From: Calcarisporiella thermophila CBS 279.70
Taxonomy: Eukaryota > Fungi > Calcarisporiellomycota
DNA length: 64,000 bases
Direction: 5' to 3'
Assembly (NCBI RefSeq): GCF_041956535.1
Contig: NW_027192197.1
Span: 383,829-447,828, forward strand
Below the pieces are notes generated by a model, which had not been told where the DNA came from, made no database searches, and saw only the letters and a program-made list of their open reading frames with translations. This document shows positions 1-64,000 of the stretch, piece after piece. Made by a program: the position numbers and the translations under genes. Positions within the stretch are counted from its first letter, which is position 1, and each line of letters starts with the position of its first letter.

Positions 1-1898
1 TCTGATTGCCGAAGGATGGTGCCCTACTATGGATATCAATAGGATCCAGCTTTCGTTGAGGCAATCCACTGTAAGCATGACTCAATAATTGCAGCCTTTT
101 ATCTCAATGGAACCTATGGATTATACTATTTGTCTTAATAATTTAGGAGGCCGCTGGCGGAATGATTCCTTCTATTCTTAATGAGCTGCGTACGACAAAG
201 GAGCCCCCAACCTTCCATCGCACTAACAAATTTACCGCCGGCTTTCAAAATATTGTGGATGCTTATGGTGTTGCTAAGTATCGTGAAGTCAATCCTGGTC
301 TCTTCACGATCATATCTTTTCCATTCCTTTTTGCCGTCATGTTTGGTGATCTTGGTCATGGAGCCATTCTAACTTTAATTGCACTTTGGATGGTCTTGCG
401 CGAAAAACGCTTGGAGAAAGAAACGAACGATGAAGTAATTTAATACATTAACCCGCTTATACTTGATATCTTTTTTAATATTTATCAATAATTTTTAGAT
501 CTTCGGGATGTTTTTCTTTGGTCGTTATATCATCTTACTTATGGGGCTATTCTCCATCTTTACGGGTCTGATCTATAATGACATATTTTCACTCTCAATG
601 AGTCTATTTAAATCGGGATGGGAATGGCCAGAGAATTTCGAGATTGGACAAATGCTTCAAGCTAAGCAGGTTGGCGTCTATCCATTCGGAATTGACCCGG
701 TATGTTGAATATTATCTAAAAAGAAAATGAATATTTCTGGTATAACAATTTATTGATCTCGAAAGGCTTGGCATGGTGCAACTAATAATCTGACCTTCAG
801 CAATTCTTACAAGATGAAGCAAGCTATTATCTTTGGTGTGATTCAAGTAAATAGTCTCCACTCAGCTGATTTCTTATCCGTACGCTAATATGTGAATTTA
901 TTATTATTTTTCTAGATGACCTTTGGTATCATCCTGACCAATTTCAATTATATTCACTTCAACCGGCGCTCCTCAGTATGGGCAGAATTTGTTCCGCAAA
1001 TACTTTTCATGATGTCTATTTTTGGTTATCTTGTGTTTACCATCATACTCAAATGGTCGATTGATTGGTATGCAACAGATGCTGACGGGAATCCTCTCCA
1101 CAACTCTCCCCCTAGTCTTCTAAATATGCTCATCTTCATGTTCCTCTCTCCTGGGAGTGTCGACCCCAAAGATCAGCTATTTCCCGGTCAAGGCCCATTG
1201 CAAGGATTTCTGTTGTTGCTTGCCATAGTTTGTGTACCCTGGATGTTATTGGCCCATCCTCTATTGCTTCGCCGAGAGCATAAACGGGTGCTTGAACAGG
1301 GATATCGTCAAATAGGAGATGTGCGAGTATCGTCTGAAGAACAAAATAGCGGTGGCGCCGTAATTACTGAGGAAATGAGCCAAGAGAATGTAAGACTCCA
1401 TTTTGATTTCATCATTAAGTTTCTCCATTTTCATATCTCTATTATACTGTAATAGCATTTTGATTTTTCAGACGTGATGATTAACCAGGGAATTCATACT
1501 ATTGAATTCTGTCTTGAGTGTATCTCTAATACAGCTTCCTATCTTCGTTTGTGGGCTCTTTCCCTTGCTCATGCCCGTAAGTGGCCATTTTCATTTTAAT
1601 TTTCTTTACGAGAATAAGCTGATTAGTGCCCATAGAATTGTCGGCGGTGCTATGGAATATGACTCTCAAGCAAGTTTTCAATTTCAAAGGCACTCTTGGT
1701 GTTGTCGGCTTGTTCATAGGCTTCGCAGTCTGGTTTTCCTTAACCATATTTATTCTCCTGCTCATGGAGGGTCTGTCTGCTTTCCTACACGCACTCCGTC
1801 TGCACTGGGTCGAATTCAATGGCAAGTTTTACAAAGCGTCTGGAGTCAAGTTCGAGCCTTTCTCATTTGCGAATATCTTGGATGATAAAGCTGCTTGA
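1..1898 (+). CDS. VPH1: V-type ATPase V0 subunit a (3' part, multi-exon, 5' end outside window)
   Basis: Spliced exons give [102 protein letters not shown] and [22 protein letters not shown] introns (e.g. 71-146); stop TGA at 1896-1898. Confidence 0.97.
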
Positions 1899-2036
1899 TC
1901 CACACAAGCTGCCATATAATTTACTTATAAATAAAAAGGATTTTATATTTGATATAGCTAATTTTCCACATCTATTGACAAGAATATGCAAATAGAGAAT
2001 GCATCTTGAACTTTTCTTAGTGATCGTTATCGTGAT

Positions 2037-3038
2037 TTAATCAGATGCTCTGAGGGCATACCTAAAAACGTGAAAAATTTTTCTTTAAAATCCGCTCACT
2101 CTATGTGAGAAAGAGTAGTAGTTACATTCGAACTGTAAACAATCCGTCTGGAAATCCGTGTTGAGTTTCTTCCTTAATTAACGATAACCCAGCTTTACGA
2201 AAGATATCCTTAAAATCTTTATCTGGTCTGTCAGAATAAAAGAACTCTCCATAAGCATTAATGTGTGTAACTAATATCATATATTCTCTACCTTGTCACA
2301 CTAGAATCCTCTTCATCGTATAAACATTCATTTGATGAAATATTTTCTTTCACTCCGATTATGCCTCCAGGTTTTAATCCTTTTTTACATCTCTGAAAGA
2401 ATGTAATAAGATCATCTAAAAAGATAGATCTAAAAATGAATTGGCTGAGAATAGGGAAATACTTTGATTAATTACCGTCTGTTAAATGACCAAGTACCCA
2501 TTGGCACCATATTAAGTCATACCGGCCTTCTACTGGCACGAAATTTTGCAGACCACAGGTATAGAAATCACCCACCTTGCCGTCACGAACTTGTTCCTTG
2601 AGATCAATGCGAGCCCTTTTGATGAATTTTTCGCATTGCTCTACCAGATCCACACGCTCAAAAGGAACCTTGAGCAACATCTGTTGTGTTACGCGGCCGA
2701 TTCCCGCACCGCAATCACAAGCATACTGCGGGGAGATGCAGGGTGCTTTGATCAAATGTCCACCGGCGCCTTTTTTACCGACAGTAAGCTCACGAAGAAA
2801 CCGAAGAGATCCTTGCGTGTCTATATGGGATATACGGCCGAAACCTCCAAGCATCCCATCGACGTCAGGGTCGATGGAATTCCAGTAGGACTGAGCATGT
2901 CCGTACCAATCCTTTTAGAAATACAAAAATAAACAAAAGTTCAATTCGTCATGGAGGAAGTTGACGAAAGAGATGCAAGGGTATAAACTAGCATAGATAT
3001 AAAACCTCCGAGCTCATTGATTTGACGTGGGACTCCAT
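2037..3038 (-). CDS. TAE1: Alpha N-terminal protein methyltransferase (NTM1/Tae1), multi-exon
   Basis: WYGHAQSYWNSIDPDVDGMLGGFG, SAM motif DCGAGIGRVT, YDLIWCQWVLGHLTD, KENI..DEEDSSVTR; ends YALRASD*. Start exon inferred from ATG at 3038. Confidence 0.9.
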
Positions 3039-3515
3039 TACGACAGGGTTAAAGAAGTTCAAAGCACTACCAACCAAACGGCAGCCGAGTGTTCAGAAAA
3101 GGTTAGTGTGGGTCAGCAGAGTTGGACTAAGAAAAGCAGAGAATAGCGCAGGAAAAGTGTGCGAGGTCTGCTTAATCTATTCAGAGTTAAGCTGTGTACT
3201 AAAATGTCCTGGTTTGACCTGGCCCCTCCAAACATGACGTAATTTAAGTGTTGCGGCGTGCAAAATTTTAGCTGTAATATTTTTAAAAATAATTCTTACT
3301 CTGTTGAAAAAAAAATTTCAATTGAAACAGCTCAACTAACTTTTTTGCATCTCCCTTTTTTTAATATTTTTTTTACAACTCTTTATCCCTCCATTTTTTT
3401 TCTTCTTATAAACCTCTTTCCCTCTGTGCCATTTATCTCTACTGCTTTGTCGGAAACTTCAGTTCCATCCTAGTTGTTGAAAAGCAGTGTTGTTTTGCCT
3501 TCAGTTCTCTCCAGA

Positions 3516-4856
3516 ATGGCTCATGGGAATGCCGCTCTAGAGGAGAGACCTTCCAAGAACGTCTTCAAGCTAGCACTTGCTCAGTTGTTCGTTACCCAGG
3601 ACAAACAAGCTAATCTCACGGGCGCTAGTCGCCTCATCGTGGAGGCAGCAATTAAAGGAGCAAACATCGTTGTGCTACCCGTGAGTTTGGTACCTTAAAC
3701 ATCAACCTCTACCTGGATACTTATAATACACCCATAGGAGTGTTTTATCTGCCCTTTCTCCCCAAGTAATTTTGCACGGTTTGCTGAACAGATACCGGGT
3801 GGCGAGACATATGAATTTCTTTCAGGCTATGCTAAGGTTTGACCACTTCTTTCTTCTATTGATGTTCGTCACAGTCTTCTTATGCTTACTTGTATTTACA
3901 GGAGTATCGCGTGTACTTAATTGGTGGTAATTTCTATTGCAATTACTGTGTCTTTGATTTGGTAAGAGTTGCTTACCAATATTCTTTCTCGCCAGGCTCT
4001 ATCCCTGAACGAGGCGAATCCGGGAAACTCTATGATACATGTTGTGTATTTGGCCCAAATGGTAAAGATCCTACTTATTACCCTTGGGCAAACTCTTCTC
4101 ACCTTTCATGGGTTCTAGGTGAACTGGTCGCAAAGCATCGGAAAGAAATCGTGTCAGAAACAATGCCGGAAAAAATTCCAGCAAGAAAGGTAAGGATCTC
4201 TAGAGGGCTACATACGAAGATAAGAGCTTCGAGGTTAACCACAACAATACGTAGGAGTCGAAGGCTATTTATTCAAATTGTGAATCCCTTGCCTATGTTG
4301 ATACAGTATACGGCAGAATTGGTGTTGGATTATGCGTGGATGTCAACGACTCTTCACTCGCGAAGAAAGCTGCCCAGAAGGATTGTATTATTTTAGTTTA
4401 CCCCACTCTCTTCACCGTTGATGCAGCCCCTATCTACTGGGAAGTAATGCAACAAGCTACGTGAGTAGAAAGGACTGGGTTGAGTTGAGTCCATTCTGGT
4501 ACTAATCATGAAATTGTTCTTTGAATAGTGCTAACCATACTCAGATATATATCGCTGCCTGTTCTCCTGCTCGTAATTATACCTCGGAACTAGTACCTCT
4601 TGGCCACAGCTCTGTCGTAGATCCATCTGGTCGAGTGATTGCATCTACCAAACATGAAGAGTCGATTGTCTACGCTGACATTGGTGAGCTTTTCTATTGT
4701 CCAACTTCATTAGGAGTGGACAAGTCGATGCTAATTAACGCATTCTACAAGATAGATCTGGAGCACCTACAAGTCGTGCGGAAGAACGGGACAATAATTT
4801 CTGATGCCATCGAGCAAGTTTCACCAAGAGTCCATTGTTCATCTTCTAGTATATGA
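3516..4856 (+). CDS. Carbon-nitrogen hydrolase (Nit2/Nit3 omega-amidase-like), divergent, multi-exon
   Basis: FKLALAQL, GANIVVLP|ECF, LIGGSIPE, KHRK, GRIGVGLCVD, QIYIAACSPARN and GHSSVVDPSG; the E-K-C triad is present across exons. Confidence 0.88.
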
Positions 4857-5945
4857 AAATTTAATGAACACTATTGGTATTACACTCTTATTTCGTAGAT
4901 TTTTTTTTTTCTCTTTAAAATTTATAGCGCCTTTTTTGAAATATTTCTTTCCTTTGTATGATTTTTTTTTTCGTTTTCTTTTCTTTTTTAATTGGGTATA
5001 TATGCTTTTATTCTCTGGGGAAGAATGAAAGTAGGGAGGTTGTTTACTTAGTAAACAATATGTTATTCACATTTTTATTCTTGTTTTTAAAAAAAATCTT
5101 TGATTTTTTTTATTCATTTTTTCTCCCCTTCTCGCAATATCCCTTCCAACTTTCCTTCGCGTTGTGAATTTTCATCATGATTTTACTTAACTTTCGTAGC
5201 TTCTTATTTTTGTACGTATTTTTTATTTTCTCTTCCCATTATCATTCCTGATAAATTAGTACTATTCGAAATATACAGGAGCCACTTAGCGAGCCCTAAA
5301 ATGGAATAAAGGAGTTTGGATTAGGAAAGGATTTATGCAACCTCTCTCACGAACCAACACCAGATGAATATGGAATCTATGACATAAATTCCCAGCAATT
5401 CTGTTGCAGCCGTGGTCACAAGTTCTCCTCCTTGGATCGATTTGCAAGTTTGCATTGGGACTTAGCTTATTTCGGACTCCGTTTCAAAACGGGGTCTTCT
5501 AAATGAAGCAATGCTGACAGGTTTTAGAAATACGTCAACCGCTGTTAATGGCACTAAAACCAACTCCACAATCGTTCTTTTAAAAAGATGGGGGATAGGA
5601 TGATTCATGTCAAGATTAATTAGGTGGATAAACATAGGATGACTGACCAAAAAAGCAATAGGGCATAGAGATAATAGAACAATACGATAACGAATGGCAA
5701 ATCCAAAGTCCGGCCCAGCGATTGGATATATGGAAATAATCAAGGATATATAGGATATAAATACATAAATGAATGTAAAATAAAATGAAGGGTGAATAGA
5801 ATGAAGCCATTTTCCTGGCGGATAAGGGTTTAGGGAACGGGAAAAACATTTCAAGAGAGAGATATGTAATAGCCCAACCATTACCAAGCCCGCTAAATTT
5901 TGTACACATCATATCATCTATACAAGAAACTCGGTTTCTGCTCTG

Positions 5946-7397
5946 CTATCGAAGGACCAATCGATGTCCCGGAACTAATATAAATATGGTCGTGGTGACG
6001 ACAGTCGCAAGAACCGTGTTCACGAAGAGGAACACTGCACGCCGATTATGAAGTCGCTGGACTGCACTTTCCTTTATCTGGTAGAATCGTAAGCCGTGAG
6101 TCCCGCTAAACAATTCGCGAACAATTGAAAAAGATCAGTTATACAATAAATAAGCTTTATCAGTAGCCACAACCTACCACAGTTTGAGCAGTGTCAATAA
6201 CGGTGAAAACTCCGACAAGCTTGTTATTAGGCACGACCATCCGAGGAAGATGGGCAAGGAGCCCCAAAGCCGGGTGGTCCATCCACCAAGATTGAGAAAC
6301 ACGAAAGTAAGTTCAAATGCAAATCCAGCAGTAAGAACCAGGACACCCAATAGCATAAGGATCCGTGCCAGAGGTAAGGAGATGTTCGATGTGCAGGCCT
6401 CATCAAGAAAATGGGGATAATAATAAGCACCAAGTGCACCGTATACGTAAGCTTTGGCTTGTGAGAACACTGCTGGATCTACTCGTCCTCTGACCTCCAC
6501 CAGCTCGTGTAGTGCAAGCCGTTGATCTTCAGGAAGACATACGCTATACTTTTCTGCATCATAGGGCGAGCAGAATCTTTCGTAGAGACGTAGTGCTGAA
6601 TCATGTAGCTCGTTTAAGGTTGGAGCATCATGTACTTTAATCACAACGGCTTCCAGGGGCATATCTGATCCACCCTCCCTGGTCTCAACAATGTTATGAA
6701 TGTGCCGTCTCTCTTCTGCTGTAGCAGCAGTCATTAAATCCTCCGGGGATAACCTACGGTGGTCATGAAAGATCAAGTTCTTCGAGATCAATTGTTCATT
6801 CCGCAGATTATTGATGTTGATGCTTTCGTCTTCATCGTTCTCCTCGCTTACTACAACAACAACAGACGGCGAATGCGACCACCCTGCTTGTTCTCTGTGT
6901 TCATGTTCACAATATGCTTGCCACATCCGTTCATGTTTTTCAAGCTCCTCGAGAAAATGTAGATTTTCGTCGGCACGATATCGTCTCCGAAGATATCGAT
7001 CAAAATCTCGTAGGGAGAGCGGTGAGTGCGCGAGCCCAGAGAGTACCTGATCGAGAGTGGGAAGCCCCTTAATAGAGAGATGATATTCTTGTATTCGATT
7101 CCAAGCATTGCAACCGCGCTCAAGTTCATCATAATCCCTTGGGTGCGAGGTGAGTAAGTGAGTGGAGCGGGAAGAGTCGGGATGAGCGGATAATGAAATT
7201 TCGCTACTAGAAGTAAGTGCCGGGGTGATGCGGCCAGTAGGAGATGGTACAAGCATGCAAGAGGAATCGGCATCGTATTCGGGAGAAAGTGGACGTGGAG
7301 AAGGAGATCGTCGCCTCGTATTGTGATAGTTTGACCAACGAGGGCTTGTGATTTCAAAAGATGGGGTAGGGCTTTTCATCCTCACTTGATTATACAT
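5946..7397 (-). CDS. RAX1: Rax1-like RGS-domain membrane protein (bud-site/polarity)
   Basis: LPTLDQVLSG..PLSLRDFDRYL..ENLHFL RGS-like segment and PAVFSQAK..YYPHFL, followed by TM helices. After an intron (~6107-6175) the last exon ends TIFILVPGHRLVLR* (TAG at 5946-5948), like Rax1 C-termini. Confidence 0.75.
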
Positions 7398-7905
7398 TTT
7401 TAATAATTTATATCAATAAAAAAGACTATAAAATTATATAAGGTATATTGTAGAGATTGCTGGAATGGAAAGAATTTGAATGTATAAGATCATCTAGATC
7501 AAAGGAATCCTTGTGCCAGCAAGTTGATGATGCTATAAAAGAAGGGATATCCAGCAATCTACGAGGATAAAAAGTCTGAAAGGAGCGAGATGGGTAAAAC
7601 CGAGGATTATCGGAAGAGAGAGATCTACTCTCTATCGAGTGCGATGCTCCACTCAAAGTATATAGAACAGAGAAGAACCGTTAGAGAAAATCAAAATTCA
7701 ACATTTTCACCCTTTTCGTGTAAGGGTGATTGAATTGCTGCAGCCCTCAGATCCACAAGCATCACCACAGACAGAGTAAATTGGAAGCCACTTTCGAAAA
7801 TAAAAAAATTGCCCCCTTTCAAGCAGGCTTTATTTGATTTCAATAAAATATTAGCTAGTATAACTTCTAATCCAAAACGATTCGGTATAGAACGAGGTCC
7901 ATTTT

Positions 7906-9044
<1,139 letters not shown>

Positions 9045-11301
9045 CTTATGTAGTTGATTCTATTCTATTACTGAAACCTAGAGAGCAATAACAACGATTC
9101 GGGACTATATTTGGCGCAGCAATTAGAAGCTTGAAATTAGACAATGGAATATCGTAAGATACCAATAAGAATGGAAATAATGTACGGAATTTATGTGAAA
9201 CGGCTATTTTAAATCGAGGGATAGGGTGAAATTTAGCTTATCGAATACTATTTACATTCTAGTTTCCCGTTTAAATCTACATGGACCATTCACTGAAGAA
9301 GAGCTCGCATATGTACATTAAAGGATGATGTTAAGTACTCTTGGCCATACCAATCCGTAGAGCCGGTTTTTATAGAGTGGCAATATGCGGCCAATTCTAT
9401 ATGCATTCTAGCTTGCTGTCATTCACCTAGAGCAGTAGCTGAGAGCCTTCATTCTACTATTATTTAGGATATTAAAAACCCTATGTTTAGAGAAGATCTC
9501 CCGACATAGCTGGCCTCTATCTCTTGTCGTATTTATGTTTGATCTGTGGAAAGATTAGTTGTCTTACAATTAAAGCGCGATCACGCTGTCCTTGAATTTT
9601 TTTAAGTTGAACAAGGCAGGTGTTCCACTGGTTGTGCCCGAAGATAAGGTTTGGATCTTCGAGAGCAGACTTCAAATCGTGCCTGAGAATTCAAACCTGT
9701 CTCCTAAGAAAAAATAGATGAGCAAACTTGGTGCGCATGGAATCTTCGACTGTTATCGCATAACTTAGTTTCAGAGCTTAGAAAGGTAAAATTAAAGGAG
9801 ACCTATAAACTCGAGAGAGTAGGAAATATCGAAAATGACCTCAGTGCCGAAGTATCTAAGCTTCACTTGCTTCCATCCCCGTCCTGATGGTCTTGAGTCC
9901 CCAGCCTACTACATATATTGGCCGAATTTATTTTACGAAATGATACTTTCAAAACAACCCTCTCCAGATGCATTCGCACTCCTCCCTCTGATAGACGTGC
10001 ATTTCTGCATATTATACATATTTGGCAACTCAATTTTCGAATCCCCTCGCCTAACCATCTCCTTTTAGACCACTACTGCAGCAGGGGCATTGGGTCTGAA
10101 AATGATACCGAATTTGAATCAGATACAAAGACAAAAGCAATATACTGCCTTTGCATATATTCATAAGGCGTGCGAATTGGCTGCCTATTAAGCGGACACT
10201 CTGAGTCAGAATAGAATCTAGCAGCTTTAAATTGCCCGGATTATGACGCAGTTTCGCAGCTCGAATCTTTTGGTCTGGTGGAGTGGGCGAGCACTTCAAG
10301 CATTATTACTAGGAAATATATAGGCTATAAATTTTATTCTGAAATTCGCGTGCAGTGTGGCTCGCATGGGCGCATGGCTGCTGAAGTATGCTTGCGTAGG
10401 AGGGATAATTTATAAAGTATAGGAAAAACAGCGGAAGAATTATTACTCCTCAGGTGATCTGATAAGTAAATATTACATTTTCGCTGGAGGAGAAGGACTA
10501 TAAACAATATGCAATTATACCAGATTGCCGTATCCAGGAGTCGTTAATGGGATGGGAAGGGAATCGATTTAACTCCCAAATTTAGACTCTCATATAAAAC
10601 AGATTTCCTTTATGTAGACTCTTGTTCTGAAATCGTTTTGGTCGAGACTTTGTTCATTTAGGCGCGCACGGTATTTCTTGATGAAACAGTACTAGTGATG
10701 CGAGTGCCTAAACGAGCTAGTTGCAGCACTAGATGGGCATGCAACCAGTGAGCCGATGGTTCTCCTGAAACTCAATATATGAATAGCTTTTAGTGGTTCT
10801 GCTGGTTTGCTTTTTGCACTACCAATAACAAAGACTTTTGCTTGCAGTTTTCTAGCGGGAAAACTCAACGGAATCTTTACGCAGACCGGAACAAAAGCGC
10901 TTTAGCACGCCCGGCTCATACTTCCATATATTCGGCGTACGTTGTCACAACGCCGTTCTATTAGCTTTATCGTTCCCATCAAATGTGGGCATCCGCTTTA
11001 TTTCAGCTCTTCAATTCTTTTTATGTAAGCTTGGATATGATTTTAAAATTTGGTCCTACCTTGTGGCTGATTCTAATAAAGATTAATCCTCATGGTGTTA
11101 GTTAAATCTGTGCATGGATTTCATTTTTCTGATTTAGACGAAAATATTTATCGTTGGATAATCTCCTAGATATACTCAATATTTTTCACTTTCTTTATTT
11201 CATAAACTGCGCAATCGTTATTGATTATTTTCATTTGTATCAACACTAACCCATAATTTGGGGGTGGATCAGTAATATCAAGGGTGAGATTGGTTAACCC
11301 G

Positions 11302-12548
11302 ATGGCACGCTCAATCCCTGCCATAATCTATCTCGTGGTTTTCAGTTACACATTTTTCATCTCGCTACTGGGAGTAAATGGAGAATTATTATACGCTCGT
11401 CAAGGTATGTTTTTTGGGACAAAATTTTAAGCTTCATCTTTTAAACATTTGATTAATATACATCAGCTAATGTTTGCGCTAACATCGCAACCGATGTGTA
11501 TTGTTCGCCCGCTGCCGGAGAATTATGGGATGTTGGCACGTATCGTCGTATAATATGGAACAATCTTAATCCTGCACTAGCACCAGCAACTAGTGTAGAC
11601 ATATATCTCATTTATTTGGATGGCGGCAGCAATACTGTGACAAAATCTTGGACAGATGCTATAAATAATGGGACTCTAGATATCTTTGTAGCAAAAGATT
11701 GGTTCCCTGCAGATAAGCAACTTGTTGCAGACACGATCAAAGAATTTGCCCTACACATTGCATGGTCGGGGCAGCAGCGAGAAAAATTTCCGAGAGGACC
11801 ATCATTCCGTGTTAGAAGTATGGTTGATAGAGAATGGACTTACCATTTCAAGGAGGTATAATAACAATGAACTTTTCCCTTTCTAGATCCCGCTCAGCTC
11901 GCCCCTACCATGATCGTCACAACAATGGTCAAAGTGCCAATGACCACATATGTTGACACCCCTACATCTACATATCTTAAATTAACACCCGCTGGTGGCA
12001 ACGAAGGTAGCTTTCCTACATGGGCAATCGGTGTGATTTCTGCTCTTGGAACATGTGCGCTTATAGCAATAGTTGCTGGCGTTTTCGTATGGCAATTGCG
12101 AAAACGGAGACCCAAAGATAGCCATTTCTTCAGTCCTTCACACACTTCACAAGCCTCTGCTGTACCAATGGCTGCTACGGGTAACACAGCAGAAAAGACA
12201 GCTGCCAAAGAAGGAGCACTTGAAACGACTAATAAGGAAGGGGCTAGTATTTCGTCTTTCCCCTCTAATCGCCCTACGTCCTCATTATCTGGCAACGGTG
12301 GCAATGGATTACGAGCTAGCATAGGGTCCGCTGGTGCAACCTCTGAGAATGAAGCGGGAAGCCGGAGAAGCGGGCATTCTAATGTACTCTCTGCTACTGA
12401 TGCAATGCTTATTGCAGATGCTTTTCGACAACAAATGAGAAAACCAACATGGGAAGAGAATGGAGAAAGTGGGGCTGGAGATGAGTCTGAGAAGGAGAGG
12501 AGTCATGGTGAAGATAAAGAGAAGAATCCGTCCGGAGACAAGTCATGA
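11302..12548 (+). CDS. Secreted single-pass (type I) membrane protein with Thr-rich stalk, unknown function
   Basis: Signal peptide MARSIPAIIYLVVFSYTFFISLLG; introns ~11405-11466 and ~11818-11886 join ORFs 11496 and 11910; TM WAIGVISALGTCALIAIVAGVFVW followed by RKRR; Ser-rich cytoplasmic tail. Confidence 0.75.
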
Positions 12549-12753
12549 GCTAAATTCTACCAAACATAATGCTATGCTATATTTGTTTTTTATTAGACGA
12601 TTTTTTCCTATGTCTTTTATAATTATATTTTCGACCTTCTAGTGTAAATTCTGTTTTTCATCCTAGGATCTTAATACCTTCCACTTTTTGACCTTTTTGA
12701 TTTTAATTATCATTACCATTTGAGCTTCAATAAACCATTTTCTGCTGACTAAA

Positions 12754-12792
12754 TTTTGGATATTTTATAATAATATTATAAAATATCCAAAA
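12754..12792. repeat. Perfect inverted repeat, 19-bp arms, 1-nt spacer
   Basis: TTTTGGATATTTTATAATA-A-TATTATAAAATATCCAAAA. Confidence 0.95.
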
Positions 12793-12810
12793 AAGGAAGG
12801 AATTGGAAAC

Positions 12811-12855
12811 GGAAGTCAAAAAGGAGAAGATAATATCTTCTCCTTTTTGACTTCC
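12811..12855. repeat. Perfect inverted repeat, 22-bp arms, 1-nt spacer
   Basis: GGAAGTCAAAAAGGAGAAGATA-A-TATCTTCTCCTTTTTGACTTCC. Confidence 0.95.
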
Positions 12856-15481
12856 TTAAAATATACCTGGTATATATTTGCGAAAAAATATCCCTGTATT
12901 GACCAAATGACAATCAAATGTTATCCGGGTATAATGAAATGATCGGAGATTAGCAACATGTTAGGAGCCAGGTGTAATTTCCAAGATGTGAAAAACCCTT
13001 GGTCTTTTTAATAGATTATGCTACGGTAATTAGGTGATTTGTCTTTGATAACAGTAGTAACTCACTTATCAATGATAAAAAAAGGTTCATTTTCAGCGGT
13101 GCCAAGCTTGACTTTTTTTGCACTGATGTATCTTACATTTATTTTTTTTTTGTATTTTCTGCATCTCAGATGTCGAGTTGACATCATACATAGTTTTTGT
13201 ATGAAGAATTTATTTTATTCTATAATTTAACCCCAGTCTAGAAGTGAATTTATTAAAATGTAATAATTGCCGACTTTATTCTACAGTTTTTTTCCAGGTT
13301 ATGCGGCAGATATAAAGCTCACAGCTTATGCTTGTCGATGAATCAGACGGCGGTATCTGCTGGGTAACTGGAGAACAGATTCAAATGGATATGGCACATT
13401 GCTTTGGTATAGCAGTGCAATGTTAAATTAAAAAATATTTTTGGCTATTTTGATGTATCTTGTGGCCAAATTGCATTAGGAACTCAAAAGAGGTGCAGTT
13501 ACATTATTGCTAAAACAAATAACAAGCACCTCTGCAGCGATAATCTCGGTTAGGACTGAATGCAAGAATGAAGCACTGATCTATTCAAAGAAGATTTCAT
13601 TATATTATCTTTTTCACAAGAGGTGACTCCAGTAACTTATAAGTATTACGTAGTGCTGATTCAAAATCAGCGACTAAACAAGGGATATTCTAATATGCAC
13701 ATTAGTCATGAAAACCGTGATATATTTGAATTGCCCATAGACATTTGATATGAAGATTTAACTTCAGTAGAGTGTGAAACCAAGTTCCTGTTGCATGGGG
13801 AAGAGGGTTTAGATTAATTTATATTAATTTAGATTAATTATCAAGTGCAATATTTATTAATCTTTGTTAATGGACTCCTAAAACAATGCCAAATACTTAA
13901 CAGATTCTCTCAAATATTAACAAACGAAAATACATGTAAGTACTTTTGAGAATAAAGCGCTTTGTCCTTGAAATTACTTCTACACATAATTATTCACGAT
14001 TAGTTTCTTCTGTTTAGGTATGATACTTTGGTTAAAAGTAGTGGTAAATTCGAATTCGTCTTTTGTAACCAAATGAAAATATTAGTCATCGTGGTGTATA
14101 TCATGTGTGAAGAATTATCATCAATTTAGAACCAAGCAAAATACATCGTAAAGCAAAATGTTTTAACTCTACAAAAATACTTTAGATGGTAGAATTCTCG
14201 GAAATTGGTCTCTAGTTCACGGATAAACTTCAATTTAACTATAGCATAAGAGAATTTTATCTCTAGAATTTCTGTTTATTCTGGGAGAGAGCTCCTCCAT
14301 TCTACTCAGAATCCCCTTCATTGACCATCTTTTCGCGCCCGTATTTTTGTCCACTTACGGAACAATTTGAAAAAGGATAAAACTTAAAGAATACGATCGA
14401 TATCCCTCCTAGGAAAACATTGGGCGCGAATCTAAGTCTACTTAGTCTAATTTACTCTCTTTTAAGCTTAAGTTTTACAAGAGTATCTACAGATATAATC
14501 GACTTTACAATCCGAGTCTGTAGGATTGCGTGTTTGAGATTTATCCAGGTAAACCATCAAAAAAAGTTTACAGTCACTGTCAAGCTCAGCACATGATGAC
14601 TAGATCATTCATCCTTAGTTCTAAATCTTCTAGAAGCGATATCTAATATACATTATGTCCCCCTTCACAGACCCCGGTGCTACTGTCAAGGACAATCTTA
14701 ATCATCAAGATCTGTCGACACTACCAAATATCACTAAATCTAATAGCTGTAAAAAGAGAATAGGTGCTTGCCATCTCAGTTTAAAGTACCTGTTAGGGTC
14801 GAAACAGGCGCTCAAGCGAACATAGTGTACTTCGATGGCATATTCTATAACATTATGTGAATGCAGTAAGAATCGCCCAACACTTTAGTCATCCCAGCTG
14901 AAACCGCAAGGGATCCGGGGGTGAACATATAGACCATAGCACACGCATTCTTCGTAAGAGCCTTACGGATCTTTGAAAGTGATTCAGTTATCACCGAATT
15001 CTAGATAAACTTCGGGCAAACCTCCAGAGATGCGAGCCTATCTTTGTATAATACAAAAAAAAATTTCAAGGCGGAGACTGACAAATATTCACGCCCATAC
15101 ACGATACTATAACCAGCCATATACATAAGTTCGAATAGCAATCGTGATGGGCGACCATGAATAGAAGAATATACCTTAAAGCGAGATATATTTTTAAAAA
15201 TCAATGAAGAGCCCGAAAGGGAATAATGAACAATTGTTTAGGCTTTGTAGGCAAATAAAACCAGAGTAGAAACAATATTTGTGATGTTGAAAATTCATAT
15301 TCCAAAGCATTATTAGAAGTTAGAGTATCTGAAAAATATGAAAGAAACAATACTTTATTGAACTAGAAATTCAATTCCGCAAAATAGGCTTAAATGGGAA
15401 ATTGTACATATAATCAAGAAATTAATTTATTCACTTATACTATGTTATGAATGTCAAATTTCATCTTACATTCGCCGTCAG

Positions 15482-16057
15482 CTATAGAGCTTTAGTTGGT
15501 TTGGCTCCTGCACTAATGGATGCGCCAGGTTTCCCGAGAGCGGCAACACCACCACCAGCACCGCCAATGCCAATAGCACCGCCGGCATCGCCAGTACCAC
15601 CAGTACCACCAGTACCACCAGCACCACCAGCACCAGCTGGAGGAGTAGCAGCAACTGCGCCACCACCAAGGGTAACAGTAGGTGCTGTAACCGTTCGGGT
15701 AACCGTTCTTCTGCGAGTTGGTGTAGATGCGGGAGTAATAGTCTGTGTTTCGGTGACAAACTCCTCTACTGGCTTTACTTCTCCACCTCCTGAGCCGGAA
15801 CCTTGACCTCCGCCTGCGCCTGCGCCAGCGCCAGCTCCCGCGCCTCCGCCCGAGCCATATCCATATGCGCCATCAGTGGGAGGAGGTGGTGGCGGTGGAG
15901 GTGGAGGCGGTGGGGGTGGGGGGGGTGGAGGCTGTCCACCTCCTAAACCAAGTAATTGTGCAATCAAACCTATAGTACGCTTTTCGCGAACAGGCACCGC
16001 TACAGTGGCGATAATGAGTGCCAGGATTGTTGGAAAGAGAAGAGCAAATATTTTCAT
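15482..16057 (-). CDS. Secreted Pro/Gly-rich KR-processed protein, paralogue 1 (191 aa)
   Basis: Intronless ORF: signal peptide, VREKR|TIGLIAQLLG, long polyproline, YGYG, GAGAGA run, TPTRRRTVTRTVT, Gly/Ala-rich tail. Confidence 0.85.
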   Translation of the reverse strand: MKIFALLFPTILALIIATVAVPVREKRTIGLIAQLLGLGGGQPPPPPPPPPPPPPPPPPPTDGAYGYGSGGGAGAGAGAGAGGGQGSGSGGGEVKPVEEFVTETQTITPASTPTRRRTVTRTVTAPTVTLGGGAVAATPPAGAGGAGGTGGTGGTGDAGGAIGIGGAGGGVAALGKPGASISAGAKPTKAL

Positions 16058-16202
16058 CTTGAAGAAGCTGGCGGTGAGAAATTAAGGGTTGCGTGTAAGA
16101 GAGATGTAAGGAACTGCTTAATGGATACTCCCGTAATTGCCCTTCACAAATAGATTATTGTAGATGGAAAACACCGAGATGAAATGAGGTAAAATTTGTA
16201 CG

Positions 16203-16280
16203 TATATATATGTCTGTGCCCGGATCATCTTTTGCGAAGACCATATTTGGAGCAACCCTAAGGTTTTTGGCATTACCCTA
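16203..16280 (-). promoter_or_regulatory. Putative promoter of paralogue 1: TATA-like element plus two ACCCTA motifs 20 bp apart
   Basis: TATATATA at 16203-16210; ACCCTA at 16255 and 16275 (+ strand reading). Confidence 0.45.
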
Positions 16281-17014
16281 GTTTTTTAGCAACTCAGCCC
16301 TCGTTTGATTGCTAGTTTAACACTACTGACGGACGCTGTTGTCACTGGTGTCATATTTTGATCGATTTGGAAATGCCGATCCGAGTTCAAGCTAATGTAG
16401 TTGAAATTATAAGATGTAAAAAATATCAAAGATCCTTTTGTTTACTCTATCGTGATTTCTCAATGACCAACATTAAATTTGAATGAAGTTTTGCTTTCTT
16501 TGAAGAGATGATGAAGTTGCTCTGATAGTGAATTAAACCTAATAGTTGAACCTGGTCATTTCAGTTAGCTATCCACTATGATGTCAATTAAGTTGCTGTT
16601 TACGCCCCCCGTAATAATGAGGTTAGGTAAGTACGACTATTACGTTGAATTCCCTAAATGATATCGATAGATTCACTTGCGCCAAATGTCTTTATCCTGG
16701 TGGCATGTAGCTTCTAGTACTAATACATACCATCTCTGAATTTTATCGTTTTACCCAATAAAGAAATACTATCTGATATCGGGTTATACACCTGGATCCC
16801 TCAAGAGGGGCCATTTTTTAAAGTAGAATGGTGAAACCAAGGTATTTTGTATTATAAACGAAGGTTTCAAATAAAAATAATATGTATTTAATTAGGTGTA
16901 GAAATAAATCCCTTAAAATAAACATGAACTAATAAAGTACAATATAACGCAAAAGTATCAATTAGTTGGTTTAATTAACTTCTGTTTTTCTCGCGTTGCG
17001 TTGAACAAAAGTGC

Positions 17015-17350
17015 CTAGGAAGAAAGCGTAGTATATACCGTGATTGTTCTTCTGATGGTAGGTGTTTTTGGTGGCTGGATAACTACAGTATCCGTGATTA
17101 CTACTTCCGATGGGCCACCACCATAAGGAGGTCCATAAGGAGGTCCAACTGGAGGTCCAACTGGAGGTCCAACTGGAGGCCCAACTGGGGGTCCAACTGG
17201 AGGAGGTTGTGGAGGAGGAGCACCACCACCCATGAAGCCCTGTAGAAGTTGTGCTAACAGGCCAATAGTGCGTTTCTCACGAGAAGGTGCTGCTTGGGAC
17301 GTAGCGATGAGGACAGCAGCTGTGGAGAGAAAGAGAAAAGATATTTTCAT
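17015..17350 (-). CDS. Secreted Pro/Gly-rich KR-processed protein, paralogue 2 (111 aa)
   Basis: MKISFLFLSTAAVLIATSQAAPSREKR|TIGLLAQLLQGFMGGG, (VGPP)x5-YGPP-YGGG, TPTIRRTITVYTTL. ATG 17350 chosen by alignment with the paralogues. Confidence 0.85.
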   Translation of the reverse strand: MKISFLFLSTAAVLIATSQAAPSREKRTIGLLAQLLQGFMGGGAPPPQPPPVGPPVGPPVGPPVGPPVGPPYGPPYGGGPSEVVITDTVVIQPPKTPTIRRTITVYTTLSS

Positions 17351-17453
17351 TTTGAATGAATGCAACGAAGATAAAAGCGATGCTCAGTGTATGAGAGAAA
17401 AGAAAGGATCAAGGAGAAAAAAATTAAACAGGTTAGATAACTCTGCGTTATCC

Positions 17454-17546
17454 TTTTATACACTTACTCTACCGCCTACTACCAAGCTATCTCAAGCGAC
17501 CCTTACACCTTTTAGTGTACCCTTGTTTCTTATAAGTAAAACCCTA
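17454..17546 (-). promoter_or_regulatory. Putative promoter of paralogue 2: TATAAAA plus three ACCCT(T/A) motifs
   Basis: TATAAAA (minus strand) at 17454-17460; ACCCTT at 17499 and 17519; ACCCTA at 17541. Confidence 0.5.
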
Positions 17547-17897
17547 GCTTTGTTTGTTTGGAGTTCTATTTTCGCCGTACAACCAGGTATTTTATACACA
17601 GTTTATTTGTTATACTCTGATTATCTCTAGTGTTCCGCCGGGAATAATAGATATAAACAGATCGAACTTGAAATTTGCCACTATTTGTGAAATATTTTTA
17701 TTAAATTCCCATGTATCCTTGTCAATATAGGAATTAAATTAATGTTTAACAAATTTAGATTTCCTTTTCGTTTATTGGGTAATACAGGGTAGGGTAGAAC
17801 TTGTCGACAACCATCTATAAAACTGTATATATGTTTTCATTATACTCGTCGAAAGAGAACTCGTACGATCTAGCGCTGTATGCTGCAAAGCTATAAG

Positions 17898-18938
17898 TTA
17901 TTTTTCGATGCATCGCGGCTCCTGAGTTGTGCTCAATAGCGTACGCCAATAGTCGTCAAATTTAAACTCATAATCTAGTTTTCCACCGAAATCTGCTTCT
18001 AGTTGTTCAGCCGGGATGTAGTGAAGGAGATTTGCCCAATCTCCTTTCTCTTGGTTTGGCTGGACATTATTCTGTGTCTTTAGATCTACAAAGCGAATCT
18101 TACTTCTAGTAACCGGGTCAATAAACGGAGATATAAGTTTCCAGAAAGTCCAAAAGAACCATGGGGCTAAGGATGTGATATGAAATATTGTTTACTAGAG
18201 CTGATCCTTTTTTTACGCTTAAAACTTACTATTGACTAGGAAAGCTCTCCCAAGTCGCTCGGGATAATGATTCCCAAGGACCGTCAGAAATTCTTTAGCT
18301 ATTCCGAGACCAGGGTTTGTGCGGGTCGAAGATCCCGCAAAGTCTACAACAATTACCATCTTTTCGACATTCTCAGGCATCAGCCGTATGGCTCTCTCAA
18401 GCAAAAACACAACATTGCGAATATGACGCCGAGATGGCTTAGTATTCTCATTCCTCGGCTTCATGTATATTACTGGACTACCTTGGCTATCGAAACCATT
18501 GAGGTAGATTTTGCCCGTGTAGCACTAATTAAAACGGTAATTCATTTCAGTAAAAATCATTAGTAATGAGAATGTAATATGGAAGACTACTTCTTCTTCA
18601 ATTTCCTGTGGATCGATCAAATGTGGTCCGTAGGAGCGTCGCCATTTGAGTGTTTCTTCAATCCTCTCTCGTGCGTCGGAGTAATTCCATTTGCAAGCCC
18701 GCAAATACCTTAATAGACATGCATCACTGCACCAGGAAATCTCTGAAGTGCGCACTTTATCATCAGAAGAAAAAATTGAACTCGATTCCAGAAAATCTTC
18801 TCGTAGTCTCTCTAAAATTTTTTTTTTATCAGAATCAATTGCGGGAGGGGGGACATTAGTAATGTCAGCTGGGGGGACAAGTTGAGGAATTGTAGTTGGA
18901 AGAGACGAGGATGTTTGAGAACGAGCCGAAGGAGCCAT
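17898..18938 (-). CDS. PDR16: CRAL-TRIO/Sec14-like lipid transfer protein (Pdr16/Sfh3-like)
   Basis: DACLLRYLRACKWN..ETLKWRR, GKIYLNGFD..PVIYMKP, VLGNHYPERLGRAFLVN, PWFFWTFWKLISPFIDPVTRSKI, EQLEADFGG; stop TAA at 17898-17900. Confidence 0.88.
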
Positions 18939-19730
18939 TGAAATAGTACGGCGATTAAAAGGGAACACAGAAGAATTGAAATATAAAAGATAAAATGACA
19001 CGATGAACGTGCGATGACAACAAAGGGTGAAGTAACGGTTGTTCATATATCGGGTGTGTCATTGTTTTTCTTAACCAATAAATAAAATCTCGATTTATAT
19101 TGTGTGGCTGAGCAGATTCAGAGAGAAGAGAATCATCATATCAAACTGTCATTTTCGTTTATACTCTATAATTGTTTAATCTATATATTAATTTTAATCA
19201 ATATTTTTCGGATAATTTTACGGCCATACAGTATATAACTTATCTCTTTTTCAACTCTTTCATGTTCCATTTTAAAAAATAAAGTCGTGGTATTCTCTTA
19301 TTAATAATATGTATTATGATCTATAGGTTTCCAATACCACTTTTATTTGACCCATAACGGAACAGTTCAAGCAGTTTGGTGCATAACGATCGTCAATTAT
19401 AAATAACTGTCTAGAGGTTGGTGGAAAAAGAATATTGAACCATTCCACACGGTTTTGCATACTGTAAGGAAAATAAGTTCTAATTGGAATACACGAATTT
19501 TGTAATTTGCGAGATTATATTAGAAAGTATCACAAACAATTGGAGAAGCACTTTGGAGCAAAGCTCATTGATATACCGTGATAGTATTATTAATTAATTA
19601 GTTGATTCTTATAATTTATTAGTATTTCTTATACACTAAGTAACTAGGGCACATACAAAATAAAGCTGCTATCCTCCTAATGCACGAGAAAAATAGCGCT
19701 TTTAACTTAAAAGGACCGTTGATCTGACGT

Positions 19731-20012
19731 TTACATGCCGAGAGTTGTGTAAACAGTAACGTGCCTAGTGACAACTGGTCGGTCGGGATAAGGGTTGGGA
19801 TTATAAGGGTCAGGAGGATAAGGCTTAGGAGGATAAGGATCGACCGGAGGGGGAGGAGGAGGAGGCGGAGGAGGAGGAGGGGGTGGATAGATTCCACCGC
19901 CGAGCAAGCTCAAGAGCAAGCCAAGGGTACGCTTTTCATGATGCAGCGGTTCGGCTTGAGAAGTGGCGGCAAGGAAAAGAGCAGTGGTAAGGAAAAGCCC
20001 GGTGATCCTCAT
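19731..20012 (-). CDS. Secreted Pro-rich KR-processed protein, paralogue 3 (93 aa)
   Basis: Signal peptide ending SQA, HHEKR|TLGLLLSLLGGG, polyproline, PYPP/PYNP repeats, VVTRHVTVYTTL; TATAAAA at 20127-20133 (minus strand). Confidence 0.85.
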   Translation of the reverse strand: MRITGLFLTTALFLAATSQAEPLHHEKRTLGLLLSLLGGGIYPPPPPPPPPPPPPPVDPYPPKPYPPDPYNPNPYPDRPVVTRHVTVYTTLGM

Positions 20013-21152
20013 TATAGTTTAAAGTAATCGAAAGGATTGTAGTTGGGTAGGAATGAGCGTGGGATTAGAGAGAAAAAATTATTGTGGAGTGGTGGTGGAC
20101 TGCAGAGTTGCTGAAAATCTGCATTCTTTTATACTTTTCTCTTCACATACTCTGAAACAGCTCTTCTAGTCTCCATTAATTTGATTTCTTCAGAATCTAA
20201 TCTTGGTTTTTGTTTTACAGTTGGTCTTTGCCCCTTAATTATTTTTTTGGCAATTTCCCGCTGAGACCAAGAGGTGTTTCCGAGAAACTCGACAGCTGTT
20301 CAATCACTATAGTGGTTGGATTCAAAGTAGATCCGATCTGGCAATTTGCCACTCCGATAATTCGGTCAGTGCGGGAAGTCCGCTTGAGTAATCATTCGTG
20401 TTTATCTACATTTAAGTAAGAGGAAGAAACATAATTTGCCTAATTATTCAAGATGGAGTTGCCAAACGCGAAGGTATTGTTCTAACGTAAGTAAAAATCA
20501 GTAGTTTTAGTGACTATATTTTATATATTTTCCAGTGAGAAGGGCGACTATTCAACTTTAAACTAGATGCAGCGCAAAAAAGGTTTTGATATTGACAGAA
20601 AAAAAACAAAGCGTGGTCAATGAGAAATGGACCCTTGCGGCAATTTAAGAGAGCCCAGCAAAACGCCTCTAATTAGAAAACTCTGAGACAGTAAATTGGT
20701 TTAAGCGTTTCAGTGTGCGCAAAGTTACTCACGGTCTCAAGCATGAACCAATGCACTGTTTATGGTAATTTTATTCCTACAAAGACCGAAGACTATGCCT
20801 AATGCTCAGTGCTAAAGGGTGTATACGAATATAGACAATTAAATCATTCGTATTCGTAATGTATATGCATATCGAATGAAATGATTTATAATTTCTAGAG
20901 TTTTACTACTAATCATTTAAGTTCCTAATCCTTTTCCCGAGTATCCTAAAGCCTCCTGCTACCGGATTTACATTTTACTTCTCCACACCATTACTTATTA
21001 AAACAGAATAAAAATTTATTTAATGATTTAGTATTGCTTTCGACTATAATAGCTATGGACATGGGATATAATGAAGAGGGAATGCCTCTTCGCATAAATT
21101 TAGTGCGTCGTGAATGTTTCTTATCAGTCGCGCTAGAAAACTTAAGCTACGT

Positions 21153-21431
21153 TCAGAGAGCCGTAATTGTAACAGTAACGCGTCTGGTGACAGGTCCTCC
21201 TCCTCCTCCATATCCGCCGTATCCGTAGCCGGGTCCAGGACCGACATCAATGGGAGGTTGAACTGGTATTGGCTGCGGTGGAGGAGGTGGAGGAGGTGGC
21301 GGAGGTTGACCCCCCATAAATCCTGAAAGAAATGGAAGGAGCAATTCAAGAGTTCGTTTTTGACGGGCCGGGGCGGCTTGAGATACGGTAAGAAGAGCGA
21401 AAGTGGAAAGCAAAAGAACAAGAGCTTTCAT
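21153..21431 (-). CDS. Secreted Pro/Gly-rich KR-processed protein, paralogue 4 (92 aa)
   Basis: Signal peptide ending SQA, ARQKR|TLELLLPFLSGFMGG, polyproline, GYGYGGYGGG, PVTRRVTVTITAL; TATAAAA at 21525-21531 (minus strand). Confidence 0.85.
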   Translation of the reverse strand: MKALVLLLSTFALLTVSQAAPARQKRTLELLLPFLSGFMGGQPPPPPPPPPPQPIPVQPPIDVGPGPGYGYGGYGGGGGPVTRRVTVTITAL

Positions 21432-22900
21432 TTCGAATTGATTTCTGCTTAATAAGCCAAACTGATCTGGTTAGCGAAAAAAATTCAATAAAGTGATAAT
21501 TGGTAAACGCGCCAAGTACTGTCTTTTTATATCCTATTTGCCGTAACAGACAATCCCTTTTTTTTCAACGATGTATTACAAAAAAAGCGCTTTGCTTTAT
21601 TCAATACCCGGGGTTTTACATCCCTTGCGTAATTCTATGCGAGGCAAATTGATCATCCATCTTCATGATTAAATAGAGAGTGTTCTAGTTATGATCATGG
21701 ATGGAGGTGTTATGTGATATTATAGGTTAGGATCTTTCTAGTAGCAGTTTCAATCTTCAAAACATATCTCACCTTTGCCACTAAACTAACCTGGGAATTG
21801 CAAATAAGCCCCTGTAACTGAATAGCCATAGTGAAATTTTAAAATAACAATATATTTGAAACTTTTCATGTTAATACTTAATTGATTACTGTTATTGTTA
21901 AAAGTCGTTTATTACAGATTGCACAAGCATTGTACAATGGAGTAAAAAAGTAGGTCGCAATTGTGCACTTTTAAGGTCCCGAAGAATGGGCACGGCTATT
22001 ACAGTTTATTTTTATTTCCACTTGAGATCGACCAACGCTGAACCCTAGAGCTAGAAATAACGAAAGACTTAATTTGACTTTGTTTGTTTGTAAATTTTTG
22101 GGGATTTTCATTTATCTAGGGGCTGATATGAGCAAGAATTTTGTTTATACTCTTCAGTGATCTACATGAGAAGCAATACTGAAAATTTTCTTTAGTATGC
22201 TATTATATACCATCAGCTATCTCCGCTTATGAAAATACGAAAATAAACGTTGTAAAATATCATAATTTTCTTTTTATACAAAACGTGTTAGATCCATGAA
22301 AAGGATATTTAGGGGGAACATGCGGAAAAGTACCCTATGTTAAATATTTATACTTTTATTGGAAAAAGGGTTAAATACCACATTAACTGAAAGCTCTTTA
22401 AGTTTAAGTCAGGGATATACATAAAGTGTTTATTTCGAATTAATGTATTCAATATCCCTTTTGAATTATAAATTTTTTCTCACATATTTAGTTTGTTGGT
22501 TTATAACTTAGGAGTGGCATAGTACATTTTCTCACAGTTATTATCATATTAAAGTAATATTCTCAGGTGATCAAGCTAAAAAATTTAGGGGTGGGAAACT
22601 ACCTACATGATTATCCATTTGTCCCAGCGTTAGCATATCGAACACCTGTATATCTATTGTGTATATTGTCGTGAGTATATCAGTTTCGATTTTTGCATAA
22701 TCATATCTGGATTGTTCGAAGCCTAGGAGAAGCATCTCAGTATCCGTCAATAGTTATACGAAAACCCCTGGGTATCCAGACAACACAGGAAAAAAATAAT
22801 CAAACACATGGAACTAGTTTGTATTAAAATTTTGATTAAATAATTTATTGGAGATTTTACATGGTTTACAGAATAGTAATTAGCTAAAGCGTTTTCGAAG

Positions 22901-23331
22901 CTAAGCTAAATTCAACATTTGGAATAAAGCTAGAAAAATATGGGAAAATTAGAAATCTCGGCTCGATCCAAGGATGGTAGAATACATTTATAAATGACTC
23001 ACCGCTACCCACTGTGATGACAAGCAAGAAGCCAATTACCCACATGCTGACCGCAGGGTGATGTGATGACTTTTCCTCTTCTTCTTCCTAAAATATTACC
23101 AGTTTAAACATATTATCAAATAATTGCATGGAAATAATCTTATAAATTTGACAATCAATATTCTTACCACTGCAGATGCTTTGGGAATACGATGCTGGAT
23201 AGCACGAGATTGATAGAGTTGGTTCTTTTTACGAAGTACAGGGGTGCTAGCCTTAAAATTGCAAAAATAAACGTTATTAAGTGGTCTCTAAACAGCACGA
23301 TTGAATCGTAGAAAGGAACAAGACATACCAT
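22901..23331 (-). CDS. YSY6: RAMP4/SERP1/Ysy6-like tail-anchored ER protein, 66 aa, 4 exons (not in ORF track)
   Basis: Exons 23331-23329 (ATG only), 23251-23168, 23087-23003 and 22929-22901, all with GT-AG introns, give MASTPVLRKKNQLYQSRAIQHRIPKASAVEEEEEKSSHHPAVSMWVIGFLLVITVGSALFQMLNLA*. Confidence 0.82.
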
Positions 23332-23522
23332 GCTAAATATAATGATGGAATTGGTAGGAAGTTTGACTATTGCAAAAAGACGAATATTGGTTTAATATAT
23401 GCTGGCGGAAATTAATTGGGCAAATAAATTGATGAGTGACTGGTATTTTTCCATGTCCCGCAATTATTTTCCACGTTAATCAAAACAGCTTTGGAATAAT
23501 GATATTTTATGCTTGATATAAA
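23332..23522. promoter_or_regulatory. Short bidirectional promoter between YSY6-like and DNMT2, three CCAAT boxes
   Basis: ATTGG at 23350, 23386 and 23415 within 191 bp between divergent start codons. Confidence 0.45.
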
Positions 23523-25172
23523 ATGAAGCAAGGCCCGTTAACAGTACTCGAGTTTTACAGCGGAATAGGTGGTATGGTAAGAATTCATAGCATTAATTCA
23601 TTGGTTCATTTTAACTTATTTGCAATCCAAATATAAGCATTATGCCCTCCACCATACGAATATTCCTTACCGTATTCTCAAGGCATTCGACATAAATACC
23701 TTTGCAAATACAGTTTATGAGCATAATTTTGGAACGGGGATTGTGGTTCAAGTACTTTATATTTTTTTAAGTGTTACACTTTATATACTTTTAACCCATA
23801 AACTTTTTATATAGAGAAATATTGAAGCCTTGCCTTTGGAATATTTTGATCGCTTGAAAGCCAATTTGTGGACAATGTCACCTCCATGTCAGCCATATAC
23901 CCGCATTGGATTAGCAAAAGGATCAAAGGACACGAGGGCCAAAAGTTTTCTTAAATTGATGGATGTTTTACCCCAAATGCAATTCCCTCCCGAGTATTTA
24001 TTAGTCGAAAATGTCAAAGGCTTCGAAGTAACATAACTCACTAGAGATTCTCGTATGATTTTATGAAGCTAATATAGCCTGCGTTTATATCAAAGGAATC
24101 AGATAGCCGAGATTTACTAATTGAGACCTTGAGCAGATGTGGTTATGCATTCCAGGAATTCCTCTTATCACCTATACAATTTGGCATCCCCAACTCGAGA
24201 TTAAGATACTATTTACTAGTGAGCGTTGTTTTTAAAGCTTTTTCTGCGATAATATGGTGACTTTTTTTTCTCTCTAGGCTGTTCGTACTCCACGAAAATT
24301 TTCCAATCCACCTACCAACACCATTATCTCATATATTCCAGGTACCAAGTGTATAGTCGAAAATAAGAGTCAAGAGCAAAACGATAATTCTCTAGAAGAA
24401 TATGTCATATCAGAAACTAGCAATCAACTCCCAACGCTCAGGGAATATCTTGGCTTGCAAGTAAACCTAGAGAAGGGTGAGGAATACAGAGTTCCTGATA
24501 AGGTTGGTTATTGAGAAGTAATATGGCTACATTTATACTTATATTACACTTTTTACGGGTAGATTCTTCAAAAATATGGACTACTATTTGGTATGTGAGC
24601 TAATATCTCGTGTTATTCAATACAATATTCATTGCTCTTTTGATACTGTTAAAAAATTAGATATTGTAAAGCCATCTTCTAAACGAAGCTGCTGCTTTAC
24701 GAAAGGTTATCATCGTTTAGTTGAAGCAACAGGTGATAATATTTTTTACAGTTTCCTTTATTTTTCCTTACCACTAACCATCTTCGATTATTTTATATAT
24801 ATTTAGGATCAATTCTTCAGATGGAAGAAAATTTAGATGTAAGTGTGATTTTCCACACATCACACACAGGATATATTATTTAATAAATTAAAATATATTT
24901 AATACATTCCCTAATAGACTTATCAGTATGCGGTGGAAGGCAAGATGGATGTATTGCGGTTACGTTATTTCACACCGGAGGAGATCGCTTTACTTATGGG
25001 ATTTCCAATTAGAACTGATCAAGCCGCAAACCATTTGATAAACCATACCGATATATACTTTTCATTCCCACCCTCCATTTCTCTCCGCCAGCAGTATCGT
25101 CTACTTGGCAATTCTGTCAATACATATGTTGTATCGCAGCTCTTACGTTATCTATTAAGTAGTTCAGAATAG
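23523..25172 (+). CDS. DNMT2: tRNA(Asp) C38 cytosine-5 methyltransferase Dnmt2/Pmt1, multi-exon
   Basis: LEFYSGIGGM|HYAL, MSPPCQPYTR, LLVENVKGFE, QFGIPNSRLRYYL, Dnmt2-specific CFTKGY, LRYFTPEEIA and YRLLGNSVN. Confidence 0.95.
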
Positions 25173-25362
25173 ACCAATTTTCCAATTAAATAAAAACATT
25201 TAATATTGAAGCTGGATTTATTACATGCGAAAATAAATATGAAATTAATTATATGAAAGGAAAAAAAAAGCACATTAAATAACATGAGTATACGCGCTTA
25301 GGTGCGCTCTAAAATAGATTTAAAATATTTTTGATAATTTAGGCATCTATGGGTAACTGCAG

Positions 25363-27450
25363 TTAGTGAAGACTGACTTCCTTTGAAACTTGTGCTGCTG
25401 GCTCATTTTTTCGTGTCTTCGGGAGCTGGGGCTTTTTCAATAACAATAGTGATAGGAAGCCTACTCCCCATAGTATGACGCAGGTGCGGAAACACCATTG
25501 AATACCTGAGACATACTCTGAAATAACATGATTGCGCAGCTCCGGTGCCAATTTTTGGATTTCTTCCATATTATTTTTGACTACCTCAATAGGAATGGGT
25601 AGATCAGTTAGACCGGAAGCAAGTTGGTTGTTAATGATGGTGCCGCCTAGCGCAATTCCGATTGCCATACCGACTAATATGCCATTTAAGTGGTTAATAT
25701 CTGAATAGATCAAATCAAAGTATTTGGGATAATAATTACCTGTTCTAAAGAAGAGTGTCACGCTTGTAGACACAGCAATATCCTTAGGAGGTACTGAGAC
25801 TTGCGATACCAGTAAAAGATTCTGGATATTCAAACCAAGCCCGAAAGAGGGTATAATCGTATATCCAATCTGTCTAGCCCGGCTACTGTATTGGTCTAGA
25901 GTCGATAATATACCTGCTCCCACTACCATCGCAACAAAACCAACCCAAATAAAGATACGTAGACTCCCAGTTTTCGAGACGAGAATGCCTCCAGTAATGC
26001 TAAAAGCCACCAGAACGACTGTAGACGGGATAAGCTGAGCACCACTAGTTGTGGCATCTTCTGAAAGAACGACTTGAAAATATACCGGCATCTAGAATTT
26101 ATATCAAAAGAGTTAGTTCAGTTTCAGGATATATCCAAGATGCGCCATAAGCAAGGGGCTTACGTAGAAAAGATAAAGGAAAAAGCCTATGCCAAAAAGC
26201 AGCGAGGCAAACGTAATTATAGAGAAGTTGCGGATACGAAAGAGTCGCAGAGGGATAACAGGATCGAGAGCTAACTTGGCCTCTACAGGTAGGAATGCCA
26301 AAAGAGCCACAAATCCCACTACGAATAGCACAATGATGGTTGGTGAGTTCCATGCAAGCTGATTGCCGCCGAGACTGATTGCTAAGAGTATAAGAATGAC
26401 GGCCGCACCAAGAGTAAAACTGCCGAGATAGTCAATGCGCTTAATCTTTGACTTGAAATCACCCTTCACAGGGGGAAGGCGAAGCACGAAAATGATCATC
26501 AATATCGCAACTGCACCAATAGGCAAGTTCACGTAGAAAGCCCAACGCCAAGTTGCTCTATCCACAAATACACCACCAAGGAAAGGGCCAATGACACTAG
26601 CAATTGCCCAAGCGGCTCCTATCAAACCCTGATATTTTCCGCGATCTCTTGGAGAGGTTATGTCTATACAGAGAAATGATCTAAGATTATGCGCAAAAAA
26701 TTGTATCCAAGAATAGCTCGCTTTTTACCTGCCATTATTATCATCGCAAGAGAAATCACTCCTCCTCCTCCAATTCCTTGGACAGCTCGAAAAACAATTA
26801 GCATTACCATGCTATTGGAAGCACCGCATACAGCTGAAGCGCCCAAGAATACTAGAATTGCGAAAAGAAAAGTTGGACGTCGACCAAAGATATCTAAGAA
26901 AAAAACAGCGCAATTGATGAATAAACATAGAATATTCACTAAAGTTAAAAGATAAATACCGGAAAATCGTCCATATAGAGGTTGAAATATTGTCATAGTA
27001 ATTTGATACGATGTTCCCACCCATGATATAAGACTAAGTGCGTTAAATCTGTGTACAAGGAACGATTAGCTACAAAATATCAGGAGGGAAGGAAAAAAAG
27101 ATCTTACTCTGAAGCAAGTTTTGGTAAGGCAGTGCTAACGATTGTCTGGTCAAGAGCACACAATAGAACAGAAAGGCATAGTCTAATAAATCAGATTTAG
27201 TTTTCAACAGTCGAAATATGGCCTTGATGATTTTGCATCTTTACCCTATACAGATCAAGATAACGTTTTTAAAGGGTAAAACTGCCGATTGACCGCCCAT
27301 GTCAGTTGGTGCGTTCTCTGTCGTGCCCTTCTCCAAATCGTCTCTCTCTTGCAATTCAAGAGTTTGATCTTCGGAAGGAACTTCCCTCATTGCAGAATTA
27401 CCCTGCTGCTCGATATTTTTGGGTGGTGTTGCTAAGGTTGATTCCGACAT
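25363..27450 (-). CDS. MFS drug:H+ antiporter (DHA2, 14-TM type), multi-exon
   Basis: LCALDQTIVSTALP, QPLYGRFS|DIFGRR, FRAVQGIGGGG, GPFLGGVFVDRATWRWAFYVNLPIG, IDYLG, PVIPLRLF. Confidence 0.92.
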
Positions 27451-28319
27451 GACGCTCTGTTATGAACCTTAATGAGCCTCTAAGACAAGATGGACCTTAG
27501 GGATAAAATGTCAAACCAAAACCATCCTTTTATATTGTAGCCGGGGCGGAACGAATTCAACCGCAATCCTGGATAAATTAATATACTATTTTGGCTAATA
27601 AGGGAAATCTGATTAATCAATGGTGACCCGCAGTATTCGATTTCCTTATATATACCCCAATTTGAAGGTAAGACGCAATACTCTGGACTGCGTCAGTGGA
27701 AGAACGTTGATCCAACGGCTCACCGGATAAATACCAGAATCTTCACCCCTCCATCAGCCCAAAAAAGCCGATTCCGACCGCTAGCTGTTGTACACAAGCC
27801 AGGATTGCCTTCGCCATGCTCGTTAAGCTCCCTTAATTATACTCTTTGAGTCACTTAGAATTGGTAATCTGAGAATGAATGGCTCTTGGCTCTGGAGTGC
27901 TATAGTTGTGGAACTATCACTCCTAATACTGGCATGTTACTCATCGCTTCTTTGCGTCGACAATCGTCAGAGAAACGGCTAAGAACTCGATGATTAAAGC
28001 TAGCTGATAGGCTCTACAAAACAAAAAATATATTTGTAGGATTATATGAGCATCATATCTGGATTACAAAATTTGTTCAACACAACAACACACTTAATTT
28101 CTTTCTTACAATATCACCAATATTCGGTCTTTAAATGTTGACGTTGATATACCATTTCCAAAAATTGATTATATGGATAAAATCTGCAGCAATCTGAAAC
28201 TATAACTGCGCCATACAAAGTTCATTCACATGTGTCGTTAATATTTCGTGTTCAAGTGAAATTATACTCGTAAAGACATTATATTATACTAAAAAAATCT
28301 TGAACATTACTTTAATGTG

Positions 28320-31300
28320 ATGGCCTCTCTAACTGTTGATAATTCGGTCTATACCCGATGGTGCCATTTGATGCTAGGGTTCATTACGGATGGTAACCCA
28401 ACGGGAATCAGTCGCCTTTCTGTCTTATTACATCAGCTGGAACTCTGCGGAACAACTGAGCTCCATGGTATAATCCTATTTTTACCGAGGCTTTCATAAG
28501 CAGAGTTAATTGATATTTTTACAGGCAGAAAATGCACTGGCATAGTCTATATCACGGATCCTTTTCGCGATCAAAATTTGCCTAATCTCTTCAACAAAAT
28601 CGATCGTGGCAAATTTGATCTAAAGAATATTTCTCGATGCCTGCATACCGACTCGTGGAGCCCTTTGTTAAAAAAGGGGACTACGTAATTCTCTGCTTGA
28701 ATTTTATTTTATCAATTTTAGTTATAATACATATTTTTTATTATCACCAATAGTTTAGATTCAACTGCATCATCTACTTTGGAATCTCTCTGCCTGCTTA
28801 CTCTTTATATTCCAAGATTTTTAGATGGGTTGCAGAAAACAGAGGATGATTCATTGTTGCAAGACATATTAAGTAAGGTGAGCTCGCTTGAATTTTCAGA
28901 ATAATTTAAATAAGATTTCGTATCCATTGATTGTGTTAATAGAAACTGCCTAAGAAACCTTCAAAAGTATTTAATGTGGCGCTATGGCAAGAGGCATTTA
29001 AGGAGCGAAATTTACGACTGTATAACGTTCAGGATATGATAGATCCCACTCGGTGAATACAACATATAAAATTGAAGAGCCATGCTGTTATCTAACTAGC
29101 TTGTGGCATTGCTTATACTGTGATAGTCCTGCACCCTTGAATTTGTTTTTAAATGAGGCATTAGAGAGAATCCGGCTAGCAAATATAGATCTATTAGGCC
29201 GTATCCAAGGGTTAATTAAATATTCTAATTCTACTAGGAATAGGTTTCATTGCTAAAAATTATCTTTCGATAGAAGGAAAGAAACTGCGTCAACAATTAG
29301 TGAGGAAAACTCTAAACAAATGGCAAGAATCCTTTCTACTAGTTTTTACACAATCCTCGAGTTTTCCAATTGGAGTTTACCCATGGTTAGTTAAACGAGC
29401 TCGATTCTATTCTCTACTACGGGTAACTGATTCCTGTCATATCGCAGATTCTTGAAAATATTGTGCTCTTTTCAACATTTGCCGACAAACTTCCAACCTC
29501 CTGGTTTACTCCGGAATTTTTGGATGCAACTATTCAAATTGTTAAAAGATTGGATACTTCAACTCATATATCTTTGGAACAAACTCGGGCTTTGACCACT
29601 GTTTTCAGTTTATGGAGTGCCTGGCTTCGGCGCTTAGGTTAATACTCTTTATGTAATGGTGAATTCTTTGTCATTAACCATTTTACTTTAGGTCAAATGA
29701 AACCAAATGATTATGTGACCACTATAATTGACTGCATGAATTCGCAATTGACCTCTGAGAATATGCATCCTGATATGACACAACCAATACTAACTGGGTT
29801 AGCTTTTGCGACAGGTATACTAATATCTGGGCAATATTTTTAATCAATAGTTTATCTTAATTAATGCTTAACAATTTTTAATTAGGCAAATTCGGAGACG
29901 ATCACGATGTTAAGCTCGGTAAATCTCTCTACCAAGCTTTGGAGATTATTAGAACCGACGTAACATGGTTTATGTATTATCAAACTATATCCCACTTAAT
30001 ATTGAAAACACCCAATGTTAATTAATTTCTTTAATAGTGGAGAGCGCGCTGATATTTTATTTGCCAGTATAGCGCATTTCTTTTTATTTTCCAAGTCCAC
30101 CGAAACTTTGCGTATATTAACCCAACAATTGCTTGATATTGCATCTGATACTCTAATTAACTTGGATGCTGCCATGCAATTACTGAGACTATTCCAATTT
30201 GTTTGGGCGGATAAAAAACGCCGTTCGATGAAGCAAAAATTTTCAGAGAAGGCTCTTTTGGAGTGGCGCACAGGGATATTGGATGGAATTGATATGGCTA
30301 GAAAGACTGGGTGCGGATTGACATGTGTATTGGCGTCTGGAGGTGTTTTGTAAGGGTTTTCTTATTTATATTTATCATGTTCAATTAATTTTATTGCTGT
30401 TCTATTGGTTGTTATAGGAGAGCATCCATAGACGAGATTAAAAACTTACAAAGTAGGTGGTTGAAATCGCCTAAGAAGTACCCGATTCATGAGCGTGCTA
30501 TGAATCTATTTCTTGAAACCCTGCGCGATTTTAATGGCTCTCAAAAATACGATATTGAATATATGGGAATACCAGCCTTATCTTTTGCTTGTGCACGGTG
30601 CTTACCAGATCTACCTCGGGACAAGCTGAAATGGAATGAATTAGAAGTATATTAATATTTTCTATTGGACGTAAAGATTGGAGGCTAGAATATTTCTCTT
30701 TCATTTTATAGCATACTCGAGATTTATTATTGGCATATTTGCTCAGAAGTGATTTGGCTCTGGAATGTGCAAGTCTTTTGGCAGATATTAATGAAGAAAT
30801 CCCGGCATTACCCCCTAAGTCACTAGACGCTCTAGAATTGTTGGTATGTCAAAATGGCTTCTATTTTTTAATTTATTTAGGGATCTGATCACCTTTAATT
30901 AAATATTTATAATTTAGCCCAATACTTCAAGAATTTATTTCAGCCTTCAGAAGAGAATGAATACTCCACTATATAGAGAAGTTGGCCGTGTTTCTAGATC
31001 ACTTGCACTCCTGTTGGAAGCACAAATGAGCAACAGTGAACATCCTGAAACAGCAGAAAAGGTTTTAGAAGTTTTGAAGCTGTAAGTCTCAAAGAATTCA
31101 TAGAAACGCAATTCAAATTTTAATTAATTTTAATCACATGTTTTAGAATGCACGCATTCACTGAAAACCTTGTGGTAGATTGGGATCGTTGCATTATTAG
31201 CGATTCTCTCCAAAGTAAAATAATATTAATATTTATAAATACCATTTTTTCAACGTTTTTCGTAGATTTTGTAGAGGAAATACCAAAATTGAAAACTAAG

Positions 31301-32692
31301 CAAGGGAAATCGCAACTAAACCTTTTCAACTTCGAAAATATATTATCCGCACCGAGCATGCTATGGCGACATCTAAAAGTTGTCCTATTTTCATATACTA
31401 TGGTGTTTCAATCGATAATGCTCGAATCAACTCCCCCAATATCTGGAGAATTAGATGCAGCGATAGGTAATCATTGGTTTTTTAACTTCAATTTTTCATT
31501 TCGATTTACTCCCCTTTTGCTTTTTTAAAATAGCTGCAACCATACTCCAATGCTTCGCGTCACTCAATTTTATTATTCGACGTGTTGGACCTGGTTTTAC
31601 AGCATATGAGCGAATTCTCGACAACTCGCTGCATAGAATAGCTACCATTGATGGGCGTAAGCGTGCAAACCTTTTAATACATCAAGAAGTATCCGAATGG
31701 ATGCGTGGTGGAGCAAACAACGTGATAATTGCACCTGATAACAACAATAGCGGTATTAGTGTCGGAAATTGGGGCCAGCGTAGTAAATTGCTTTTTTGGA
31801 TGGATGCAATAGAGCGCCTTATGCCTGTACTGGAAGATGAAATATTGGAGGAAGATGTTATACCACTAGTTTTTCCGTGAGTAATCTAGGCTTATTCAGA
31901 TGATGCACTCCAGAGTAAACTAACGCCATGTATTTGAAGGTATCTGAGGAATATAGGAGACAAAGATCTGTATGAGTCTGCTCATTCGGTAGTACTGGCC
32001 TTACTTTCGAACCAAAAACGCATTTCAAAACAGGTGTCCATTGACTATGCTGACATATTATTGAGCGTAAATAGATTTCCTGCTTCTATCTAATTTGACT
32101 TGACATGATGTATCTTGATTTGTAGGAATATCCTTCTCACCTTACGGCCGATCAACTTCGTGTCGCTTATACCTCACTTATTCAATCTCTCTCATTAGTT
32201 GATGATGCAGTTACTTGGCTCCTAATTGACAAGTTGATCAAGTGCATCGAAGAGATGCCGGCTGACCCAGTGCTCACAGCTGAACGTCGCAGAAAAAATT
32301 TAAAAATTCCCATTTTGAATGTGAATGTCTCTACCGAAAAAACACCCGCAGCAGCAACAGCGGCGATGCTTCTCGCGGGATGGAAAGGCGACTCAGAAAA
32401 GGACCCAATTACTTTCCTTCTCTCTCGCAATCGTCTCATTGTAACGTTAATGGACCAGCTGCGGTCGGTGACCAATCTGAGTCTATATGGACATCTACTC
32501 AAAACAATAAGGCGGCTAGTTCTGCAGGAGTCGAGCCCGTACACACGCCACGTTTTACTAAAATCTCTGTTAAATATAATCGGTGGAGATGGAATGGGGT
32601 CAAGTTTGGGGCTTGATGAGACGAAGCGACCTACGGCAGTTCGATGGTATTTGGATTTGAAACAGGAGGTAGAGTCAATGCAATCCTCATAA
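28320..32692 (+). CDS. Large helical protein (~17 introns) with Pex8-like C-terminal region
   Basis: Frame followed by hand across GT-AG introns from ATG 28320 to ~30350; downstream exons placed from splice motifs and the ORF track. C-terminal LYESAHSVVLALL..YPSHLTADQLRVAYTSL and AVRWYLDL resemble fungal Pex8-type peroxins. Confidence 0.6.
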
Positions 32693-32808
32693 TGGCTATA
32701 ATACTTTTAAATTTGGCCTTTAACACTTGACTTTAATATATTTATAACAATATGCTGCGTTGTTTATTCCAGCTTGTAAAAAGAAAATAAACAGCTCTAA
32801 CCAGTTTT

Positions 32809-34097
32809 CTATTCAATATTTGCCAATGCTTTCCTTAATTCATTTAACAGTATATCATTTTCTTCCACAGTCCCAACTGTAATTCGTAGACAAGCCTCGC
32901 ATCCAGGATCATTGCCCCTGAATCGCACTACTACTCCACGTGTTTCAGCCAACGAACGGTAGATACCCTCTGCCCGCTTGTTAGATGGTCTTCCACTTTT
33001 GTCCAATATTTGAACCAACAGAAAATTGGCATCATTGGCCCCAAGAATACGACCGATTCCTTCGGGACGCTTATTAGGATCACCCAATTCTCGTAGAAGT
33101 CTATCGCGCTGCTCATGGATCAAAGCACGATTCGAAAGCATAGTTTGAATTCCTGTGGGAGAAAGTGCCTCATTTGCAATGCGAGAGCTTGGATTTCCAA
33201 TATTATAGGGTGCTTTGGTGTTATTCATAATCTGTATGATATCTGGATTTGCTATTGCCACGCCCAAACTGTAGAGAAGGGATAAAGAAATAAAGAATTC
33301 ACTCCATGGAGGCCAAGATAGTCTATCCTTACCGAATCCCCGCCAAACCGAAGCTTTTACTTAATGTCTGCATAACCAGCAGATTGGGGTATTCATGGAC
33401 CCACGAAGCTACACTTCCCCTTGTTTCATCTGTGACGAAGTCCACGTAGGCTTCATCAACAACTACAATACCACGGTAGTGGGGATTTTCAAGTACAGCG
33501 CGAATAGATTCATGCGTAAGGCTTGTCCCAGTAGGATTTCCAGGCGAGCAAAGGAAGATGATTTTGATATCTGGATTATTTCGGATTGCCTCATCGATCT
33601 AAAAGAAAAGTGTTTGTAAAATCTGGAATCTTCTCCCAAAATGGGGACGCAATCATTACATCATTTAAACGCAGCTGAAATTTTCCCTCCTCAACATCAA
33701 GCATAACTTTAACAACTTCTACGTCATTAATTTGAGCCTGCACGCTATACATCCCGTATGTTGGTGGGGTAATTAAGATCTTATCTTTGCCAGGGATACA
33801 AAAGATTCGCATAACCAAATCGATTACTTCGTCCGATCCTACACCTACAAATATCTGCTTGATGGTGCGTAGATTGCGCAGTGATACTAGCTTCTCTTTA
33901 ATGTCAACCTGGTATGGATCTGGATATCTGTGGTCGCCATAGCCTGCGGGATCGATGGTTGCGGCAGGGCCAAAGGCATTTTCGTTGGCATCCAAAAGAA
34001 TTCCAGACGTATAATCATCTCTAGCACAGCGGTAGGGCTTGAGCACAAGAATGTTGGGACGGACTATGGAGTTAAGGTCGAAATTCTTTCTTGTCAT
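32809..34097 (-). CDS. HIS5: Histidinol-phosphate aminotransferase
   Basis: PYRCARDDY..LLDANENAFG, RYPDP, GVGSDEVID, PPTYGMY, SPGNPTG, VVDEAYVDF, TLSKSFGLAGIR, KAPYNI, LRITVGT. Confidence 0.96.
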
Positions 34098-34377
34098 AGT
34101 TGTTGTGTTGTTTATCAGGTTTAAAGTTTACAAGATATCAGGAATGAAATTTAAAATTCGATCACAAATGTCATAATGACAAAAAATTTCTCTACCAAAT
34201 TTATTATTAGTGATAATTGAAACTCGAAAAATTTTTCATCCCATTATAATGAACAGAAAACAAAATGGAAATTGTAAGAATATAAGTACTGAAAATCAAG
34301 AAAATATGAAGAACTAGCAAATGATGGAAAGAAATTATTTCACTCTCAAGAACATATTTTTAGATCGATTATTCAAC

Positions 34378-36101
34378 TTAGCGTCTGAGACTTCTGTTAG
34401 CTCCCAGCTGCTCGAGCTCGGCCTCTAGTCGTTTAATTTGAGCATGTTGCTGCTCCAAATCTTTGTTCAAACGGTCTCTTTCCGTGATAAGCTAATGAAG
34501 GAGAGAAAGTCAAAATATAATAGGAAATAGGCCTAATTTCATAGAAACAACTTACCTGTTGCTCCCATTGACGGAATCGAGACTCCTCCAGTTTCACTTG
34601 TTCGGTAAAGCGGCGGCGTAACGCTTCTTCCTCCTCCCGGAACTTCGGATTGTCAAAGCGACGAACCTTAGGGTCACCAAACTTGCGGGTCTCCATTTGC
34701 TGCTGACGATAGTTTTCATAGTGGATCTCTTCCGTCGTATGGATTAAGTCAAGCATATGCGTGCGAATCAAAAGGGAGCGAAGCTTCTTGAAATCGCAGT
34801 GATCATCATTTTCAACTAGCAATAATCAATAATCCAATTTAAACAAATATAATCCACTATTTCAAGCAAATAAATTCAAAGATTGTCTTTACCCTCAGCG
34901 ACTCCCCAAGCATATTGCCTTCCTTTCACATTTCGTCCATCAGGAGTGACAACATCTTGGTCTGAGCCAATAATAGCAAATGGGGCGGCGGCCATTATCT
35001 CCTGGTTGCGAATAGTAGTCGATTCATCCTCAGACTCTATGGGGCAGCTATAAACACGGATGTCTTGAGCCGCAATTACATCACGAATCTAGGTAGTAGC
35101 ATAGTTTAGTATTGATCGTAGAAGGTGATATCATGTTAAGTAAATTGATCTCTACTTACCCTGCGCTTGAAGCGCTCCAGATCGGGACGAGTGAGAGTAT
35201 CAGCTTTAGCAATGACAGGAATCAAATTAACGCGGGAGCCAAGTCGTTTCATGACTTCAATATCCAGAGGTTTGAGGCTAAAAGCAATACCGGTTGTAGT
35301 TATTTTGCAATTGTAACTAACGTTAATTCTCCAATCAAACCTATGGCCTGTGGGTCTAATGAAATAAAGACTATGTATCGAGAAAGAGGAGTATTATTAC
35401 TTAAGAATTAAGATAAACAGCACATATATATATTACCAAGCGTGCACTCGCAAATCAGTGAGCTCACGGCGCACCGGCTGTTGTTCTTGCCGCATATAAT
35501 TCTCATGCTGATCATCAATGAAGTCCACAATTGGCACCCAGGAATCCTTACTGTTAACATAGTCGCCGAAGCCGGGGGTATCGATAACAGTTAGTTTTAC
35601 CCGAAACATCTTTTCTTCGAGTTCTATCATCTAAAGAGTTATTTCGGTTAAAGTGAGAGCAGAGATGAGCAGAAATTTACCCGCACGTGTGATATCAATC
35701 TCAACAGTTCGATCAAGCTGCTTCTGATGACGTTTTTTTGCCTCCTTATAATCCTTAATGGTGGTGGTAAAAAGTGTATTGATGAAAGTTGTTTTTCCAA
35801 GTCCAGACTCTCCTAAACAGTTTAAAAAATTTGGTTAGCAAAGTGAATATAACGCTAAACAGTGTACAAATTTAGAGCAAAGAACGAAGACAGAGTAGTC
35901 ATCCTCTCATTTTTTGAATACTGAAAGCTTCATCTTAAGAAACTCGGGATTGACCTTCCTTTTAACTAAGAAATGGGAAGATATATACTCACCGCACACC
36001 ATGATGGTAAAATTAGCACCCCGCTTTGCAACAATTTTATGACGCTGATTAGGGAGATTGGCAATACCAATATCCTGCGAGGGAGCTTGAACGGGAGCCA
36101 T
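34378..36101 (-). CDS. CDC12: Septin Cdc12/AspC
   Basis: [73 protein letters not shown]-terminal coiled coil. Confidence 0.93.
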
Positions 36102-36423
36102 TATCACTCTAATTATGTATATAAAAAAATTGAGATGAAAAGGAGAAGAAAAAATGAAAGATGATGGTAAATACGATTTCTTATTTGAGCAATATAAAAG
36201 GACGCGACAGCAAGGAAAAAAAGGGGGTGAAACAGGTTTTGATCGAGAGAAAGCCACTACATCAACGGCATATCTTAAACTAGCTGAAACTCAATTTTAT
36301 AAAAATTATGAAAAAGGCAATATAAAATGTTAAATGGTACATACAGGGTAAGATATATTTATATGTTCAATGGAAATTGTGCTAGAATAACCTAAGGAAA
36401 AAGTACAAATACTATATAAGTCA

Positions 36424-38573
36424 TTACATAGAAGAAGACTTCAGGTGTTCTTCTATCGCTTTCAGCTTCTTAGTCATCACTTTCTGTCGCTCTTCCATAC
36501 TCTCAAGCTTGTTCATTAATTTATCAAAATTAATAGAGTTGGGATTGTACGTCCGTAATGAAACAGCAGGGCGGGAACTAGATACTATGGGCTTATCTGA
36601 AGCAGAAAAAACGTTAGAATGCCTTCTGCCTCTCACCAAAGCCCATATATTCCCTATCCATAGCGGCAGCTGTCTTTCTATAATCCAGTAAACAAGCATC
36701 GTGGGCCAAAAAATCATTAGCCACACCACACTCTTAATGATATGTGACTTTTTCATGCTTATCCAACGCATCCACCATCCAAAAAGTATCCAATATCCAA
36801 TATTGAATGGTGTAGGAAACACAATGCCACGATTAATATAGTTTGTAACTTTGCGTGAAAAATGAATCCGGAAATCGCGGGAGAAGCTGCCTATCTGCGT
36901 GGTATAAAGATAGAGAATAAATCCGAGGAGGAGATTGATTAGGAAAACCCCAGTAATGACAAGGAATAAAAGGAAGAGTGGAGCATTGTATCCTGGATTA
37001 TACCGGGTCACAAGACGAGGTTCAGGATTTCTGGAAATGAAGGATGTAATTAATATGTTAGAAGATCACATATTCAGCAGCAAACTTTTCTATACCCAAG
37101 AAAAGCTCTAATTAGCAAGTCAAGAATCTTTCCGAGTGGTTCATCCTCTTCTATCGCCCAGATAGATTGTGCGAAACCCCATACGCACAGCCCAAATGGG
37201 ATAACAAGCCATGCGCAGTGCCGAATAACTAATTTCGCCATATTGGTTGTGCGCCAGCAAGCTTCAAAAATATCCAGCCACCCAAGGACACGTAGCCAAA
37301 GGAGAGGGGATACTGAGGCCAAAAGATTATATCCAATAGTGTTGAAATATATTATAATGGGCAGCCGTGTATTCGCCATTGCCACCATACGGAAAATAAA
37401 GGAAACAAAAGTCAGACATGATGCAGGCAGACTCAAAATATGCGAGGAAAGTGTTCTGAGATTATTTCCACCGACATAGAGCTACAGAATGTATATGTGA
37501 AAGGGGCATACTTGTGGTAATAAACGGAAATTTGTTGATTTACCCTTTCCAGCTCAAAAGCGAAATCACCGAGGGCAAATAAATAAAAAAGTATTTCAGG
37601 CGCCTCTGGCTCCCAATTCTTGTAATCTTATAGATTCAAGAAACATCAGCCAAATATGCGTATTCTTTATCACGTTCACTACAAATGCTTACCTGTACAA
37701 TTAAGTACGTAAGAATAAAGAAAGAGATAGACGACTGCCATTACAACCGAGCATATGTATTGATTCCTTGTATTTAAAATTAAAATCTAGTCGCTAAACA
37801 CTACGATGGTTATATATTACCTTGGAGATGCCAAATGAAAAATGTTTTCTATCAATCGATTGCAATAGCCTCCCCTGTTATATATCGGCCTCTCATCGTA
37901 TAAAGTAGAAGATATACCCTCGTTCCATACTCGCTAATTGTAGAACAAATGTAAAGAATAAGAAAGAAAAGAATAATATTAAATTTTACGTTAAGGAGTT
38001 TCTCAATGCAAGGAGACATGAAATGAGCTATCAGCTCTTCATCTTGTAGCTTGAAAATAACCGCAATGGCTATAAAGATATTAAAAATTACTAAATAAGC
38101 AAATGTTTTTATGAAACGCGAAATATTACTGCACGGTCTTTTAATCTTATCCATAACTTGAGGTCGAAGCAACAGGTCACACATGGCAAAGTACCAAACG
38201 TCATCATTGCTTTCATTTTCTTCAGAAATTAACGTGGCATAATCTTCTATCAGCCCATTTACAATCTCAATGGCGCAATAATGCTGGGTTGAATGCTGAT
38301 GTGGTATCGTGTAAATGCACCAAACAAGTGCGAAAATCGCCTTTTGTTGATCGCCATGAGCAAAAGACAAAACACTCTCCTAATAAAGTAGAATGAATGA
38401 ATGAGTAATTTTAGTGGCCAACTTAATTATTTATTTACTTTAGTAAATAAATCGCCAGCAAAATTTTGCTTTACTATTTCAACTAATTCTTCAATTGAAA
38501 CAGAATTCTCATGCCCAGCATCACCGGTTTCAATGAGACGCCTTTCTTCATCAATTTCATTATAGTCTGGCAT
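36424..38573 (-). CDS. Divergent Yvc1/TRPY-like cation channel, multi-exon
   Basis: Series of TM segments (EILFYLFALGDFAFEL; SVSPLLWLRVL; GFAQSIWAI; pore-like LLIRAFLGY; FLINLLLGFI), FPTPFNI resembling the Yvc1 PPFNL motif, and a terminal coiled coil. Confidence 0.55.
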
Positions 38574-39227
38574 TCTGGAAATAATTTGAAAGAAATAAAA
38601 GTAGAACTTTCATTTTTCTCTTAATCTTGTGACTCGACCATGACTGCTTTTATATGCCAATCTTGCATATGCCTACGTTTGATTTCGCCTTATATTTTTC
38701 ATTTAAGAGTAATCTAAAATCAATAATACAAAGTTTAATAGCCAGGAAAACATTATTTTGCTTAATATATCATGTGGTTTCTAACATTTTATCCGTAGTA
38801 TGTTTACCTGCAACGTTTGCTTGTTCCTATACTCGATAAAAAGTGTAATACAGTGTTTCATTGGTAACTGGGTAAGAATGGTTATTAAAGACGAAACAAC
38901 CATCCATTGGGATCATTCTGATATATACTTAGAATGGCTAAATTTTTACATGGAAAAGAGATAAATACATCTCTTTTGAGAGAGATGAATAGTAAATAAT
39001 AAATAAAAGTGCTGCTACAATCTACCGAAAGTCCTTAAAAATCATTTCCATTCCTCCATATACCTACATTCAGGAAGCAATTGAAAATAAAAATTTACAA
39101 TTTGTTTCCATAGAATTCAATGAAATAGTCATTGCATCATACCATTGCATGTCGTCAATATTTATTGTGGCCGCTCAGGACATATTGGATATTATAATTT
39201 AGACGAGTGTGATACTCTCTATTCCGA

Positions 39228-41191
39228 TTATTGGGGTGATAAAAAATATGAATTGATTTTCTTAAGCGTTGCTCGAGATGGATTTGCCTTTTAAACGAAA
39301 ATAAAAGAGTTTAATAGAACTTAAATGTAGCACTCTAAAAACAAATTCTTTACCTTTAAACGAAATGAAATTATGCGAATTAACCAACGCTGAATATGCT
39401 CTTTTGTGAGAAGACGATGGTTATGGAGATCCATCCGGAAGATGTCTTTTTAAAATGACCCATGAATAGATGCAATTGAGGCTAGAGTAATAAAATATTA
39501 TACCTTCTTCATCGTAAAATTTAACCAATATTGCCAAAGCTATCCCTACAGAGCGATCAATTCCTTGAGAGCAATGTATCAACAATCGACTACCCAGCTC
39601 AAGATGTTTTCTTGCAAACTCTATCGCACATGGAATCGCTTCAAGTAGTCGATGCTGCCCTTTTTTACCCTCTGGTATATCCAACCTTAGATATCTGCTA
39701 CTCTCTTCTGCCATTGCATCATAAGTGAGCTCTGCTGCGCAATTAATGATGGCGTCAAAATGTTTCCAGCATGTTGTTGGTTCACCTATATAATGTCAAG
39801 GCAACGCATATTAAAATTTCTCTCTCTTCATATTATTAACTCAATCTACCGCTATGTCGATTCCCAATAGCAATCTTAGTATTCCCAATGAAATGGAATG
39901 GTTGCTGGTTGCATGATGTATCACCACCCCTCTCTTCGCGCACAATATTGCACACTTTCAATTCACATTCCGCAGGATCTCCCTTCAGTAGATATTCTCG
40001 ATGTTTCCAGAAGAGTGAGGGAGTGAGTCCCTGTGTTAATAATCAATTTTAAAGCTGAAGGAGGAATATTAAATTAGCTAGTTAATATGCAATACCCATA
40101 CCATTGCCCACATTTCTTCATCATCTGCAGCTCCCTGTACATAAATAAATCCATCACGTCGTTGCATTCCTTCTTTTACCATCCTTGATGCACTAAGTAG
40201 TATAACCGGAAAGAAGGGCATCTGGCTATAATCTGGTAGCTCGTTGAGAAAAAGGGATGTTTGGGGAGTGAACCAAAGAGGACGAAGAGGCTTTTGTAGC
40301 CTAATGGCTATGTCCTCAATATCAACACCTGAATTCTAACTAGGAAATTATAGGCTATCCAGAATTGCAAATCGTTGAAAAATGTGTATACCAGCAGTTT
40401 ATGGGTAAATTGTTCAATCAACTCGGCTATTTGGCTGTGCTCTGAGCGTGAAACCATGGAAGGTAGTGTTCTTAGCTCTGAATCCCAATGTTTATGTTCG
40501 TGTATATTTCCCTTGCCATTCCTCTCCTCGATGTATCGTTGTATTGCTCTATTTATTGTGCAGCACCATATTGGAATAGTCTTTGAAAGCGAGTCGGGCA
40601 TTCGCTTTCCCCGACGCGTAGAATCCACCACAATACACCTATTTATAAAATATATTAACCCCCCTATGATAATTGTAAAATAATATACAAAAACACAACG
40701 CTATTCATACCCTTCATATTTCGCAATGATATCTATGAGATGCAGGTTAAGTCGACGAAGATTGAAATCCCATTTTCCGGTATGTCCATCAGTTGATTTG
40801 AAATATACACTTTGGGGACATGCCTAATTTAAGATAAAAACTCAACTAATTAATAGAAAAATTTACATGCAGTTTTATTGCCACACCTTTTTTGGGTCAA
40901 TATACCACGCTCCACAGCGCTCGTTAGCTATTGTATATCAATAGGTTATCTATCATCACGTTCAAAGAGAAATATTATGGATAAAAAATTACCAATGAGA
41001 GCAAGGCCCGGAAATAGATCTGCAATCTCTGAGACAAAATTTGCATCTACATCAATAGAACGAAGACGATAATAACTAAGTTAATTAGAGGTGAAGTATA
41101 GCCATTCCTCAGATGTTATAGAAATAGAGTCTTACATGTTTTTGGCCTCTTTTCTAATCTTGTTAGTTTCTCGATTAATATCTCCAACCAT
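39228..41191 (-). CDS. RIT1: Initiator tRNA A64 2'-O-ribosylphosphate transferase
   Basis: RLRSI, ANERCGAWY, YFKSTDGHTGKWDFNLRRLN, VDSTRRGKRMPDSLSKTIPIWC, LQKPLRPLW, YVQGAADDEEMW, HCSQGIDRSVG, NPSRATLKKIN. Confidence 0.95.
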
Positions 41192-41340
41192 GACCGTTTT
41201 ATTATCGAGGAGAGATGAAAATTTGCATTAATGATTTCAGACCAATTATTATTCAGGATAATGAAAACTCAAGTCACATATATTCATTAGCAAGGTTGTT
41301 AGCAAGTCACAAAGCAATAAAAGTCTTGCTCTCAGATTTA

Positions 41341-41441
41341 TTCACCCGAACACAACCTAATTCACCCTAATCCAACTACTTCACCTAGTTCAACCTAATT
41401 CACCTAATTCACCTAATTCAAACACTTCACCTTATTCATCC
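41341..41441. repeat. Degenerate 9-10 bp tandem minisatellite, consensus TTCACCTAA
   Basis: About 11 units, e.g. TTCACCCTAA, TTCACCTAG, TTCAACCTAA, TTCACCTAA x2, TTCACCTTA. Confidence 0.85.
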
Positions 41442-41479
41442 AAATACATTTTCCTCAATAAACTTCCAAAAAGCCTAAT

Positions 41480-41520
41480 ATTTCTAGGTATATTTTAAAA
41501 ATCAAAATATACCTAGAAAT
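41480..41520. repeat. Perfect inverted repeat, 17-bp arms, 7-nt loop
   Basis: ATTTCTAGGTATATTTT-AAAAATC-AAAATATACCTAGAAAT. Confidence 0.93.
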
Positions 41521-42230
41521 CTATAAAGAGATTTCTAAGAATATAATATATCAAACTTCATTCCGTGGTAAACCTACCCCTTTCAATTGATAATAATTTG
41601 GAGTGTATTGCATTACTCCAATCAATATCGCATCCTCTCCTATTATCATTATCAATAGATAGTAGATATACTTCTAAAGCCGCACATGCTTAGCTTTTGC
41701 TTTTAGAACGAATTAAAGTGCCGATTGATTGGAAAGAGTTCAGTATATGATTTGATCGACGACTAAATTTGAATAAATTATTGCATACATATCTGTAATA
41801 TCACAAATGATAATACTTAGCAAGGGAAATACAAGAAAGGATGCTTTCGGATTAGTGCCTGATTTTCATGTTAAGAATACTTGACTGAATAAAAATATTA
41901 AAAGTCTCTACTAATATATTATTGCCATCAGAAAATGACTCATGGGATAGTGAAATATTTGTTTAACTAAATCCCTACCTGATTCCTATCAATCTAGAGC
42001 TATTGTTGGACTACACTTATAATTATTGCTGCTATCAAACCTCCATGTAAAATTAACCGCCGTTACAAGATCTTTATCTGCGGATAAAAATTCGGAATCA
42101 AAATTGGGTTCCAGCTGGCAAGGTAAGTTACACATTAAAACTTATTTGCAAACATATTCACTTTCCTTACTTTGCCTTTCCTTACTATTCTTTCCTTCTC
42201 CTCGGACCCATCAGCAGCAGAAATCGTAGG

Positions 42231-44547
42231 ATGGCAGAAAGACAGAGGAAAATATTGAATGAGAAGCACGAACGCATTCTTCTCGAGTTGGTGCGACTTC
42301 CAGGGAACGACCAATGTGCTGATTGTGGAGCGAAAGGTAAGAAATTAAATCTAAAGATTTTGTTAAAATAATTACTGGGTAATTGCATCAACAATTGTAT
42401 CCGTTAATGAACGCTATGCGACTATTGAAATATAGGGCCACGTTGGGCAGCTTACAATCTAGGTGTGTTTCTCTGTATGAGGTGTGCAGGAATTCACCGA
42501 AAGATGGGGACACACATCTCACGAGTGAAATCAATTACTTTTGATCAATGGACGGCTGAACAGATTGAGGTAACTTAGCTCACTGATACATGTTTAGGAA
42601 GCAAATTTTAAGTAGAGGATAAATTTTCTTTAACCAATTTGATTCTTTGAACAGATGATGAAGCAATGTGGAAATAGAAAAGCAAACTCTGAAGTTAATC
42701 CTCATCCTGAGCGACATCCTATCCCAATAGAAGAAGATGAAAGGTGATTGTTTATTACTCTTCAATCAAAAATGATTTTAAGCTAACCTTATTTTTTTTT
42801 AGCGCTATGGAGAAATATATTCGCAATAAATGGGAACGAAAAATCTTCATTGAACGAGAGGAGATTCAAACTCCAGCTAGATCACAATCACTCATGGCTC
42901 TTAAATCGTCTTCCAATGCTCCGTCGAAATCGGTCACTGCACCACCACCATTGAAGCATCAATCTTCAGAACCAATTTTGTTCCGAGAAAATGAATCGTT
43001 CTTTATTGCACTCCAAAAACTATCGGAGATGGGTTTTCATGACAACGATCGCAACCGAAGAGTGCTTAATACTACAAGCGGTGACCTCAAAGCCGCAGTC
43101 GAAATTCTTTCTCGTCTTCCTGGGGCGGGCCGACCTATGCCATTGCGTGCCCATTCCACTTCTGACGATGAGAAACTTTCCCAACTCTGGAACATGGGCT
43201 TTATGGACGAACAGAAAAATCGAGATACGCTACGCCGTACAGGTGGAAATGTGGAAGTTGCTGCGGCGCTGCTTGCGGAAGAACGCAACAAAGTGAGAGC
43301 GGATGCAGTGAAGGCAGAGGCGAATGCATTGAAAAGAGCTTCGACTTTATATAGCAGAGTTAACACCAACAATAATTCAATTCCTAATGTGAATAGTGGG
43401 CCAATACTGGGGAAACCTCAGTCTGCGAAAGAGCGTTACCAACACAAATTGCCTTCACTCTCTTCTGGGTCGCAAGACAAAGCATTTTCTTTTGATGAGA
43501 TCCAAGCTTCTTTTTTCCAACCACAGAAAATCCAACAAAACTCGAATCCTTTTGGCTCATTTACAACTACACCGCCCGCCATTTCACCCAACATGAACAG
43601 CTTTTTCGAGCAATCCCAGCCACCGCAGCAACCTCAACAATCTGCACCGGCTAAGACCTTGCTAGGCTTTCAGGACATGCAAAATAATTTCCTTCAGAAT
43701 AATACGGGTAGCGTGAAATTCATGGAGTTTTACACTTAGCATCCATTCATTTTCTTGATTTTTCACTATAGGCTTGATATCTCCCAGTTTTAATTCTTCC
43801 ACTTCTGCAGCGAACAGTTCTAACCTAACCAATCCCTTCAACTCCACTAATTCCTCCGGGCTTCTTAACTCTTCACAAGGTACTTCCCCATTCACAAGCT
43901 CCCAAGCCGCATCTCTGCCTTATGTTTCTTCACAATCCAACCTCAACTATCCTTCAAACACTCTAAGCAACCCCGTAAGCATAAACCACACTTACTTAAG
44001 CTCTTCATACTCTGGGAGCCTAGATGGAAAAAGGAGCTTTAACAATGGGAATTTATCAACCTCTCCAAACTTGAATGGGGAATATCTAAGGAAATCCGAC
44101 CCATTCGAGGGTTTAACTTTGACAGCTAAACGAGGCTTTAGTAGGAGTGAAGGAATAAATATGAATGCAGATATGAGTGCGCAATCGCAATTATCCAAAG
44201 ATCCATTCACAGGACCGGCCAATATCCCTCGGCAAGAGAGCATGCCAACCTTATCCTCCAGGAATGCTTTTGGTCAGAATCAAGCGCCTAGCCTCAGCTC
44301 AATGCGTACAAACGATGGAATATCGCAAATGAGCGACTTGAATATAACTGATCGACGGTTGATGGGCATTTCATCTCCTTTTAGTGCAACCACCCCTCCT
44401 CATGGGCATCCTGGGTTCGATTTGCAAAAAAATTCAATGTTTACCAGCAATCATATTCAATCCTCGAATCCGTTTGGGCAAATGCAACCGCCAAACTCAC
44501 TTTTAGGAAGGGATACCCAGGCATTCCAAAGCAATTCGTTCTTTTAA
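42231..44547 (+). CDS. ArfGAP with two UBA domains and NPF/DPF motifs (Gts1/Ucp3-like)
   Basis: [12 protein letters not shown]|[33 protein letters not shown]; two LxxMGF..N..L...GxxxxA UBA repeats; several NPF/DPF motifs in a low-complexity tail. Confidence 0.88.
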
Positions 44548-44943
44548 AATACATAAAACCCGGGATTTTAGATTTTATTATATTATGTTCTCTATTTATT
44601 GAAATACTTCACAAATTTTTATTATTATTATTATTTTTTGCCTACTCTTGGTCATCTATTGGATTCCAACTTCCTTTCCAAAACATTTCTCTTGTCCCAA
44701 TCCTTCACCACCATCTACCTGTGTTCCTATTCTCTCCTTTTTATAATTAAACGTATTTATAGAGACGAAATTGAATAGATAATTCATCACGTTGAAATAA
44801 AAATCCTTCAGAAAACCATCAGAATTATATAAGCCAATAGTTTCAAATTCACATGTTCACTACTTTTTAGTACGAAGCGCATGTTTTCTTTCTTCAATCT
44901 GATTCAACTGTCATTTAAGTGTGTAGCGGAAAGCAACTAAAAT

Positions 44944-46055
44944 ATGTCATCTTTACGCGAAGATCTTGTTCAACAAGCAGTAAAATTTCTACAGGACCCG
45001 AAAGTTCAGACTTCACCCCTGGCCAAGAAGGTCTCTTTCCTCGAGTCAAAGGGGATGACAAGCGATGAAATCGAAGAAGCTGTTTCGCGTGCATCAGGAA
45101 AATCTAGTTCCCCCACAACCACCACTACCACCGTTACGCAAGCAAATTCGCCTGGAGCTTCCAACGTTCCGCCTGGTATGGCTGCAGCTCCCGGTGGGCA
45201 AATGGTTCCATATGCAATGGCTCCACCGTTGCCCCCACGGAGAGATTGGCGTGATGTATTTATTGCTTGTGTTGTGGCTGGAGGGTTTGGATATGGGGTA
45301 TGGACGTTGGCAAAGCATTATTTAGCACCGATGTTACAGATGCCTTCGAGTGATGAACTGGAGAAAGATAAGAAGGCGCTGGATGAACAATTTGACAAAG
45401 GTAACTTGACAGTTTTGCGATTGCTTTTTTTATCTGTATTGTGCTTATTTTAAAATTCCCTGGATGGCAGTGGCAAAAGAGTTGGAGGATATGCGAACCG
45501 AGACAAGCGAAGCCAAGAAGACCGTAGAGGAGCAGTCTTCACAGATCAAGACATCACTCTATGAAATGGAGAAACTTTTGGAGGAACTGCGGGAACAGGA
45601 GGGTAAGAGGAATGAAGAGCTGAAGAGCCTGCAAGAGGAGGTTGACAATATAAAAGCTCAGATTCCTAAGGTAAAATTGATGGACTCGTCGCAGCGAGGC
45701 TAAGCTTCTAATGTCATGGTATTTCTATTAGTTTTTCAATAGTAGTCGCGAGAATCAGACCAGTATGATGAACGATCTCCAGCAGGAGATAAAATCTCTC
45801 AAATCTCTACTTCTGAACCGCCGTGGAACTGGTGCCCCCTCACCAACGCAGCAGACTTCGGGAGATTCCAACTCAAATCCACTTGATAGGTTTAGCCAAA
45901 TCGCTGGCACCGGTTCAGCCTCTGCACGATCTTCTATCCCAGCGTGGCAGTTAGGCGGAGCACCAAAGGAGAAGCAGATTGCTACAGATGTAGCAGTGAA
46001 TGGGGCAGAAAAGAGCGGTGATACAGTAGAAAAGGACGCGGAGAATTCTTCTTAA
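44944..46055 (+). CDS. PEX14: Peroxin Pex14
   Basis: REDLVQQAVKFLQDPKVQTSPLAKKVSFLESKGMTSDEIEEA, RDWRD, coiled coil, EIKSLKSLLLNR, SIPAWQL. Confidence 0.95.
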
Positions 46056-46240
46056 TAGTAGTATAGTGTTTTTAATATGCTTTCGATTGTTACATTCGGC
46101 TTGATACACTCTTTCATTAAAGACCCCTTGTGATATTAATATGGTGGTGGCTTATGCGTATTTGATATGATGTCGAAGAAAAATAAGTGACTGCTTGTCT
46201 TTGTACATTCGGCCACTCGCAAGGTCTACACAGATACAAC

Positions 46241-47343
46241 ATGCCGCTTGTAATCATCACAGGAATACCCTGCAGCGGCAAGACAACCCGTGCAAAACAA
46301 CTCTTGGGATATTTTACACAACGTATTGCACAGGATGAATCAATAAAGTCCAAACAAATGACTGTGCATCTTCTCAATGATGACATACTAGGATATAACA
46401 GGGATGTATACAAGTGTAAGTATTCCGATTTTTTCGTATTATGATAGATACTTACCAAATAATATAGTGCCTGTTGAAGAAAAAAAAGCGCGAGGGGCAT
46501 TAATGTCAGCCGTGGAGCGACATCTTTCAAAGGAAGATATCGTGATTGCCGATGGGATGAATTATATCAAAGGTTTTCGATACCAGCTCTACTGTATTGC
46601 CCGGGCAATTGGAACACCTCATTGTGTGGTGAGTTTTGATAAATATGAGACAATTATTTAATTGTATATTCAGGCTTTTCATTTTAGCTGCACTGTGGTA
46701 CTTCGACACAGGACGCAAAGGAGTGGAATAAAGAGAGAGAAAATGCCTACGAAGAAAAAGTGTACATAGCGTGTTTCTGGAAACCATAACGGGCTATACT
46801 AATAATTTATTTAAAAGGTTCGAGGAACTTGTTAGCCGATATGAAGAACCTGATGGGCGAAATCGGTGGGATTCACCATTATTCACCGTATTGAAGGACG
46901 ACGAAACAATTCCAGGGGATGACATATGGGGTGCTGTGGTGCTGCGGAAACCACCACCGCCGAATATGTCTACTACCGTCGTAAATATCGAGAATCAACT
47001 TTAGATTTTCCACTTCTCATTCGACTCTCCACTAATGCATATAAATTTTTTACTTGTCCAGAAACCGATCAGCGAAACCAATTATCTCTACGAGCTTGAT
47101 CAGACTACCCAAGAAATCATAGACGCTGTCCTCGAGGGCCAAAAGACACTCGGAATAGGAGGAGGTCCGATCACCGTTCCCAAAACTGATAAAAAAGTAA
47201 ACAATCCAGCGAGAAATCTTACTCTATCAGAAGTACGTCGGCTTCGGCGCCAATTCACACATATTAACAAAATCCATAATCTTCTGAGTATGGAACGCAT
47301 CGCGGAGATGTTCGTAGATTATTTAAACACGAATTTACAATAA
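46241..47343 (+). CDS. KTI12: Elongator cofactor Kti12
   Basis: MPLVIITGIPCSGKT, EKKARG, IVIADGMNYIKGFRYQLYC, RYEEPDGRNRWDSPLF, LRRLRRQF-like C-terminus. Confidence 0.95.
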
Positions 47344-47516
47344 AATAATTTCGTGACTGCATTTGTATTTTCATCGAGAGAAGGGAGTCAAAAACTCACA
47401 AGACTACTATCGAGGAACTAGTTGCAACGCATGAGGCGTGCATAGCGGCCTGAAGTTCTTGATTTACTAATTTGTTGACAACTATCCTATTACTACTATT
47501 GCTATTTTTTCCCTAA

Positions 47517-47522
47517 ACGCGT
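47517..47522. promoter_or_regulatory. MCB-like element (ACGCGT) just upstream of ORC3
   Basis: AAACGCGTGAAA about 25 bp before ATG 47547 in AT-rich context; consistent with G1/S regulation of replication genes in fungi. Confidence 0.45.
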
Positions 47523-47546
47523 GAAATATTTTTAATTCAAACACCC

Positions 47547-50500
47547 ATGACGTCTGACAACGGCGACGCGTTTGAATCTATATCAGAGGTATTTGCTCGC
47601 TCAATCCCAGTTTTTCTAGGCCCAAGAACATGGAGCATATGATGAAATATTAAAAATGCCACCATTTTTATCTCTAATAATTTACGTTTCTTTTCTTAAG
47701 GGCTGCTTCCTCGTTTTCCCTTCGCCTCAACACACGGCTAATAAACGGCGGAAGACATCAGAGAATGAGTACGAATCAGGTAATGGCTAGCTGATGCTTG
47801 TATTTCTTCCCCAATTTTTCATTTATTTTATCCCTATCGCTATTATTTCATATCAGAGGCGACTCATTGCGATTTGAGAGGTTTCCAGACACTATTTGAC
47901 AATCAAGAACCAATAGAAGCATTAAAGCTGCGGTTAAAATTTTATGAATCCAAATGGCAATTTATACGAAGCCTAGCTGATGTAAATATCCCTCTATGCT
48001 GGCTTATTATTACAATTCCTTGATACTGATAAACGTGCTTGTTAGAGTGCGTTGAAAGAGCTGAACCAGGCCACCTTGGATGAATTATTGAAATTCGTGG
48101 CCGAGGCGCATTGCCATACGCTGAAACAAAAGTACGTTTTAATCTATTAGTATATTCTCTTGGATATTTTTAAGTAACCATAAGCTTAAACTCAAGTATG
48201 TGCGCACTGCCTTTTCATGAGCTTCCAACTGCACTTGTCTTTCCAGGTTAACTCACTAATCGTTATCCCACTCTAGCAAAACTATTAATAATTTTCTGAA
48301 TATTTACAGGGATCAATGTCCCGGATCATGACCTCCTCTTCGACCAAGTGAGCAGTACCCTTGAGGGTGCGGGAAATTTTGTTGCTCGATTGCACTCTAA
48401 AAACTGCGGAAGCATAAAAGCGATGATTAAGTCTATAACCGAGCAGTTTATCGAAACTGAAGCAGAAATAAATGACGAAGAGGAGGAAAACACAATATTT
48501 GTGCCATCTACAACCACTTCGACAAAGAAGGTAGGTCTTTTCTTATTTTGGTATTAGTTCGAGTCGTTTCACACTCTTATAAAAACAAGAAATCCCCCTG
48601 TCGAGTACCCAGTTATGATATGCAAGTATTAGAAGGGTGGTACAATCATCTCGTTGACAACCATAATAATAGAAGGAGACAAGAAGGCTACATGGAGACA
48701 GGTATATTCTAACATAGGTTGAAAATATTCTATAGAAACACTTACGCGTTTTCGGTAGATAATGATAATGCTAAACTGGGAAACCTCGTGGTAATAGTGC
48801 AGGACTTTGAGTCATTCGAGCCAGCTACTTTGGAGGATTTTATTGCCATTTGTAGGTATGTGATCCGCCCATGGGTATTGGTTGCTTTTATAATAAATAG
48901 TTACACTAACCTTTACCTTTCACCTTGATTTGCTATAGTGAATATTTGAGTCGGATTCCAATCGTGTTAATAATGGGCATTGCCACGTCAATTGAAACTA
49001 TGCAGCAGGCACTGTCAAGGTCAACCCTGACTTTGTTGCGTACTGAGAAATTTCAGATGCAGAGAGCTGAAAAAGTGTTTGATGCTTTGACCGAAGCGGT
49101 ATGTAGCATCTACGTCTGGATCGAATAGAAATATTGTTTATCACTACGTGTTACTTAACGATCTTTTCATTTGCTAAGATTATTTTCCGTGAAGATGAAG
49201 AGGGTATAGGCATTGGCCCATCACTGTATCGTCATCTAATGGATAACTTTTTCTTGCACAACTTTTCTATCGGCTCGTTTCTTTCAAGCCTGCAGGTCTG
49301 TATATGATATAAAACGTTTACACGTACAAAGGCCTATGTCTTGAATTAATCAGTGTTCTTCCATTTTGGCGTTTAGTACGCATATATGCATTTTTTCTAT
49401 GCAAACCCTTTGAGCATTTTCGCGTACCTAGACATCAAAAAAGTAGAGTGCGTTCTGACTTCAGACCATATTGAAATGGTGCAAATGCAGCCCTCATTTC
49501 AAAAGTAAACTTGTTTGATTCTACAACCATACCTAACTCACTAGAGCTTGGATTTATTTCCCTGTGTTTATTTTTAATATATCCAGCTATATCGACTCAA
49601 TGCTCGCCGGTGAGCCATCTAAAGTCCACCATATTCTCACAACTCGCGAGGGTACGCTTTCTGCACTAGACGACGCTTTCACTCGCATTCGCACCTATCT
49701 TGCAGAGTTCGTTGTGATATTCGAGGTCCTCTGGCAACTTGAACTCTGCTTCTGGGCAATGCACGACATCCGGAAACCGCGTCGCATGCTCTACCTCCAG
49801 GCCCTGGAGGAGGATCTCGGATCGTCAGACCACATTAAAACCCTGTGCATGCTTATGAGTAAGATGAAGCTGGAGGAACTCGGGCAGTTCCTTGAAAGAA
49901 CGGTGTCCACTCTCGAGGAAGCGGAGATGCGATGGTGTGGCGAGAAAACTGTATTGAAATCTGCGCAGATAACTGTGTTTGCGAAAGAGAAACTTGGTGA
50001 ACTGAGGAGAATTGAAGTGCAGAAGATGGAAGCGGAGGAGGAGGAAGAAGAAGAGGAGAGCGAGGAGTATAGCGGCGACAAGAAAGATAACTTTAAAGAA
50101 TCAAGAAGGCAAACCGCCACTAGCCGCCGGGTTCGCTCCGATAAGGAAACAGAAGAGGATGAATTCATACTGGTGCGGCGGCAAGTGTGCGAATTCTTCA
50201 AGAATGAATTCCACTGCTGCCTAGCCCGGCACACAACTCTACCCCTTTATGAACTGTACTGGTACTCAAGTGTAAGACTTCACCAAAAGGTAGTGCTCCC
50301 CTCTCCTTGCTATTTTGCTACATTCTCTATATGCTTCTAGCTGATGTGCATTTCCCTGTTTAGGCCTTTACCCCCCAACATCGTGCCTCCGTGCAGACCG
50401 CGCTTGGCCATCCACGGCATTACATCAACTGTCTATGTTGCAATGAGAATCCCTCCAACTCGTGGAATAGCGGAGCAATACTGTCCTCCTCGCTCCAAGA

Positions 50501-50790
50501 TACCTGTATTCTCTACAGGCTCTACTTGGAATGTGGGCGAGTGATTAATTTATATGACTGGTATATCGCGTTCTGCATGGTACTGGAGAAAGATGGGGTT
50601 GAGGAAAAGGAGGCCGTGTTAGTATAGCATAGTGGATAAGTCTTCATGGCAAGCATGGCTAATGGTATGTTTGAATTTTGATAGTGCACGATTTACCCGC
50701 GGCATCGCAGAGCTCCAGTTTCTCGGTTTCATCAAGCCTACAAATCGAAAGACAGACCACGTTCAGCGATTGACCTGGGGCTCGATATAA
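47547..50790 (+). CDS. ORC3: Origin recognition complex subunit 3, multi-exon
   Basis: [91 protein letters not shown]. Confidence 0.93.
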
Positions 50791-51246
50791 GGGCCAATTA
50801 TTTCCTTGTACATACCGAAAAAAAAAAAATAAAACAAGATTGATTGGCATTTCGCTACTTCTACAGTATCCCTTCCATATGTGTAGGATACATGGAGCAT
50901 TGGGATAAAGCAATAATGAGGTTGCAACTTTCGGGAATCTAAGAGGACATGGTGATATGCGCTCTTCAGTGCGTACCTATTTAAGGGAATCGACCTAGCG
51001 GGTTCCAAACTTCCTCTCAATTTTAATTTTCCTTTTTCAGTTGATTCTTATTTTCCTATTATGGGCTTCTTCGTTCATGACCACACAACTGAGCGGACCT
51101 TAAAATCATCAGGCCTATTCATCGACAACAGCTTCAGCTCTGTTCCCCATCGAAACAATAAAAGTTTTTTTTTTTCGTCTCCTCCCCACTTCCCCCCCTC
51201 CTCCACCTCACCCATAAGAAAATACGCAAGTAGAGGTGATAGGGCG

Positions 51247-52143
51247 ATGACGGACGTTCAATCCATCCACGCGATCCGCGACGTGTTTGCTGCCCTTCTT
51301 CGCCGAGCGGCCGAGCAGGTTCAAGACTTCGAGCTTACTCTGCTCAACCGCATCATCCTCACGAACTTTGCAGTGCTGTCACTGCTTGTCCTCTACTTGT
51401 ACGTCAATCTTCGCAACCAACGGAATCCGTATGTGATTTGGGAGAGGCTGAATCTACCCGTCATCGTAAGGCTGAGGCCCTGGATATTCTCCATCGTCAC
51501 GGGCGTCGGGAACCCGCATAGCCGCTCCATTAGTACGTCTGAGGGGATCTGTATGTGAATTGATCCGACCGTTGACTCAACTCATCCTCATTCTAGGTTT
51601 CCGCGTTACAACGATTATGAAGGGGAGCTGCAGTGGCATTCTTCAAGTAGGCTTCTAGGTTTAACGCTCATCTCGATTCTCCACTAACCATTCCCGTTCA
51701 GGATGAACGAAGGATTCGCGATATTTTCGGCAACGTTCACATCGGGGCATTGATAACATTTGCCCAGTTGCTCTCAGAAATGGCGGCCATCTCCAAACTC
51801 GGCAACAAGGGGCGTGCAAATCTAGTTAGCCTTTCGGTCGAGGTGAGTTTCCTGTTCTGCATGACATTTCCTCTAGTGGATATTCAAAATCGCGGTGCTT
51901 TTGTCTCTCTAGTACTTGAAGAAGTCTCGTGGCCTCATCACCGGCACGGCCCACTTCCAGCTTGAGGACGGGCCGGAGAAACAGGAGATAGTGAGCGAGG
52001 TGGTGCTGAAAGACATGGTGTTGGACACCGTGGCCATTGTGAAATTGACTTGGGAAGGTATGAAGAGTGGATTCGCTCGTGTCCATCTTGATCTAACAAA
52101 GTGTCGTTTTTCTCTGTCTATTTCTCTAGTCGAAGCAAAGTGA
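51247..52143 (+). CDS. Membrane-anchored hotdog-fold (DUF4442/PaaI thioesterase-like) protein, multi-exon
   Basis: N-terminal TM (IILTNFAVLSLLVLYLYV); GNVHIGALITFA, LSVE|YLKKSRGLITG and VVLKD..TVA..LTW fit a PaaI/DUF4442-type pattern. Confidence 0.65.
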
Positions 52144-52466
52144 GAAGCCGATTTTTATTTATAGTCTTGCTTCAGATTAACTTGTTGATATCTCATTAAA
52201 TTTTTTTGCCCCCCTTTTGGCTGTTGTGTGTATATTATATATACAACTATGATTGACTTTTACAGATTATTTTTATTTTTTTCCTTCTGTTCCTATCCTT
52301 ATATCTGAGACTATTCGAACAACCCTATTCCTACTCAATCTTGTATGAGGAATGCGTCCCTCCCTTACGCCTCGTTCTCTCCTTTTCTAATTTCTAATAA
52401 TCCCCCCATTGGCCTAAAAATAAAATCTTTGCTTATCATCACTTCTCTTATCTAGCTCCGAGGCCC

Positions 52467-52526
52467 TACTGGGCGTGCTCGAAAGGCCTAATGGCGTTCC
52501 ATTAGGCCTCTCAGGCACGCCCAGTA
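52467..52526. mobile_element. TA-flanked GC-rich hairpin, candidate MITE
   Basis: TA-CTGGGCGTGCTCGAAAGGCCTAATGG-CGTT-CCATTAGGCCTCTCAGGCACGCCCAG-TA; 28-bp arms (including the TA) with 3 mismatches. Confidence 0.5.
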
Positions 52527-52668
52527 AAACAAACATGCAACTAGATTTTTTGGTATAGAAGTGTGGTGGATTTATGTGACTGCGACTCCATTTTCACTCT
52601 TTCGTAAACATCTCCATACTATAAGGGCCCTATCACGCGTAGGCTCTTAAACTTTTTAGAAAATAAAA

Positions 52669-54060
52669 ATGGCAAGCAGATACGAAGAGAACATTGTCAA
52701 GCATAAGAACTCGCTCATTAAAGCGTTGGAAAGCAAAGAGGATTCGGTAATTTGCTCACCCTTGATGTTCTGCCTGCATCCATCCTCGTTTCTCAGCGAT
52801 TCCTCCCTAATCCTATAATTTGCTTTTCATTACCCCCCTTCTATTACAGAAATGTTTGGATCTGTTGGCTAGATTACAGGACATTAAGGCAACTGAAGAT
52901 TTATTACGGGTAATCTTTAACACCTCTTCGCAGTTTCTTGGTTCTCCTCCTCTCCACTCCCTCCTCCCTCTGCTTACTGATTTCTGTTCCGATAGAAAAC
53001 GGACATTGGGAAATTTTTGGGTAAACTTCGTAGCCACTCGAATGCAGACATTGCGGCCAAGGCCAAGGATGTGGTGCGGAAATGGAAAGAGGATATAAAG
53101 AAAAATGACAAATCGGACGAGCAACTGAAGGAGGGAAAGAAGGAGGAGGTTAATGGTGAGAAAAAAAATCGACCATCCAATGAATCGGAGGCGACAGGTG
53201 AGCCCTCTAAGTCCCTCTCACCCCCCACCCCCACCAACACTAATCAATCATATGAATGCTGATGGAACTCTCTTGGTAATTGAAAAGGGAAACCCAAGCT
53301 AAACACAGAGCCTCTTGTGAGAAGGGACAGCACTCCTTCCACTCCAAACTCGGTGAGCACTCCAGGCACACCTTCAGAGGTGCGCACAATGGCGTCCGAT
53401 GGGATTATTTCAAACTCTACCGACGACACTAGCCGAAACAAGTCGATTGAGATGTTGTATAACGCGATGGCATGGGACAGCAACGGAGGTAATTGGGGAC
53501 AATGCTCATTACAAGGGATTGCTCGAGATCAAGGAGGAGGGAGATTAATATTCTGTTTGCTACGACAGACTCGGATCTCATCTACTTAAGAGCTAAAACG
53601 ATCGAGAAGTTTACGTTTGGCGAGTTCAAGAGTGTGGATGCCAAGTACAAGGCGAAGATTCGCTCGCTCTTCCTGAACCTTAAGGCGAAGAACAACCCGG
53701 GGCTGCGAGAGGGCGTGGTGAGTGGAGAGATCTCCGTCGAGCGGTTCTGCTCCATGAGCGTCCAGGAAATGGCGTCGGAGGAGCAGAAACAGAAGGACCG
53801 GAAGATTCACTTGGACAATCTGTTCAAAGCGCGCGGGGCGGGACCAACGCAGGCAGAAACAGATATGTTCAAATGCGGACGGTGTAAACAACGCAAGTGC
53901 ACCTACTATCAAATGCAGACACGATCGGGTAAGCTTCGATGGAAAGGGTGGAACCCTTGACATGATTGACTTAAAATGTTTTATTTTTCTCTTAGCTGAT
54001 GAACCGATGACTACCTTTGTGACCTGCGTGAATTGTGGAAATAGGTGGAAATTCTGCTAG
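52669..54060 (+). CDS. DST1: Transcription elongation factor TFIIS
   Basis: TEDLLR|[50 protein letters not shown]|[21 protein letters not shown]. Confidence 0.97.
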
Positions 54061-54621
54061 ATATATACTATCTTTTTTTGGATTTATAATGTAATGTATA
54101 ACCAACGAACTTTTGCCTCCTTCCCCTCCCCTTTTCTTTTTTCACCTATCTTCCTCTTTACGGTCTAATACGTTTTCTCTCTGTGCTCTTCTCTGCGTTT
54201 TCCGTCTTAATTGCTTTCATCTTAATATTCGTCTTTTTTGTGGTAAAATAAAAAAAGATGCGTCTGAGTTGAATGAGCCTATCTAGAGTTCTATTAACGG
54301 AATAATGTAAGAGGCAGGCGTCTTGGGATGATACAACAGTAGATAACTATAAGATATTAAAGATGCGGTTATATAAATAGGGTGATCTGAAGAAATAAAT
54401 AAAGAAACAATCGAGGCTTGATTGAGACCATTGCAACTAGAGTACATGCAAAACATTAAATGGAAGAGGTGTAAAGAAAAAAAAAACAATGGTAGGGTGT
54501 AGTAGCAACAACGAAATAGGCGAAGGGAATCGGGCCGAACACATGTTCGACGAGAGAATATTATCAAGACGGGTAGGGGGGGGTAAAGGGGGGAGGTTGA
54601 AAGGGGTAAAATAAATTAAAT

Positions 54622-57002
54622 CTAGTAGTTGAGTTCAATGTTGCTCCTTCGCTTCCACTGCTTCTTCGATGAGAAGGTCATGGAAGAGGAGGCGGAGGGC
54701 GGGAGGGAGTGGAGGTGTGCATTCGGAAGGGGCGGGATATATTGCGGGGTGAGCTGGGGGGAGTTGGAGACGGACGAGCGTCTGGACGGGATCTCCGTCT
54801 CAGCTTCTTCGTTGGGGACGTCAGCCCAACTGGTGTGGTCGTCCCAGTCGCCAGCTTCGGATTGACGCCCCTCTTCGATTCGCACCACTTCATCCTCAGG
54901 GTATTCCTCGTATTCGTCATCGGCCCCGCGCCCGTAGGCTAGCCACAGCCAAAAGCGCCGCAACCTCCCCAGGCTCTTCGATTCCATGGCATCTCCGGCC
55001 TCGGAGGGCGGAGGAGTGATGGGAGGGGCATTTTGGCCCGCCATGCGCTTTAGTTTGCGGGCGATCCGCCGGGCTCTGCGCTGTGCCGCGGTGCCGAAAG
55101 GGCTGAGGAGGAGGGAAGAGACGTACACGCCGACCGCCACCCCGAGACACACCTGGATCATCTGGACCGCAAAGAGGAAGCCGTCCCCGGGGCTGGCGGA
55201 CACCCCGTACTTCTGGAAATCCTGCGAGGAGAACACGATTCCCAGAGTCCCTTGCACGCCCAGGGCCCCCGGGACCAGAAAGAGAATGCCCGTCAACATC
55301 ACCACCATGGCCTTGTCGTCATGCCTTAAGAATCGCGCGTAGACATTGCCCAGCAGCCCAACCACCAAGCCGCCGAACGCGGGCGAGACGGGCTTTCCCA
55401 GGTGCGGAGCGGTGTACACCACCGAGAGATAGCTGATGATGGAGATGATGGTCATTGCCGGGAACTGCCGGGGAGTCCCGCGCAGCCAGGTGCTGAGGGC
55501 AAGCGAGAAGAAGGGGACGAAGAAGAGATTCCACGGGAGGGGGATGGGGTCGACGTTCGGGCAGGCGTCCGAGTTCTCGGGGTGCAGGAGCTGCACGTAG
55601 AGCAACGAGCCCATGGCCAGAGCAAGGCCCAGCAATAGGGTGTAGAACATGCTGTAGATGAGGCGAGCGCTGCCCGACACGATGTATCGCGAGGTGAGCT
55701 CGAGCACGGCGGTCAGCACGGAGTACCCGGGCAGCAGGATGACCAGGGCCGACAGGGCGACGGCGTTGAAGCAGGAGTTGAAGGAGCTCACCGCGGCCTG
55801 CGAGACGAATCCGATGATGAGGGCGCAGAGGATGTCGGCGATTTTCTTGAAGTTGGCGTGGTGGTCGGCGGTTAGCTGGAAGACCCCGACCATCAAGCCC
55901 AGGGCAGCGTTGATCCCGACCTCTATCCACCCGGCCTTGAACCACAGCGGGCCCACGGTTGCGGAGGCGAGCATGTAGGAGAAGAGCACGACAAAGGGCG
56001 GGTATATGGGGGGCGAGTGAATGATGTGCTGAATGCGGGCGTTCGCCTCGCGCAGGCTCAGATCTCTCTCCAGGACGTCCCTCACGACATCGTGCACGGC
56101 CGACAGCTGATCAACAAATGCAGACACAAGAGAGGTTAGTCCCATGCGGGGGGGGGGGGGGCGAAGCAGGAGAGCCGGCTCGGCATTACCTTGCCCATGT
56201 CCAGGTCCTGGGTTTCTCGCACCAGATGGGTGTCCGAGGTGTGGGTATCGGGGTCCTGAAACGACACGATCATTAAATTGGGCAGGAAGAAGAAGTAGGC
56301 GGGAATGTCCAGCGCGGTCGCCAGCTGCTGCATGCTCTCTTCCAGGCGATGCGACGGGGCGCCGTAAGCGAGGAGGGCGCGGCACACCCGCATTAGAAAG
56401 GACTGTTTTTCCAAAATGTTCGCTATGGTGGTGGTGATGGCGAAGCGGTCCAGCGTCGACAGGGTCGGCAGGTTGAGCGCACTGTCGGCGGAGACGTGGG
56501 GAATAAGGCGCTTGGAGAACGCCTTGGGGCGGCGGGGGTGTAGCACGGGGGAATGCGGGGCGGACGAGGGGAAGGGGACGGGCGGGGGCCGTTTACTACG
56601 CTCGTCGCCGCCCATGCTGGTCCGCGACAGGACCTCCGAGAGCTGAGAGTACAACGTGCGCTTTCTCTCGGTCGCGCGCGACTTGTTTCGCCGCTTCATG
56701 CCCTCGAGCTTCAGCAGGTTGGAGAGCACACCCCCATGCTTGCTTGGCTTGCGCCGAAGGTCCGGCTGCGTGAAAGTGTCGACGATGTTGAAGGCGCGGC
56801 CGGTGAACTTGGGGGAGACATTCAGATCGGGCAGGTCACAGCTGCTGCGCGGGGAGCTAGTAGGAGAGGCGGGCGTCGACCATGCGCGGGCATGCGATTC
56901 GGGCTCCGTGACCTGAATGGTCACTTGATGCGACACGGGGTGGGGCGCCGAGCCGCTCGAGCTGCTGGAGTTGGATTCTTTGGGTTCCGGGTGCCCCTCC
57001 AT
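54622..57002 (-). CDS. PRM10: Pheromone-regulated membrane protein 10 / ThrE (DUF1212) family, 2 exons
   Basis: FLMRVCRALLAYGAPSHRLE, FFFLPNLMIVSF; intron 56107-56189 restores the frame into LSAVHDV..; LVILLPGY, ELTSRYIVSGSAR, GILFLVPG. Confidence 0.9.
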
Positions 57003-57649
57003 CGAGATGCTGCACAGGAGACGGCGAGTGGGGAATGGCGACAGGGAAAGGAACTAAGGACAATACGGGACTAGCAGGGAGGGGCTATGGGAAGCCGAAG
57101 AAGCAGGCGGAAGCACGGGGAAGAGGACGGAAGCTAGTGACAAAAAGAGTTTAAATAAGACAGAGCATGGAAAGCTTATGGAAGAGCAGCGGCCGAGTGT
57201 AAATAACAGTGTGTCAAGGCCTCATAAGCCGGGGCGAGAACCAATGCTTGGGCTCGGGCCCATTAGCAGATTTGCCCCCGAATGGAACGCCGCTCGGGGC
57301 CGCGACTCACACTGGAGACCGTGAGACTTTTGTCCCATCCTCCTCCCAGCTCTTGTGTAGCGCGACGAGATAAAAATATGCATGAGCATGGATGAGCCCC
57401 TAATGCAGGGTTCTCCTATTGGAAGCCGCGCCTGTTTGTTCATCCGCCCACGTTTTCCAACCTTCCCTGCCGGCCGGGGCCTGCCAATCACGGCCAGCTG
57501 TGCTTAGGCAATCCGACAATCGGCCGTCAATCCAGGCGCGGTGGTTTGGCCGTCGCCGCTATTCCCCCGCGCCCTCCTAACCTAGATCAAGCAAGATGCC
57601 AAGGAAAACTCTATTTGTTCGACTTACACTACATAGGAGTACTTTATTA

Positions 57650-60373
<2,724 letters not shown>

Positions 60374-61040
60374 GGCGTCTTATAATTGGGGGAGAAGGAG
60401 ATTATGAGGAGTAGAAATGAAGTGATGATGCAAAAGAAATAAAGAAAGAACAACGAAAGAAAATTGCAAAGATGCGATTGTTATAAGAAAAAGCTTGGAT
60501 GTGCAGGGGCAGTGAGATGAAGACAAAAAGGAGAGAGGAACTAACACTTCGCGAAAAGCGTATTTTATATAGTTGCACGACGGAAATGTTAGGAGCGGAA
60601 ATTCAGATCAAATGCGATTCTGATCGAAAAGAAAAAAAGAAAAAAAAAAAGCTTGCTGCTAAAAATACTTTCCTGTGCGATGTAGGTGTGTATATTGGAT
60701 CACCCCCTAAATTCCTATCGATGATGACTTGGATTTGTGATGACCTTGGCTACTGCGACGGCAAGAATGCTCGAAAGCCATGTAATTCATTTAAAATCGC
60801 CGAGTTAAAAATAGATGGACGAGGGAAAATAGCAACCACAAGGGGGGCTTCATGAAAAGATCGAAGCCTCAGAGTGAGCTGGGTAGGGCAGCGAGAAGCA
60901 TTGTTCGAATCTCGCCATGGGGGCTCCAAAAATTCAAATCCAGTGATCCGTGGCGCGGCGATGACGTTGCATGTTTACAAAAAAGCGATATCTTTACACG
61001 TTATCTCTCCCTATTCATCACTCGTTGAATATCCATCAAG

Positions 61041-61465
61041 ATGAGTTTCCTTGGAGGTGGTGGCGGCCAGTTCAATCAGGCCGAGCAAATGCGTCTTCAG
61101 CAGCTCATTGAGCAGAAGCAGGTGAACATCCTCTCCCTCTCCCCTAACACACTCCCCCACGTGGATTATTAAATGTAATGGGAAATCAATAGATGCGCGA
61201 TTTCATGCGGCTCTACACTGGGCTCGTTGAGAGATGCTTCAACGACTGTGTGTCAGACTTCAACTCTACCGCTTTGTCGGCCAAAGAGGTATGGATTTCT
61301 TGACTCTGTACCCAAGATCATTCTTTAATCCAAATCAAATTCTCCTTCATGTAGGAAACTTGCATTTCCCTTTGCTCGGATAAATTCCTGAAGCACTCCG
61401 AGCGAGTCGGGCAGCGCTTTGCAGAGCAAAATGAGCAATTGACACAGCAAATGAACCAAAAGTAA
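61041..61465 (+). CDS. TIM9: Mitochondrial small Tim chaperone Tim9, 3 exons (not in ORF track)
   Basis: EQKQ|[22 protein letters not shown]|[22 protein letters not shown], twin CX3C motif. Confidence 0.95.
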
Positions 61466-62773
61466 TGGCGATAACTTCAGGCGGCGATGGAATTTCTGTG
61501 TATATTCTGTTCATGGATATTTCTTTTGCATCTCTGTACTTTGGAGGGTGCTTTCAAGATGGAATGCTTTTTTTCTTTGTTTTCTTGTGTAAAATATAAA
61601 ACCTCATTTTAGAACACACCTCTATGCCCCATGCTCCGAGATGGAAGTCCAAATATCTATAAAAAGGAGACCGGCTTTTTGTTGATTGTTTATCTACCCG
61701 GGTCCCTATTAAAATTATTCTTCGGCAATGGGCTCTTCTCAGAAAAGGGTGGCCGAAGGAAATCCTGGAGAAAGCCTGTCCCATGGTGAATCACCGCATG
61801 GATCCAATTTGAACTTGTACGGATCCCTATTTTTGGCTCACCCAGCTGTCCTTTTTTTGGTCTCGGATCTCGTTTTTCTTAGACTTGATGGATCATCTGA
61901 TGTAGAGTAGAGGGGAGGAGGGGAGTGTAGCATGAAGTGATCGAAGTTAAAAGCAATTTAAAAGAGAGAAAAGCGGTGCTCCAGGCCGGAAACCCCTCTT
62001 CCCCCCCCCCCCCCGGGAATAGGATAAGGATCATTATTTTGGCGCACAGACGCTTGCTGAGCAGCTGGCCGCCAGAAAAAAAGGAAAACAAAAAAGATCC
62101 AGTCCAATATTTCGTTCCCACTTAGAGTTTGAAGGGGAGCTGCCCGAGAAGGTGGGCAACCGGAACCGTCGAGGTTCTTTGGGCAAACTCGTTAGCCCGT
62201 GTGGTAGAGGCGAGTGGTGTGCCCCATGTCCGCCTGCCCCCATGCTTGGTAGCAGAGATACAAGGCATAAGCAATCCTTGTACTCCTCGACACCATTCAC
62301 ATTGGTTGCGGCCAGAATCAATGGCGAAAGCAGACGGTGGTTCAAGGAGAAGAAGAGCGGCGGGAGGAAATCCAGACGCTGCCCTTACCCGGATTCCAAC
62401 AATTTTCCCCCCTCAATCCGTGCGGAATCCACACTGCGCGATTGGTATCCCACGATTTTCGCAATTCTCTAATCCCCTAAATTTTTTTAGTCCCGGCGCA
62501 AGCTCCTGAAGCCATTGCAATTTTGGAGAGTGGGTGACCCAACACCATTGGATCCCGTCTTCCTTTTATATATTTTTCAACCGTTTCTCGAAAATTATAT
62601 CTTTCTCTTCCTTTCCTTTCCCCCCACCTCCCTTTCTTTTTCGTTTTTTCCCCCTTCTCTCTTTATATCTGAGTGGTGTGTAAGAGCCTTCGTCTTCACT
62701 CACTTGTTTATCCCTTAATATTTACTCGTAATATCCAACATAGAGCTGGCTCTCTACTTTAAAAGAACACGCT

Positions 62774-64000
62774 ATGAAACGTCGATATAGCCAAGAGAAA
62801 GAAGGTATAAGAGGCGAGGGTCAACTAAGGTAAGCCTCTTCCACTAGGCATCCAGCTATGATGGCGACCCACCTAAGCCTTGTATTTCCATGGCAGATAC
62901 AAACTTATTGTGCGCCAGCAACCTGTACAGGCCCGACTTTGCAGCTATAAAGAAAAGGGTGAGTAGGGCATCGTGCTTGGCTTCTTACCGTACTTGAACT
63001 TAACCCCCTTACTGTTTCCCTCTTACCATCAAGTCGACCGAAGGCCGATCGACCCTCCTCCCATTGTTCAGCTCAAAGTGGAAGGCACCGAGAATGAGTA
63101 AGTCTCAGCCCATAGGCGCACCCCAGCGCCCCTTCTTCCACAGAAGCTCTAATAACGGCATTCAATTACTCAGAGATAGCGAACTCCAGAACCCTTTTCT
63201 GTTCCTGTATGTGAGTGTAGCTCGCGAGTCCTACGAGGAACTCAGCTTCATCAATGGAAATCGCACTACGGCTGGCACCGTGGTGCAGTCCCTGTACAAG
63301 CTGAAAGATCTCGACAATAACGGTGAGTTTCTTGGCTAGTGGGAGGGAAAGGCGTCGAGACTGATGATCTTGGCTATGTTAGATGGGGGGTTCTTTATCT
63401 TCCCCGACATCTCTGTCCGGGTGGAGGGGCGCTTTCGGCTAAAGTTCTCTCTGTATGAAATCACAGGGTAGGTATCGACTTATATCCCTCCTATGCTCAA
63501 ATCAAGTTGCTGACTCTTGGTTTGATGGGTTCGATGCTCCGTAGCCACGAGGTGGTTCATCGTGGAAACACTTTCTCGGATGTCTTCACCGTGTATTCGC
63601 CCAAACTCTTCCCTGGAATGGAGGAGTCCACTCGCTTGACAAGGTTGTTTTCGGATCAAGGTTTTCGTATGAGGATTCGAAAGGAAAACCGAACCCTTTC
63701 AAGGTGAGGATATCAGTTGGCCTCTCTCAACTCCGAATCTGCACTAGACCCATGAAACCCTTTTCGTTATAGAAGGAAGAAGGCTGAGGAGGAGTCGAGC
63801 GACCAAGGCAGCCCCATGATAAGACCTTTGTCTCCTCCCAGCTACTCGCGGAGCGAGTACTCACCCTCTCGCTTCTACACTCCCGAACAATCCCCGCAGC
63901 CTATGGCGACCCCCCACGCAAGCGTTAGGGCCCGTACCCGCAGCTGCAGCGATAGCGTGGTCACGTGTGTACAGCCGACTTCTTTCTATTCTTCCGGCAC
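62774..64000 (+). CDS. Velvet-domain transcriptional regulator (VosA/VelC-like), 3' end outside window
   Basis: [95 protein letters not shown]. Probable 5'UTR intron 62680-62743. Confidence 0.93.

Follow-up and report, generated by a model that had tools for sequence, protein, structure and literature searches.

Four co-oriented genes with one modular plan

The window, by which we mean the whole stretch of 64,000 nucleotides of Calcarisporiella thermophila DNA that was analysed, contains four minus-strand open reading frames in the same orientation, each an unbroken frame from its ATG to its stop codon, exactly at the positions given in the first-pass annotation. Their translations (191, 111, 93 and 92 aa for genes 1 to 4) are laid out as follows.

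15482..16057 (-), gene 1, 191 aa, leader with REKR
15977-15982 (-), gene 1, KR codons
15932-15976 (-), gene 1, hydrophobic head TIGLIAQLLGLGGGQ
15878-15931 (-), gene 1, P18 tract, then a Gly/Ala/Tyr block
15686-15715 (-), gene 1, tail RRRTVTRTVT, followed by an additional Gly/Ala-rich C-terminal extension
17015..17350 (-), gene 2, 111 aa, SQA leader, REKR; between head and tail a (PPVG)n/PPYG block and a VITDTVVIQPP strand
17270-17275 (-), gene 2, KR codons
17219-17269 (-), gene 2, hydrophobic head TIGLLAQLLQGFMGGGA
17024-17053 (-), gene 2, tail RRTITVYTTL
19731..20012 (-), gene 3, 93 aa, SQA leader, HEKR
19929-19934 (-), gene 3, KR codons
19887-19928 (-), gene 3, hydrophobic head TLGLLLSLLGGGIY, then a P14 tract and (D/K/N)PYP repeats
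19740-19766 (-), gene 3, tail RHVTVYTTL
21153..21431 (-), gene 4, 92 aa, SQA leader, RQKR
21354-21359 (-), gene 4, KR codons
21306-21353 (-), gene 4, hydrophobic head TLELLLPFLSGFMGGQ, then a P10 tract and a GYGYGGYGGGGG block
21156-21185 (-), gene 4, tail RRVTVTITAL

For gene 2 the start is the ATG at 17350; a longer ORF of 116 aa merely adds a TTG start. The common plan that had been proposed is found in all four translations: a signal-peptide-like leader, a propeptide ending in (E/Q)KR, a hydrophobic head of 14-17 residues, a Pro tract, a Tyr/Gly/Pro block and a basic Thr/Val tail. Also as described before, none of the four contains a Cys, and SQA is present in the leaders of genes 2-4, the leader of gene 1 having TVA instead. 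The propeptide ends (REKR, REKR, HEKR and RQKR) lie within residues 23-28. An alignment of the four proteins has 26 invariant columns, with K26, R27, T28, L31 and L36 among the invariant residues, and the spacing is constant in all short members of the family (KR within residues 25-28, start of the Pro tract at 43-45).

Pro, Gly and Ala together make up 59 %, 45 %, 46 % and 50 % of genes 1-4, and 43 % of the paralogue p5. Ser and Thr contribute 9-15 % in the short members, which have no N-glycosylation sequon, and the mature chains carry a net charge of 0 to +2. The C-termini (...AGAKPTKAL, ...TVYTTLSS, ...TVYTTLGM and ...VTVTITAL) show on inspection no hydrophobic stretch in any of the four.

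A dispersed family in the genome

A profile search of the C. thermophila genome yielded at least eight family loci. The system suspected in the first-pass annotation is not self-contained: the four-gene cluster makes up the short-form half of a family whose eight members are dispersed. Three members are long and mucin-like, with Ser/Thr/Asn repeats, and have the same leader, KR, head and T/V strands (QVTVTETRTRRPT, PTVTVTVT, RVTTVTVTG and TTTVYSCL): P0004 (264 aa, 16 N-glycosylation sequons, NPNGTP repeats), L029 (at least 499 aa, GPSTSPTGT repeats) and the Asn-rich L004. In the two that were measured, P0004 and the N-terminus of L029, Ser and Thr reach 32-43 %, a content typical of surface glycoproteins, and in sequence the long paralogues resemble those of the mucin type. 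The T/V tail is missing from paralogue p5 and is thus no obligatory module, and in p5 and p6 the head is followed by KK.

Judged by their sequence, the four genes are real members of one paralogous family. A pattern of leader, KR and head, run over the whole 64 kb in all six frames, matches just these four ORFs. Seven paralogues were compared over their first 38 aligned codons, which cover the non-repetitive leader and head. Here pS is 0.58-0.91 and pN 0.26-0.45, one recent pair being the exception (pS 0.45, pN 0.04); as pS is saturated and pN far lower, purifying selection has acted on the reading frame ever since old duplications. The proline tracts use CCT, CCA, CCC and CCG mixed and are therefore not pure DNA microsatellites. 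Spurious or decaying ORFs, opened by chance in low-complexity Pro/Gly DNA and neither expressed nor functional, might be suspected since antisense and shifted frames of the same DNA also yield ORFs of 54-122 aa, since the frame of one paralogue (p6, L004) is broken in places, and since the four exact sequences, like five neighbouring ORFs, were not in a collection of 15 billion proteins. This is nevertheless highly improbable. Besides the codon evidence, all eight loci agree in KR, T, L and L, there are TATA boxes upstream at about -100 to -120 and AATAAA-like signals downstream, two paralogues are public as NCBI-annotated "uncharacterized proteins", and gene 1 occurs letter for letter in the ESM Atlas.

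Genomic neighbourhood and promoters

The four ORFs are uninterrupted, as expected from the earlier description of intronless genes among intron-containing neighbours; the neighbouring genes are split over several ORFs and therefore contain introns. One of these neighbours, which is not a family member, lies between genes 2 and 3, so that the cluster is interrupted. The others are a cytochrome-b5-reductase-like gene and an MFS transporter; a weak Psg1-like match under the Pfam cutoff also lies nearby. With such neighbours, a functional gene cluster comprising enzymes was considered and rejected. The intervening gene and the upstream elements are listed below, negative numbers being distances in nt from the ATG.

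18219..19046 (-), CRAL/TRIO (Sec14-like) gene, intron-containing
16204-16210 (-), gene 1, TATATAT at -153 (no TATAAAA)
17454..17460 (-), gene 2, TATAAAA box at -110
20127-20133 (-), gene 3, TATAAAA-equivalent box at -121
21525-21531 (-), gene 4, TATAAAA-equivalent box at -100
17674..17680 (-), gene 2, TGGCAAA at -330
20345-20351 (-), gene 3, TGGCAAA at -339
21774-21780 (-), gene 4, TGGCAAA at -349

The paralogues p5, p6 and p7 have a TATAAAA box at -102 to -123, and p5 and p6 have TGGCAAA at -285/-286. Since the background of TGGCAAA in the window is 0.08 per 800 nt on one strand, this heptamer is a candidate shared cis-element. The conserved positions of both elements suggest that the genes are co-regulated. 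Another motif, ACCCT(A/T), was discarded as a family promoter element, being clustered upstream of genes 1 and 2 only.

Searches for relatives outside the species

The proteins had been said to belong to no named family, and all searches agree with this. Neither the four window proteins nor the long paralogues matched Pfam. A profile search of the PDB gave just chance polyproline matches (E above 0.06). In the ESM Atlas nothing usable was found for gene 2, and for gene 1, beyond its own exact entry, feature scores were at most 0.81 and TM at most 0.25. Against sets of 1.84 and 5.8 billion proteins the family profile recovered, apart from two polyproline false positives, only P0003 and P0004, which are themselves from C. 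thermophila. The N-terminus of L029 gave no match as a query, and a metagenome scan with patterns of the HEKRTLGLL type produced 302 pattern matches, none of which was confirmed. Two marginal Pro-repeat proteins that came up in a homologue search with gene 2 were set aside, as their architecture is unlike that of the family.

In the databases searched, the family is thus restricted to C. thermophila. We know of no other sequenced member of its phylum, and orphan status is to be expected when there is no sequenced close relative. Small, secreted, low-complexity, lineage-specific proteins are common in fungal genomes, so that in this respect the family is rather ordinary.

Predicted maturation and physical properties

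The invariant KR stands in a kexin/furin-like context, in line with the kexin site proposed earlier: there is R or H at P4, and (R/H)-x-K-R directly follows the signal-peptide-like leader. The genome has six loci with a kexin P-domain (PF01483), and cleavage at KR is therefore plausible on sequence grounds. In each protein just one KR is conserved, and units repeated between KR sites are absent. A further basic motif stands directly before the tail, RR or RRR in genes 1, 2 and 4 and RH in gene 3.

In the AF2 model of gene 2, residues 3-18 and residues 25-39 are helical and the remainder is coil, at a low confidence (mean pLDDT 58); the ESM Atlas model of gene 1 has a pLDDT of 0.45. The head has only 9-13 hydrophobic residues, and the mean Eisenberg hydrophobicity of the heads is 0.56-0.73. 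The heads are thus hydrophobic more than clearly amphipathic; that the head would be a strongly amphipathic peptide was rejected as a general rule, the hydrophobic moment exceeding 95 % of shuffles in just two of the four window heads. The most beta-prone 7-mers lie in the tail of every window protein. A homo-tetramer prediction for mature gene 4 scored 0.02, a value that speaks neither for self-association nor against it.

Comparison with known systems

The nearest analogues are the AGL proteins of Glomeromycotina, the cross-beta segments of yeast adhesins and the Ustilago repellents, and the family does not fit into any of them as a member. AGLs are clustered, small, Pro/Gly-rich, disordered surface proteins (PMC8786786). 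Like the window proteins they are shorter than 200 aa, predicted to be secreted and fully disordered, rich in Pro, Gly and Ala with short tandem repeats of elastin/silk type, poor in or devoid of N-glycan sites, and lineage-restricted. Both also form tight clusters, with five AGL genes in 16.6 kb and four genes here in 6 kb. However, the P+G+A content of AGLs is mostly above 70 % (lowest reported, 58 %) and a C-terminal GPI signal is defining (PMC8786786), whereas the window proteins have 45-59 % and, on inspection, no hydrophobic C-terminus. Conversely, a KR propeptide, a hydrophobic head and a T/V tail do not figure in the description of AGLs. The family profile revealed no relation to AGLs among 1.84 billion representatives, a comparison that is indirect and concerns low-complexity proteins, which align poorly.

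Thr/Val/Ile-rich segments such as SNGIVIVATTRTV of Als5 have been proven to form cross-beta structure in surface proteins of fungi (PMC9306254). Similar short beta-branched runs beside Arg (RRTITVYTTL, RRVTVTITAL, VITDTVVIQPP) occur in the window proteins, which are likewise of low complexity and putatively at the surface. Yeast adhesins are large, carry a GPI anchor and have folded ligand-binding domains at the N-terminus, while here the predicted beta segment ends a disordered chain of 65-165 residues. The Rep1 repellents of Ustilago maydis are considered here together with the KEPs, Kex2-processed repeat proteins (PMC6339444, PMC7329392). They have in common with the window proteins a signal peptide, a KR site in a Cys-free secreted precursor (cleavage being predicted here) and possibly surface-active products. 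KEPs and Rep1 contain several near-identical peptides, each bounded by KR; the window proteins have no series of similar units separated by KR or RR, gene 3 even has no RR before its tail, and the single KR would only serve to remove a short N-terminal propeptide. In Ece1 of Candida albicans, KR likewise directly precedes a hydrophobic Gly/Ile/Leu-rich segment, but candidalysin has KR on both sides and is released as a peptide of 31 residues, whereas here the head stays on the proline rod.

With plant extensins and proline-rich or glycine-rich wall proteins, the window proteins have in common a signal peptide, Pro runs able to form polyproline II, Gly-Tyr blocks and YGY motifs (potential cross-links). 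Repeated Ser-(Pro)3-5 motifs, such as the Ser-Pro4 of extensins, are absent, the Pro runs being preceded by Q, A, Y and Q; the kingdom is different and there is no homology. Covalent wall proteins are not matched either: the window translations contain no GPI signal, PIR repeat (Q[IV]xDGQ[IVP]Q) or other known wall-anchoring motif and no Pfam match.

Possible roles

Almost nothing is known, to our knowledge, about the cell surface of C. thermophila. The reading we tentatively prefer, at slightly less than an even chance, is that of an eight-gene lineage-restricted family of secreted, Cys-free, intrinsically disordered cell-surface or wall-matrix proteins, of which the window genes are tandemly duplicated short members. 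The signal peptide would be removed after SQA or TVA, after which Golgi kexin would cut off a propeptide of 7-9 residues at the invariant (R/H)x(K)R site and expose the mature N-terminus T(I/L)(G/E)L(L/I)xxLL as a short hydrophobic helix. The mature protein would then be a triblock made up of this helical head, a hydrated, extended Pro/Gly/Tyr spacer and a beta-prone tail. The spacer may combine a polyproline-II rod with an elastomer-like block whose Tyr residues are available for oxidative cross-links, and the tail would be an Arg-flanked strand of alternating Thr and Val. The sticky ends could tether the chain to the membrane, the wall or hydrophobic surfaces and neighbouring chains could be joined by cross-beta pairing, as in yeast adhesins, resulting in a wall-associated network or coat. 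In favour of this reading are the common architecture with its constant spacing, the selection on leader and head, the glycoprotein-like long paralogues, the kexin loci, the low-confidence helix predicted over the head, the hydrophobicity of the heads, the beta-prone tails, the precedents in adhesins and AGLs, and the promoter elements. Several points count against a surface or wall role: the lack of known anchoring motifs, the low-confidence models, the short members without sequons, their low Ser+Thr, a tail that p5 lacks, and a head that is short, with amphipathicity above shuffles in only two of four.

A family with head, spacer, tail and an invariant kexin site would be a simple model for the anchoring of disordered secreted proteins without GPI or Cys, for the building of the wall matrix in early-diverging fungi and for its working at high temperature. 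Research on protein materials might likewise take an interest in a triblock that is short and free of Cys. It is conceivable, if unlikely, that these are telechelic self-assembling surface polymers of an unrecognised fungal class, in which kexin would unmask the helix, and helix and T/V cross-beta strand would link the spacers into a wall-bound film or gel, independently of hydrophobins. Such an assembly would influence how hydrophobic or adhesive the surface of a thermophilic early-diverging fungus is, or the heat-resistant mechanics of its wall.

Among other roles, that of effectors, suggested in the first-pass annotation, finds no support; the flanking genes are of housekeeping types, and C. 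thermophila is taken to be a saprotroph. The proteins could also be precursors of bioactive peptides, with the hydrophobic N-terminal segment attacking the membranes of competitors (antimicrobial or cytolytic, in the manner of candidalysin) or a T/V signal peptide being freed at the RR of the tail. KR directly before a conserved hydrophobic segment, the RR or RRR before three of the tails, the KK after the head in p5 and p6 and the six kexin-like loci would fit such a role, as would the habitat, compost and self-heating substrates rich in competitors. We nonetheless consider it quite improbable. The four window proteins have no dibasic site after the head, so that kexin cannot release it; gene 3 has RH before its tail, and P0004 has RR followed by Pro. 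Moreover, the net charge is low for membrane-active peptides, the hydrophobic moment is modest, and the head is common to the long mucin-like paralogues, which is a better fit to a structural role.

The simplest argument for a hydrophobin substitute, as once envisaged, falls away, since canonical class I hydrophobins with 8 Cys are encoded in the genome. The window proteins themselves, with zero Cys and no match to PF01185 or PF06766, are devoid of the eight-Cys pattern C-CC-C-C-CC-C. These hydrophobins also weigh against a repellent-like surface-active coat, in which kexin-matured chains would form amyloid-like films at the air-water interface or on spores or aerial hyphae and confer hydrophobicity. 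They do not exclude it, since U. maydis relies on repellents while keeping its hydrophobin genes. A hydrophobic head, a beta-prone tail, the absence of Cys, a KR maturation site together with kexin genes, and promoters of the TATA type, which are typical of strongly regulated genes, are all consistent with a coat of this kind. Yet the bulk of the chain is a hydrophilic Pro/Gly spacer that is expected to be hydrated, and a single conserved KR provides no repeated released peptides; we consider such a coat unlikely. Films of this type would stand beside hydrophobins or in their place, as the Rep1 peptides do in U. maydis.

Four genes with one modular plan

The four co-oriented minus-strand open reading frames (ORFs) of the first-pass annotation recur, at exactly the same coordinates, in the ORF listing of the window:

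15482-16057, minus strand: gene 1, 191 aa
17015-17350, minus strand: gene 2, 111 aa counted from the ATG
19731-20012, minus strand: gene 3, 93 aa
21153-21431, minus strand: gene 4, 92 aa

The modular plan that had been proposed for them is seen in their alignment, which contains 26 invariant columns, and the coordinates of the sub-features were verified by translation. A hydrophobic leader, ending in SQA (genes 2 to 4) or TVA (gene 1), is followed by a short propeptide with the C-terminal end REKR, REKR, HEKR and RQKR in genes 1 to 4, respectively. Then come a hydrophobic head with the consensus T(I/L)(G/E)L(L/I)xx(L/F)L, a Gly, and a proline tract with its first residue at position 43-45 in all short members. 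Between this tract and a basic Thr/Val tail (RRRTVTRTVT, RRTITVYTTL, RHVTVYTTL and RRVTVTITAL) lies a variable Tyr/Gly/Pro block. The proteins are free of Cys, as had been noted, and Trp is absent from all four too. In a six-frame translation of the whole window, a regular expression for leader, KR and head matches genes 1 to 4 only. The neighbouring genes (a CRAL/TRIO gene that separates gene 2 from gene 3, a b5-reductase-like gene and an MFS transporter) are each spread over several ORFs and are therefore intron-bearing, in agreement with the earlier description; among the flanking genes examined in the window, no functional link to genes 1 to 4 was found.

Evidence for the minus-strand frames

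The low-complexity DNA at these genes has open frames on both strands, so the choice of frame requires evidence. Over the first 38 aligned codons of seven paralogues, comprising the non-repetitive leader, propeptide and head, pS amounts to 0.58-0.91 (saturated) and pN to 0.26-0.45, while the youngest pair, p5 and p6 (members outside the window), has a pS of 0.45 and a pN of 0.04. Such a pattern is the signature of old duplicates under purifying selection in the minus-strand frame. The codons within the proline runs are mixed, TATAAAA is located 100-123 nt 5' of the ATG in six of the eight family members, and AATAAA-like signals are present 3' of the stops. Selection, codon use and flanking signals thus support the minus-strand frames. 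Two paralogues are annotated by NCBI, and the gene 1 protein is present letter for letter in the ESM Atlas; in a collection of 15 billion proteins, none of the four window proteins was found as an exact sequence. Genes 1 to 4 are very probably real and encode leader-bearing, KR-containing disordered proteins.

An eight-member orphan family

The fungus Calcarisporiella thermophila belongs to the phylum Calcarisporiellomycota and has a genome of 28 Mb, in which the window occupies C7:383829-447828. In this genome the family profile detects eight loci, genes 1 to 4 and the following:

Contig C6: p5, 80 aa, with TLGLLALLLAKKHALL head and Pro/Tyr block, without the Thr/Val tail
C7 of genome G000, about 503437-504362 (L004:731-1656), minus strand: p6, about 100 kb from the window genes
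Contig C5: p7 (P0004, a paralogue found by protein searches), 264 aa, one intron
C3 of G000, 882372 onward (L029:1501-3000), plus strand: p8, at least 499 aa

In p6 the leader, HEKR and TLGLLALLLAKKHALL head, the latter identical to that of p5, are intact, but the frame breaks twice inside C-rich proline runs downstream of the head; beyond the breaks follow RVTTVTVTG, an Asn-rich region and the end TQTVYASSYC. It is either a pseudogene or affected by homopolymer assembly errors. The p7 protein combines the head VWLLHEFLNGVF with QVTVTETRTRRPT, NPNGTP repeats, PTVTVTVT and TTTVYSCL, and has 16 N-glycosylation sequons. The eighth member begins with APVQKR-TFGLIGALIREKV (also given as APVQKR-TFGLIGALIREKVRFIERIF), followed by TTTTVVITPTVTT and at least eight GPSTSPTG(T/D) repeats. 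Being found across the short and long loci, the head and the Thr/Val strands are family characters common to short Pro-rich and long mucin-like forms. TVY(T/S/A) occurs near the C-terminus in genes 2 and 3, P0004 and the p6 ORF. One paralogue is an exact sequence match to XP_069253589.1, an "uncharacterized protein" of C. thermophila.

The statement that no named family is recognizable holds: Pfam has no match for the proteins of genes 1 to 4 or for the long paralogues, a PDB search yielded chance matches only, and the ESM Atlas no usable match. An exhaustive search with an HMM, covering 1.84 billion representatives, returned only the same-species paralogues P0003 and P0004 and two polyproline false positives, and the family profile, run against 5.8 billion proteins with E up to 10, only P0003 and P0004. 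With the N-terminus of p8 as query no relative was found, and in the metagenome contigs scanned no family member was confirmed. We know of no sequenced close relative of C. thermophila, and the orphan status is therefore real yet unsurprising. Echinochlamydosporium variabile is placed in the order to which C. thermophila belongs.

Predicted processing and properties of the modules

To judge by inspection, the leader is laid out like a signal peptide (n, h and c regions), and its end, S-Q-A or T-V-A, places small residues at positions -3 and -1. The KR is invariant at all eight loci and P4 is Arg or His in seven, a kexin/furin-type context in view of the specificity of Kex2 and furin. The processing enzymes are present in the genome, since it contains six loci with the kexin/furin P-domain (PF01483, 76-104 bits):

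C5:1110032-1112179: two loci, opposite strands
C7:757755-759762: two loci, opposite strands
C17:258385: one locus
C19:558104: one locus

This exceeds the one or two kexin-type loci usual in fungi, and the two back-to-back pairs suggest duplications of proprotein convertases. The KR of the family would be a single N-terminal propeptide site, an arrangement of many fungal secreted proteins, unlike the repeat-releasing KR of Kex2-processed repeat proteins (KEPs), Rep1 and Ece1.

The heads have a mean Eisenberg hydrophobicity of 0.56-0.73 and a modest helical moment (0.24-0.37); for two of these four heads the moment is larger than that of 95 % of shuffles. For gene 2, AF2 predicts a helix at residues 25-39 and coil for the remainder, with low confidence (pLDDT 58, pTM 0.18); for gene 1, the pLDDT of the Atlas model is 0.45. 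P+G+A accounts for 45-59 % of the window proteins and 43 % of p5. Sites for trypsin are scarce in the mature chains. The middle blocks contain elastin- or silk-like repeats, such as (PPVG)5, (GA)5, GPGPGYGYGGYGG and (D/K/N)PYPP, and two to eight Tyr in Pro/Gly contexts. In every window protein the most beta-prone 7-mers sit in the tail, where the alternation of Thr/Val beside Arg is similar to the Als5 segment SNGIVIVATTRTV, for which cross-beta formation is experimentally proven (PMC9306254). By this analogy, beta-aggregation of the tails is plausible. A four-copy complex prediction for mature gene 4 scored 0.02, which counts neither for nor against self-association.

Possible function and comparison with known proteins

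After removal of the signal peptide, kexin would remove the propeptide and leave a mature triblock chain, whose extended, hydrated middle would separate two associating ends. Attachment of these chains to one another and to membrane, wall or hydrophobic surfaces could produce a surface matrix or coat. We consider this mechanism a tentative one, with a chance slightly short of even. A surface or wall role is the most economical reading, because the long mucin-like paralogues also carry both end modules. The observations of the first-pass annotation are confirmed, and its interpretation is supported in part. No evidence was found for the effector role it had envisaged. Its alternative of a hydrophobin substitute loses the argument from absence of hydrophobins, since the genome encodes class I members; a repellent-like role is possible, though unsupported:

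C25:89122-89352 (L034:1420-1746), plus strand: class I hydrophobin, PF01185, 80 bits, eight-Cys pattern
C18:373349-373579 and 374809-375051 (L035:8-361 and 1486-1827), minus strand: tandem pair of class I hydrophobins, PF01185, 30 and 25 bits, eight-Cys pattern

C. thermophila is a non-Dikarya fungus with canonical class I hydrophobin genes; reports of hydrophobins outside Dikarya exist for a few species (bioRxiv 10.1101/2022.08.19.504535).

In kind, the family comes closest to the arabinogalactan-protein-like (AGL) family of Glomeromycotina, small, clustered, lineage-restricted, Pro/Gly/Ala-rich and fully disordered surface proteins (PMC8786786). Unlike the AGL proteins, the members of the present family lack a GPI signal and are too low in P+G+A, and they have a head, tail and KR propeptide of their own. 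A KEP or repellent is ruled out by the single KR and the lack of repeated units, a hydrophobin by the complete lack of Cys and an extensin by the lack of Ser-Pro4; identity as a GPI or PIR wall protein is likewise rejected. As it fits none of these definitions, the family is classed as an orphan among lineage-specific secreted low-complexity fungal surface proteins. Orphan families of this type are common in fungi; the draw of this one is its clean, conserved architecture in an unexplored phylum.

Promoter motifs and other observations

The family promoters have a TATA at about -100 to -120. TGGCAAA, whose background frequency is 0.08 per 800 nt, is found at -330, -339 and -349 in genes 2, 3 and 4 and, in p5 and p6, at -285 and -286; gene 1 and p7 share TGCCAAAAAC at about -210. 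These conserved features hint at co-regulation of the family. Copies of (A/T)AGGGT about 20 nt apart lie upstream of gene 1 (-223, -203; window 16204-16280) and gene 2 (-196, -174, -154; window 17504-17546). None was seen at corresponding positions in the remaining six promoters of the family, and the copies therefore look local to genes 1 and 2 rather than part of a family grammar.

Elsewhere, window positions 54001-60000 differ in composition from the rest (GC 0.55-0.58 versus about 0.40) and contain ORFs of the ThrE family and of glutamine-amidotransferase type, whose long frames run uninterrupted for 587 and 401 aa.
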